A stretch of 64,000 nt of DNA from Minutocellus sp. GHC0000111 (lineage: Eukaryota), in NCBI GenBank assembly GCA_977018835.1, contig OZ361259.1, positions 3,410,001-3,474,000 on the forward strand, given 5' to 3'. Shown piece by piece: positions 1 through 64,000 of this stretch (position 1 is the stretch's first letter; every line of letters starts with the position of its first letter). The translations under genes and the position numbers were made by a program. Below the pieces are notes generated by a model. That model had not been told where the DNA came from. It did not search any database and was given only the letters and a program-made list of their open reading frames with translations.

Positions 1-112
1 CTTATTTTCTCCAGGGCGAACCGAGGTCATATGATATCTTTCAAAGTAGCATTAATTGCGGAGGGCAAGATGGAAGAGAACATTGCTCCCCAAGAACATC
101 TGTATGACTTAC

Positions 113-378
113 ACGAGGAACATTCCAGTAATGTCTCCTTGGATACTGGCATCAAACACATTGGGACTGGCGAAGTTAAAAGTGGCGGTGCCACTGCTTC
201 CGTCGCGGGCACGGGTGAGCTTGACGTCGGGGACGGTCTTCTCTTCGACGCCTCGGATGAACTCGATCTTGGCGGCATCGAGGGCGGACATCTGGTACGA
301 GCGGACCATCGGGCGGTTGGCGGGAGCGAAGGCGGCCGCGAGGGGGGCAATGGTGGCAAGAATGGCAGTGGACTTCAT
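113..378 (-). CDS. psb28: Photosystem II assembly factor Psb28, nuclear-encoded with bipartite plastid presequence (exon 1; remainder lies left of the window)
   Basis: [19 protein letters not shown] (signal + AFAP) followed by [40 protein letters not shown]...ITGMFL, the Psb28 N-terminal pattern. A GTAAGT donor begins at 112 on the minus strand. Confidence 0.9.
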
Positions 379-684
379 TTTAATGTCAAGTTCGTGGGTG
401 ATCGAGTATGACTTTACTAGGTAGTTTTCAATTTGTCGGCAATCAGTAATTATGAGCGGAGGTGGGCATGGCATGGCCTGCGGAGCACGTGTTGGCGTGT
501 TGACGGCATTTTTGCGCCTGCTGAGTCACTTTCAGAGTGGCGTCATCGCTGATGATTCAGAAAGCCAAAAGGGGGCATAAATGATCGAGCAGCCAAGATC
601 CAACCAACCGGACCCCTCATATCTTTTGCTTGCGTCGAGGCAACGGAGGCAACAGAGGAATATGAATCGAAACCACTCGTTCTT

Positions 685-2574
685 ATGACGAACGCATCGC
701 TGCGGCATCGGGGAGGTCTCGCAGAACATCTCAAGGCCACCGGTCGTTCGACAGATGATAACGACCTCGACGTCGATGACCATCACGAAACATCATCCGT
801 CGCCACCGTCAGAACTACCAATCGATCCTCCTCCAAGCCCAGGCGTTTCTACGTCAAGGTCATCATAACATTTGTTTTCTTCGAGTTTGTTCTCGTTGTG
901 TCATACTATGGTTGGCCAAGACTTGCTGGAGCAGCGAGCAAGACGTCTTCCCCAGGCATTCGTAGCCGTGGCATAAGTACTACGGCTACTTCCACTGGAA
1001 GGAGTACAGGCGCAAACCTAACCAGTAGAATCATTACCGCTAGTAACAGAGAGGTACGGCATGGGTCACTTCAACAAATAATTGCATCGCGCAAGCAGGC
1101 CCACAAAGATACAGTCACTGTAAATGACATCTCGAAACGATGGCTGGAGAACGACATCAGCGGCTTGAGTGCGCCGGATGCACGTCGTCTCATTGTCGTT
1201 GGTGCCAAGGGGACGGTTCAGGACATATTGAACGAGACTGTTTGCGCGCAGGAGAGTGCAGTTATGTTACAGCCAAATAATGCCAAGTCCATTGACGAAG
1301 TTATCGCTTTGTTGGCACGTAAAGATGTCGAAGGCAAAGCAAAGGCGATGGCATTACTATCGCAGTTGATCTACGCAGCAATACACGAAAATCAGTATGG
1401 ACCAGCACGAAATGAAGCCCTGAAACATATGAACGAAAATAGCGATGCAGTTCCCTTCAGCATCGAGTGTCCCGATGCGAAGTATCTCATATTTGAAGGC
1501 TTCACTGCGCCAACCGGACTCGGTTCGCACTTACGAACGCGCATGGCAATTCCATCATTTCTGACAGGTTTGGCTCATGGACGCATCGTTCTATACACGG
1601 AAGCCGACGAACGGTCGCCGATGACCATTGTCAATTGCGACCGAGGGGATTTGCAGTGCTCCTTCTTGCACATGAGTCCATGTCTTCCATCAATGGAGGA
1701 TGTTCAAAGCGCAATGGTTGTCGCGAAAGATTGGGATAATATTCTTCTGAATCATACAGAGCAGCGGGTAATCAAGCTAAGCAGAGTCGTTGAGAGAGAC
1801 TTTGCGGCAGCTCTAAAGGTCGGAGAGACCGGCAAGTTGAAAATTGTGGAGAAGTTCTGGACTCCCGATCAAAGAAAGTGGCGCATGGACAATCTAGTAA
1901 CAGCAGTGGCGCGTATTGTGGCAAAGGGCCTATATGATGCTCCAGGGAGGGCAGATGACTTGGCAGCAGCATTTCAACAAATGATGGAGGCCGAGCAATT
2001 TCAATCGAGAGTAATTGCCGCGGCCCAGCTCTTTATTACCCGGCCCAATCGCAAGACACAGTCGCAGATCCAAGAAGCCATGAATATCAGCTTTCCACCT
2101 GATTACAATCCAAAAGCCGGACTCGGCATTCCTCTTCGCGGTTCAGACAAGTGCCTCAAAGAACAGAAATGTGCCAACTTTGGAAGGCTGATAGAACAAG
2201 CTCACAATGAGTTCCCCATGGACGATATTCGACATCTTGTCGTTACTTCCGAAGACGCAAAGTATTTGGACGATGCAGTGCTTTGGAAGGTCATGAACGG
2301 GAAGAAAAGCGGCGGCCATCTGGAACTCGTTATGAACAAGGATGATGTTATGCAAGCGACGGGTCAGCTTCAGTACCTACGTGACAAATCAATACCCATG
2401 GAAGATATCATGACTTCAACGATGACTGCCTGGGCATTCCAACTTCGAGCGGGCCTCTCCTTCTTGAACATATGCTCAAACTTTCATCGTCTTTTCGAAG
2501 GATCAATTGAATTCGGCTGCGCAGCTGCGACTGCCTGGAAACGGCAGGACGTTGAGTGCAATGTGCTAGTTTGA
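685..2574 (+). CDS. Type II membrane protein, putative fucosyltransferase-like glycosyltransferase (FUT8/NodZ-like)
   Basis: 629-aa ORF with a single TM helix near the N-terminus. GLGSHL, GIPLRGSDK, LVVTSED and CSNFHRL resemble the GDP-fucose-binding motifs (HxRxxDK, SED, SNF) of GT23-like enzymes. Confidence 0.55.
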   Translation: MTNASLRHRGGLAEHLKATGRSTDDNDLDVDDHHETSSVATVRTTNRSSSKPRRFYVKVIITFVFFEFVLVVSYYGWPRLAGAASKTSSPGIRSRGISTTATSTGRSTGANLTSRIITASNREVRHGSLQQIIASRKQAHKDTVTVNDISKRWLENDISGLSAPDARRLIVVGAKGTVQDILNETVCAQESAVMLQPNNAKSIDEVIALLARKDVEGKAKAMALLSQLIYAAIHENQYGPARNEALKHMNENSDAVPFSIECPDAKYLIFEGFTAPTGLGSHLRTRMAIPSFLTGLAHGRIVLYTEADERSPMTIVNCDRGDLQCSFLHMSPCLPSMEDVQSAMVVAKDWDNILLNHTEQRVIKLSRVVERDFAAALKVGETGKLKIVEKFWTPDQRKWRMDNLVTAVARIVAKGLYDAPGRADDLAAAFQQMMEAEQFQSRVIAAAQLFITRPNRKTQSQIQEAMNISFPPDYNPKAGLGIPLRGSDKCLKEQKCANFGRLIEQAHNEFPMDDIRHLVVTSEDAKYLDDAVLWKVMNGKKSGGHLELVMNKDDVMQATGQLQYLRDKSIPMEDIMTSTMTAWAFQLRAGLSFLNICSNFHRLFEGSIEFGCAAATAWKRQDVECNVLV

Positions 2575-2849
2575 TTTACTTGGCCGCTAGGCTACGTAGC
2601 TAGATCTAGATCTACGCCGTACCGTGCCGGTATTGTTAGTACCGATTGGTATAAAAGAATATAGAAAGGGAGTACCGGTAAAGATGGATCTATCGGTACT
2701 AGCTACGTAGTACCGGTAGCCGATGTTCCACAAGCAGCAAGTTCAATGGGGGAATGGGGGGAGCTCTGCTGAGCCCGCATGACATACTCGACTGATTCCC
2801 TCCTATGCTCTTCCTCTTCAAATGCAAAACCAGCACAACACGTGTCACC

Positions 2850-3898
2850 ATGGTGACGACGATGACGATGAAGGATACCGCCGTTGCGGCGGCGCTTGTG
2901 CTGTCGCTACTCTTCGATCCAGCCTCGGCATCGGCGGGAAGGCCACAATTGTCGGTAAGTATCGTCATTTGTGCACTCTCATTTTTCCATTGTGACCGTG
3001 CAATCTGCTTCATATTACTGAACGTGACGGCCTGCATGCAACTCACCGGCACACTCCATCCCTTCAACTTCCTCTGATAATTATTGCGCACCGCACCATT
3101 TGGACCTTTTCAATTTGGTTTTGAATTATTTATTCTTGATAGATCAATGTCAAGGATGGTGATTTCTCTGGTCTTGGTGGACTGGAGCCCGCTCTGTCTT
3201 GGGAGGGCACCTCCAAGTACGGTGACATGGACCTCGATTATGGCATCGACGTGGCGGCTCAGTCCACCACTGACATTACCACCATCCCCCGGCGCATTTG
3301 GGGCCGAGCCCGGCAGCGCATCGCCAACTGGGACCTTGCCGCCCGGGCCGACATCGATAGTCAGACGGGCAACTCGGCGAGGGTCATTCTTGATGCCGGT
3401 AACGACGATCTTGATCTGAAGATTCAGCTCGATGGCAACGCGGCGCTGGCAACTTCGGGACGGAGTCCGTCGGCAGATGCCTTTGGTCTCAATCGCATCC
3501 AGCTAGTCAAGGGTTTGGAGAACGAAGAGGGCAATCGTCTGACGGTCAATCCGCGGTACGATCTGGTCAATCGCGAGGCTGATGTCGTCCTGGCCTGGAA
3601 GACCGGTGATATCAACGTGGAGATTACGGCCTCGGCCGACACGCAAAAGGTGAAGCTCTCGAAGCGCATCGATGACGACAACTGGGTCAGCCCGACGGTC
3701 GATAGCAAGGGCGACGTCACGTTGGAGTGGGACCATCGCATTGACAACGACAGTTCTTTCACTGCCAAGATTAAGCCGCAGGACTCCGTCGATGTCAAGT
3801 GGAAGGATAAGGAGTGGACTGCGTCCGTGGCGATGCCGATTGATGGACGAGAAGTCAGTGGGGCAAACGTTCACATATCAAGGGAGGTCAAGTTTTAA
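2850..3898 (+). CDS. Signal-peptide-bearing, predicted beta-strand-rich (porin/OEP24-like) protein; exons 2850-2954 and 3143-3898
   Basis: Exon 1 encodes a signal peptide and ends at a GTAAGT donor (2955). A phase-0 AG acceptor at 3141-3142 joins in frame to ORF 3227..3898. The product has alternating hydrophobic/polar strands and a terminal Phe. Confidence 0.7.
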
Positions 3899-4080
3899 AA
3901 GGATGACTTCATACTCGTTTCTGAGTTCATCGCTGGCGAACGGGGCCACGAATAGCACTGTGCTCGTACATGCAGTCAACCTCCGAGGTCATCTATCTCT
4001 AAAGATAAAGAAAGAAAATAAATTTGGATGGACTCTACATTGTGTTTATTTACTCTGAATGGACTTTTAATGAGGTTTAT

Positions 4081-6408
4081 TTACTCTGGCTTTACAAAGC
4101 TAGGCGCATGGCAATACTCAAAAACATTTCCCGCTTTATGCAAGAGCGTAGTTCTCTCTGAAGCACGCTTGCCCGTCACTACAAGCTCTTCGATGTCTCT
4201 CAGCAATATACTATTAACGCTAAACGCAGCATGCCTCAAATCGTTCACATTTGTGTCGAGACCCGTTGTGTCAATGACATCAACGTCGAGCCAAGTAGTG
4301 TTTCCATCCTTTTTTCTTGTCGTTGAATGGAGTGACACATCACGGATGCCATTGGCAGCACCTGACGAATCATCTTGATTCGATTTGTGCTGGAAAGAAA
4401 TGACATCATCTTCGCTCGATTGCTCATCTGCATAGAGCGATTCAATATCTCTACCGATTGGTTGCTGAAAAATAAATCCAGACTCTTGCCGCCGGGCTTC
4501 CGAGTCCAAGACGGAGGGGGGATCATAATTCATTGTATTGCATGCGCCGTTGATAACGCCCGACCACCAGAGGGCTTGGTCGTTCTTGTCTCCGACAACC
4601 GTTATACATCTGCAAACAGATGAAATCGATTTGAACCCTCTCTCTCGGAATGCCTGCACAGGAAAGTCGGGGTTAAGCATCGTCATTGTTCTGCACACTA
4701 GCTGTCCTACTTCACCTACCGAGGCCGCAGTATCCGTAAAGGCGGGTGCTGGACGAAAGCATGCACTTACCTCGCTCACAGAGCCATCTGGTTGGTTCTC
4801 AAATGCGTTCATGAGAGTCTGCACGCCCAAGGAATGCGTTAAAATATGAATGCTTTGGATACCTTCTTGCTGCAGACCACGCAACATCTGGAGAAAGTAT
4901 CTGCGATTATTTTCTGTTGCCGAGGCAAAACTTGCGTGCCGATAGGTAGGAACTTGACCACCTGGCCATGAAAAGAGGACGGGATACACATGTTTGGACA
5001 GATTTGTCATCGCGACCATTTGGCCGAGCGTTTCGGCTGAGTGCTTGAGCCAAGAGTTGAAGCCAGGAAGAAATATGAGGGCATCGCGAGTCTGGATTTT
5101 TGCCCAGTTTCTGACCTCCAAAGTCAGTCGGCTGGAAGATGTATCATTTGCGGTGCCAGTACTAGTACCAGCATCAGTTTCAGTGCCAGTACCAGTATCT
5201 GGACCATCCTCTTCGTCATCCGCAGGCCTTTCCAGAATTTCGTATTCAGGTTGCTTCCCTGCCACTACATTGATTACAATCTGATTCAACCGCTTCGTGA
5301 ATGGAAGCCCGGTGGGAGCATAAACGTGGCCGCCAATCTGAACGCCTCGTGGATCATCTGACGAGATATGAAGAGCTGTTGTTGGTTCGTTGGCAATACC
5401 GGCGCCAGCGCTGGCGCTTGGACCTTCAAGCAGTCGGCAACACTCGCCGATTGTTATGTCTTCGCCATCGACCTTGGGCCCAACGATTAGGGACGCTTCT
5501 GGAAGGTTGGAATAGAAATCACCCGCAATGCTGCATTCTACTCCTATCACGCCACATCTGGGAGGCTGCTCGTTGGTCGGAATCAATTTGTTGGCTTCGA
5601 ACGTGTCGTCCGACGCCATGTAGAAGGCAAGTTGCACACCAGCAAAAGTATTTCCTTTGCCTCCGTACTGTCGACTGTCAAAGGGTGCCGCCGGCTTTCC
5701 GTCCTTCCACATGCCCGTGAGGATTTCGCCGTTGTACGAGTCGTCCGACCACACGCCCCGCCCATGCGGCAATCCCTCCTCGTTGACCTCCCCGACGTAC
5801 CGGCACACATACCTCCTGCTGCATCTGCCCCATCGACCGTCGTATTCCATGGTCCAGTCATCAAGCACGGAAATGCGAAAGTACCGGCTGGCACCATACG
5901 ACACTCGGAACCATCTCGAAGTTACCACTCTGGGATAGACATAAAAGATAAGGACAAACGCCAGCAGTGTAACAACCTCCACGATGATGAGAGCCACTGC
6001 GATCCATGTAATGCCATCTCCAAAGATGGACGGCTCGTCGTAGAACAGCACCGAGGCCAGCATGGCGAGAAGAGGAAAGTACACCACCATCCAATACAGC
6101 AGGTGGATGAGCTTGCTGCCCGCAAATATTCCAGTGACGACGATGGAAACGAAGATCCAAACCCCGATCAGAGCGATTTGGGGCACCGTCAGGACGATGG
6201 CGATGGGTGTGTCTTCTTCCGGCTGTTCCACCTCTGCCTGGCCTTCTTGCTCCGGCATGGTCGTCTCGCGCTGATACGCCGAAAGACCGTAGATGAGAAT
6301 CAGCATGCAAGCCAATGCCACGTAGTGATATTTTGATTGTTTCTTCTGAGGGCCGTTGAGGTCGCGCTGCATCTTGCGATAGTGCATGGTGAGGAACACC
6401 TCCTCCAT
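4081..6408 (-). CDS. Multi-TM protein with MORN-like repeats and C-terminal alpha/beta hydrolase (DUF900-like); true start may be slightly upstream
   Basis: N-terminal TM helices; MORN-like YVGEVNEEGLPHGRGVW...GMWKDGKP; hydrolase motifs LIFLPGFN, FSWPGG and the nucleophile elbow HILTHSLG; late His in LRHAAF. Confidence 0.75.
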   Translation of the reverse strand: MEEVFLTMHYRKMQRDLNGPQKKQSKYHYVALACMLILIYGLSAYQRETTMPEQEGQAEVEQPEEDTPIAIVLTVPQIALIGVWIFVSIVVTGIFAGSKLIHLLYWMVVYFPLLAMLASVLFYDEPSIFGDGITWIAVALIIVEVVTLLAFVLIFYVYPRVVTSRWFRVSYGASRYFRISVLDDWTMEYDGRWGRCSRRYVCRYVGEVNEEGLPHGRGVWSDDSYNGEILTGMWKDGKPAAPFDSRQYGGKGNTFAGVQLAFYMASDDTFEANKLIPTNEQPPRCGVIGVECSIAGDFYSNLPEASLIVGPKVDGEDITIGECCRLLEGPSASAGAGIANEPTTALHISSDDPRGVQIGGHVYAPTGLPFTKRLNQIVINVVAGKQPEYEILERPADDEEDGPDTGTGTETDAGTSTGTANDTSSSRLTLEVRNWAKIQTRDALIFLPGFNSWLKHSAETLGQMVAMTNLSKHVYPVLFSWPGGQVPTYRHASFASATENNRRYFLQMLRGLQQEGIQSIHILTHSLGVQTLMNAFENQPDGSVSEVSACFRPAPAFTDTAASVGEVGQLVCRTMTMLNPDFPVQAFRERGFKSISSVCRCITVVGDKNDQALWWSGVINGACNTMNYDPPSVLDSEARRQESGFIFQQPIGRDIESLYADEQSSEDDVISFQHKSNQDDSSGAANGIRDVSLHSTTRKKDGNTTWLDVDVIDTTGLDTNVNDLRHAAFSVNSILLRDIEELVVTGKRASERTTLLHKAGNVFEYCHAPSFVKPE

Positions 6409-6676
6409 CTTCTCAAGGGAACACCTGCTCGTGCTGGTTCGCCTGCTCCATTCTTGTTCGTCTTATTTGTGCCATCGCCGCCATTGGTTGCTACTGGCAC
6501 CGCCGCCGCTGCTGCGTCCTCATCTTGTGCCGATGCCATCATATATCTACCGCGAGCACGTTCGATGGTGAGAGTACCTTTCGGTAAGACACCGGCCGAA
6601 CGCGAGCTAGCTAGCGGCAGCAGAGCGGGCAGGCAGTGAGCTACGATTCAGAATGGAGTTTTATCTACGGGTGCAT

Positions 6677-6698
6677 GTACGTACGTACGTACGTACGT
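6677..6698. repeat. Self-complementary (GTAC)n microsatellite upstream of the hydrolase gene
   Basis: gtacgtacgtacgtacgtacgt is seen directly. Confidence 0.85.
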
Positions 6699-7310
6699 TC
6701 GCTGCCCTGCAAGCAGCCTCATTTTTCTCTTCGCACTGCTGCTGGTGTTTTGGGCCAAGATGGGCGAACGACCGCTTTACATGGCTACTTCGTGCAGTGC
6801 TGCTGCTGATCTCGCTGGCGATGCGCTGCTGTGCGATGATCTGCCATGACAATGAAAAACTGCGGCGCGACGCCGTGTGTTTTTTCTAACGCACGGCTCA
6901 TTATTCTCGCTTGTCGCTCCGAGAGGCCGGGGCCATTGACACATACATGGCACATGCCTGCATCACTTTCAGGGCACGCTCTATACACAATCGCACAAGA
7001 TACCAATACCAATGAGCTCTACGCCTCGTCTTACGTCGTCTCGGCTGCCCCTCCGGCGTGGCGACGACGATGTGACCGATGGAGGAGACGTCTCACCCGG
7101 GAGGGCGGGCTCCCGTGCCAACAATGAGTCCAGTGCCACCATTGTCGGCGGCGATGGGTCGACCGAGATGGTCGTTTTGGGTGGTAGTTCTAGCGGTGTC
7201 ATTGGCGTGGGAGTGATGTCTTCGTCTCCGAAGCAGCAGCTTGGTGATTCGGGGGACCACGTCTCGTCTCCTCGCCGGTATCGGCGGGACGGCGAAATCA
7301 CGGCACAACC

Positions 7311-8305
7311 GTGCCCACCCTCCCGTTCGAGGTCATTGCCCGTATTGTTACCTTCTTGCCCATCACAGTCGGTCTGGTAGATAGGCTGTGCAAACCTTTG
7401 ACCAAGGACTGGGAAACGCTACAGTGCTGCTACTACCAAGGAAACTGGTCGTATTTGGTTCAGGCTCTCGCCGCCGGTCCCGGTGCTTTCCGACGGTTCT
7501 TCCCCAAGTGGTTTGCCCGCAACGAGAATTATTTGGACGACATTGCAGCGAATGGAAGTGTTCCGGAACGTATCCGAGCTGCCTTGACGAACCCTTCCAT
7601 GGCCGTACGTCTTGACTGCGTCGATCTGCTCGAGCACCTGCTTGCTGCCACGCCAACGTCGACGTGAATAGCCTGTTCCCATGCCTGACCGCCCTCGGCC
7701 ATCCCGAACATGACTTTGGTGGCAATGCTGTGTCGAAACACCTTGTCGCCGTCGCCATTGATCACGGGAGCCGCTCCTCTTTGGGGCGTCTCCTGTTGCG
7801 AGAGGAAATTGACGTTCACAGCATGGCTAGTGAGAATGAAGGTTGCGGTGATTACCAGCTGGTACCCTCGGCGCTGGTCGAGGCGGCGGAGTCACCTCAT
7901 AAGATGCCTCTGCTCCACGATATCATCCGCCACCCTTCTTTCGATCCCAATCGTCCCTTTCTTCATCCTCGGAGTGGATCGTTACAGACTGTTTTGGATC
8001 ATGTAATCGCGATGGGCGTTCTGTACGGGGACTTCCAAGGTTATCTCGTGATAATGGAGATGCTCATTGTTACTGGTGTTGATGCCCACATCCGTGTGGA
8101 AGCCGGGATTGCAACACCTTACGAATATGCTCGGCAGTTGGTTGCAAGTGCCGACCGCGAGGTGAGTGGGAAAGCCCGTAGATTTGTCAACATTATGAGA
8201 ACGATTCCGGCTGCTATTCGTATTGGTTCGGTAGTTCGGGGCCACTTGGCTCGCCTCCATCTTCTTCGCCAAAACTCCTGGATGTTGAATACACACAGAA
8301 TCTAA
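7311..8305 (+). pseudogene. Frameshifted gene: F-box-like N-terminus, ankyrin-like middle, C-terminal IQ-like motif
   Basis: PTLPFEVIARIVTFL is F-box-like. ORFs 7311..7667 and 7664..8305 join with +1 base near 7655 (…PNVDVNSLF). AAIRIGSVVRGHLAR resembles an IQ motif. There is no in-frame ATG (stop at 7245). It may be an assembly artefact rather than a true pseudogene. Confidence 0.45.
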
Positions 8306-9394
8306 TAACTCTGATACTAGTGAATTACTGGCTTCGAATAACTTTGCTACATGTACGGATGACAGTGCTCTTCCTCTCCTTACCAACCACTCGTGCACTC
8401 GTTCGCCAGCAAAATGATTCGCTCGACTGATGTTTGTCAGGTACTCATTGATTACTTGAAGCCTGTTGCAGCAGTCAAAGATTGGACCCGCCCGCCCACC
8501 GCACCAGAACACGCCTCGGTGCCTCAGTGCAGATTTGCTGTCTTCGCCTTCCACGCTTTGCTTCTTGCACCAAGTCAAAGGCTACTTTTATACTACCATT
8601 ATGGACGGATATCCTCTCATTCTTTGCTCTGGAATGGCTCCAACTTGGATGTTAGAGCGATTCGTTGCTGCATCACGAACACAAAAGTGAGTGAATACAG
8701 TAGTGTGGGGATGTGATGTCCCCTATCGAGCCCGGAGGCCTGCCGCCATTCATTTCAATATGAACAAGCTAAGCTACCATCCATTTGTCACTGCCAATAC
8801 GACACTGTATCCCATGTGTTTGGGAAGCGAGGGTATCCTGTCAAATCAATGCTTGGACCAATTGATTTTGCGGCGATTGGTACGAGCATCTTGCCACCCG
8901 CCCCCGTGCCCCCGTGTCTTCAGACATGAATTGATTGGTAATCACTAGGCTTACTATGCTTTTGACACCAGACCGACCATGATCTCTTTGAAGCACTGCT
9001 ACCTTCTGCTTCAGCTGTTTCCGCCAGCAAAAGGATGTGAATGGACCGCTGTTATCGGGCCATTGGAGACCAAAACATGATGACGTGATCGACACTAATG
9101 GGCCTACCCCAACGCCCGACGCATGTGATCGTTCGGCGTCTTATCAGCCGCTGATGAGTTGTATCGATGGTGCAAATCAGGTTGATTCTCAGCATAGACT
9201 GCTTTATTTGCGCGCGATGTAACGTCCTAGACGTGTCGGACAATTGCGTGCAGCTCGATGCCAATGCATAGTTGGCTACACATCGGGCTCATCACGGTCT
9301 CCGGAATCCCTAACATCTACTCGTACTGCGATAGCACCATCCGAGAACAAATCACAGTATCAACATTTCCAGGGAAGGAACATCTACAAGAAGC

Positions 9395-10057
9395 ATGAAG
9401 AGGGCCAAAACACTCCCATTGGAGGATCAAATCCAATCTTTCCTCGACAGGCAGAACTCATACGTCATCCATGACCAGATGGAAAAGTATCTTGTACGCC
9501 ATGCGAATCCACTTCTTTTCCCCTACCTCTCCGCGATGCGAAAAGCAGGCGTCGAGATTGACCCTCTCTGGGATCCAGGTGTAATGTATTCAGGTGAGAT
9601 TTTTATGGATCGAATGCCACCTCTTGACGAATTGGATAAATGGATTCAACAGCACAAAAACGAGCTCGATAAGAAGAACAACAGGGTCAAGATTGGCCAC
9701 TCGGAAGGGAGAGGAAAGGGTTTGTATGCGGCCAAAAACATTACGGCAAAAAATCTCATTGGTTACTATGGCGGAGTTCGGCGAGAACAGCGGATTCAAC
9801 ACTCTACCAAATACGCCTTCGCTCTTGATAGTGATGGCAAGTGGGAGATTAATGCCGAATACTGCGGTGGCTTTACGCGGTACATCAACGCCCCAAACGA
9901 AGGCGAAGAGGCCAACGTTGTGGCCAGCATTGTCGGCGGCAAGATCAAAATTACGGCGAAGAAACACATTAGAGAGGGCGACGAGCTTCTGCTCGACTAT
10001 GGGCCCGAATATTTCATTGACCCACCGGAAGTCGAAACGGAGGAGGAGGAGGATTAA
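9395..10057 (+). CDS. Small intronless SET-domain lysine methyltransferase
   Basis: GRGKGLYAAKNI...IGYYGG...FTRYINAP...ITAKKHIREGDELLLDYGPEYF are the SET motifs. Confidence 0.88.
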   Translation: MKRAKTLPLEDQIQSFLDRQNSYVIHDQMEKYLVRHANPLLFPYLSAMRKAGVEIDPLWDPGVMYSGEIFMDRMPPLDELDKWIQQHKNELDKKNNRVKIGHSEGRGKGLYAAKNITAKNLIGYYGGVRREQRIQHSTKYAFALDSDGKWEINAEYCGGFTRYINAPNEGEEANVVASIVGGKIKITAKKHIREGDELLLDYGPEYFIDPPEVETEEEED

Positions 10058-10714
10058 TGAATCAATCTTGAGAAGTAATTTGCTGGGCACAATCTTTAGC
10101 GCAATGGGTGCCTACGATCGTACTTCCGTACTTGCACGAGTACGAGTACTAACACGAGATCAATGCCTTGGCTTGTTTTAAAAGTAGTGGTGACATATGT
10201 ATTCAACAAAGCATAGTACATGTACTCCTCTAAACTCCTATTCGCGGCACAGCTAGATAGACGGCCCTGTCAGCCGCAAGAGATCTTCTTCTCGATTGTA
10301 CAGAAAGTGCGTGCTAAGAAGAACATTGGCTTCGAGTCTGGCTACTGCAGATGCCAGTATTAGGTAGAATCTAAAACGACCTGCCTTACTCTAGGTTTTC
10401 ATCCAGGGATAGAATGTTCTTAGATCTTTTAGATTGACTGGCGCTAAAATCGTCTTCCAAAATGCTCCTCGAAATGATCCACTTCCAGATCAATCAAATG
10501 CGCTCCTAGCTACGTAGCTAAATTTAGCTAGTAAGTATCATTTCTCCTTTCAAGATTGTGCCAGTAGATCTAGTGTAAGATCCGATCAACAAGTCTCGCT
10601 ACACAGTGATGTACTATTAATAGTAGGCTTCGGCGAAGAAAGAACCTGAATCGCGCCCACCAAAATTTATCTCTACTATTCGGTATTTGAAACCGAACTA
10701 TATTAAAAGTGAAT

Positions 10715-12529
10715 CTACTTAAGCTGCTCCTGAAGGATAGGGGTGAGGTATTCCGCGACCTTGAGAGTCTCCACCGCGATGCCAATGGTGGCAATGCCCT
10801 CGGCCGGCTCTCCGTCAACAGTGTGCTTGGCAACGCGCTCCTTGACGGTGATGTAATCGGGATCCTGAGTGAAGAAGTAGGGCATGGCCGTGGGGTACTT
10901 GGCCGTGAGCTCCTCCACCAGCTTCTTGTCCTCATCGTCGGGCATGTAATAGCGGAACGCCTCCTCGCCGCTGGCATCCGAAACCGTGGCATACGAGTCG
11001 GTGCCACCGCATCGATCGGCGGCAACTGAAACCTCCTTTCCGGTCTTGGTCTTGATGGTGAATTTGATCTTGTCGAAATCGGTGTACTCCTTTCCGCTCG
11101 GTCCAGGGAGGGCCTGCATGGAGGAGAACTCCTTGTCGGCGGTTACGGATTCGATATTGTCCACGGAAACATCGTAGAAGGAAACCAAGAGGGCAAGCTC
11201 GTGGATGGCCATGTTCTTCAGCATACCCTCGGCATTTCGCTCGAAGCACTCGCCAAGGGACTCGGGGGTGTTCTCGTAGGCGTTGTTGGAGACGAAGGTA
11301 ACGTGCGATCCAGGGACAGTCTCGGCAAATTCACGGGTCTTGCGAACGTACTTGCACACGTTCTTGTTGTAGCCCATGAGAACCTCGACGCCAGCGTCCT
11401 CGGCCTCCTTGGCCATCTGCTCAAGCTCAGTGACCGTGGGAGCACCAGGCTTCTCGAGGTAGATGCACTTGGATCCGTGAGCGATGGACTCGGTCAAAAG
11501 GCGAGGATTGTCGGCCGTACGGCCAGAGATAAGGGCCAGGCGAGGAGCAGTGGGAGGGGGGAGATCGTCGAGGCTGGTGGCGAACTTGACACCGTACTTG
11601 GCCTCCGACTCGGCCTGCCATTCCTTGAATTCCGGTCCACCTGGTCCCTCTCCACCGGGGCCCATGAACCAGGGCTCGACGATGAAATCGAGCGAAGCGT
11701 GGGGGCACCTGCGTGTATTGGTACGTCAATCCAAAGGAAAAGAGCCGAATGATTCATTTGCAGAGGGCAATTGCAATTAAATTGTGAAAAAGAAGGTAAC
11801 CACATCATGTGTTAGAGAATGAGAACTCAAAGACAAGAGGTGGCCGAAGACACCATACTTGCTGCATTTACCAGCGTTAGGAAATTCTCGATCGCCATCG
11901 GAAGCAATCATATATAAGGAATTGTCAAGGGATATCCGCTTCATTCAGTAGAAGGAACAGAACTCCCAACACTTATGCCGCCGATCAACTGCCGATAAGA
12001 AAAGAAAGATACGCTGAATGCGAATCTCGAAGGAGTGGCTGTTGGCTCAGCCGAAACTACTGCAAACACCTTATCTAATCAGCTGTGTAGACTTTTAGGT
12101 TGTTCTTGTGGCGGATGATCACGATCAACGCAGGCATTTGATGTGTTTCGGTCGATAAATCCGCTGTTTCTTCCTCCGATTCCAAACTTCCCGAAGCAAA
12201 AAAGATCCCCGAGGCAGCGGATAAGTAATTGAAATCATATGCATTTTTTTCACAACTTACTTCTTGTCGAGCATTTGGACGGCGTGGTACCAGCCCATAC
12301 CGCGGTTGGGGGCACCGCAGCCGACGAGGATGACCTCGGCTTGGCCAGGATCGGCATACATGGTCGGCGTGCGGGAGAAGGCACCGGAGGTGGTGGAAGC
12401 CGATCGGGAGGCGGCGGCGGCGACGCGGCTCGCGCCGGCCGACGGGACGAAGGCCGACTTGCCGATGGAGTAGGCGGCGGCGGAACGGGTGGCGGCGGCG
12501 GCGGAACGGGTGGCGGCGGCGGCGAACAT
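10715..12529 (-). CDS. Gfo/Idh/MocA-like NAD(P)-dependent oxidoreductase with organellar presequence; exons 12529-12261 and 11708-10715
   Basis: Rossmann motif VILVGCGAPNRGMG and the family motif IYLEKP. A GTAAGT donor at 12260 and a CAG acceptor at 11709-11711 splice in frame (…LDKKCPHASLDFIVEPWF). The N-terminus is Ala/Arg/Ser-rich. Confidence 0.8.
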
Positions 12530-12717
12530 GGCGGTTACGGCGAAAGAATAATACCGGTACGTCGAAGAATGCCGATGACGGTGCTCGCGGTGATACTGAC
12601 TTGAATTTGTTGGTGACATCTTCGTTGAGGAAAAAGATACGACGCGTGGAGGTTGCTTGAAAAATGAGATCGCGAAGAATGCGCACAACTTGCGTGGCAC
12701 CGAGCAAAAAGAACTCT

Positions 12718-12772
12718 GAAAGGTTCGGCGGAACTTTGAAACACCCGGAACTGTGCGAAAGGTTCGGCGGAA
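12718..12772. repeat. Direct repeat GAAAGGTTCGGCGGAA x2 upstream of the oxidoreductase
   Basis: Identical 16-mers at 12718-12733 and 12757-12772. Confidence 0.8.
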
Positions 12773-13197
12773 GCTTCTTTTGCTGCCGGAAGAGCAAAAG
12801 TCAAGCAGAAGCAGCGTAGGCTCAAAAGCAGAAGCGCGGGCAGAGCAGAAGCGAACAGGGAAAGGGGTGCCCCACATGACCGTTAAAGTAGAAAGTGACT
12901 TGCTGAATGTTGAATGTACACTGCCCGCCTCTTTGAATTTCCAAATGGCACGTCGTCCGTCCTCCTCGATGTTGCAGGGGTTGTACCGGTAGCAGCAGAG
13001 CAGTAGAGCGTTCGTGCATTGGTCTTATTGGATGTCTGATTCCAGCAGTAAATTGTGGCTCTGACTACTACGTAGTTTGTGCAGACCGCAGATCAAATAT
13101 TCCAAAAGATATGTGCACGCCGTAGAGATGGGGCGATGTCGGCCGGAGGCTTAGATTGGTTGTGTGAGCATTGGCATGATGAAATCTGGAGTTGGTA

Positions 13198-13233
13198 ATC
13201 TGAACCCTCCATCAAATCTAAACCCTCCATCAA
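13198..13233. repeat. 18-bp tandem duplication ATCT(G/A)AACCCTCCATCAA
   Basis: Seen directly, with one mismatch. Confidence 0.75.
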
Positions 13234-13332
13234 TAAGGGCATTGAAACGAAATAGTCGCATTCAAATTGAAGTCACTTTAGGGCGATGATAATGTGATAG
13301 TTTGGAGTGCAACATTGCCTTGCACCTACATG

Positions 13333-15345
13333 TTACTTCCTAAAACGTTCTTCCAGCAAAGTTGAACATCTATTCTTCCCCAGCTTAATCCTCTCGGCTG
13401 TATCCATTGCATCAATAAATTGATTTGAGCAGAGTGATGCATCGTCACACCAATGGACTGGGTTCAGGGCTGAACCAAAGAATAAATTAACATCTTCAAA
13501 TGAACGGCGGGCGTCCAAATCAACAGCACCAGCGGCATCGCCGTATAATATTACCCTTTCATCTCCCGATGTATTATTTCGCGCTGATGTGGATCGCACT
13601 TTGTGTAGTAACCCAGGAAATAATATCGGTGGGCTAGCGCCAACTCGCCCAACAATATTCCGAATAAAATTACCAGAATTACCGGTAGGTGCAGACACGA
13701 ACTGACGAAGACTTTTGAAGACCTCGTGATCAAGGAGGCACTGATAATTGCGATGAAAGAAAAAGGGCAGCTGTGTCCCGCTTTCTCCACCAGTACCGGT
13801 CTCTGCGCTGTTTAAAATAGGGCAATCTTCGTTGAATGCAGAAGCTTCAAGCTTCGGCATATTCATGGGATTATCCTGTCCGACAAGTGCACCATTAGAA
13901 GCAGCAACCAGTGTATCTGAGTACTGCTTCCAAACATCAAAACCGAGCTCTAATCCACCGGTACTAATGCTGTTGAGATCCACTCCATTCATTGTCGCTG
14001 ATACATACAACACAGCCTCATTCGAAATTTCTGATGATATGTTGAATTTCGATTGGTCTTGGTCCTCGACGAATAGTATTTTGACAGCCACCGTAGAATC
14101 ATCGTTCCACATTAAAAGTCTTTTCCCGTATTGTCTATCCCACTCCAAATCGCTCGCACTACCGCCATACTGGATTATAATTTCGGAGGCTGATGGCACG
14201 GACTGCATCCTCAGCGCCAAGATGAAGATTGTTCGACGATGACTCGAACGGTGTCGAGGATCAACTCCGTATCCAACGGAATGAAGAGATGCATCAATAA
14301 AGACAGTGAAATTGCGAGCGCCACACGATGTCGGTGGCGGCAAATGGGTACATTTTGGCCTTGCACCAGTCTCTGACGCTGTCTCATTGAGATATGATTC
14401 GATGCCACCGATAATACCAAAGTCCTCCAATTGATTCTGCCTTTGCTCCTGCCCAAGCCTTCTTTCCCCACACAATTCCTTATTTTTCCTTGCTATCTGG
14501 AGCATCCTGCTGAACACTTCGGCCTCTGTGGACGTTGTGGTGCCACCGTTCTCTTCATCGATCAAATTTGATTGAGATGTTGCCTCAGCCCCATCTTCCA
14601 GTCGCTTTCGTCGTGTGTCGGGACTATCCTCATCGTTTGTATCTGTTTGCTGAATACTGGAAATGCCATGCGCGGATAATTCTTCTTGTTCCCCAAAGAC
14701 CTTATCGGATACATCCCGCGACTGTTGATCGCCCCGTAACAAAGGCTGCTTTCCCGACAAGTCACCATGAGTATCTCCCCCAGAAGTAGCTCTTATAATT
14801 GTTTTTGTTGTTGCCACAGGAGTTGAGATATCATCTATGGGCACATAATTCCTAAGAACCACCACAACACTTACGGCTATAATCAGAATGACGAAATAAT
14901 AACGACGGCGTTTCCACGTCGCAGTAGCAGATGGCGTTGCGGCCGATGATAGAGCAAAGGATGTCTGGGGCGAGGCCAAGAATGACGACGACCTTCCCTG
15001 ACCTCCGGCCCTGGAACGAGAAGATGGCGTCGTCGCAATGCCGATGTTCCCCAGGGCATGCGATAGCCTTGTCGGGGTCAAATTCTGAAGTGGAGACAAA
15101 ATGTATTCTCGATTCGATTTTCGAGGTGTCCAATTTCGCGTTGTTTTGGTGCTGGCATCTGACATCATGAGCTCGTCATCGCCAGCCACATGTGCCGGCA
15201 GCCCACCACCAGACGATGACGACTCGCTCGGTGCTGCTGCTATCGCTATGTGCTCATTATCGAAGGGGAAGGCGCCTCTGCCTCTTTTATAAGACCTTGA
15301 ACGGGCAGACCGCGGGGTACTCGGCGCCGACGGTCGTGACCGCAT
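13333..15345 (-). CDS. Type II membrane protein with degenerate GT64 (exostosin C-terminal)-like domain
   Basis: 670-aa ORF with a single TM (YYFVILIIAVSVVVVL). EAVLYV, LELGFDVWKQYSDTLV and FFFHRNY resemble GT64 motifs. Confidence 0.5.
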   Translation of the reverse strand: MRSRPSAPSTPRSARSRSYKRGRGAFPFDNEHIAIAAAPSESSSSGGGLPAHVAGDDELMMSDASTKTTRNWTPRKSNREYILSPLQNLTPTRLSHALGNIGIATTPSSRSRAGGQGRSSSFLASPQTSFALSSAATPSATATWKRRRYYFVILIIAVSVVVVLRNYVPIDDISTPVATTKTIIRATSGGDTHGDLSGKQPLLRGDQQSRDVSDKVFGEQEELSAHGISSIQQTDTNDEDSPDTRRKRLEDGAEATSQSNLIDEENGGTTTSTEAEVFSRMLQIARKNKELCGERRLGQEQRQNQLEDFGIIGGIESYLNETASETGARPKCTHLPPPTSCGARNFTVFIDASLHSVGYGVDPRHRSSHRRTIFILALRMQSVPSASEIIIQYGGSASDLEWDRQYGKRLLMWNDDSTVAVKILFVEDQDQSKFNISSEISNEAVLYVSATMNGVDLNSISTGGLELGFDVWKQYSDTLVAASNGALVGQDNPMNMPKLEASAFNEDCPILNSAETGTGGESGTQLPFFFHRNYQCLLDHEVFKSLRQFVSAPTGNSGNFIRNIVGRVGASPPILFPGLLHKVRSTSARNNTSGDERVILYGDAAGAVDLDARRSFEDVNLFFGSALNPVHWCDDASLCSNQFIDAMDTAERIKLGKNRCSTLLEERFRK

Positions 15346-15655
15346 CGCTTAGGACAGTAGGACCAATACGGCTGAACAGTTGATGAAAGTGACTGAGATC
15401 GAGAATGAGCATGCAAGGCGAAGTTGCTTGACGGGCGTACGTACGGGCGTCTCGTAGTCTCGTACGCTACGTACGACATCTGATTACCGTCTGTCCGCCA
15501 ACAAAACTTCTCCAGCCAGCAAAAATGAGCACAAGATGCTCGAAGCGAGGCCGGGAAAGCAACGGAACGAGGAGAAGCAAAACATTCCCGAGTCAAGAGA
15601 AACCTGTCACATTCACGCATAGCATACCAAAAGCACGACGTATTCTTAGAAATCA

Positions 15656-17365
15656 ATGCGAATGTCGGACAGCGAATCGTCGGCGGAAGCCCTGGCAGTG
15701 AGGGTTACCGGGATTGACTGCCTCCGTACGGCGTCAAAAGACTCTGGCGATGACGACGAACCCCATCCATCAGCAGCTGATGCTGGTGACGATGACGATG
15801 ACCACAAAGCCGCCGATGCATCGGATGATCTAGCAGCAGACGCCCAGCACGATACCGGTATGGATTCGTCGCTGGACGAGGAAATTGCCTCGCTCCCCCT
15901 CGAGATACGGAACGGACCGCACATGACCGACGCGGTGCACCAGCTGGAGTTCAACTACGCCTCGGAGGACGAGCGGGCCCGCGCGCAGGCCGACATGTAC
16001 GGCCTCCCCCCGGCGGGCAGCGCGTACGGCGACCAGGTCCTGGCCGAGCGGGCCGCGGCTTCGGTGGAGGCGGCGCTGAACAAGATCCCCCCGGCCGAGC
16101 GGGTGGCCCAGCTCAAGGCCCAGATCGCCCACCCGTTCCTGCTGTCGTGCCCGCGGCACGTCCTGCCCTTCCTCGAGGCCGAGGATCGCGACGTCCCCGC
16201 CGCGGCCAGGCGGATCGTCCGGTACTGGGCGGGACAGGAGCGGCTGCTGGGGGAGGAGGCCTTCTCGAAAGAGTCCTTTGCGCAGTATCCGCTGACCGAC
16301 GAGGATCGGGGCAGGCTCTACAGCCGAGGCTTCCAGTCCACCCCGGACGCCAAGGTCAACGACGCGCTCCGGGCGGCCGTCGTCAAGGCGCTGTCGTCGT
16401 GGCTGCTCGAAAAGATCGAGGCGCTGGAGCGGGAGATCGAGGCCCTCCCCCCCCCCAAGCAAAAGGCGGCGCTGATCGAGGCCAAGGAACGCGATCGCGA
16501 GGTATTGGAGGAGGGCAGGGTCATTGAATTTCTGGAGAGTGAGGAGTACAACGCCCAAAAGGCGGCGGAACGCATGGCCAGCTATTGGGATATGAAGACC
16601 TATCTGTTTGGCAAGGACGATGCCCTCCGCGACGATGCCTACCTGTTGCAGTCCATCCAAGACGATTGTCGGAGGGAGCTGGAGTTGGACATATTTTACG
16701 TGCTGCCAGGATACGACAAGTACGGCCGCGGCATCGTCGTCCTACGAGCCGACAAGACTCCCGAGGACAGAGAGGCGCAGCTTCGTCTGCTCAAGGTGTT
16801 CTGGTTCGTCATGGCCAACCTCATGGCCAAGTCCAGCGCCCGCCGGCACGGAGTCGTCTTCCTTTGCTACATCGGCAACCTCATGAACACGCAGGCCAAC
16901 AACCTGGAGTTCTTGACGCGGTGGGCCCAGCTCAACTTCCACTGCATCCCCCTCCGCACGTGTGCCTTCCACGATTGCATCCCCCTCCGCACGTGTGCCT
17001 TCCACGATTGCATCCCTCCTCGCGGGCGGTGGTTCCGCAATCTGTTCTTGCCCTTTTTGATGTGGATCATCCAGCGCAGTGCTCGGATGAGGTTCATCGT
17101 TCACGACGAAGAGCCCGAGGCGATGCCGGAAATATTGGCGTCGTATGGCATCAAGAAGGAGCAACTTCCCAGTGTGATTGGTGGTACGCTCGACGAGGAC
17201 TATCCAAGACAGTGGACGGAAGACAACCTTCGGGAGTTGGAACCGGTTGATGACGAGAGTGACGATGAAAGTGGTGGTGGTGGTGGCGATGGTGGTGGCG
17301 ATGAGGGAAAAGAGGTTGGAGGAGAATTGGAAGAAGAGGAGAAGAGCAGTGGAATAACACAGTAA
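15656..17365 (+). CDS. CRAL-TRIO (Sec14-like) lipid-binding protein with duplicated N-terminal helical unit
   Basis: FLEAEDRDVPAAARRIVRYW and FLESEEYNAQKAAERMASYW, plus DKYGRGIVVL, GVVFL, RFIVH and YGIKKEQLPSVIGGT. Confidence 0.8.
   Translation: MRMSDSESSAEALAVRVTGIDCLRTASKDSGDDDEPHPSAADAGDDDDDHKAADASDDLAADAQHDTGMDSSLDEEIASLPLEIRNGPHMTDAVHQLEFNYASEDERARAQADMYGLPPAGSAYGDQVLAERAAASVEAALNKIPPAERVAQLKAQIAHPFLLSCPRHVLPFLEAEDRDVPAAARRIVRYWAGQERLLGEEAFSKESFAQYPLTDEDRGRLYSRGFQSTPDAKVNDALRAAVVKALSSWLLEKIEALEREIEALPPPKQKAALIEAKERDREVLEEGRVIEFLESEEYNAQKAAERMASYWDMKTYLFGKDDALRDDAYLLQSIQDDCRRELELDIFYVLPGYDKYGRGIVVLRADKTPEDREAQLRLLKVFWFVMANLMAKSSARRHGVVFLCYIGNLMNTQANNLEFLTRWAQLNFHCIPLRTCAFHDCIPLRTCAFHDCIPPRGRWFRNLFLPFLMWIIQRSARMRFIVHDEEPEAMPEILASYGIKKEQLPSVIGGTLDEDYPRQWTEDNLRELEPVDDESDDESGGGGGDGGGDEGKEVGGELEEEEKSSGITQ
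16943..17016 (+). repeat. In-frame perfect 33-bp tandem duplication inside the CRAL-TRIO domain
   Basis: TGCATCCCCCTCCGCACGTGTGCCTTCCACGAT x2 plus a partial third copy; encodes CIPLRTCAFHD x2. Confidence 0.92.
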
Positions 17366-17835
17366 ATAAATAGAGTACAATTTTGCTCATCTATATGCAC
17401 AGCGCGGTGTGAACATTGCGTTAAATCGAAAGCGCAACATTAACTATACTTCTGTTTTGATCTTGATCTAAAAAAGTGGGCAAAGCTCATCGCCGGTATC
17501 GGCATGGTCAAAAATACGGTATGGCGTAAATCGAGCAATTTAGCGCCAGTAACTCTACACGTAGCCAGGATATATAATCACCCGCCAATACACACACGTA
17601 TGACATCTAGCTAGAAGTACCGGTACATGTAGTTCTATTCAAACTCAATTCACTACTAGAAATTCACAGCTAGCTACGGAGCTACGTAACAACAAAGTCC
17701 CATTGACGTTTGGTTAAGAGTCCACCTTGCCATGCTTTGCTATACCGTGCCACCGTTATGTCATGAATCCAGCGAACGCGATTCCGTCTCTTTTTGTATT
17801 TGAATATATTGCTATTTGCTCGTGCATATGCAAAT

Positions 17836-19095
17836 TTACGAGTTCTCCCGAAGGACGGAAACGACGGACTTGAAGGCGAACCACTCGGGGATGTCCTCGC
17901 CGCTGCGGAGCATCTGGCGGAACTTGGTGCCGGACAGCTTCTTGGTGTTGAGGCCGCGCTCCTCGGCCTCGTCGGCGGTGACGTAGCCCTCCTCCTCGGT
18001 GTAGACGAGGTTGAGACTGGGGACGGGGGTGACGCCGAGGCGCTCGGCGTTCTCCTTGGCAAAGTCCTGGGCGTCGCAGGCCCCGTAGAAGTCCTCCCCG
18101 GTGACGGAGGACTTGGATCCGGCCATGTCGCGGCCGATGATGAAGTGGGTGCAGCCGAAGTTCTTGCGGATCATCATGTGCTGGATGGCCTCGCGGGGGC
18201 CGGCCATGTGCATGGAGTAGGGCAGGTACTCCCACCGGGTGCGGTCGTTGTGGGTCTCCTCCTTGAGGACCTCGTAGGTCTTGTAGCGGACGTCGCCAGG
18301 GATGTCGTCGGCCTGGGTGGGTCCGCAGGTGGGATGGACGAGGACGACGCCGCCCTCCCCGACGAGGGGATCGTCGAGGGCGCGGGTGAAGAGCTCGTAG
18401 TGCGCCCGGTGGACGGGGTTGCGGCACTGGAAGGCGACGACGTCCTTGTCGTCGGGGAGGGTGGCCCGGACCTCCTCGGGGGACTTGCAGGGGAAGTCGC
18501 GGACGGGGACGTTGAGGCCGGTGACCTTGCCGCCCATGTAGTACTGGCCGCGCTCGGTGGCGACCATGAGGGCGCCGGGATGCTCGATGGAGGCGGTGCC
18601 GTAGCACTTGAGGCACTCGAGGGGCTTGTCGGGGACGTACTTGTCGGTGAACTCGACGGTGGCGATGGGGCGGTCGCCGTCCTTGAGGAGGACGGTCTGG
18701 CCGGGCTGGAGGTCCTCGGAGTCGGTGTCGAAGACGACGGGCAGGCCGAAGAGGAGGCCGGAGTCGGGCAGCTCCATGTTCTCCACGACGTTCTTGTACG
18801 TGGCCTCGTCCATGAAGCCGGTCAGGGGACTGAAGCCGCCGTTCATGATGAGCTCGACGTCGCAAAGCTGGCGGGGAGTCAGCTGGACCTCGGCGGTGCA
18901 CTTGGCGATGGCGGCGTCGACGCCGTCGGTCATGAGGTTGACCAGCTTGCCTCCGTGGGGGGTCTGCTTGGCCATCTCCAGAGCGGTGGCGCTAGCAGTA
19001 GCAGCGCTCACGGCACGAGCGGAGGAGGTCGGCTGCATCGGCACGGTAAAGGCCGAGGCGGTAGCGAAGAGGGAAAGGGCGACAGCGAGCTTCAT
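17836..19095 (-). CDS. sat: Plastid-targeted ATP sulfurylase (sulfate adenylyltransferase)
   Basis: MKLAVALSLFATASAF presequence; PHGGKLV, GGFSPLTGFM, AFQCRNPVHRAH, MHMAGPREA, HFIIGRDMAG and LSGTKFRQML motifs. Confidence 0.97.
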   Translation of the reverse strand: MKLAVALSLFATASAFTVPMQPTSSARAVSAATASATALEMAKQTPHGGKLVNLMTDGVDAAIAKCTAEVQLTPRQLCDVELIMNGGFSPLTGFMDEATYKNVVENMELPDSGLLFGLPVVFDTDSEDLQPGQTVLLKDGDRPIATVEFTDKYVPDKPLECLKCYGTASIEHPGALMVATERGQYYMGGKVTGLNVPVRDFPCKSPEEVRATLPDDKDVVAFQCRNPVHRAHYELFTRALDDPLVGEGGVVLVHPTCGPTQADDIPGDVRYKTYEVLKEETHNDRTRWEYLPYSMHMAGPREAIQHMMIRKNFGCTHFIIGRDMAGSKSSVTGEDFYGACDAQDFAKENAERLGVTPVPSLNLVYTEEEGYVTADEAEERGLNTKKLSGTKFRQMLRSGEDIPEWFAFKSVVSVLRENS

Positions 19096-19886
19096 GTTTG
19101 TGGTATTTGGTATATGATGTGTCACAAAAAGATACGTAGATGTATATGCATTGAGTAGGGAAAAAATGCAATTCAATCTCTGCTTTGTTTGGAAAGCCGA
19201 AATGGAATGGAATTGTGAGACCGATGAGGGTTGGGTTGCCAACTTCAAAGAACATGGCCAACAACGCGGCAAAGCAAGGCGCCACTCGAGATTGGAAAGC
19301 GGCCAGATGGACGGCTGTGGTGGCAAGGCGAAAAACGTACGAGTTCGTACGTATGCGACCTGCGACCTGGGTATTTGCATGCAGGAGCGTCCGTCCGTCA
19401 TCAGGTTTTTAGGCGAAGAATGAGCAGATGAGCAGGAGCAGGCTGAAGAAGGGCAAGACGCATCTCGGCAACAGTGCAATTGGCGGGACGAACTCTGGCA
19501 ACACAATCGGGCAATTCCTGCTATTGCAAAAATCGACTTGCGTGCGTCTTGTTCGATCCTTTCTCCGAGAGAGAGCAAGTCAAGTCGTTGTCGCTTGACA
19601 GACTGCGCTGAGCAATTATTAATTGTACGAGCTCGTACTTGCGCCCGAAGCGAAAAGATTTATGCAAAGAGTGGCCTCCTCCAACACACGCAAGAAAGTG
19701 AACAATCCAATCGCACGAAGAATCGCAAACCCATCACTCATACGGCCAGTATTTTGAATTTCATCTCCCTCAGTGATACTGATAATAAAAAGCATCACAT
19801 CTTGTGCCAGAATTCAAGGCGGCATCGAAACAAAGCGCGAAAAAGGCAAAAGATCCGCATCAACGCATCAGAAGCGTTTTACAGAC

Positions 19887-22800
19887 ATGGCTCGTCTCCG
19901 TGGGAACATTCAATCGAATCAATCAGCCGCTTTGTTGGGACTGTTTTTCATAGCTCTTGCACGCAGTGTCGGCTACTGCCATGCTGCCGAGGAGGAAGAG
20001 ACGCATGGCAGCGCAACTGGGGAGGGAGAGCATGGCGAAGAAGGCGGTGATCATCACGAGGCCCACGAAGTTTATGCCGTAATTTTCCCGTGGTTCATCC
20101 AGGCCATTGGCATCCTGGTCTACTTCGTTCTAACTCGATACGTTCACGCCGTCCCTTATACCGCTGTCCTTTTTATAGTTGGCATACTAATGGGCGTCGG
20201 CGGTGAATTGCGTGGCGATGCCAATGTCCTTGGCCAATCAATCCAGCTGTGGACCGGAATTGACAATGAAGTGCTCTTCACAGTATTTCTCCCCGGCTTG
20301 CTCTTCAAGGATGCCCTCGAAATCAATTTCCATCTGTTGACTGCCTGCATCAACCAGCTCCTTTGGTTGGCGTTTCCTCTTGTGCTCATCTCGACGATAC
20401 TGACGGCTCTGGTTGGATTTTACGTCTTCCCCTACGGATGGAGCTGGTATATGTCCCTCACATTCGGTTGTATCTTGGCTGCCACAGATCCCGTTGCTGT
20501 CAGTGCCCTTCTCAACGAGGTTGGAGCTCCGCCTCGGTGAGTGAACAGCTGGGGGGGGGGATATTTCTTCTTTTCGTTTATTATGGTTACTCTTGCTCAC
20601 CATTCTTCTTTTGTCGCTCCATTTCTTCATGAAAAAGTCTCAAGATCCATATCAGTGGCGAAAGTTTGCTAAATGACGGATCCGCCGTGGTCTTTTTCTT
20701 CGTCTTTGGTGGACTTTTTCTGCACGAAGTCGGCATCGTTGCCCTAGGCGAAGACAGCACCGTTGGTGAGGCGTTTGCCTTGTTCTTTCGAATGGCCCTT
20801 GGAGGAGCGGGAATTGGTCTGGCGTTTGCCATCGCCCTGCGATTCATCCTCTACAAGCTTGATCGCCGGCAGGATAAGGAAGAAATCGTTTTGCAGGTCA
20901 GTGCAACCGTAGCCATTGCCTACCTGAGCTTCTTTGTCAGCGAAGTAGTAGCCGGATGCAGTGGAGTCATTGCCGTCGTTACTACTGGAATCTTTACAAA
21001 GGCTTTTGCTGCAGGGTTGATATCTGATTGGAAGGTTATGGATTGCTTTTGGTCACTCCTCGAACACCTACTGAATACGGTCATCTTTGCCCTCGGTGGT
21101 ACAGTTTTCGGTTCGATCATTACTCGCGATACGTGGCAAGGAAAAGATTGGGGGTACCTTTTCGTGCTCTTCATCTTGGTCAATATTATTCGCTTCATTT
21201 GCTTGTTTGGGTCATTCCCCCTCACATCAAGAATTGGCCTGAAGACTACCTGGCAGGAAACATTCTTTGCGAGTGCCGGTGGGCTCCGTGGGGCTGTAGG
21301 GTGAGTTCGTTTTGATTCCTATTGGGTCTAGTAGAGATATTGCGATCGCATCCACAAAAAGAATGCTTTATGAACTTGCTCATTCTCACTTATCCTTCCC
21401 TGCCTGCTTTTTCATGTAAAAATCCATTGCAGAATCACTCTTGCCCTCGGCCTCGATAATATTGTGATAGCTAACTCAGATGACGAAACCGTCCGAATGA
21501 TGACCACGGAACTCTTCGGCATGGTGGGAGGTATCGCATTATTGACGCTTTGCATAAACGGACCTCTTTGTGGCCCTCTTTTGATACGTCTTGGCCTGGC
21601 TGATTCGACTGATTCCCGAAAGCATATTATCAAGTGCGCGGAAGAGTCAACTCGGCGACGAGTTCTCGATGATTTTCTTCATCTAATGACCGATGAAAGA
21701 TTCTTTTTTGTTGACTTTGCGCTGGTGCAGTACCATTGCAAGTTCCTTCGTGATGTTACGGCGCAAGAGCTCAAAGATGCTGTTGATGACAACAAGGCAT
21801 CGGTACACCCAGATGTGTACAAGGCTCCGAACCTGAATCAGGTACTTCCTTACATTAAGGACGCCTCGTCTCTTCGCGCAAGTATCGTGCAGGCCCAGCG
21901 TGATATTTTTTGCGCCTGTTAATTTTCAAGAAGAGCGAACAATTCTGAAGGACATAGCGGAAGACGTGGAAGAAGCTGCACCAAAGGAAGAGGCGGATCC
22001 TACCCTGCTGAAAGAGACTCGGCTGCTCTTCTTGGAACTACTACGTGCGGCCTACACAGCGCAGGTTCGCGATGGAGAGTTGGACCCTCGGGAATACAAT
22101 GGTTTTTTGCTTTACGATCTTGAACAATCGGTGGAATTTGCTCATGATGCTGTAAGTGGGGGGTCGCCGTTGAATGACTGGAAGACAGCCAATGATCTGT
22201 CCATTGAGCTTTACCTTCGCAGCGAGGCCACGGCGGATAGAGTTGCAGGAAGTTGCTGTGGCAAAAGGAAGGGAGTAAAGGAGCGAATCGATGAACTGGT
22301 TGACATCGCGTCACCTTTGGCATACCAAAGGCTTCGGCTCAATGTACTTCGAGCATTATCGTTTATTGACGCCCACAAAGAGGCACAGGATAGACTGCAA
22401 GACGAATTGGCCGGAAATCACCTGCACAAGAAAGTCGACACAACACGCTCAATGGCTGCATTTAAGGAGGTTATGAAGGAGAGTAAAGGAGAGGTGAGGA
22501 AGGCCAAGGAAGTGTTGAAGTTGCAAAATAAGAAGAAGCTCAAGCATGTCATCAGTCACTACCTCTGCACAATCATTCAAAATAAAACCGCTCGATACAT
22601 CAAGCTCCTCCTGGATTCTGGGGTCTTGCTACAGAAGGAGGCGCGCCACTTTTTGGAAGAGATCGACGAAGACGTGAGGCATATCAGAAAATGTCCGCTT
22701 TTTGGTGACCATCCTGGGTCAACGCAGTCGGCGCAAGGTCAAACGGATAGGCCTGGAGCTGACAACGATGAATCGAATGAAGACTTCTTTATGGATGCCG

Positions 22801-22910
22801 GCTTATCGGATCTCGCTGAACCGACAGTAGCACCATCGGTAGGCCCTGGCGCCATGCAAAAGCAGCGAACGATGAGAAGGAAGAGAGTCAAACAAAAATC
22901 AATTCTTTAG
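19887..22910 (+). CDS. CPA1-family Na+/H+ antiporter (SOS1/NHX7-like); exons 19887-20536, 20638-21300, 21433-22910 with an apparent +1 frameshift at T6 21906-21911
   Basis: FLPGLLF, ATDPVAV, GESLLNDG, SGVIAVV and GGLRGAVG motifs. The GT-AG introns splice in frame. There is a long cytosolic tail. Confidence 0.9.
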
Positions 22911-23157
22911 AGTTGAGGTGGGATGCATTCGTTTTTGTTCGAAGATTTCTACTTGTTCTTTATGATAATATATGTTCACAAATAGCCAAATATAAGTATA
23001 GTCGCATGTTCCGCCGGATAATCAGCATAACCGCCAGCCTCTGTCCAGCTGATTGCCGGCCATTCTTCTCTCACAGCAGTATTTCCTCTCCTCGGCATAG
23101 TTAACCAAAACAATGTTGTTTTCCTCGCCCCAAGCCTGAACTATCGATTCCCGAAAG

Positions 23158-24040
23158 CTACGAAATCGCGGTTCCGGCATCACTCTTGCCATCAGCCTCG
23201 GAAATGCGTTCCACCATTCGATCTACGGTTGTCCTCATCATATACTTTTCCATCTGACAAGCCCATTCTCCTTCACCCTGATGCAATGGATAGCGACCAA
23301 GCAGCTCATGTTTATAAACCGAGAGCCAATGCTGCTTCTTGGCTGCATCGTAGCTAGTCCTGTTGTTTTTGGTGCGTTTCGCAGTGTGAGAATTGTGAGA
23401 ATTTATCAGCATTTGAGGCCTACGCACCATGCATGATAGTAGTTTCGAAATACATTTGTAAACCAACAAAATATCTAGACAAATGCGCACGTACCAAATT
23501 CGGCCGCTATCATCACCGGGATAATTGGCGGGGAACTGAATGCAGAAACTTCCGTCTGCGACAGGGAAAATGAGGGAAGTAGAGAGGAAGGCACAAAGAC
23601 AGCGGTGAGAGAAAAAGGTCAACAGTATGTATAGGGTTCGCCAATGAGTATTCATTAACGGACAATGTCACATACGGCCGCCTTTCGTTTCATTTCTCCT
23701 TCGCCTAGTAGGAATCCCTACCGGAACAAGGCGTGCACGGAGCATTGTAGGGCAAGAATTACAGGAAGACATTCTCACCTCGATTGACCGTGAGTCCACG
23801 ATCAAGGCCCTTCCGCATGAGCCACTCTCCGTGAACATTCTGCAAATGTTCCAGCACTACCTGCGACAGAGGGTGGGTGTAGACGCGGTTGAATGGCACG
23901 TCCTGCTGTCCTTCGGCATCCGTGGACGACGAAGAAAATTCTCGCCTTGCTGCACTACTTTGTTGGCCAAATATGACGGAGCTCTGCGATTTAGATACCA
24001 CCGACCGGCGAGTGCACGATGATGCAATAGAGCGAAGCAT
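23158..24040 (-). CDS. Small three-exon protein of unknown function with mitochondrial-type presequence
   Basis: MLRSIASSCTRRSVV… presequence. Coding blocks YTHPLSQVVLEHLQ…, DGSFCIQF…GRIW and TSYDAAKKQHWLSVY… are separated by GT…AG introns. Confidence 0.6.
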
Positions 24041-24716
24041 ATTGTTTTGCCTTTTATATGGTGGAAAGACTGTGCTATTAAGAGCTTGGAGTAGTATGAA
24101 GTGCCAATACCACAAGGTACAGGCTTGTGGCGAGAAATGATGCTGGTTGCAAACACGCGTGCAAAACCACTCATGTTGCGTGGCCGGCGTTGGGACTGAC
24201 GTTCAGACATTTGGCACAGGCGTTTCGTACTTTACTACTAGCTGGATAGACGGCCAGACAGTTTGCACATCGAGTCGATCGAGTCGAGCCTTGTTGAGAG
24301 AGGGAGGGAGAGCCCAGGCGAATGCCGGTAGCATGGTGCCAATAGCTCAACTCTAAGAATATAAACGTTCGTCTATGAGCTTGAATCTATGAATTATATG
24401 TCTATCTGGACAAAAGAAATCGCCGAATCCGGATCATCCTCTTCTTCTTCTTCTTCCTTCTTCGTCACCGCCGCCGCCGCCACTACCACCAATTCGTACA
24501 TGTAGATCACTAGAGTCTACCGGTACATGTACGAATTCCTACTTCTTCTCTCTTTTCATTCTCTCTCGATATTGTATTTCCATTAACGCAGTGCCGATGC
24601 CTTCTTTATCCAATTGAAAATAAACATTAATCCGGAACATGAAACAGAAATAAATATGATGAAACATAAAAATAAAAACATGCATCTTCGTCCACAATGA
24701 ACCTCTCTCGCTGTCT

Positions 24717-26951
24717 CTACTTTCCCTCGTAGTCAAAGCGAGGTTTCTGAGTGCCGGAATCACCATCGCCACCGCCACCGCCACCGCCACTTCGTTGGCC
24801 CAACAGAAAGGATTTGGGCGAAATATTGAAAAGGCTGGCACTGTCGTCCTGAGATATGGTCGAATCTATTTCATCCGTCTTGGTCCCCCCTCCTCTTCCT
24901 TCAGCAGTGGGCTCGCTGAAGGTACGTCCCCTATTTCCTACTACTGAAGGATGGGCCTGATGTTTCGTCTCTACCGCGTGACTGTTTCGATGTATAGTCG
25001 TCGTGGTGGTGGGGGTAGCAGCAGTGCTACCGAGGTGGTGCCCTTGGGATTGAATTTGTTGCTCTCTCAAAGCAGCTGCCTTCGCATGTTCAACTTGCTC
25101 CACCGCAAACGGTATAGGGGCCGGTTGGTTGAAGCCCATGGCGGTGTGGGTGGGGTCGGTGAAGGTCCGTCCCCTGCCGGCGGCAGCAGAATGCCCTCCG
25201 GAAGCTTTCGATGCGGAGGGCGGAGGAGGCAGGCCCATACTGCGCGGCGTGGCACCGCTCTCCCGGAAGAAGTAGCCATTCGACTGCATACTGGACTCGT
25301 CCGAGAAGCTGTAGACGTCGCCGTGCTCTTCGTCGTCCCAGAACCTGCCCCCCTCGGCGCCGGCCAAGCCGCCATAACCCCCGCCGGCCAAAAAGGGCGA
25401 CTCGTACTGTGGGCGGTCCGTCTTGGCGTGGTGCGACGTCGACATGGGCGGGGGGAGGACGCCGGGATGTCCGTCGAGGATGGCCTGCGTACTGGCGGTG
25501 CTGTATTCGCTGTACTCGCACGACGACGTCCGCGATCGGGGGGAGGGGACTGCGCTTCCCATGCCTCCACCGCCGCCGCCTCCAAACGGGTGCTGATCCT
25601 CCAGGGACGCTAAGGGACGGACATAGCCTCTTGGTGACGAGGATGATACGACCGAGGCAGTGTTGACGGTGGCGGTGGACGTTACGGAATGATGCTGCGT
25701 CATTTGGCTGCTGTTGGCCCCTCCAAAGTTGGTCGATGCCGTTGACATGGAGGTGATGTGGGTATCGGTCCGGACGAGGTTGAGATCTTTATCTTCCTCG
25801 ATCAAGGCCAGGCCCTTGAGGTCGAGGTCTTCGGCTATTTGGGGCATGGTAGTGTTGGTGTTGGCGGCGGCAGGGGGGGCAGGAGGATGATAATTGGATT
25901 CCGTCGACTGGTACGAGACGTCGGTTCCGGCTCGTCCACGGGGGGAATCAAAGGTGGACGATACGGACAGCTCGGACGAGAACGTGCGAAGGCGCTGCAG
26001 CCCGGGTGGGGGGAAGGCGGTGGCATCGATGGCGGAAGTTGCATTGTAGGCATCGTCGGAGGTGGCATCCTGCCGGACCGGACAAAGTCGATCTGTTAGG
26101 ATTTCTATAGTCTCCATGGGTCGGTCGATGGTGGACGACCACGTGCTGGCGGTCCTGGCGGCGCTGGCGGCCATGGCATCCATCTTGCGCTGGATGCGGG
26201 GCGGATCGAATATCTCCGCGGAGGTGACGGCGGCAGCTTGCGCGGCATCGGCAGCTTGGGAGGCGGCGTGGCTCAATCCCTCCAGCTGCTGATGAAAGGG
26301 CGACAGAGGCGGTGTAGGTGCGGGTGCAGGCGCAGACGATGGCCGCTGTGGCTCTTGCTTTTGGGCTGCTGTTCCCTCATACTCATGCGTCTGGTACATG
26401 TAGTTGTAATTGTATTGACGCGGACTTGGGAGTGGACTCGGACCCGGGCTTGAAAAGTAGGAGGATACGGCATCGCCATCGGCGTCGCTGTAGGCATCTT
26501 CGCCTGCCATCGACGTCATGGATCGCGGCGATTCGCCTGCCGTAGCAGCGGAAGAGGCCGGGGAGACCAGCAGGGCCGCCGCCGCCGCTTCGGCCTCGGC
26601 CTGCTTCTGCGCCGCTCTTCGTCGTCGGCCTCCTCGGCCCCTCGATCCGCGCGCCCGATACGGCTTGGTCCTGGGCGACTTGGGCGGATGGGGAGACTGA
26701 GGCGGCAGATCGCTGCCTGCTGCCGCCGCGGCACGATTGTCACCCTCGGCCACCGCAGCAGTCCCCTCAAACGTTTGGACCTGCAGCCTTGTTGTTGTGG
26801 GCCCTCCAAAGTGTGTCTGCTTCCGATTAGCGGTAGAATTCCTCGGTGACGCCATACTCATGCTGCCAGTCGTCGTCGTCCTCGGCGATCGAGGCACGCT
26901 GGGCGTCTCCCGTCCTTGGCCCCGCGGCGACGGTGGCCGCCGCTGCGACAT
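24717..26951 (-). CDS. Long low-complexity (Ser/Pro/Ala/Thr-rich), probably disordered protein
   Basis: Uninterrupted ORF of about 744 aa with many SPR motifs and a twice-repeated GRGRTF/RGRTF motif. No recognisable domain. Confidence 0.6.
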   Translation of the reverse strand: MSQRRPPSPRGQGRETPSVPRSPRTTTTGSMSMASPRNSTANRKQTHFGGPTTTRLQVQTFEGTAAVAEGDNRAAAAAGSDLPPQSPHPPKSPRTKPYRARGSRGRGGRRRRAAQKQAEAEAAAAALLVSPASSAATAGESPRSMTSMAGEDAYSDADGDAVSSYFSSPGPSPLPSPRQYNYNYMYQTHEYEGTAAQKQEPQRPSSAPAPAPTPPLSPFHQQLEGLSHAASQAADAAQAAAVTSAEIFDPPRIQRKMDAMAASAARTASTWSSTIDRPMETIEILTDRLCPVRQDATSDDAYNATSAIDATAFPPPGLQRLRTFSSELSVSSTFDSPRGRAGTDVSYQSTESNYHPPAPPAAANTNTTMPQIAEDLDLKGLALIEEDKDLNLVRTDTHITSMSTASTNFGGANSSQMTQHHSVTSTATVNTASVVSSSSPRGYVRPLASLEDQHPFGGGGGGGMGSAVPSPRSRTSSCEYSEYSTASTQAILDGHPGVLPPPMSTSHHAKTDRPQYESPFLAGGGYGGLAGAEGGRFWDDEEHGDVYSFSDESSMQSNGYFFRESGATPRSMGLPPPPSASKASGGHSAAAGRGRTFTDPTHTAMGFNQPAPIPFAVEQVEHAKAAALREQQIQSQGHHLGSTAATPTTTTTIHRNSHAVETKHQAHPSVVGNRGRTFSEPTAEGRGGGTKTDEIDSTISQDDSASLFNISPKSFLLGQRSGGGGGGGDGDSGTQKPRFDYEGK

Positions 26952-27498
26952 GTGTTGATTGGGCCCCACCGATGTGAAAGTTTAACTTGACTTTTGGGGT
27001 ATCTTTCTCCTCTTTTTTGCTTTTGTTGTGACAGTTTTGGCGGGAAATTAAATTAATTTTCGGCACAAGATATGCCGAACGAAAGCCACAGGATACCACG
27101 GCTCCGTCGGTCACCAGATTGGCCAATCCCCCCTTTGGCTGTCTTCGGGTGCTTGCTTTGCTTGGCTAGGAATCCTCTACGCCTACTCTTCCAGTGCAGA
27201 ATTCCCGGTCCATGCTTGTACTGTTCGCCGCTGGGTCGCCGCCATTCCCCTCGCGACCAAGCGCCGCCATCGCCGAAATTGGGGAATCGACTTTTTTGTG
27301 TCCAAGTGGCGCTTCGGCCTGTCCGGGGGACATTTCGGAAAGTACTCCTCTATTTTAAGAGTTGAGGCTAAATACAGGGAAAATTCTATTCAGGAGTGTA
27401 AGGATGATGTGTCTGTCGTCGTCGGGTTAAGATGAGCAGGAGGAGAGCTGCAGTGCAGGCAGTTATTCGCTGCCGGCGCTGCCGTGTAATACTAGTAG

Positions 27499-29226
27499 AT
27501 GCTCTCGACGCCGATGCTCCCCCGGAATTGCCCGAAACGACTCCTTCTGTCATCGAGGGCGGTTGGTCCCTCCTCTTGCACACGTGAAATTTCCTCCTTG
27601 ACGCCGAAAGCGCTTTCAGGAGCACATTTAGTGACCAACTGCCGTCGTGCCCGCAGGATTTCACATCCTCCTAGAACCTACTATCCCGTCGCCAATAAAA
27701 GATGCTTGAGTTCCGCAACAACAGCAGCAGCATCATTATCCGAGAAGAACGGGCGCGACGAGGCCATCGCCGCGAACGCAGCAAAAACAAGCAGCAATGA
27801 TGCGACATATCTCGTCGAGATGTACGAACAAATGTGTCGGGAGGGTGGATCGGCGCGTGACGAACACCAGATACGTGCACTCACCGAACTGGATCGGTTA
27901 CGTTTTCAGCTCATCCAGCGATATGGGACGAGCAATAGTGGTAGCAGCGATAGCTCTGCCAGTATCGCTCGCGATGAATCCACTACTGAACAAGAAGGTG
28001 GTGGATTCTTCAGCAATGTCTTTTCCTCGGTAAGCGCATTTGGTGCCAATAGCAATGCTACTGGCAACAAAGATGACAAACTTGCATCTTCGCCTCCTCG
28101 AGGAGTCTACATCCATGGAGGGGTCGGATGTGGGAAGACTTTCTGCATGGACTTGTTCTACAACTCGATTGTCGGCGCTGATAACGATGAGCGCCACCCC
28201 AAGCTCCAGATCGGAGCACAAAAGGTGCATTTTCACTCCTTCATGTTGAACAAGGTCCACAAACAGATGCATGCGGCCAAGATGGTAGACAGGGTGCAAG
28301 GAGATGTATTGCCTCGCGTCATTGAGAAGATATTGGATAACGGGCTTCTGATTGCGTTTGACGAATTCCAGGTAACCGATGTTGCCGATGCGCTCATCTT
28401 GCGCAGGCTGTTCACCGGCCTTATCGATCAGGGTGCCATCATTGTGGCGACGTCAAACAGACCCCCCAGGGATTTATATCTCAATGGTTTGCAACGCGAT
28501 CGTTTTTTGCCGTTTATTGATTTGTTAGAAGAGAAGACCTCAGTGGTATCAATGTGGGAAAGCGAGACGGACTACAGGTTCATTCAAGGCGCTTCCGCTG
28601 CCAAGGGGGTATATTTCGTTGGCGAAGCAAGTCGGGGCGATTTTGAGAGTGTCTTTTATTCGCTCACAAAAGGAGAGACCGTTGCACCGACGTCCCTGTC
28701 GACGCAGGGCAGGCGGGTTCAGGTGCCGCTGGCGAGCTTAGAAGTTGGGTGCGCGAAGTTTCATTTCGACGACCTATGCAAAAAGGCACTCGGAGCTGCA
28801 GATTATATCTGCATCGGTGAAAACTTCCACACTGTTTTTGTTGACGGCGTGCCCAGGCTCACTCTAAATGATCTGAATGTCCTTCGTCGCCTCATAACAT
28901 TCATCGACTGCATGTACGAGGCGCATGTGAAGCTGATCCTGCAACTTGAGACCCAGACCAGAGATATCTTTGAGGTACAGCTAGACAACGCTCACCAGGA
29001 CGAAGCCTTTTCTTTCGACAGGACGAGAAGTCGGCTTGATGAGATGGGAAGCAAAGAATATCTGAAAAAGCGATGGATTGGGCGAAATAAGGACATCGCC
29101 ATTGGCCAGACGGAGGAGATGAAACATGACTTGGAATTCCTCGTCGAGGAGGAGGATGGCATTCAAAGTGAAAAGGGACACAAGAAGGGCCGGCACTTAT
29201 ACCGCCATGCGAAGGCAGATCGATAA
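27499..29226 (+). CDS. AFG1L: AFG1/LACE1/ZapE-family ATPase, mitochondrial
   Basis: PRGVYIHGGVGCGKT (Walker A), VHFHSFM, FDEFQVTDVADALIL, ATSNRPPRDLY and FSFDRTRSRL; presequence-like N-terminus. Confidence 0.95.
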   Translation: MLSTPMLPRNCPKRLLLSSRAVGPSSCTREISSLTPKALSGAHLVTNCRRARRISHPPRTYYPVANKRCLSSATTAAASLSEKNGRDEAIAANAAKTSSNDATYLVEMYEQMCREGGSARDEHQIRALTELDRLRFQLIQRYGTSNSGSSDSSASIARDESTTEQEGGGFFSNVFSSVSAFGANSNATGNKDDKLASSPPRGVYIHGGVGCGKTFCMDLFYNSIVGADNDERHPKLQIGAQKVHFHSFMLNKVHKQMHAAKMVDRVQGDVLPRVIEKILDNGLLIAFDEFQVTDVADALILRRLFTGLIDQGAIIVATSNRPPRDLYLNGLQRDRFLPFIDLLEEKTSVVSMWESETDYRFIQGASAAKGVYFVGEASRGDFESVFYSLTKGETVAPTSLSTQGRRVQVPLASLEVGCAKFHFDDLCKKALGAADYICIGENFHTVFVDGVPRLTLNDLNVLRRLITFIDCMYEAHVKLILQLETQTRDIFEVQLDNAHQDEAFSFDRTRSRLDEMGSKEYLKKRWIGRNKDIAIGQTEEMKHDLEFLVEEEDGIQSEKGHKKGRHLYRHAKADR

Positions 29227-29294
29227 ATTAAAAATGCTAGAGATTGGTGGCGATTGTTCTAAATGCTAGGCCTACATACCCATTACTTGTATCA

Positions 29295-30110
29295 TTACCC
29301 CGTCTTGGCCAAGGCCATCAAACTGAAATCAATTCGATCTGGCTCAACAGACATGAACACTTCTCTTACAACCCTCGCAGTTTCCTTCAACAAATCAGAG
29401 TCGTTTGGTATGGGTCCATGATCAACCGGGACGACCTTTGTACCGTCCAGCTCCACGATGTGCCCGCCGATACTGACGAAGCAGCAATAATGATGTCCGA
29501 GGTAGGTATCTCCGTTCTCTGGGCACTCTGTCTGTGCCACGTTGTCGGTGGCAGACTCATCGGAGAGACCGTGGATATCCGACGCCACGAGGACATTCCC
29601 ACGCTCCCTGGCGGTGGACAAGTGCGACGTCGATTCTTTGAACTGCGCCAGCGGCCCGGCAAGGGAGAGGTCGGCGTTGGACAGAGCGTGGATTGCAGCG
29701 ATTGATCCGCATGCGTTTCCAAACGACTTGACCTGTTCAATGTGCAAGGCGCTCTTCGCTGCCGGGGTGAGATTGCCGCTGGCCTGTGCCTTGAGCAAGA
29801 TCTTTTTCTGAACGGCCCGTGCTGCGTACAGTGGGTCTGTACAAGGGAATAGGAGAATGACAGCCGCAACTGGCCGTGGGATCAACCGCATTGTCTCGTC
29901 ATCGAAGCCAAAGACGTCGATGAAGATCCACTCCGGCGGGAGATTGGCAACATGCCGAGCGAATGAAGTAAAAATCTCGGGATTTGACTCTAGTGGGAGC
30001 CACGATCCAGAGCTAGTGGAGGTTTTGTCCTGCTGATCTGGATTGTTGCTAAGCTCATCGTGGATATCGCGGAGCCGGTCCCCCGCGCTTTCGTCTTGTT
30101 CTCCTTTCAT
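29295..30110 (-). CDS. Ubiquitin C-terminal hydrolase (peptidase C12, UCH-L1/L3-like)
   Basis: WLPLESNPE, AVILLFP, Q…GNACGSIAAIHAL (catalytic Cys), HHYCCFV, ELDG and FSLMAL. Confidence 0.93.
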   Translation of the reverse strand: MKGEQDESAGDRLRDIHDELSNNPDQQDKTSTSSGSWLPLESNPEIFTSFARHVANLPPEWIFIDVFGFDDETMRLIPRPVAAVILLFPCTDPLYAARAVQKKILLKAQASGNLTPAAKSALHIEQVKSFGNACGSIAAIHALSNADLSLAGPLAQFKESTSHLSTARERGNVLVASDIHGLSDESATDNVAQTECPENGDTYLGHHYCCFVSIGGHIVELDGTKVVPVDHGPIPNDSDLLKETARVVREVFMSVEPDRIDFSLMALAKTG

Positions 30111-30664
30111 GGTCGAACGTGGCTACGTGATAGCAGTGAGCAGCAAGTAAAGCACAGCGCTGACTATGAAGGTGTTGACCTCTGAACGTCCTCTGGGATG
30201 GTGACCCCTCAAACTCAGCCCTCAAACAACGCAGCGCCGACCTCGCGCTGCCATGGGAGGGGCAGTATCAAAAGCTGACAATTCACGACAACCAGACGGT
30301 CCCCAGCCACCGGACTACCACCAAAAAGCGACGCCGCAACACCAGGAGGCAGCCTATCGTTGCAGTCGGACGGGAATACCTCTAGGTAGTTCTTCTGTGT
30401 GTAAACGTGTGATTGTTGTTGTTGCAGTCGGAGGTCGACTGGTTCGGGATGAGGGACGCAAATTGCAAAATGCTGTTTCGGCAATGGCAGGCGTTTCGGC
30501 CAGTTTTCGGCGCCAGGTTTTGCTCTCGTAGTGCCGCGCATAAATAATTAATTTTGCCGTCGTTGTTTGCAATTTTACGGGTAAAATACGCGTCGTATGT
30601 AGCTACGTACGAGTTACCTTCTCGCGGCCGCCGCCAGCAGATCCAAAGAAATGTTGCCAGCACC

Positions 30665-31498
30665 ATGGTGCTGATCCTCGCTTTGTTTCTCCTCCAACTG
30701 GCGGCGGCAGACGCCTTTTCGCTCGGCTTACCAGTGGAGAGTGCAGTGCATTGGACTGCTGGTCTTACCAAAATCAATAGACCAATTGTAAAAACTGCCA
30801 CCACGAAATCTTTCACTTGGACGCCGGGCATGACTTCGAAAGAGAACCCCGTGTTTCCTGCTTTGGCGACAAATGAACACTGTGAAAAATCAAACGGATT
30901 CCCGAAAAAAGATGCATTGGGTCTCGTCGTGTGGCTACTTGCAATTTCTGCATTCATAGCGATCAATGTGAAAGTAAATCCCTTCCCACAGAGCCTACTC
31001 TTGACCCTCAGCCGGCCGCAGTGGGCCCTCGTCCATGCCATCTCCAGCATGATGTTCGGCGGGACGATCCTCCTGTCAACATTGATTGAGAATCTGGTTA
31101 TATCGTCCCGAAAGAGCGCCGTGGTAAGATTTTGGTTCCTTAGTGTGCCAAGATTGGACTCGCTGGTTGTACTCCCTGCGCTAACTGGAAGCATCATCAG
31201 CGGTATTGGTCAGGCAACCATTGATTACGGCGGGATGGTAGGTGCACCGAAGCATGTGACGGGTGCAGTCCACGCTTTGTTAACATTTGGGCTCTGGTGG
31301 GGTGCCACGGACATTACGACACAAGAGCGAGCAAAGGAGTTGGCTCGGTCATTGGACGGAGAATATGACGCCTTGCTCCAAGGGGACGGCGATGCGATGA
31401 ATTTGTTGAAATGGAGACGAATAAGTAATATTGTTTCGTGTCTCATGGTGATAGGCCTGTATGCTTTGATGGTCTTGAAAGCAGGATTCGGGTCCTGA
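30665..31498 (+). CDS. Plastid-targeted multi-TM membrane protein (DUF2269-like)
   Basis: MVLILALFLLQLAAADAF presequence followed by about 5 TM helices, including LVHAISSMMFGG and the C-terminal LYALMVLK. Confidence 0.6.
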   Translation: MVLILALFLLQLAAADAFSLGLPVESAVHWTAGLTKINRPIVKTATTKSFTWTPGMTSKENPVFPALATNEHCEKSNGFPKKDALGLVVWLLAISAFIAINVKVNPFPQSLLLTLSRPQWALVHAISSMMFGGTILLSTLIENLVISSRKSAVVRFWFLSVPRLDSLVVLPALTGSIISGIGQATIDYGGMVGAPKHVTGAVHALLTFGLWWGATDITTQERAKELARSLDGEYDALLQGDGDAMNLLKWRRISNIVSCLMVIGLYALMVLKAGFGS

Positions 31499-31652
31499 GA
31501 ACGTAGCCGGCATGCATTATTTTGCCTACATGCGCTAATAAAAATAAGGTCACATTTGTATGTGCATTGTCGATATCCGGATCACCAATATCTGCTAATA
31601 TTAGACACTCTATGTTGCAAATTCTGCAACTCAACATCGAACAAGCTCTTCA

Positions 31653-34206
31653 TCACGCACTTGGTGAATGTCGAAGCTGGCGTTTGAACGCCATGCTAGC
31701 TCTCACAATGTTCCTTGTAACAGCGACCTTTTGAAGAGCAGATACTACGCGATCCTTATCACTTCGTAGTATGGTAAAATCCTTGGGAAATCTCTTTCGT
31801 AGAGCACGAACGTCGTGGGGCGACGATAACCCTGTGGCCAAGCGACAATCGCTCAGAGCTCGAATTTTCAAGTTGCTTGTGCAACCGTCGGTGATGTCGA
31901 TCCACTCGGAAAAGGAATGGGCCGTAGGAACGTGCTTCACGATTTGAGTGATGTCAGGCCCTTCTTCCTCTTCTGATATCGTAGTGAGATTGTTGCAGTT
32001 CTGATCTAGAGCCTTGAGCAGCCACGGTTTCCCGATCATATCCCCTTTCCTGAGCACTTTGATGGCCTTGTCGTCAACCTCAATTTCCAGAGTGCCGGAC
32101 TCAACCACAATGACTTGTCGCGGAGGCCCTTGTCCTTCCTCTAGGAGATAGTCCCCTGGTAAAAGTACCTGGCTGCCTTGCAATTCCCCTGCCAATGCAA
32201 AAAGGAAATCTGCTGAGCAACATTTTAAAGTTTCGTCTCGTCTTTGGATGGATTCCGAGCGGGAATAAACCGTTAGCTCCTTCTGTAAATGTTTGGGGAG
32301 CGAGGCCATTATATCTGCGTTCATCTTGGGGATTTCTTCTGCACTTTGGCTTTCACTTGCGCCTCCGCTAGATGCGACTAATCGCCTCATAACAAAGCCT
32401 TCCATTGTTCTCTTTTGTACGTCCGGAGGAACATTGCAATCCTTCATGAACGTTCCGAGTTCTGCGAGCTCTCGTTGGATTTCGTTGTCCTTGGAAGTGA
32501 GCTCCTCGAGGATATTTACCACGGCGCCAGTCATGATAGCGTAGAGGGTTACACCGCATATGTGAATGATTAGTGTACCGACTACCTCCAGGGTGGTAAC
32601 GGGGGTCGAATCAAAGTTGCCGATACCTGCTAGGCTGGTCCAACCGAAATGGATCGATCGGATGTAAGCATTGATCACACCGCTTGAGCCCAGAAGCAGA
32701 CTGGGTTCGGGGAAGAACGCGGTTGGCGTGATCTCGAGGGCATCTACTAGCTCTATTCGAGCGATGATTTGCCAAATGCACCCACTTACATGGGTGACGT
32801 ATGCAAGAGTGAGAATCAGCTTGGTGATGCGCATGATAGTCCTCTGGTTCTGATTAACTCGCTGTCGAAGTAGTAGATTGTTCTCTAAACAGTGAACTGC
32901 GTGGATGACTCTGGATAAAGCAGCAAGGCGAAGGAGACCAGCAAGGTGGATCCAGTGAAGTCCAGGTGCAAATTTGGGGTGGGTCTGTCCTTGGTGGACG
33001 AGAAAATCAAATGCTTTTTCAGAGATAAATGAACCAACGACGATTTTGTCTGTTGTCGGCCAGGATACCCACTGTGGAATAGAGATAGATGGAAATGAGT
33101 TTGTTATGTGAGATCAATACATCGGTACAGAATTCTTGGATCGCAAAATGCAAATGTACGATCGTACTCACTTGGTCCATTTCAATTGCCCGTAATTTTC
33201 GAAGAGTGTGGACTCTCAGTCTGGTGCAATTGAGGTCGAAACGACGGCGCATCTTGCTTTTCGGCTTCGCGTTGGATATGGGTCTACTACTATCACTTCC
33301 TTGAGCCGCCCTGGGCTTGACTCGAAGAGCTTCGATAATTTGATCACTGCACATATCGATCAAAAAGAGGCAGACTGCCATAGCATCGAGAATAGTAAAT
33401 ATATGCGATAGCCATGGTACCTTGGCCGCAAACCCCGCAAGTTGAAACGGCGTGAAAATAGCTAGATACAGGCCGGCCAATACGAGTAGTTCGTGCCAAC
33501 CCGTCACTGGTTCAGCCTGCAGAGGAGTTGCGGGACGCGACATGATGCTCGCTAGAGAAAAGTAGACTAACTCCCACGCTTCACTAGTCTCTTCATCCCA
33601 GCGCTGGGGCCCAACTTTCTCTCTAATGGTCGCGGAAAGGATACGAAACAAGTTTTTGTAGTGATCGTCAGAAATTCCGGCAGCGCGATGGGTCTTTCCA
33701 AGGCTTCTTAGCGAAGGGATGACACTTTCCATGTCGTTCAGGCCAGCAATAATGTTGCCCACGGCAGTCATTACATGGATGGCGTGTACACGGAGCGATG
33801 GGCATTGCCGCAACTTCTCTTTCCTCTGGTCGGGTGGAGCTTCCAGATACGATCGACCATACGGAAGGAGCGTCAACAGTTCAGGATTTTTGTCAAAGAT
33901 GTTTAGGAAGAACCTCAAACCAAGGTCCTCAATATCATTCGACACAAGGGACCACGACTCTTCTACTCGTTGGCATACTGATTCTGGCAGAAAGTGACGC
34001 TTGTTGCTATGTGTGGAGGATGAAGATGTCGAAGAAGTTTGGGAAGACATCGAATTAGCAGAGGAGTCACTGTCTCGTCGGCTCTTTCGTCGTCGTCGAG
34101 TCTGTGTCTGTTCCTGCTGCAGCAGATGGTACAAAGGATTCCGTAGGTCACCAGCGCGCAGATTGTCGTCCTCAAGGAGGATTGGCGTTGTTGCTGTCGT
34201 TGTCAT
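31653..34206 (-). CDS. Globin-fused cyclic-nucleotide-gated-family ion channel (globin + S1-S6 + C-linker + CNBD-like); exons 34206-33172 and 33071-31653, 817 aa
   Basis: Globin: ESWSLV…LGLRFFLNIFDKNPEL…LRVHAIHVMTAV…LRSLGKTH…HY…WDEETSEAW. A 100-bp GTGAGT…CAG intron (33171-33072) splices in frame into the channel. Channel motifs: S4 LLRLAALSR, pore YIRSIHFGWTSLAGIGNFDSTP, S6, C-linker ELGTFMKDCNVPPDVQKR…MASLPKHLQKEL and CNBD LLPGDYLLEEG…VVESGTLEI…LRKGDMIG. Confidence 0.9.
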
Positions 34207-35024
34207 GGTTGAAGAGCTTTGCGTTATTGTAATGGGTGTATGCTACCGATGGTACCACGCTGGCGTCAGGGTTCAGGGTCGATGTTTCAAATGTTAAGAG
34301 GAAGTTCCGGTCTTATATTATTGTTATTTTATGGGCACATGCCCAATACAACCGCATTTATCGGCCGTCAGGTCGATGTCTGAAAAAAATCCGTCTTGGG
34401 GCTGCTTCTCGTTTTGAACGCGAAAGAAAGTACAGGCGCCGAAGATAAATTGTTACCCCGAAGTTACCCTTAGGGTTATCCGACGCCGTCGGCGCAAGAG
34501 ACATCGCCGACGTGACATCGCCGACGCAGCAGCACATGTTACTGCACCGGTTAGCTGCTGCCAGAGCAAGCCGAGCTATGGAAATAGGGCCGATAGAGCG
34601 GGACTTCAATTCGAGGCATACGGATTCTCGATCAGTGATCATATAGATCTGTAACAGTGGTGCTTTGAACATGACAACGAACGGGCAAAAGCTCATCGGT
34701 CCTGCCGTCCTGCTGGTTTGCTGCCTGCCTGCCGATGAGAGGAGGAGAGAGGATATGACTGGCATGCATATCTTGCTCAAAAGTCACTGATAAAAAGCTA
34801 CCGCACGGCAGTGAAAGATCTTTGTGCTTTGGTACAGCGATTCGATCCAAGTCATTCAATATTCCTTTGGCTTCGATACTAAATCAGATCTAGACAAAAG
34901 AAATCAAGATGTATGTGTGATTGTTTTGTTACAATATCCCTCTATTTTTTCATGTAGGGTTTCCCATGTGAATATGGAGATTTCGAGTTGCTGCACCCGT
35001 CCGTGCGCGTTTGTACAAAGCAAA

Positions 35025-35786
35025 CTATTGGCGAGCTTCTGCCTCCTCCTCGACCTCTGCCTCTGCCTGCGACGGAATCGACAGCTCGGCCTTGAGCCGG
35101 TCGTTGGTCCGCTGCAACCCCGCGGCGTCGCGCTTGAATGTGAGGGCATCCCGCTCGGCCATGAGGAGGACGTCCCGTGCGTCCAATGCGTCGACCGACG
35201 ATGCTGCTGCCGATGGGCCTTGCTGATGGAAGGAAGGGAACAGCTGACGAATGGCGGCACTGCCACCACCATCACCACCATGTGCCGATGTGTTTGCGAT
35301 GGAGGCGACGATGAGGAGGACGACGGCGGCTGCTGCGCTAGAAAAAAGGAAGATACGACGACGGCGATTGGGGGGAGACCCGTCCTGCTCCGGCTCATAC
35401 AGTTGTGATTGCTGACTGGCAGTGATGCTGCAATTGTCGTGCTCATCTTTGTCGGCATCATTGTTGCATGTGTAGGGCTTGGACTTGGTGGGTGGCAATG
35501 TAGCACATGTGGCAGCCGGCGTCGGCATCGGAAGGAGGTAGCTCGGCCGCTGATGCTCGCCCCTTGGCCGGATCCTGCTCTTTCTCATCGTGTTGGAAGA
35601 TGAGATGGGACTGCTTGCACATGCAGTGGTGTTGCTTGGCGAGGATGATACCGAAGAAGAAGAAGAGGAAGAAGATGATGAGGCTGGTGGTGTTGCTGGG
35701 AGGAATGCGGGTTTCGTCAACGCCGATGATGGCGGCGGCGACGAGGCCGGCGACGACGGAGCATTGCAATGGCGCTGGTCGAACAT
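35025..35786 (-). CDS. Hypothetical single-TM protein with Ser-rich N-terminus and short coiled coil
   Basis: Open frame with poly-Ser, RRRRIFLFSSAAAAVVLLIVASI (TM) and a C-terminal heptad segment. Confidence 0.45.
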   Translation of the reverse strand: MFDQRHCNAPSSPASSPPPSSALTKPAFLPATPPASSSSSSSSSSVSSSPSNTTACASSPISSSNTMRKSRIRPRGEHQRPSYLLPMPTPAATCATLPPTKSKPYTCNNDADKDEHDNCSITASQQSQLYEPEQDGSPPNRRRRIFLFSSAAAAVVLLIVASIANTSAHGGDGGGSAAIRQLFPSFHQQGPSAAASSVDALDARDVLLMAERDALTFKRDAAGLQRTNDRLKAELSIPSQAEAEVEEEAEARQ

Positions 35787-36300
35787 GCTGATGCCTTTTA
35801 TTACTACTGTAAGTATGACAATGTGTATGCTGTACGTTGTACCGAGGAATATGCGGCAATCAATGTCAATGAATGCCGGGACGGTGGGGAGAAGAGTAAA
35901 TAACGTCGAGTCCCAAAGCAAGCGGGGAGCAAAACGACGAAAACCGGCTGGGATGGGAGAGACTGGATGGTCGGGACTGTGGGCGTCTGAAAATCACGAC
36001 CCGTGCGTGAAAGCAACATTACTGCCCCGAGGTGTCTGTGCGTCATAAAGACAGGGCCAACGGACACTCGGGGCTGTTGTATATGTGGCACCAAGATTTA
36101 ACGCCCCTCCTCAAAACTTCCCGACTGCATCTTTCCGAGGTCCGCACTTCCCGCACTTGCCTTCCATTCACATAACACACATTCTCTTGCAAAGAAGGTT
36201 AACTTCCTTTGGGGTTATCCGTACTCCTGCTACTCTTTCCTATCCTGTCAGCATCGTGGGGTCGACTTTCCTGCATGCCACAAGTGTTCCACCCAGAAGG

Positions 36301-37530
36301 ATGACTCGCCCACAAACCCAACTCCACTGCTCCCTCGGAAGAAGGAGGAGGAGGAGGATCCCATCGCTCCCGGCCTCAGCGGCAAGAAGAGCGTGTGCAG
36401 TCCTCGCCCTCGTCAGCACAACGTGCCTCTGTCCACTTCTCCTCCCCGCGGCATCTGCCCAGCAGCAGCAGGTATCCCAACCAAAGCCAAACTACCCTCG
36501 TCGAGTTGCGACGACCACCCAGACGCTCGACATCGACGGAGACGGCAGCATCACCTACGACGAGTACGACAAAATCCTCGACAAGACCAACCAAAACATT
36601 CACTTTACCAACAGCCCGCTGGACGACTTCTCCGATTGCGACGCCGACTATCCCACGGTCTTCGTCGAGTACATCTACCTGACCTTCTACAACGTCGACA
36701 AACCGCTCATCGAACGGACCAGCCCCGACGACTACGAGCGGTTCCTGAACATCGTCAAGCGGGTGATGAACGAGTGCACCGGTGAGGAGGGAGAGTGCAT
36801 CAACGTCGAACGGGTCGAGATCGTGGAGGATACCGTCGATACCTTTGATTACGATGCCACCTTCGTCGACGGCGTGGGTCATCGGCAGCTGCAAAATCGC
36901 AAGAAGCGAAGGGGGAAGCGCAACGTCAAGAAGCTGCGGGTCGAGGGGCGCAACTACTCCCGGCGGAGGGGACGGCTCCTCCTCCGAGAAAAGTCCAAGG
37001 ATCAGCGAGAGCGGCGGCAGCTGCTGGGGCTTCCTGCACAAAACGATCGAGGGCTGCAGGAGGGCACCGGTACCTGCGGCGATATGCTCCTCAACCGCCT
37101 TGAACGTGCCGAACTCGCATCGTTCGACTGCCTTGCCTCCGTCGAGGTGACATCGTACGACCTGCGATGCCTCGATGAGCAGCTCCTTGCGGCAAATCAG
37201 GGACCAAATGGAAGGCAAAGCACCAACAACGGCCTCAGCGGACCCATGATGGTAAGTGCCCAAGTCGAGGACGACGATGAGGAGGGGGAGGTAAATGGTC
37301 CACCCAGGAACCGAGCTCGGGGCAGGGAGAATGAGGGGCCATCCCTCATGGGCAGGCAACCCAAGCACACGGCCCTCCCCTACAACACCAGTGATCGGAC
37401 TGATCCGGGAATCCAGCACCATTCTAACCAGGATCGTCCGCAGCAGATGGCTGGCCCTCCAGCGGACACTGCGAGTGGTGCTGGTACCGATTGGACCTCC
37501 GGCGCCAAGTACAGTCCAAATCATGACTAG
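36301..37530 (+). CDS. Secreted RXL-motif protein with EF-hand-like loop and basic internal segment (paralogue of 61423..62493)
   Basis: Signal/anchor ending ASAQ; DIDGDGSITYDE loop; RQLQ, RQLL and RGLQ motifs; clear similarity to the 61.4-62.5 kb protein. Confidence 0.75.
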   Translation: MTRPQTQLHCSLGRRRRRRIPSLPASAARRACAVLALVSTTCLCPLLLPAASAQQQQVSQPKPNYPRRVATTTQTLDIDGDGSITYDEYDKILDKTNQNIHFTNSPLDDFSDCDADYPTVFVEYIYLTFYNVDKPLIERTSPDDYERFLNIVKRVMNECTGEEGECINVERVEIVEDTVDTFDYDATFVDGVGHRQLQNRKKRRGKRNVKKLRVEGRNYSRRRGRLLLREKSKDQRERRQLLGLPAQNDRGLQEGTGTCGDMLLNRLERAELASFDCLASVEVTSYDLRCLDEQLLAANQGPNGRQSTNNGLSGPMMVSAQVEDDDEEGEVNGPPRNRARGRENEGPSLMGRQPKHTALPYNTSDRTDPGIQHHSNQDRPQQMAGPPADTASGAGTDWTSGAKYSPNHD

Positions 37531-37826
37531 TTCGTATATACATGTAAATACTTTTATATAGAATAGATGTTGTCCATGTGTACACCATAGATCTTGTAGA
37601 AATGCGTGTAAAAACAATTATGTAACGGGTGTTCACGCTACGATGTTTATATTCGTTTCATTTGGCAAAAATAAATTCAATAATAATATGCAGGTCGTTT
37701 ATTACTGTGATACTGTGAGCGCCTGAATGGACAATTCGAAAGATATTTTGCTGGAAATTGACATCAAAGAAATGTAATTCTGGATGTGCCAAGTCGAAAT
37801 ACGTAGAAGTATAGAAACGAGCACCC

Positions 37827-38587
37827 TCAGTCCTCCTTCGCTTTGCCTTCACTTCCGCTCGTGATGGCCCTGACGGCTGGCACTTCCTTTCTCAGACTGC
37901 TAAGAGTGTCAGCGTCCAAATTGTCCTGCATGAAGTCGACAACAAGCTTGACAAGACGAATGGTCTGTTCCTTGTTGATCTTGTTCTTGAGAATATTAAG
38001 CAATTTGGCTCCATCCGAGATGACCCATCCTCGATTCCTTCAATCAAACGAACGGCTGGCTGACCTACTATGGGCACCAGCGATAGAAGCTGCTTTATGA
38101 TGGCAAAAAGTCCAAGCAGACGAAAGATGGTTACGATGAGCGAGAAAATACTCGTGGATGAGGAGCCGCTCGACGTATTAGGCGCGACCGGAGGACTATC
38201 GGCGGCAGTTGTGGCATCCCCACCCCCCACAGGCTGAGGCTTGGGAATCTGCGGGATTGCATCGTCGTCCTCAGCTTCAGATATCAGGTCGTCGAGACCA
38301 GAGATTGAGCTGGCAATCTTGCTAAAATCGAAGCTTCCGTGATGTTGCTTGAGAAAAGCCAGTATGGCACCTATGCAAGCCCGGGTCGTTGGCTCGTCTA
38401 CGCGATGGCATACAGAACAAAGAGGTGTGAGAATAGAAGAGCGAGGGCGGAAAAAGTACGGACGCGAATCGAGAGGCAACGCACCAACTGTACACATCGA
38501 TATTCAACAACTCTTACCCACACCGATCGCATCGGCAGCCTTCTTAATTAAGTCGTCAACGGTACTGTTCGGTTTGGTTTCAACCAT
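37827..38587 (-). CDS. Helical protein resembling bacterial DUF2780-like family; exons 38587-38518 and 38397-37827 with a frameshift near 38025
   Basis: DDLIKKAADAIGV/DEPTTRACIGAILAFLK…FDFSKIASSISGLDDLI. The GTAAG/TAG intron is in frame. The C-terminus continues in another frame (…DGAKLLNILKNKINKEQTIRLVKLVVDFMQ…KED*). Confidence 0.55.
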
Positions 38588-39208
38588 GGTCAAGCCAATA
38601 AATGTTCTTTGCGTTCGGCTGCTGAGAAAGATGAAAGATGCGATCTGGTGTGAAGCAGATGCGACCACCGGCGTGAAGCAGATGCGACGATGCGACCACG
38701 TACACCCCGAAATCTTGAATAGGCGCCACCTGCGTTACCGTACGCGTGCGTACGTACCGTACTTGTAGTTGCATCATCATGCATGCATCATCATAGCTAT
38801 CATCATGCATCATCATCAGGGCAGGCAGCAGCTGTATGATGGCATGTTCCTCATGGCATGGTCTTACCAGCATTATCGGTAGTCCAGCTAAGTCTAGTCT
38901 TGCCAATTGGCATCACACACAGTAAAGATTTCTAAAAACTTACAAAGATATGCAGGGAATCCTCTTTTGTCTACGGTACCCGAGATCAACGAGTCTAATC
39001 ATCTCGGATCGCACATCTCTTCTGCTCAACAATGTGCAGCTTAACAAAGTCTAGATTTCGGGTGATGGTCCTCATAGCGTTGATCGCATCCAGGCGCCAA
39101 GCCTGATGTGTCGTCGCTGCCATCATTGTAAACATTCATTGCGTTCGTATAAAATAAATCAACATCGATTGGAATTTCATCATCATCCACCTTTGATCCA
39201 CATCCTGT

Positions 39209-41313
39209 TTAGATGTTGTCACTCTGACCATCTGTCTCTTCATCGTTTTCAGAAGCAGCTTCCTCAACGCTCTCTTCTTCATCAGTGGTGGTAGCAACCT
39301 CCTCGTTCTCGGTGTCGTCAATAATGACGTCTTCCACGGCGTCCTCGTCCTCGATCTCACCAAGAACAACATCCTCGGTAGGCTCATCGGCAGTCTCGTC
39401 GATAGTCTCGTCGATAGTCTCGTCAATAGTCTCGTCGATGGCCTCATCAGAAACCTCTTCAGTAACCTCCTGGATAGATTCCTCGCTAACCTCCTCGACG
39501 GTCTCCTCGATAGACTCTTCAGCGACTGCGGCTTGCTCGGGCTCATCCTCGGCCTCGGTTTCAATGTCTTCTTCTGCGACAGTGGCTTCGACCTCCTTGT
39601 CCTCGTTTTCAATCTCAGCAAGAACAGTGTCCTTCTCGACAAGTGTCTCCATGATAACGACCTCATCGTCGGCATCGGCACGCTCACAGCAAGGCAAGTC
39701 GCCCTGAGTCATGTGAGGAGCGCCGTTCTTCCAGCACGAGTACTGGCAGTATTCGAGATTGCCATCGCGACCCCACCAGCCATACTCGGTACCGCATCGG
39801 CGCTCAAATGCGTAGGTGTAGCTCGCGCATTCCAGGCCTGTTTGGAGCATGTACTTTGTTGGGATGTTTGTACATTGGACGCACTTGTTGTCGGCTGTGA
39901 CCACCTCTTCGGTATTCTCCTCCGCGGCATCGGTAATCTCCTCAATGTAGGCTTCAGCATCCTCCTCGACAACAACCAATGGCGCAGCATCTTCGTCGGC
40001 GGCGGGTAGAAGGGCACCCATTCCTTCGGTATCAAGAGGAGCAGCGCTCGGAAGTGGCTCGGTCATGGGCACATTGATATCCTGCACCGGTTGTGCTTGT
40101 GGTTCCGGCTCGCGGATGCGGATTCCCGACGTAAGTTCACAGTCAAGGCACATCAATTCCTCGGGCTGGGCGTCATTTTCGCCAAGATCCTCGACGAGGC
40201 CATTGGCGGCGACGGCGGGGCCGTACTTGGGTCCCATGATGGCGTCATTGGCATCGAATTCGCAACCTCCCAGCACCAGCTGAGCTTCGGGGAGATTGGT
40301 AGCGATCGCACCACCGAGTTTGGCGATGTTGGATCGGAAGCTGCTGTCCAGCACTTGCAGGATGGAGGCAGTGCCACTAATTGCGCCTCCCATCCGCTCG
40401 GCTGCGTTGCCTTCGAAGTACGAATTGCCTACGTAAATCTTGGCACCGGTGCCGACCTTGATGGCTCCTCCATCGGACCAGTTGTTCTCATTGCTGTTGA
40501 ATTTTTGGTAATAAAATATATCGAATAGGGACGAAATGCGTAGGTTGTTGAGAACAATGCAGATTAATGGAGAATCCATACTTGTGATGATGAAGGAAGG
40601 AGGAATTCCTAGATCAATAGATCAGAGAGGCAATGAATACACTCACTTGACGAATTCGTTGTCGCAAAATACCTGCTCCCGCGTTTCCTTGCGGCCAGTT
40701 CCGGTACCATCCCTGGAAAAGTAAGTTGAAAGCAAGACACAGAGTTTAGCTGATGATGGATGTTGCATTGTTTTCCTCAAAAATCATACTAGTATAGTAG
40801 CATTGGTGTGGCACGCTACAATTGTAAAATAAGAGATAAATGCCATAATGCGATACAACGAAGCCAACAAACTTACTTGATGATGACGGCACTCTCGGTG
40901 GCACCAATGAAGCGGAATCCGGAGATAGTGGTACTGGCCATCTCTCCCTCGATGGTGAGGTGGGTACCAGGACCGTTGATCTCGCATTGACCAAATTCCT
41001 GGCAAAACAGCTGAAGACGACGAGTGTCCTCAATACTGATCTCGGGCTCGTCGGGAAGCTTTTGGACGGAGAAGGGTTCCATGCACTTGCAGTCACCGTC
41101 TGACATTCTCATAATGGCGCCACGAAGATCATCGTAGTCTTTGATGGGGATGCAACGGCATCCCTTGTCGTTGCGGAGAGGACCGGGGCACTTGTCGCTG
41201 TCATCGAAGGTGTTGGCTGCGGGCATGGCGGTCGAGCCGACCTGCAGTTGTGCCGAAACGGACGTGACGGCGAGGGAGGCGAAGACCGTGAGAGCGTTGG
41301 TCGAGTACTTCAT
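39209..41313 (-). CDS. Secreted beta-helix (GGAI/FxxN Pmp-like repeat) protein with Cys-rich module and very acidic tail; exons 41313-40877, 40712-40647, 40493-39209
   Basis: Signal peptide; two GT-AG introns splice in frame; GGAI…FxxN repeats; CVQCTN…CQYSCW…CC module; Glu/Asp-rich C-terminus. Confidence 0.8.
39393..39439 (-). repeat. 12-bp coding tandem repeat encoding (DETI)n
   Basis: About 4 GTCTCGTC(G/A)ATA units on the plus strand. Confidence 0.8.
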
Positions 41314-41652
41314 GGTTTTTTTATTGTATTCTCTTCGAGTTGTATGTATGTATGAAGTGCTTCAGTTGTGGCATTTATTGTGAATTATGAGGTTTGTGGC
41401 GGGTCCGCCATCGCCAAAGGAAGAGATCCAAAAAACGGCACAGACCCGATCGGATTTGATTTTGCGCACCCAGCCTTGATTTGTTTGTACGTACGAGTCA
41501 GTACGTGTGAGTCGATTGGGTCTTATGGATGAGGACCCTCATGTTGCTTTCGGGGTCTACAGCGTTCCATCGCCAAAGTAGCGAAGAACTTTTCTACCAA
41601 TTGGTAACAGGGCCTCATAAACGACGCCTCCTTCGCATTTATTTGTGCCATC

Positions 41653-43158
41653 ATGAGATTTCACATCGCATCTTCAGCAGCGTCGCTGCTCCCTCTTATG
41701 CAGTTGGCGTCTTCACAGTCGTATTTCAATGCTGGTCGATGTCCGCAACCTCCGTCTGACAACAACGACAAGAACTGCCGCTGCATTGACGTCAAGGATT
41801 ATGACGATCTCAAAGGAGCCATCGAAAGAGTCAAGGATATGGAGTGCAAGTGCCTGCGACCCTTCTCGGTAACCAAATCTCCGCAAGAGTCGCCGATCGA
41901 AATACACGATGTGAAGGGCATCACGATCCAGTGCCAAACACTCGGAGGGTGTGAAATCAATGGTCCTGGCACTCACATAGTCATTAGTGGAGAAGATACT
42001 GAGGCGACCATATCTGGATTTCACTTTCGCGATGCCACCGAAAGTGCAATTGTCATTGCCGACGGCACTGGAAGTGGTCGCCGTGGCGATGCCGATGATG
42101 CGCGAGATCAAACCATATGCGACAGCAGCTTCACAAACAATAAGAACTACTGGCATAATGGAGGTGCCGTCAAGGCCGGTGCAGCCACGAGTACTTACAT
42201 CGCCAAGTCAACATTCGTCTCGAACAAAGCGGCTCGGATGGGCGGTGCAGTCAGCGGAGAATCGAGCAAACTGACCGTCCTGGAGTTGACCTTCTCGTCC
42301 AATTCGGCAGCTTTGGGAGGTGCGGTGAGCTCAAATCAGCCAGATTCCACCCTGATTCTGTTGGACAATGCATTCGACGATACCAATGTGGCAGGGCTCG
42401 GGTCGGCATATGGCCCTGCCGTTGCGGCAAACGGTCTTGTCCGAGATCTTGGAGGGAACGTGGCCAACCCGAAAGACTTCATGTGCCTGGGCTGTACGTT
42501 GCGGACTGGACACGAGATCCAACAATACAATCCCAGCTTGGGCCATTATGATGGAGACAATGGTCAAAATGAGCGCAATCGTTATGGCAGTAACAATGGG
42601 ATGGGAGGAAATCCAGGAACAGTCGTTGATGAGTTGAATGAAAACGGAGGTAATCCTGAATTCTTGGAATACGAATTATACGACGAGGATGACGAATGGG
42701 GCCCATTCCATTTGAAGCTATATTTTGGCGATGGCTACCAATGGCAGGGATTGACGAAGGATCTCAATGTTTGTCTTGAATATAAATACAGCTCGAAGAA
42801 TGTCGAAGGAAAGGATGACCCAATGATGCTGAACGGATGTAATGAAGACAAGGACGAGCAAAAATTTATTGCCCGTGGCGACGAGACGATCCGCCTGGCG
42901 GAGGATGACGACCTATGCATCACGTACGTCGTTGCGAGAGGTCTCGGCGTTCATGAGTGCAATGGATCTATCTTTCAGCAGTGGGATCGCGTGCAAAAGT
43001 CTGGCCAGTTCAAGATCTCGCCAGCGGTAGACCACAATAGATGCATGACGAACCACCATCATCCCAGAGAGAAAGAGAGAGTGTATTTGGACTGGTGTCA
43101 TCTCGCTGAAGATGGAGATACTGCGTACTGGACTTTACGGTGGAATGAGAGTGACTAG
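41653..43158 (+). CDS. Secreted beta-helix (GGAV/FxxN) protein with C-terminal ricin-B-like domain; intronless paralogue of the adjacent divergent gene
   Basis: Shares CRCI…KDYDDL…CKC…CEINGPGTH…ATESAI/V…YGPAVAANGLV with the neighbour. The C-terminus has ricin-type C…C…QxF/QxW units. Confidence 0.8.
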   Translation: MRFHIASSAASLLPLMQLASSQSYFNAGRCPQPPSDNNDKNCRCIDVKDYDDLKGAIERVKDMECKCLRPFSVTKSPQESPIEIHDVKGITIQCQTLGGCEINGPGTHIVISGEDTEATISGFHFRDATESAIVIADGTGSGRRGDADDARDQTICDSSFTNNKNYWHNGGAVKAGAATSTYIAKSTFVSNKAARMGGAVSGESSKLTVLELTFSSNSAALGGAVSSNQPDSTLILLDNAFDDTNVAGLGSAYGPAVAANGLVRDLGGNVANPKDFMCLGCTLRTGHEIQQYNPSLGHYDGDNGQNERNRYGSNNGMGGNPGTVVDELNENGGNPEFLEYELYDEDDEWGPFHLKLYFGDGYQWQGLTKDLNVCLEYKYSSKNVEGKDDPMMLNGCNEDKDEQKFIARGDETIRLAEDDDLCITYVVARGLGVHECNGSIFQQWDRVQKSGQFKISPAVDHNRCMTNHHHPREKERVYLDWCHLAEDGDTAYWTLRWNESD

Positions 43159-43348
43159 GTAGATTGAATTTTGGTTTCAGAAAGCATTGTGTCGAGTCCT
43201 GCGTTTGATTTTCGTGAGGATTTTATGTTGTATGTTTGCCGAGCTGGCTGAGCACGCCCATGTACTAAAATAGGCGCCTATATATGTGTTTACTCGTTTC
43301 GATTGAGGCTATATATGAATCGAGTGATTCCTCACCCTCGCCGACGAT

Positions 43349-44176
43349 TTACTCGCTCGAAGCTGCCGGGGGCTCGATGCAATTGAGGATTGTCCTGAGA
43401 GCCTTTTCTGCCAACACCACCTGTCTTTGCGCCTCGTTCAGGTACTTGAGAACCTCATCCTTGCCTCCACCAGGGTTGTATTCGCCAAACTGACTAATGA
43501 ACGCCATACTGTTGCTCATGTTCATGGCAGTGTTGTAATCCTCGATCGCCTCAAAGAATGCCTCGAGGTTATCGGGGTCAATGTCCATATATTTCACTTT
43601 GGTAAACACTTTCTCGATCTGGAACAGCGGGTCGGTGGTCGATCGGAGTCCGAGATATTTGCGCACGGCATCAGCATCCCTCTTGCACTCCCCCCCGTTT
43701 TCTCTACAGACAGTCGTTTCCTGCTCAAAGTTATTGAGCAAGTAGACAATTCCCTCGTATCTAATGCGAAATTCGAGCACCAATTTTGGACATTTGGGAG
43801 AATACAGATATATGAGTAAAAGATTTCCCAATTGCATCGCATGCACACATCACTATGTCATGAGCAAACAAACCATGACATATTTCTACATGACATGAAC
43901 TCACCCGGTCTTGATTCGTTGAATCTCGGCCTCGGTCGGCGGACCCCCAGTGGCGAAGGCAGGAACGGGGAAGCCAACACCCGCACTGACAGCGGCGGCC
44001 GCCGCAACCTTACCGAACAAGCTGCGGCGGTCCAATCCCTCACCATGGGCGTTTGTGGCGCTCAGCGCCGACGATGCCTGAGCAGTACGCGCAGTTCCGG
44101 TGGTTCCGGTGGTCGTAAACGCGGCGCCGCTGTGGGCAGCACAAGCGAGGACAAGGGCGGCACAAATGCTTCTCAT
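43349..44176 (-). CDS. Thylakoid-lumen protein (tripartite presequence, Tat motif), possibly PsbQ-like helical bundle; exons 44176-43905 and 43760-43349
   Basis: Signal + GAAF, twin-Arg DRRSLF, hydrophobic stretch and AFA cleavage site. The GTGAGT…TAG intron splices in frame (…RIKTGYEGIVYLL). Confidence 0.8.
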
Positions 44177-44531
44177 TTTTTCTATATATATGCCGCTTGT
44201 ATTGTTGTCGGTGGGCTACTGCTTATCTATTTGTGGGCTCGGCCAATATGATATCTATCTGGTGGCTCCTGTACTGAGCTGTCAGCCGCAACGTCATCGT
44301 GCTCATCGCATCATCAAGGAAATGCCTCGGGGGCCTTTTCCCCGATTTATTCCCATTAGCACATTCTTCCCGAAAGTACCCCCTTTCACCTATCTATTGC
44401 GGTGAATTGCTAGTCCGATAGCCTATTTCCCCGTTTCACCTTTGGCTTCTCAACGTACGTACGTATTACGTAGGTTTTCAGGCGCCTCTGGCGCCCGGTG
44501 GCAATCTTGCCTCATTTTTACCATCAACCAC

Positions 44532-46124
44532 ATGGCGTCGCCAGCAGCGGCACCAGAAGCAGTAGCGGCACCGGCTCGACCCGACGAAGACTGCCTTCAG
44601 GCCCAGTACGACGAATGTCTGAGCATCAGTCTCATTTTTCCGGACGAATTTCGCCTCCTCAGCGGTCTCGCTGCTACCGGCACAAGCGCTGACATTACTG
44701 TGGAGGCCACAAACACGAACAAGAATGAGGGCGAATCATCCACGGCATGTGCCGACTTGACCCTCCTTTCGCCCGATGATTTCGCCCACCCCATCAGCTA
44801 TTCGGTCCGTCTGCAACCTGCTGATGCCGATGATAACAGTGATGATGGCAATAACGACCATGACCACCAGCAGCTACTGTGGCCGACAGATCGCAGCTTT
44901 GCCCTCGTCGTGACGTATCCACAGTCCTATCCCTCGGTCGCTCCCATATTCTCCTTCTCCTCGCCTGCGCTCCACCCTATCCAAGAGGAGGCATGCCTCA
45001 CCGCCATACTGACTGATATTCGTCCCGACCTCGACGCCAGCAATCCCTGTGTACTTACGGCCATTGCATCTGCACGTCAATTCTTCCTCGACGGAGGGTT
45101 GGCCACCGGTCTGCTCCATTCCATCGACGAGGATGCGCTGACTACCATTTTGGCATATGTAGCGACAAGCGTGCAAGTTGTAGAGGATGTGGTGATGGCA
45201 TTGCCAGTCTTGGATGTCGTTAAGAAGAGAAATGAAGTGTGGAAGCAGCTGTGCCAGCGTCGGTGGCAGACCAAGTGGGGATACGAAAAGAGATGGAGGG
45301 TGGCTCTTGCAGAGGAGAAGGAATTTCGTAACAATCATCAACACTCGAATGCTACTAGTACAATGGGCACCTGGTGGTACGATCGATACATGTGGCAGGA
45401 GGAGGATGCCAAGAGAAATGACATCACCGTCGAGGAACTGGCCGACCCGTCCATCATTTGGGACGTACGAAACTTTTTTGAACGATACAACTATAACCGT
45501 CCCGAGTACATGAGAGACGTCCGTATGTCGGGACTGCGACGTTCGGTCGAGATGGTCCAATTCGTCAGGCTGCATCATCATGGTGCAGACTCCGACCATT
45601 TTCCCAAGAACGAGCCGAAAGACAAGGGCCACAGTGCCGGGCCGATAAGGAAGTCTGGTGCTGCTAGTGACGACGATCTTGCTACTTCGTGGTGCTGGTG
45701 CCTCCACAAGGAACAACAGAATGATGGTAACAACAACAACAACAGCAACCCGGGGCAACAGCCTCAGATCGTCTCAATGTACAGCCGCGAGTTCGTTCAT
45801 ATTGGAGCCGGCATCGGCATTCAAAGCGAGGTGCATCGGTTGGACTCGTGGGGTTGGGAGATGCGAAATGTTCAGCGGGCGTTTCGGTGCATCGACATTT
45901 CCATGCCGGTTTCAGATGGAGAGGTTGATGAGAGGAGTTGGGACGCAAAGGTTGCGGAGGCACGGAGTCGGCTTGACGAACTTTGGTCGGACTATCTTGG
46001 GAATTTAATAACCGAGGAGAAGCCCATATGGGTCAAACCGCGAAAGCACAGCAACAGTAGATTTGATCTGCCTTATCGCGAAATACCAGACGACGATGAT
46101 CTGAAAGCTTTCTTGCCTTGGTGA
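44532..46124 (+). CDS. RWD-domain protein with F-box-like segment
   Basis: QYDECLSISLIFPDE and LVVTYPQSYPSVAPIF are RWD motifs (E…IY/F, YPxxxP). LHSIDEDALTTILAYV…VWKQLCQRRW is F-box-like. Confidence 0.65.
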   Translation: MASPAAAPEAVAAPARPDEDCLQAQYDECLSISLIFPDEFRLLSGLAATGTSADITVEATNTNKNEGESSTACADLTLLSPDDFAHPISYSVRLQPADADDNSDDGNNDHDHQQLLWPTDRSFALVVTYPQSYPSVAPIFSFSSPALHPIQEEACLTAILTDIRPDLDASNPCVLTAIASARQFFLDGGLATGLLHSIDEDALTTILAYVATSVQVVEDVVMALPVLDVVKKRNEVWKQLCQRRWQTKWGYEKRWRVALAEEKEFRNNHQHSNATSTMGTWWYDRYMWQEEDAKRNDITVEELADPSIIWDVRNFFERYNYNRPEYMRDVRMSGLRRSVEMVQFVRLHHHGADSDHFPKNEPKDKGHSAGPIRKSGAASDDDLATSWCWCLHKEQQNDGNNNNNSNPGQQPQIVSMYSREFVHIGAGIGIQSEVHRLDSWGWEMRNVQRAFRCIDISMPVSDGEVDERSWDAKVAEARSRLDELWSDYLGNLITEEKPIWVKPRKHSNSRFDLPYREIPDDDDLKAFLPW

Positions 46125-46903
46125 GATCAGTAGATAGATCTAACTAGATCCAGTAGATAGAGTCCAGTAGTTTGATTTTGGGTGTTGATTTTCACTCTTT
46201 TGCTTCATGACGAGATTCGGCATTTTGTGGTGGGGTTGCGACCTTTTGGGTATCCCCTAATAATGTAGAATGTGATGTGCGTTTTCGTTAGTAATTTAGA
46301 AATTGCTTACTCAAAAATAGGGCAATACCCTTTCTGACGAGGGGGAATACCTGCAACTGGCCCGCCTGAGCAGCAGATCAGCAGATGCAAGCTCCACGCT
46401 CCACTCTACTCCTGCCTTCGCTTTCGTGCTTGCCAAGCCGAAGGCAGGTCCCCCCTCGTGGCGATTGCATCTCTGCTATTTATTGGAGTGTGATATCCTG
46501 TTATCATTGCTGGACTGGTCAGTCTGCAGGCCGGGTCAATTGTGGCACATCTTGCATCAGCCCAACCCACACGACGCCGGGCGGCCACGGTTGTGCTGTT
46601 GTCCTCGTCTTCGCGACTTGCAACCTGCGCCGCAGCATACCATAGGCAGAGATTCATATATTTGATTTCGCCCGGCTTTCTTATCCCGTCATTGTGCATT
46701 TGTTTGTGCTCTTTCTTGGTGAAACCGGCGTGAGAGAGAAAGAGATACCGGTAGAGAGAGACTCGTATCTGTCTGTGCTTCCCGAACCTCTGCCTCCGCT
46801 CCGCGCTGCACGAGTACCGACAGCGTCAACTTCAGTTGGCTGGGCCAGTGGGCTGGCCTAGTAGCGGGCAGGTTCTGCTCGCTTTGGTGCATTAAGGTCT
46901 TGC

Positions 46904-49900
46904 ATGCCCATCGGTAAATACGAAAACACACATGAGAAAGCCGAGGCGTTTGAATCATCATCAGCAGCATTCGACGATATCGGCATACCAGTAGACTTGA
47001 ACCTTGACGACAAAGAAGACCTGGACGTCGAATTGAAAGACGACTTGGAAGACGACCTATCGGTGGGCAGAATTCTCAAAATGGCCGAGGAGGGATTGCT
47101 CCTCCTGGATACAGCATCCGATGGGGAGGCATTGCCGGTTGATGGGGTGAATGATGAGGACGATTTGTATTCCATCGGTACGAATAGTGACGATGATGAT
47201 GATAATGATGATTTTGATGGTGCGGATGATGGCAATGCCAACGTTGATACTACCGGAACTGACAGCGTGGAGTACGGCAACGATAATGGTGAAGGAGAAG
47301 GCAGCGATGCCTTCCATGTCAACGCTGGCATGGCGGCTACTAAGCCCAGTGTGGACGGCGCCAGTCTGAGCAGCATCTCACCTTCGGCCTGTCCCGATCG
47401 ACGCTTCTTCGGCAACAGCGATGGGCCACCACCGCCGCTGGACCAGGTGCGAGTAGATGTAGCGGTGAGGTCGGGAGTCGCTTCGGCGAGGCGTGCCAGT
47501 GGGGAAGATATGCATGTGCAACAGCGGCATGTGTCACCGCCGACACCGACAATGGGCAATCTCAGCCCCAGCCACAGCCCCAACCTCAACCACCATCTCC
47601 TCGGTCCAGACCTACCACTCCAACCACCGCCCAGCGACGGACGAACCGATACCGGACCGCTCGGATTGCCACCAATGCCGGAGTTGGCATAAGGCAGGGC
47701 CTTCGCAAGACCGGACGGCTCTTCACTCGAGGAGGTGGTGCCGGCGGCGGCAAGAGGCGCCGATCTACTACCGACGCCGCCGCTGCAGATGATGCTGGCG
47801 ATGACGATAATGACGACGATGAACTGGATGAGGAGGGAGGCGTGAATACTATAGGAGGTCGTACGGCGGCACGCCGTCCTCGGACCGCAACGGGGAGTAG
47901 GAGAGGTCGGAAGGGAGGGCGATCTTTCAATGGCAAGGGTGGTATCCCAATGAACGGATCCAGTGCCAACCGGCATTCGAGTACTGGCAGAGATGCGTTA
48001 CTGACCCAGAGACGCAATGGGCTTGGCGGTACGACTAGCGGTGTGGATGATACCACGGCCACTGTCCGAACAGTCGAATCGACGCTCCGCTACGTCCTGG
48101 TCGTCCTTGGGGCATATATGCTCGGAGTTGCTCGGCCGGATCTTTCGCCATTTGTATCCAAGGCTGTGGAACTGGGAGGGGCGGCGTGGGTAACATGTGC
48201 AGTCATTCTGGCCCTGGCCTTTTTCCGCGGACAACGAGAAAGGATGCAAGTAGGAGCTACTATCAGTAGGTCTAGTGTTGGGATGGAACCTACTAGTATG
48301 CCTGGCACGGAAACTTATGTCCTAATGAAGCCGTCGGAGGGGCGTCATAGTCGACCTCCGATCCCCTCATCAACTGATACCAATTTGAGAAATGATCTTT
48401 CGGATAGCGCTCGTCCCAACGAGATGACGCCCCTCCTCAACACCAGCAGTTACGAAGAATACGCAGAGACTTCCCCGAGCCCGACTCGAAGGTCGGTACT
48501 GACAGAACCAGAAGTAAGCCAACGTCATGCCGGCGAACTCGCTTCTCGCGCCGAAATGCCCCACCCTGAGCTGGAGGCACTCCATCTAGTGGACTGTGCC
48601 AGCTCCAGACGAATCGTACCCAACTTTGAGGCCGTCGTTCTTGATAATGATTTATTTCATGGCAAGCTTCTGGCGATGATTCGAACATCAGATGCTGATA
48701 CCGACCCAAATGCATCTCCCCAGAAAACTTTGTTCGGTCCGACACAACAGGCAGTTTCTGATTATCTGAGACCGAAACAGCGAAGGTTCGAGTTCCAGTT
48801 CCAGATCAAGTTCAAGAAGATCCCAGATGGGCCCCTATTTCTTGCCTGTGAGGTTGATGAACCCATTAAGATGGGAATGGTACAGCGCGCATTTGTGGGA
48901 GCGTGCCTGAACTTTGTCCGCAAGATGAACTCGGGATTTCATTCATGCCTTACGGGCCAGGATGGAGTCAGTCCAGAAGATATCAAGGCTGGCATTTATG
49001 AAAAGACTCACATGGCCTTTACGGTTGACGCGAGCATGGACGCGCTTGTAGCGACAAAGCCTGGAGATCCATTGCCTAAGCTGGGTGAGGCCATCCAAGA
49101 GGATTCTGAATCGCTTCGATACCGCAAACGTGGAGGCAAGATCAACTGGAACACAGACGATGTATATACCATGGGTTTGTGGTAAGTCGAAATGTGGCGA
49201 TTTTATCGTTTTGTTTTTGTGGGCGCTCGCAATGTAGAGGGAGCTTGCCATTTGCCTAGGTACGTTACTCACTGCGTTCATCTTATTCATTTTCCCACAT
49301 CCACGCCCATGGTACTCACAGGTCGGCGTACGTTGACTTTAGTGCCTGGAGATGCCAGAACTTCCCCGGAATTAAGCCATTTTCTCTCACATCCGTGGGC
49401 GGGATCCAGCCTGTGAATCTACTACTGTACATCCTCAAGAACACTACGCCTGGCGTAGAACCCAAATTCCACTACGAATGTGACAAGATACGAGTGTCGC
49501 ATATCGAGATTTCTCACGGCGAGAAGATGCCTCTTGGCCCATATGCTCTCAAGGCTCGCCAATCTACAACGCTTATCGAGTCAACCCCGCGACCACCCAC
49601 TCTCGCGGCAAGGGCGACGACCGCAGAATCTTTTCTATCCAATGAGTCGTTCGGTGAAAATGATGGGGCGGATGCCGATGGGGGAGGGGATGAGGTGGCA
49701 GGCGAAGACAATGATGAGGGTATCGAACTAGCAGTAGTGGAAGATGATGATTATGACGACGACGACGATATTGCGACGCTCGATGAGCTCGCGGGAGGAG
49801 TCTACCTACGATCTGGAGACCCGATTGTTCTGCAAGAAGCTATCCCTGGTGCTACCGTATCTTGTGTTGCCAACGGTGCAGGTTTTGCCATCATTCAGAA

Positions 49901-52900
49901 TCAGCCGCAGGCTTCCATGATCATTATTGAGAAGGCCGACTCTAGCGCGCAGGGCATTGGTTCTGGTAAACGCTCGAAATTCATCAAGAATGGGGATGTG
50001 ATTTCCTTGAAGTTGGTTGTTCGCGGAAAGGGTGAAGTTGAGGAGCTGAAATACCTTTCGATTCACCGTGGGTGGTATCTGAAGTGGATGAACCGGCTCC
50101 CGAAACACAATGGTTTCTTCAAGATCAAGTCCGATGACAACCCAAACAGCATGGATGCGCAAACGGCCTATATTCAGCTTGGCCAGTCTTTTTCGCTGCA
50201 TCATAAGCGTTGGTCGCGCTTTCAAGTTGGAGCATCGATTGATAGCTCCGTCAAATTTGGAGGCCGAATCCTGTGTCTCTACAAGAATAAGGGGGCTGCT
50301 TCAACAGCCGTCGTCGGCGAAGATGCCAAGGATTTGGATGGGTTGCTGGATGAACAACCAACTAATCCTCTCACCGATGACCCTGGATCGAAAGGGAACA
50401 AGAAGAATTGGGTTCGTCCCCTGCATTTCCGCGCCGAAGCACTTGATGCTCTCTTTGCAGACACCGATGGCAATCATAGTGGTCAAAGTACCTCAACAAT
50501 CCAGTCTCCAGTGTCTTCCTACAGCCTTGATGCCCCCGCATGGATAGAAATGACCCATCGAACGCAACGTCGAAGGCAGAGAGCGTATGTGGTGCGAGTT
50601 TCTACCAGTATGTCTGGTCAGGGAATAGCCGAGAGCAAAGAAGGGTGTTCTTTCCGTCTTAGAACGGGTAATGATATTGCAAAGGTCCTTCAAGTTGGCC
50701 TCAAATTGAGGAATGACACCGACCAGGCCGCCTTGTTCGGCGAAGATTTCGACGATGCCTTCGCAGATCCCTCTCCAAGGCGGCATTTCATGCCTGAGCG
50801 GGATGAGCTTCAATTGAACCTTTCCTCTTCGATTGGCGAAGGTACTACTGGTAGAACCCACTCTGCATCAACGGTGGGAAGAGTGAGCGACAGGTCGCCG
50901 GTAGATTTACGACTCAGTGACCCGACGATGATATCTGAAGACTCCATCCCAGCTATCCCAGCCAGCCCAGCTTCATTCCACTTTGAAAACGAAACCGCCC
51001 CTGATGATATGGGCGATTCCACGATCCGACGCACTTCGTCGCTCGACGGCATATCTGATACTTTTCAGTATGGAAAATTTCAGAACGCGCAGAGCGAGGA
51101 TGTCGATAGTGACAACGGCAGCGAGGAAGACGGCGATCTCGTTGACAGTGATTCTGAGAATGAAGAGGATGATGCCGAAGCGGAGTATGATTATGTTGAT
51201 GACCTAGGGTTGCCGCCCTTGAGTGCAAAAGGCCGCAAAAAGAAGAAAAAATGGGCTGTGAAAGGCTCGGCAGCAAAGGTTGCCAAAACAATGAAAAGTG
51301 GAACGGCCATCACGGGGAAGCAAGTGTATAAGCAGGGCAAAAAGGTCGGGAAGGGCACTGTTTTTGCAGGGAGAGCGGCAGGACGAGCAATCACGAGCGT
51401 TCCAGCGCCAACTTCACTTCACAAGCCTCCCCGAAGAGAACCAAGGAAGATAACAAGCCGACCGAGGAGGGGAACGGTGAAAGACCATCATGTTGCTGTC
51501 AACAAAGCCGTCGCGCGAAACCTTTCGTCGTCTCTCTCGAAGCAAAACACCGGGCCCTCTACGTTCACCGCTGGGCGATTGTGTGCCCAAGATGCGAGCT
51601 GCCGCACAGTATCGCAAGTCCTCGGAGAAATTTCTGCCTTGGCGAAATCAGGAAGGAATCCTGAAATGACGCATCTTGTTGCTACGCAGGCGGAGGCATC
51701 ATCGGACCTTGACTCTTGGTTCCTACAGGGAGGGGCCGTGGAACTTGGCATTGTCCCGAAAATGAGCGACGAGTCTCTCTTAGCCGAGTCTGTCGTCGCG
51801 CGGAGCCTCTGGGACAGTCATTGGCGCGAAGAGTGGTGCGCATTGTATGCTTCTCGCATCGAATTTTATGCGCCTTTCTCGAAAAAAACCAATCCTCTCC
51901 CTCCCTCTCGCCGACGTTCAAGGCATACGCGCAGTGGATCCAACTAATGCGTTGCATCCATTACCTGGAGTATCCCTGTTGGCCATTGAGACTGCCTGGC
52001 GTGTTTCTTACATAGGCTTCCTGGACGATGCTATGAGGAGCTCATTCTCCGATCAACTAAAGGCTGCGCTCTTTTCTTCGAGCAATGAAGCCAGGCTCGA
52101 GGACGACGCTTACCGAGCTCATTTGTGGCAAAATGTTTCCTCCCAATCAATTGCGGCCAGTGGACGGGGCAAGTGGGCCCCCATAACATCCTCGAAGCGC
52201 AAGCAGCAACGGATCATATTAAATGGCCGACGCATGGGTTTTGACTGTGCTCCATTCAATGCTGAAACCAGAGTCACAGCGACGGAAAATAGTGTTGAAG
52301 TAGGCGGAGGATTGATTGAGAAAGAAGAGGAATTCGTCGAAAGTCTTCTACTCAAGGCTTGTTCATTCACCGTCGAGATGCTTGAGAATCAACCGAGGGA
52401 TTTCATTGACTTCCTGGATGCCACCAGCCGGTTGAGAAGCATCAATCTTCGTGATATCGACTTGTCAAGTGATGCTGCATTCTGCTTGGTCCTCAATCTT
52501 TATCATTGCTTGCTGCAGCACTCCCTTCTTCTTTCAATCGACGGTCCGCCAAGTAAAAAGGCAATTGGAACTTTCAAGAGAGCTTCATGCTACGAAATTG
52601 GCAATGATATCTTTTCGCTTGCCGAGCTCGAGTGTTGCCTACTGCGGGGAAGGACGAGCAAACCAAGCAACGCGAGATCTCCATACGTTGAGGCTCCAAA
52701 AGCGTCGCAGAGTGCCTACCGCCATTATTCCCTCGGAGCCACCGACCCTCGGATCAATTTTGTTCTGCACCAAGGCACGGGCGGATCGACAGTGCCAGTT
52801 CTCACTCCAGAGGTAATGGAGGAACAGCTCAATGCAGCAACTTCGGCCTTTCTCTCGAGAGAGGTCAAGATTTATGTGAACAGACGTACCATCGTCTTGC

Positions 52901-53097
52901 CCAAGATTTGCGATGTATATCGTCAGGACTTTGGTTCGGGTGATCCGTATGATTGCATTTCCTTCATTTTGCAGTACATGGATGAAGATTCGCAGGATAA
53001 GATCGTTGAACTGTTTACTGACGAGACCAATGCTCCATCAATCAAGTACCGGCCCAGTCAGCAGTCTTTTGTTACGAATCTTACCTTGATGCTGTAA
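46904..53097 (+). CDS. Large multidomain protein: acidic N-terminus, TM hairpin, DUF1769-like, PH-like and C-terminal DUF547-like domains; intron 49182-49321, apparent frameshifts near 47555 and 51885
   Basis: DUF1769-like: NDLFHGKLLAMIR…YLRPKQRRFEFQFQIKFK. The intron splices in frame (GLWSAYVDF). PH-like: HWREEWCALY. DUF547-like: AFCLVLNLYHCLLQH…SLAELECCLLRG…DPRINFVL. Inclusion of the 46904-47690 segment is inferred. Confidence 0.7.
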
Positions 53098-53260
53098 ACC
53101 TCTTCCGCGGTAAGCAGCGAAAATAACCATATTTCTTTTAGTATTGATATTAGCCAGCATGCTCTAGCTACATTGAAATCCTAGCTTTGTACCGGAATAG
53201 AACGCAGCACAATTGTAAATGAAAAGGCTCGACGTCTAACTAACCTTTAGCTTTTTTTGC

Positions 53261-54392
53261 CTATGATGCTTCGGTGAGGAGTTTGCGTGTTTGTTTGCAC
53301 GAGATTAGGGCAAGTTTACCTAGGACATCGCAAGGGCTACTGATGATTTCACATCCCTTCTCGAGCTCAGCTTCGGATAAGATTGCTTCGAAGCATTTTA
53401 TCGCCTCGTCAAAATGCTTCGTACGACGGTGGATACCACCAAGTCTTGCTAATACAAACAACCATTCGAGCTTCGTCTCCTTCATTCTCCGCCTAAAAAC
53501 CCTTGCTGCAACGGCGTCTCCTTGGCCAACGGAAGCTTCGACTTCTTTGGAATTCATCCTGATGGCACGCTTGAAATGGCGGGCGGCAGCTTTGAATGCA
53601 TCTCCTGCTTCGGTGTTCTGCTTCTTCTTCTCGTGGAGGTCACCAAGACGCCCCAATGTTCTGGCGATCATAACATGATCATTCAGTCTTCCACGCGAAC
53701 TGTTGCCCACATAATATACAGACCCTTCCATTACTTCAGAATCAGAATCTTCTTCCGCAGCATCGGCGATGTTCGTATATGACATCCCAGAGGGAGACGA
53801 TGTAGGGACAATTCCGGCAGAGAAGAAAGTAAGAGCCGATCGATAATATGCCATCGACTTTGCCAAAATATTGCGCCGATTGAGAGCCACGCCTAAAACG
53901 AACAGAGCCATCCCTCTTTCCGATGAGGAGATGAGAGCATCCAAGGTCCCATCACATACAATCCTCCTGAACCTATCAGAGATGACAATCATCTTGGCGG
54001 CGATAGCACTCTCGGCCGAGAGACGACCAAGCTGAATGGACTTTCGGTCAGGGCGATGGCTCGCCGCAGTGGCCTCCAACAGAAGATCGCAATCAGCCAC
54101 CATCAACTCGGCAGACAATGCAGCTCCAAGCTTCTCACTCGCTGTGATATGTATCGACTATCCTGCAGTACTGACATACTCTCATTGACATGTCCGGCTT
54201 TTATGAGTCGTTTGGGCATGAGAACGTACGTCTTGTCGAGTTTGCTGTTAATTCGACTCAAAGCTGTGGCATATGTGTTGGCAGTGGCATGGGTGGCCTT
54301 GGTATGACTGGATAGTTGCGATGCGGCTGTTCGGAAGCTATCGGCGTCGGATTCAGCATAATCGTCGTCGTCGTCGTTGACACCGATGCCAT
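53261..54392 (-). CDS. TPR-repeat protein, 5' part fragmented across frames (possible pseudogene or assembly errors)
   Basis: TPR-like helices IARTLGRLGDLHEKK…A…F, VLARLGGIHRR…FDEAIKCFE and VLGKLALI in ORF 53261..54118. Upstream coding-like segments lie in other frames. Confidence 0.45.
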
Positions 54393-54862
54393 TGTCGTCG
54401 CCGCAGATGGCAGTGTGGAATGTATCGGTCCTGTCGTGAGATGTGGTTTGCTCGTTCGGGGGAATCGAACCACCTTGGCACTAAAGTACAAAAAACCTGA
54501 CTCAGAGTTAAAAACAATATACATAAATACTACAAATTACATGAAGCTCGTGAGCAGAGGCAGGCGAGAGCGAGGCAGGGCGTGCATGGTGGGCAATGCA
54601 GTACCGTATGAAGCTATGTGTCTTCGTAAAGCCTGCTGGGACGAGCAGAGTAAACGCTGGGGATGTGTTCGGTCAGGATGCATATTGGCAAAAAATGAAA
54701 AACATCGAGCCACAAAGGAAAGAACCGGCCTTGATGATGATCTCTGCGCGAAGAAGTGGCCTGCCCAAAAACGGCCGGCCAAAAAATCTTCATCTCAAAA
54801 GGTGTTGGGTGGTAACGTGTGTACCAGTATTATGCAGAGCTAGCTAGCTACATGTACAGAAA

Positions 54863-54985
54863 CGATAGCACACTATCCTTCTTCTAGGAGGCCCGGCGTC
54901 GGCTCTTGCTCTTGCAATACAAGCTCGAAGGCGATAGTTGGGGATCCTTCTTTTCGAAGGCCCGGCGTCGGCTCTTGCTCTTGCA
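54863..54985. repeat. Imperfect tandem duplication (69-bp period) with identical 28-bp core AGGCCCGGCGTCGGCTCTTGCTCTTGCA
   Basis: Cores at 54889-54916 and 54958-54985; the upstream flanks also align (CGATAG…ATCCTTCTT). Confidence 0.85.
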
Positions 54986-55391
54986 CGCGATCAGATGGTC
55001 GAAAACGGCCAGAACCCAGTGGAATGGGGGCAATCCACAAAACAAAACCCAGCCGGCCGGCCTCAATAGCATCATCATTCCAAGGGCATGCGCATTTTAT
55101 GGTTTAGGGGCCGCGCATGCCCTCCCTCTTCGGGAATGTTGGTGCTCTATGGGTTGGTTCGGGGAGCTGTCACCTGATGTAGCGACATTTGATCGGTGGG
55201 TTCCCGTCCCGCTCCCTGAATGCCATCTCTCTTTCCAAGAGGGATCAGCAACAGTATCCGATCAACAAGTTGTAGCCCTAACGTAATGCATGCAGTAGGC
55301 ACAGTCTCATCTACCACACTAGCCCTGCTCTTCACTATATTCAAAGTCCAGCGCTGCAGTGTTGTGAATGCAGATAAGCCAATTCCAGGAA

Positions 55392-56567
55392 TCACATACA
55401 TGGTGGCGAGAGCGAGCGCACTATTCTTCGCTTCATGTCAAGAAGCTCATATCCCCCGCTGCCGAGGTCCATCTCCCGAACTTGGCCTCGGATTGCTGCT
55501 GCAGAAGATGCTGATGCCCCATAGCATTTCTCATCGGAAAGCTCGGTTCCGTCAACTTGTCCCTGCGGTTTCATTCCAAGAGTCACATCCACAAAGCGTC
55601 TCCAGCCAGGCCTCTCGGCGAAATTGGCCACAAGGACCCTACATTTTTCTCTGCAATCGGATCTGTCGAGTATTCTATCGATACAATCGGCCAGCGTATC
55701 AGCATGGCACGGCTCGTACAACACTTCCGAGGCCACGATCAGCACCGATTCACCGGGCTGGATCCTGCATCTATTCAAAGCGACGTCGGACGGGTCAGAC
55801 CAGTCCAACAGGCTGACGCTGAGGCAGGGGTTCGTGGCAGGTGGTGACGCCGACGATAATATTGGCGTTGCTTCTCTTGCATCGGCATCTTTGCTTGGAC
55901 TGGAGCCACTGTTGCTATCACCTGCGCATGTATCACTCCCACCGGAAACGCCAACTTGACCCATCGAATCAATCTCATCAGTAGCAGTCCGTTGCATGGC
56001 ATCCACCAACTCTGGCAGGTAGTCGGTGAGAGTGATCTTTTGCGTACGAGTGCTGCCGCTACTGCCACCGCTACTACCGCTGTCGCTGCTCTGCTCGCAC
56101 AGATACCGATGGAGGGCAAATCCCAGCAATCCCAACCCACTGCCCAGCTCAACGATTTGATCGTACGAAGTCAGGTCGATGCGAAAGTCGTCATCGGCAA
56201 TATCGGCGTCAGTAGCAGACGACGCAGACGATGACGTAGACAGAAGTAGATACCGCGCCATGACGACGGAGCAGTCCCACACCATGCCGCCGACCTCGCC
56301 GAGGCAACCGTCCTCCAGGAGAGAGCGAGGGACGTGCAGAGGGAGGGAGAGGCCGGGACGGATGGTGACGGTCTGGATCAGTGTGGCGCTGGTGTCGGTG
56401 TCGTGCTCATGTTCGCATGGGGATGATGCAGCATGAGATGTACTGGAATTGCGAGATGTGCCGATATCATCATTTCCGTTATCCTCGGGCACGACATGTC
56501 CTCGTCTGGTCGCGTCGCTGTCGTCGTACAGGTCCCACAGGGCGTCGGCGTCGAAGGATGCCGTCAT
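55392..56567 (-). CDS. Seven-beta-strand lysine methyltransferase (METTL21/EEF2KMT-like)
   Basis: GGMVWDCSVVMARYL, IVELGSGLGLLG, LTDY, LDW and IVASEVLYE motifs. Confidence 0.88.
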   Translation of the reverse strand: MTASFDADALWDLYDDSDATRRGHVVPEDNGNDDIGTSRNSSTSHAASSPCEHEHDTDTSATLIQTVTIRPGLSLPLHVPRSLLEDGCLGEVGGMVWDCSVVMARYLLLSTSSSASSATDADIADDDFRIDLTSYDQIVELGSGLGLLGFALHRYLCEQSSDSGSSGGSSGSTRTQKITLTDYLPELVDAMQRTATDEIDSMGQVGVSGGSDTCAGDSNSGSSPSKDADAREATPILSSASPPATNPCLSVSLLDWSDPSDVALNRCRIQPGESVLIVASEVLYEPCHADTLADCIDRILDRSDCREKCRVLVANFAERPGWRRFVDVTLGMKPQGQVDGTELSDEKCYGASASSAAAIRGQVREMDLGSGGYELLDMKRRIVRSLSPPCM

Positions 56568-56616
56568 GGGGCGCAAAAAATGAGGATGTGACACATGAGT
56601 GCTTTCGAGGGTTTCT

Positions 56617-56670
56617 AACCTCTACGTCGCTTTCTGGATGACCTCAACCTCTACGTCGCTTTCTGAATGA
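56617..56670. repeat. 29-bp-period tandem duplication in a divergent promoter
   Basis: AACCTCTACGTCGCTTTCTG(G/A)ATGA at 56617 and 56646. Confidence 0.85.
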
Positions 56671-56918
56671 TCAGAGACTGACATGATTCAGAAACGAAGA
56701 TTCCAGACCGACAGCCACAGCGGCACACGGCAAACGCAGGCAGAGGCAGCAGCGGCAGCAGCAGCAGCAGCTGAAACCCACCGTTATTATCGATAATGGA
56801 CCAATCTTCTCTAGCTAGAGTAGAGGACCTGTCCTAGTAAGAATGACGAGAGGAGCCCGGAGCACTCATCATCCTGTTCCATTTGCTGTGCCCGAACTCT
56901 AAGTTTCGATCTGGAACC

Positions 56919-58895
56919 ATGGACAATCGTAAGAGAGCACGCGTCGACGCAGAGGGAGATACTCGTAGGTCTGGCACAAGCAGCCGCAGTCCTCATAAGA
57001 GACATGGTAATATTGTCGCTGGAACGAAAAGGCAGATCAGAGACAAGAGGTATTATGACGGCCATGCTGCAAAAATCGCTGAGAAGAGGCGGGACAAAAA
57101 GATCCGCGAGGCCCTGAAGGAGGCAAACTTGGACGAGGAATCCATTTGCCTGGTCTGGGATGAAATGGTGGAGGCCAAGCGGAATCCGTACATGAAGAAG
57201 CCTCAAATCGTAAGCAAAGCCTTCATTCTGCTAGCAAATAAGCATACCAATCGACCTCCGCCCGTTGCCCAGCCTGTCCTTACGTCAGCGCTCGGCGCCA
57301 CCGCGACCAACACTGGAAACCAGCACATGATGGCAGCAATGACGGCACAAATGACGCCAATGATGGCAATGACGGGGATGCCGGCGTTTACTACTGGTAT
57401 GCCGCTGCCTGGTATGATGGCGACGGGCTTGCCTTTTACTGGTATGGCTGGTGTGCCAGCCATGATGACGATGCCACCAGGTGGTGCCTCCCCTGGCTCT
57501 ACTACTTCCGGCACCAATGTGACCAGCATGAACTGGCGTAATAACATGATGGCGATGGCATCGGCACATGCAAATGCAGCGACGACGTATGCGGCCTATG
57601 CCACTTCTGCTCTTAGCTCTGCGAACGCGACCAGTGCTGGTCTGAGTGGAGTTGCGCCAAAACACCTTCCAGCTGCACCACTACCTGCAATGACGATGGG
57701 CATCAGCGGGAAGGCTAACGATATCAAGGCCGATGCTACCATAGCCACACCTGCCAAAGGCATCACGAAGGATAGCAATGCCGAATCCACTGCTTCAGCT
57801 AGCACCGGTGGCAGCCCAGCCAAGGCGAAGACGTCTGAGGATGAGATGATGGACGTTGCCAAGGTGGGACAGGTCAATACGTCGTTAGCGCCGATCAGCG
57901 CGGCCAAGTCCCCCCCTGGGACGCAGTTCATGGTGCCTTCGGCGCCATCACCAACCTCGATTGCGGATCTGCCAATCAGCGGGGATGATAGTCCCAGCAA
58001 TAGCGCCAAGGGCGACGAGGTCAGCAGCGGTGTCGGTATTGACATCCTCATCGGCAGTGATGAAAATGACGACAGCATTGACGGTAGAAAGATTCCGGAA
58101 CACGAGGACGACCAGTCCGCCGTGGGCGTGGACCTGGGCGATGATGACGAGAAGAGTGCCAAGGCCGCACCAAAAGTTCGTCCTAAGTTCGATCTGCCGT
58201 ACGTTCAAACGATTGGAGATGGAATTTTCGATGGCAAGATTGCCCAGATCGACGTAAATGGGGTTGGTAAGGATCGCATCATGGCCAAATTGACTTTCCT
58301 CCCGCCCAGATCGTCTCCTCGTGAATACATGTACCAGATTCCTGGGGTCATGGATGCTCTTGCAAACGGCAAATCTACCCTCAGGGATCATTTCGAAGTG
58401 GGCAAGGAAGAAATTGGCGGGACGGAGAAGATTGATGCGCTTGACCTGGAGGTCTCGTCGAATTTATACCACACTCTTGTCTTGTGCAAGCCCGACCGCA
58501 AGTGCACATGTCTTTCTTTTGTCATGTTCCAGCGCATCGAGGGGAGCGAAGATTGGTGGGTTCCATGGCTCGCAACCAACAAGGACAAACAGTACATGAA
58601 GAGGGGATACTCGAGATTCCTTCTAGAAACTGTCAAGCAGCTAGCCAGTGGATTTGGCGCCAAAAATATCTATCTCGAGGTGGGCATCCCATCGATGATG
58701 CCGGACTACACCGGCGACGAGAATGACGAGGATAAGGACACTGAGGCGTCCAAGTGGGCTAGAGCAGGGACCTTTTACTCTCGTCTGGGATTTGTTTCAG
58801 CCGGGGATGACGTCCCGGATGAAGTTTTGTCCCTTTGCAAGGAGGTTCGAAAGGGCACTCACGAAGTGTTGAGGAGGGACCTCACTACCACTTGA
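56919..58895 (+). CDS. Protein with basic N-terminus, Met-rich low-complexity region and C-terminal GNAT acetyltransferase domain
   Basis: VPWLATNKDKQYMKRGYSRFLLETV…IYLEV…AGTFYSRLGF are GNAT motifs A and B. Confidence 0.75.
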   Translation: MDNRKRARVDAEGDTRRSGTSSRSPHKRHGNIVAGTKRQIRDKRYYDGHAAKIAEKRRDKKIREALKEANLDEESICLVWDEMVEAKRNPYMKKPQIVSKAFILLANKHTNRPPPVAQPVLTSALGATATNTGNQHMMAAMTAQMTPMMAMTGMPAFTTGMPLPGMMATGLPFTGMAGVPAMMTMPPGGASPGSTTSGTNVTSMNWRNNMMAMASAHANAATTYAAYATSALSSANATSAGLSGVAPKHLPAAPLPAMTMGISGKANDIKADATIATPAKGITKDSNAESTASASTGGSPAKAKTSEDEMMDVAKVGQVNTSLAPISAAKSPPGTQFMVPSAPSPTSIADLPISGDDSPSNSAKGDEVSSGVGIDILIGSDENDDSIDGRKIPEHEDDQSAVGVDLGDDDEKSAKAAPKVRPKFDLPYVQTIGDGIFDGKIAQIDVNGVGKDRIMAKLTFLPPRSSPREYMYQIPGVMDALANGKSTLRDHFEVGKEEIGGTEKIDALDLEVSSNLYHTLVLCKPDRKCTCLSFVMFQRIEGSEDWWVPWLATNKDKQYMKRGYSRFLLETVKQLASGFGAKNIYLEVGIPSMMPDYTGDENDEDKDTEASKWARAGTFYSRLGFVSAGDDVPDEVLSLCKEVRKGTHEVLRRDLTTT

Positions 58896-59275
58896 GACGG
58901 CCTGGCTGAGAATGAAGATCAGATATGTTGGGCCGTTTTCATTCGGTGACGGCAACAAATTCAAGTACCAATAGGAATAGGATGAAGCAGTTTTGCTTCA
59001 TAAGTCTCACAAATATCTGCAAAAATAACTGGGATAAAAACAAATGCAAATATGGTTTCCATCTTACTTGATATCTCCATCGTTGTCACAAATTATGGCC
59101 ATTGGTCACATCGCTTTGAAAAGAACGCTTTGGTCTAACTAAGAGAGATAAATGTCCAAACAAAGACAATTTATTTGAATCTAATACTACATTATTCTTT
59201 GCAAAATCTTATTGTATTGCCAATGGTATTGCGAACCCATTGAATTCTATTAAAAAATGGTACATGTATTCATGT

Positions 59276-60556
59276 TCATGCCATGAAGGACGAAAGGGCC
59301 AAGGCTGCGGCTGCTGCTGTGAGCGCGGCCATCCCAGTCAAATGCGATGCGCCGGATGACTCCTTTGCATCCAAGAATGCACCAGAAGCGCCGTCGTCAT
59401 CCTCATCCTCCTGGCTATAGCAATGGATCTTGAGCTTATCACAGGTAAGCTCCGAGCCGATGGAGTGATAGATGGCGCACTCGTGGTGGCCACAGGCGCA
59501 TTCGCAGCAGGATCGCGTATCGTCCAGAGAAACATCGACGGATGAGCAATCCGCGAGCATAGGCGAGGTACTGCCCTCGCCTCCATCGGAGGTGGCGATG
59601 GCGTTGGCCTCCTGCTTCTTGGTATCATCCGAGTCGTCATTGTAGGAGGAGTCGAAGCAGTGGACCTTGGATTCATCACAAGTGAGGGGCTTTCCGGGAA
59701 CCTTGAAAACAGAGCAGAAGCTATGGCCGCATACGCACTCACAGCAATCATCGGTCGATGTATCGTCAGGGATCGCAACGTCGAGGCAGCTACCATCTTC
59801 GTCGTCATCATCATCCTCGTCGGGCTCGTAGCAATGGATATTCGCAGCATTGCACTCTAGATCCTTACCGGCCGTCTTGAAGATGGCACATTCGCTGGTG
59901 CCACACGCACACTCGCAGCAGTCTTCGGTTTGGGAGGCAGAGGGAATATCGATGTCGAGGCACATGGCAAACTTATCGGCTTGTTCGCCCTCCTTGATGG
60001 TCTCGACCCATTCGCCTTCAGCATCGTCAAAGGTCTCCTTGTCGTCGTCATCATCGTCGTAACAATGTATCTTGAGAGGATCGCAAACGAGCTCCTCACC
60101 GAATGATTTGAACACTGCGCAAGAGGACGTGGAGCAAGCACATTGGCAGCACTCCTCCGTCTTGCCTGGCATGATGGGAGTTTGTCTGCATTGCAGAAGA
60201 TGGGGCGATATGACCTTGGCCTTGGGGTTGGCTACAATCGTGGTAGTATCGACGTCGGCATCTTGCAGGACCCACTCTCCCTCCTCCTGGTGCTGCTTGA
60301 GAGGAGCGTCGTCTTCCGTGTCCAGAGGGTCGTAGCAATGCACACGGTCGGGAAGACAAGTGAGTTCTTCTCCAAAGCGTTGAAACACGGCGCACTGATC
60401 ATGACCGCAAATGCAGTTACAGCAGTCCGACGTCGATCCGGCCGAGGAGGCGATGCCGGAGCAGTCGGCGATGTTGGTCTCGGCAGCTGCGATGGATACG
60501 GATGCTGCCGATAGCATCAGGAGAGATGCGACGAAGGCTCGAGGAGATACAATCAT
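59276..60556 (-). CDS. Secreted, probably GPI-anchored protein with five 8-Cys repeats and acidic linkers
   Basis: Signal peptide; 5x C-x(11-12)-CCxCxC-x4-C-x2-[FY]-x3-G-x2-L-x-C-x4-[IV]HC[YF]; C-terminal SSGA plus hydrophobic tail. Confidence 0.85.
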   Translation of the reverse strand: MIVSPRAFVASLLMLSAASVSIAAAETNIADCSGIASSAGSTSDCCNCICGHDQCAVFQRFGEELTCLPDRVHCYDPLDTEDDAPLKQHQEEGEWVLQDADVDTTTIVANPKAKVISPHLLQCRQTPIMPGKTEECCQCACSTSSCAVFKSFGEELVCDPLKIHCYDDDDDDKETFDDAEGEWVETIKEGEQADKFAMCLDIDIPSASQTEDCCECACGTSECAIFKTAGKDLECNAANIHCYEPDEDDDDDEDGSCLDVAIPDDTSTDDCCECVCGHSFCSVFKVPGKPLTCDESKVHCFDSSYNDDSDDTKKQEANAIATSDGGEGSTSPMLADCSSVDVSLDDTRSCCECACGHHECAIYHSIGSELTCDKLKIHCYSQEDEDDDGASGAFLDAKESSGASHLTGMAALTAAAAALALSSFMA

Positions 60557-61422
60557 GGTGACGGAGATGGCGAACGAATGAAAACAAGTTTATCGCTTTG
60601 TTGGATTGTGATCGATCCAGAAGCGAACTCGAGGAAGGAGGATTCGATTCGAGTCGAGTCGTCAAAGTCGATATATTTTCTTCCAAAGGAAGAGAAATGG
60701 ATCGAACCAATGATCAGATTCGACTCTACGATGTTCCAATCCTGACGGAAATAGATACAGGCGACGGGCGCTGGCTAATCCAGATGGAATTAGAGCAGGC
60801 GACGGGCGCTCATTCTCGCTTGCTTTGCTGCATGCCAATTGCGTGCTCCCCAGCAAGATACCATCCCCAAATTAGCCATCTTTTCGGCTAAACGCATCGC
60901 ATGACTGCGCGCGCTGTCTGCTCGAGGCTTTTTCCTTCTGAGCAATCGAGCGAGTCGCTGATTTTTACAGTCGAATAAGTCATGAGTGTGAGCCGGTCCT
61001 TCAGCGCCTTTTGACTTGAGATTGCTGAGATTTTATCGATTATTTTTTGAGATTATCGATCTCTGAATTTTTGAGGGCCGTAATGGCTCGGCACATGATG
61101 TAGATCTACATGCACCGGTACAAGAGCAGTTGGTTTTCTCAACCCGCTGAATTTTTTTTCCTCAAATGCCACAAGTTTACCTCGCTGGGGGGGGGGGGGC
61201 TCTCCCACGCTCTGGCTGGAAAAGGTCGCGAGAGGAAAGAAGAACCAACTGGGGATTGAGAAGTGAATGTTTCAATCATTCCGACATGTGCACGTAGTGA
61301 TCATAAATTCATTACATGTTGGGTTTTAAGCTTTATCTCAACATTAGCATCAGAGAACAAGCCCTCCTCCTGTCGTCGTCCCGATATTCTCTTTACAGTT
61401 TCGTACCAAAAGGAGAAACGTA

Positions 61423-62493
61423 TCAATCTCTCGGACGATTCCTCCCCCTTGGTACAGGGACTTCATCCTCCACCTGGGCCGCCATGATCGTGTCTGATTG
61501 CCCTTGCGTCTGCTGTGGCGACCGGCCCATCTCATCAATTGCGTCACCAGTGATAGTATTGATGAGCTGCCCGCCGATGCATTGGACGGGGTTGTACGAC
61601 GTCAGCTCGACGTTGGCGATGCACCGGAAGATATCGATGCCGGTATCGGCCAGGCGGTCCATGAGGAGGGCGCCGCATTCGCCAGCGTCGGCCTCCTCCT
61701 CGAGGTGACGGCGACCGTCGCCACCGCCCTTGATGACGTCAGAGGTCTTGCCCCGCTTGGACAGCAGGCTGGCCCGACGACCGCTGCTGTTCCGTCCTCT
61801 GGCCTTGAGTTTGGCAACGTTGCGCTTGCCGCGGGACCTTTTGCGGCGGTCGCTGGTCTTCTTTCGCTTGCTGGTGGTGTCCTGCAATTGCCGTCCCTCC
61901 TCGACGGCGGTACCGTTGTTGGCGGCGTTGGCGAGAAGGTATGTGCTCGTCATGGTCTCCCCATCGTCGGCCATGTAAAGATCGTCGCCAAGATCGGCCA
62001 GATACCGGTCGCTCCCGCCGCCAAAGACCTTATCGACACTAAAGTTGTCCACCTCGACCAATTCGAGTTCCAGGCTATCGACTATGACACAATCGTCCGT
62101 GCACTCGTTGAGGACGTCGAGCATGGTGTCGAGAAAGACCCTCTGGGCGCGATTCGTCCATTGGTCTTGGACGGCCGCCTCGCCGTACAGACTGACGAAG
62201 ACGGTCTCTATAAACGGAATGACGTACCCGCCGCAGGTGCCCGACAGGACCTGCTGGGCGTACTCGTCCAGGACGGCCTGCTGCTTGGCCGCCTCGGCCG
62301 CCTTGGCCTCGCAGTCCTGACGTTGCTTCATGAGTCGGTCGTAATTTGAGTATGTTATTATGGCTGGTATCTCAATGTCGCATTGCCCGGCAGCGGCCAC
62401 GATAGTGCTACGGGTTGAGAAGACCGAGGCGAGGGACACCGCCGAGGCGGCGGTGGCCGAGAGGAGGCCACCAATTCGACGTCGGCGGGCCAT
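61423..62493 (-). CDS. Secreted RXL-motif protein with basic internal segment (paralogue of 36301..37530)
   Basis: Signal peptide; VLNECT…RQLQ…RGKRNVAKLKARGRNSSGRR…RHLE…CGALLMDRL…FRCIANVELTSY…MAAQVED. Confidence 0.8.
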   Translation of the reverse strand: MARRRRIGGLLSATAASAVSLASVFSTRSTIVAAAGQCDIEIPAIITYSNYDRLMKQRQDCEAKAAEAAKQQAVLDEYAQQVLSGTCGGYVIPFIETVFVSLYGEAAVQDQWTNRAQRVFLDTMLDVLNECTDDCVIVDSLELELVEVDNFSVDKVFGGGSDRYLADLGDDLYMADDGETMTSTYLLANAANNGTAVEEGRQLQDTTSKRKKTSDRRKRSRGKRNVAKLKARGRNSSGRRASLLSKRGKTSDVIKGGGDGRRHLEEEADAGECGALLMDRLADTGIDIFRCIANVELTSYNPVQCIGGQLINTITGDAIDEMGRSPQQTQGQSDTIMAAQVEDEVPVPRGRNRPRD

Positions 62494-63568
62494 TGGTGAT
62501 CAAGACTGTGTGCTATGGAAATGAAAGAATGTCCGAGGAGGAGGAAATGGCAAAAAAGGTTTTTGAGAGGTTTTTGATGATCGTGACTGTGACCAACCAA
62601 GCCGAACTTCGCCGACAGTGCGATTGCAGATCGGAAGCTACATTTGTAGTAGATCTAGTCTAGATCAGGAAGTCCAATACGTGTATATCTATCTACAAAG
62701 TCACAACTTCTAGATATATACCGGTACATGTAACACCCTGGCATCATCACTATTGAGGTTTGCAGGTTGATTGTTGTTGTGTTGTTTCTCTGCTTGCTTT
62801 GAAGGCAAGGCCAGCTGGCGAAGCTCAGACAGGCCAAAGTTATTATATACAGATCTAGATCTACTGTAACGTAATGGAACAGGAACAACCTGAGAACAAA
62901 ATATTCCAGAAAACAAAACGCAAAAGAGAAGAGGGGGTATAAGGCGCAGAGACATTGCCGAAGATGAGCGTATGGTAGACTTCCTGCTACCGGTAACTCC
63001 AGAAAAAGGATGGGACCGCTGTCAGATTTGATACATAGATAAAAAGAGCAGAGAGGGTGACGATCCGATACCAATTGGAAGAGTGCTGTTCCGACAGGAC
63101 ATTGAATACACAAACGAATGTAGAGTTTTCGTTCTTCGTGTAACCGGTGAGCTGCACAAAGCTGTACCGGTAGGTACTCGTAGGTAGATCTGATGGTGGT
63201 GGGAGGGATTGTCAGATACGTTGAGGTTGATCCACCGCGTTGATTTGACCTACACATATATACAGTGTATGACGATCTGATTGGATGTGAAAGAAAAATA
63301 TAAAATGGAATGGGGATATGTAAAAAAAGGTAATGAATCGTTATCGTTCTATCGTATCATCAGCAACGAGGTTAGAAAAATATATATCAAGGGGTGCCTG
63401 GAAAGAGAAATGATGGGGAGGGAAAGGGGTTGCAACCTCTCGATGTTGGATGTCACCTCCTGAATACGAAAAGGGGCTGGAAAAAAAGTGAAAGGACGGA
63501 TCGATTATATCGATCGGAATTCGGACTCGTAGATCTTGGATGTTCCGGACCGACGGTTCACTTCTACT

Positions 63569-64000
63569 CTAGAGGAGCATGAGGGCCTCGGCGGCCTCGC
63601 GGCGGAGCTCATCCTCGTTGACGGCATCGGCGACGTAGATGGCCCGGGGAGTGACGAGGTTGCCCATCACGAAGTTGGCACGAGTGGGCGGGGCGGACGT
63701 GAAGCGGGGGAGGGCGAAAGGAGGAGGGGACACCACGACGGCAGAGGCAGCAGCAGCGGCTGCGGAGGCAGCCCTCTCTTCTTCCTCGTTGGCCTGCTGC
63801 TGGATGCGGAGCTCGGGAGGGAGGACGCCAGAAGGCGGGGGTAGGACGGACAAATGATTGTAGGCGGTGGAGTTGGTGGCCGAGGCGGCTCGGTTGGCGG
63901 CCGCTTCCTCTCGGATGCGATAACGGAGGGCGAGGACGTCGACCGGTGGACCGCCGTTCTCCTCGTAGTCGCTGAAGTCGTCGTCTTCATCGTCATCGTC
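63569..64000 (-). CDS. 3' end of a gene entering from the right edge (unknown function)
   Basis: The frame appears open from the window end (DDDDEDDDFSDYEE…) to the stop at 63569; GC-rich, coding-like composition. Confidence 0.5.
   Translation of the reverse strand, partial: DDDDEDDDFSDYEENGGPPVDVLALRYRIREEAAANRAASATNSTAYNHLSVLPPPSGVLPPELRIQQQANEEEERAASAAAAAASAVVVSPPPFALPRFTSAPPTRANFVMGNLVTPRAIYVADAVNEDELRREAAEALMLL

Follow-up and report, generated by a model that had tools for sequence, protein, structure and literature searches.

A globin joined to a CNBD-superfamily channel in Minutocellus sp. GHC0000111, a candidate for haem-dependent gating

The window, i.e. the whole stretch of 64,000 nucleotides that was analyzed, harbors a minus-strand locus at which a globin and the helices of an ion channel seem to be encoded together. 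This raises the question of whether both belong to one protein and whether the haem of the globin might control the flow of ions. Two overlapping reading frames (33019-34242 and 31653-33113, minus strand) are present, and their overlap requires one frame-changing intron. Removal of 33171..33072 by splicing yields a product of 817 aa with the following features:

34206→31653, minus strand: whole gene, with the ATG at 34206 and the TGA ending at 31653
33172..34206, minus strand: exon 1 (aa 1-345), encoding a low-complexity N-terminus, the globin, the linker, S1-S2 and a basic S2-S3 helix
33072..33171, minus strand: intron of 100 nt, GT-AG, phase 0, reading CAA/GTGAGT...TTCCACAG/TGG, RNA-supported
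31653..33071, minus strand: exon 2 (aa 346-817 and stop), encoding S3-S6, pore, C-linker, CNBD-fold domain and C-terminal helix
33535..33987, minus strand: 3/3 globin (aa 74-224), from Pfam PF00042, PDB alignments and an orthologue model
codon at 33786, minus strand: distal His141 (E7)
codon at 33690, minus strand: proximal His173 (F8)
33496..33540, minus strand: globin-to-S1 linker (aa 223-237), ending in a conserved E-P-x-x-G-W motif
33337..33498, minus strand: S1-S2 (aa 237-290), with hydropathy peaks at 240-258 and 269-287 and a profile alignment to S1-S2 of KCNH5/KCNH1
32847..33071, minus strand: S3-S4 (aa 346-420), with Arg393 and Arg399, then His402 and Cys406
32472..32846, minus strand: S5, pore helix, filter and S6 (aa 421-545), from alignments to Eag1 and CNGA3 and from family counts
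32627-32610, minus strand: filter G494-I-G-N-F-D499
32172..32471, minus strand: C-linker (aa 546-645)
31767..32171, minus strand: CNBD-fold domain (aa 646-780) with an acidic insert and a degenerate phosphate-binding cassette (Lys693 in place of Glu, no Arg)

Among all GT/GC..AG pairs of 40-400 nt, 187 leave an open product, and the pair 33171..33072 has the best consensus. Exactly these 100 bases are absent from RNA contigs, in which 33071 is joined to 33172 (ends CT..AC on the plus strand). The alternative pairs were rejected because the RNA contigs show the 100-nt joint. It occurred in two of the four runs of the first run set, which belong to two studies (X4 and X2). The short-side overhang is 56 letters in X4 and only 22 in X2, and more than 31 letters on both sides of the joint are present in the X4 contig only. 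None of the four runs of the second set showed the joint, and its three RNA runs contained no intron-crossing piece. The single spliced gene with one 100-bp GT-AG intron in phase 0, as proposed in the earlier note, is thus supported by RNA contigs of two studies. The proposal that the globin and the first transmembrane helices share an exon was confirmed as well, as exon 1 encodes the protein from the N-terminus through the globin and S1-S2. Transcripts separating the globin from the channel had been named as evidence against the fusion; instead, RNA contigs run uninterrupted from the globin into S1 (X2 33396-33824, X1 33387-33636 and X5 33429-33807). Upstream, RNA contigs reach 34340, beyond the ATG, and the choice of start codon agrees with relatives beginning with MTTT or MATT. 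Most of the RNA runs are metatranscriptomes of marine or sponge origin, and their contigs indicate expression but not its level. A contig of 4447 nt from X9 covers 30505-34949 with the intron retained; it is DNA-like, its library type is unrecorded and it possibly stems from the same source as the window, so that it is no independent support.

That two adjacent genes were joined erroneously during assembly or gene prediction has a probability close to nil. The whole gene is spanned by no single RNA contig in either run set, which would fit such an artefact. However, the shared exon and the RNA-supported splice joint argue against it, as do intron-free relatives of 814 aa and 868 aa on contigs of 2.7-2.9 kb. 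In the relative L001, all three introns lie elsewhere than the intron described here, and the sequence from His F8 through S4 is contained in one exon. Together with the 38 fused chains described below, this refutes the artefact for practical purposes.

The neighboring genes encode an AFG1 ATPase, a UCH peptidase, a membrane protein without match and an EF-hand protein, which suggests that they form no functional cluster. The convergent neighbor at 30548-31498 (plus strand) is a frame of 316 aa whose N-terminus resembles a signal sequence and which contains several hydrophobic helices; it is covered by RNA contigs and has no Pfam match. An ATP sulfurylase is encoded at 17836-19659 (minus strand). 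The frame at 41608-43158 (plus strand) matches a beta-helix weakly and exceeds the cut-off for a ricin-type beta-trefoil lectin domain; its predicted product is probably a secreted carbohydrate-binding protein.

The fusion is not confined to this locus. When 1.84 billion representatives were searched with a profile, 6640 matched at E 0.001; the best 150 matches were examined. A globin and channel helices on one chain were found in at least 38 of 153 retrieved proteins, using profiles derived from six family members, whose own matches follow from the way the profiles were made. The architecture search proposed in the earlier note thus identified the fusion as more than a one-off. Two of the 38 chains are not independent: P0006 belongs to the same cluster as P0004, and P0020 stems from a near-identical strain, with 3 differences in 395, and represents its unspliced exon-1 frame. 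About 17 of the fused chains are nearly full-length, and 18 extend from His F8 past the filter as far as the cassette (one of them, P0047, by a misalignment of its tail). Word-based searches retrieved five fused relatives, one of which, KAL7467782.1 from the diatom Conticribra weissflogii, groups with the window protein at SH 98. All chains with family-like S1-S4 and no globin match begin within about 35 residues of the match, and thus look cut off rather than globin-less. A search for shorter homologues (30-273 aa) found one fragment, and a scan of 44 of 64 metagenome parts found at least one locus. The ESM Atlas, searched with P0001 and P0013 and with small clusters outside the search, returned only Ion_trans/cNMP clusters (0.89-0.90), none of them with a globin. 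The nearest non-family globins among the matches listed occur in tandem multi-globin proteins that contain 6 to 14 repeats (P0010, P0023, P0024, P0036 and P0073). P0010 harbors 12 globin repeats in 1842 aa, and several of these proteins have a histidine at E7. Among the matches listed, many of the nearest globin-less channels consist of CNBD-channel repeats in tandem and are 1300-2900 aa long (P0071, P0074, P0076, P0082 and P0084), and several of them have TVGYG filters.

Of the three Pfam domains expected for the product, the globin was found well above its cut-off (PF00042, 45.9 bits against 22, E 9.6e-12), whereas Ion_trans (17.7 against 25) and cNMP_binding (25.2 against 27.5) stayed below theirs in the exon-2 frame of the window. 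The proposal of a complete 3/3 globin is supported by this match and by the model of the orthologue P0001, whose globin superimposes on cytoglobin 4b3w with a Z of 20.9 and an rmsd of 1.8 over 150 of 154 residues. The closest solved globins in the PDB are Hell's Gate globin I, class 1 phytoglobins and neuroglobin. By sequence, the closest are flavohaemoglobin-type globins and class 1 phytoglobins, and the NCBIfam matches belong to the F/M family. No sensor-type (protoglobin-like) domain was found, PF00042 being the sole match at E up to 0.1. Judged by these matches, the globin is a myoglobin-like or F-family member of the neuroglobin and phytoglobin kind and lies outside the S family, so the likeness to bacterial sensor globins implied by the earlier note was not upheld.

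Helix labels were taken from PDB alignments plus the usual globin numbering, and residues were counted in 82 rows comprising the window protein, 37 fused chains and 44 fragments picked by eye; this selection excluded tandem multi-globins and other channels as well as P0006 and some nine short fragments. The window globin has Phe100 at B10, Leu114 at CD1, His141 at E7 and His173 at F8. The F8 histidine is present in 46 of 47 rows, the E7 histidine in 41 of 42, where the exception is a stray-aligned fragment without globin, and the B10 phenylalanine in 36 of 42. A Phe at B10 combined with a His at E7 is common to neuroglobin and class 1 phytoglobins. The conservation of the ligands points to strong selection on them, and the predicted globin very probably binds haem, with a coordination that is probably bis-His. 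The CD1 position is occupied by Phe in 36 of 42 rows and by Leu in six, i.e. the window and five close relatives, and Leu is confined to the subclade of the window. This indicates an atypical haem pocket in that subclade. Leu is tolerated at CD1 as a third choice, according to the part of PMC1457004 drawn on here. Residue 181 (window 33666) is Asp in the window and Tyr in P0020, and the RNA contigs of three runs differ there too, which is a strain or allele difference.

The Leu at CD1 bears on whether the globin might be structural only, acting in assembly or trafficking or, like the HCN domain, as a fixed brace, with haem constitutive or absent. Globins without haem exist (described in the consulted section of PMC8717448). 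However, both histidines are nearly invariant at an average identity below 40%, and the loss of the nucleotide motif, described below, would leave such a channel without its ancestral ligand input. A purely structural role thus appears quite improbable.

The channel part comprises S1-S6 with a pore helix, followed by a C-linker and a CNBD fold. PDB matches of exon 2 include Eag1 (E 4e-17) and CNGA1 (E 1e-11). The filter aligns to SVGFGN of Eag1 and TIGETP of CNGA3; it lacks both the K+-channel aromatic-Gly pair and the Thr. In the family it has the length of a K+-channel filter and is one residue longer than that of CNG channels. Glycines are retained at G494 and G496 (39/40 each) and in S6 at G518 (41/41) and G527 (39/45), as in a working pore. 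Position 497 is Asn in 21, Asp in 10 and Gly, Ala, Ser or His in 9 of 40 rows, position 498 is bulky and variable, and position 499 is Asp or Glu in 35 of 40. Position 497 corresponds to the filter Glu of CNG channels, and its variation means that Ca2+ permeation is not assured. In S4, the two arginines are found in 37/44 and 41/43 rows, followed by His402 (32/43) and Cys406 (39/44). They are the only two basic residues of S4 in the window, where the range across the family is 1-5. The product is likely a subunit of a tetrameric cation channel, probably a non-selective one. That the predicted channel conducts ions, with a pore that is probably not K+-selective, is considered quite probable. 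Alternatively, the protein could be a non-conducting receptor or silent subunit that passes a conformational signal to partners or conducting subunits. The variability of filter positions 497 and 498, the low and variable charge of S4 and the weak Ion_trans match are compatible with this alternative, but the pore is the best-conserved part of the channel, and the conserved filter glycines, pore helix and S6 glycines make it rather improbable.

The C-terminal domain differs from a canonical CNBD in its phosphate-binding cassette. The position of the cassette Glu is occupied by Lys in 33 of 43 rows and by Glu in only one (P0042), and the aligned Arg column contains no Arg in 38 rows, although P0005 has an Arg near this position. 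The complete motif GE...RxA was found in none of 39 family rows, whereas 15 of the 18 nearest globin-less channels among the matches listed possess it, one match in any repeat being counted. Thus, the globin-bearing group coincides with the group without the nucleotide motif. The domain has presumably lost the ability to bind cyclic nucleotides. Beyond it, the C-terminal helix (window 31658-31766, aa 781-817) is long, basic and amphipathic and is kept in several members; presumably it resembles a calmodulin-binding or coiled-coil segment.

Globin and pore are equally conserved across the family. Among 16 near-full-length members the mean pairwise identity is 0.387 for the globin, 0.406 for the linker, 0.390 for S5-pore-S6 and 0.360 for the CNBD-fold domain; the S2-S3 loop reaches only 0.207 and the N-terminus 0.178. 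Trees of the globin and of the channel have four groups in common, which indicates that both parts descended together, and disagree in the weakly supported placements of P0011, P0012, P0015 and P0016. Of the channel domains, 22 from the family fall on one side of a branch separating them from 34 globin-less repeats (FastTree, SH 99, midpoint root). The family globins do not fall on one branch of the globin tree, where two changes are needed and few columns are available. The simplest history would start from a CNBD channel to which a globin was added at S1 and in which nucleotide binding disappeared, in either order.

The junction between both parts is short and of fixed length. The globin ends only about a dozen residues before S1, and the distance from Trp211 (globin H8) to Trp237 preceding S1 is 27 residues in 33 of 38 chains. 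Within the linker, E232 (41/46), G236 (40/46) and W237 (42/46) are conserved. This spacing is relevant to the possibility that the globin is a tethered enzyme, e.g. a NO dioxygenase, nitrite reductase or redox relay, by which local NO or redox conditions are set, while the gate is driven by voltage, calmodulin, pH or a modified cysteine at the end of S4. The kinship to flavohaemoglobin-type globins and class 1 phytoglobins would suit such an enzyme, as would the conservation of Cys406 and the basic, amphipathic C-terminal helix for the proposed modes of gating. In addition, NO-synthase-fused globin domains are reported to make nitrate in the portion of PMC8728061 considered here. However, a mere tether would not need a fixed spacing, and no fused reductase domain was detected in the 13 near-full-length members or the five word-search relatives scanned. 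A tethered enzyme on an otherwise gated channel is thus regarded as unlikely. The S2-S3 loop contains a long basic helix (window 33187-33276, aa 311-340), predicted with high confidence and absent from KCNH in the alignment. This helix could contact the globin or the membrane surface.

The AlphaFold2 models represent the orthologue P0001, which is 76-77% identical to the window protein, and not the window protein itself. The model built from 85 rows (pLDDT 82.6, pTM 0.68) includes the globin and six long membrane helices as well as the pore helix, the C-linker and a beta-roll; it supersedes an earlier model from seven rows that was poor outside the globin (pLDDT 51). In fold searches with the channel part, CNGA1 (E 1.3e-13), Eag1 and HCN rank first. 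Over the whole channel part, the TM score to CNG and HCN chains is about 0.3 with an rmsd of 16-19 Å, so that the packing of the domains is not established by this model.

Taken together, these features slightly favor a cation channel in which the ligand sensor was exchanged, a bis-His globin replacing the cyclic nucleotide, and in which the gate is under ligand or redox control. In the proposed mechanism, the cytosolic globin would hold haem between His173 and His141, probably in a six-coordinate state. Binding of NO or O2, or a change between Fe(II) and Fe(III), would displace the distal histidine and shift the globin helices. The motion could be transmitted from helix H via the short linker of fixed length to S1 and the S1-S4 bundle and on to the S6 gate. 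A second route to this gate would perhaps be a contact of the globin with the ring formed by the C-linker and CNBD fold, in which the C-terminal domain, devoid of nucleotide binding, would act as a gating ring. The open pore would pass Na+, K+ or Ca2+ and thereby depolarize the membrane or raise cytosolic Ca2+. The histidine pair by itself ranks NO and haem redox state above bulk O2 as the presumed signal.

The view of the earlier note that no characterised globin-channel fusion is known agrees with the literature searched, which gave no description of one; reviews of protist and algal globins could list such chimeras. The chances are about even that the proteins form an undescribed family of eukaryotic channels in which O2, NO or haem redox state drives ion flux directly, without an intervening enzyme or second messenger. 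Ion channels are mentioned in a 2025 review as possible outputs of one-component gas receptors, for which the passage concerned gives sGC and DosP and no channel as examples (PMC12755159). The globin-channel family provides a ready-made candidate. NO and Ca2+ constitute a stress-surveillance loop in diatoms, as stated in the part of PMC1370914 used here, and the table of a 2024 survey has no CNGC entry for any of 14 diatom genomes (PMC11085791). If that table is taken as a guide, the globin-channel clade would be an overlooked route of cation entry and, if the proposed mechanism is true, a candidate NO-to-Ca2+ link in diatom stress signaling. The family might also offer a natural starting point for channel tools that respond to gases or redox state, and it would illustrate cleanly how sensor domains are swapped as channels evolve. 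Gating by the globin, if demonstrated, would be categorically new in mechanism.

In comparison with known channels, the family belongs to the CNBD superfamily, as the earlier classification as a CNG/KCNH-family channel implies, but its filter, its cassette and the lack of a PAS domain set it apart from KCNH and CNG proper; on these sequence features it is a clade of its own. KCNH channels (Eag1/KCNH1 5k7l, KCNH5 7yid and hERG) match the family profile best (E 4.7e-34), in an alignment that starts with S1 and includes the CNBD fold. They likewise combine an N-terminal domain of a sensor fold with a C-terminal domain without the Glu and Arg of the nucleotide cassette, whereas the globin-channels have no GFG K+ filter and a weakly charged S4. 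The K+ signature (T/S)VGFG is absent, the window reading GIGNFD, and in no family row does an aromatic-Gly pair follow the second Gly. No PAS (eag) domain was found in Pfam scans of the window and relatives, and the globin is present instead. In KCNH channels, the PAS domain is separated from S1 by a long linker, whereas the globin lies about a dozen residues from S1 and thus closer to it than the PAS domain, which the earlier note had placed at this position.

Animal CNG channels (CNGA1 7rhl/7lft, CNGA3 and TAX-4 5h3o) match the profile almost equally well (E 3.9e-33). They share a low-charge S4, a non-K+ filter with I-G-(acid/amide) and the best fold match; they differ in that the globin-channels lack the cassette Glu and Arg and carry a fused globin. 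The shortened CNG filter TIGE-TP does not occur in the family, where the filter has one more residue and Asn, Asp or another residue instead of Glu, and the cassette GE...RTA is found in 0 of 39 family rows. HCN channels have the same order of six transmembrane helices, C-linker and CNBD, and the HCN domain is a small helical domain abutting S1. In the globin-channels the abutting domain is a globin, and the CIGYG filter, the highly charged S4 and the cAMP cassette are all missing.

Globin-coupled sensors, among them HemAT, globin diguanylate cyclases and kinases, show the same one-component layout, in which an N-terminal globin precedes a C-terminal output, and the channel portion would accordingly be the output of the globin. 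Their globins, however, are of the S family and their outputs are enzymes, MCPs or regulatory domains; a channel is not among the outputs given in the relevant text of PMC7475203. Neuroglobin and phytoglobins share His E7, His F8 and Phe B10 with the window globin; these proteins, like cytoglobin and Hell's Gate globin I, are stand-alone and soluble, whereas the window globin is fused and has a Leu at CD1. Haem and its gas ligands can also alter the gating of BK/Slo1, Kv1.4, KATP and EAG-family PAS channels, in which haem sits loosely on short motifs or non-globin domains. The difference from these haem- or CO-modulated channels is that here a dedicated globin is built into the channel subunit itself.
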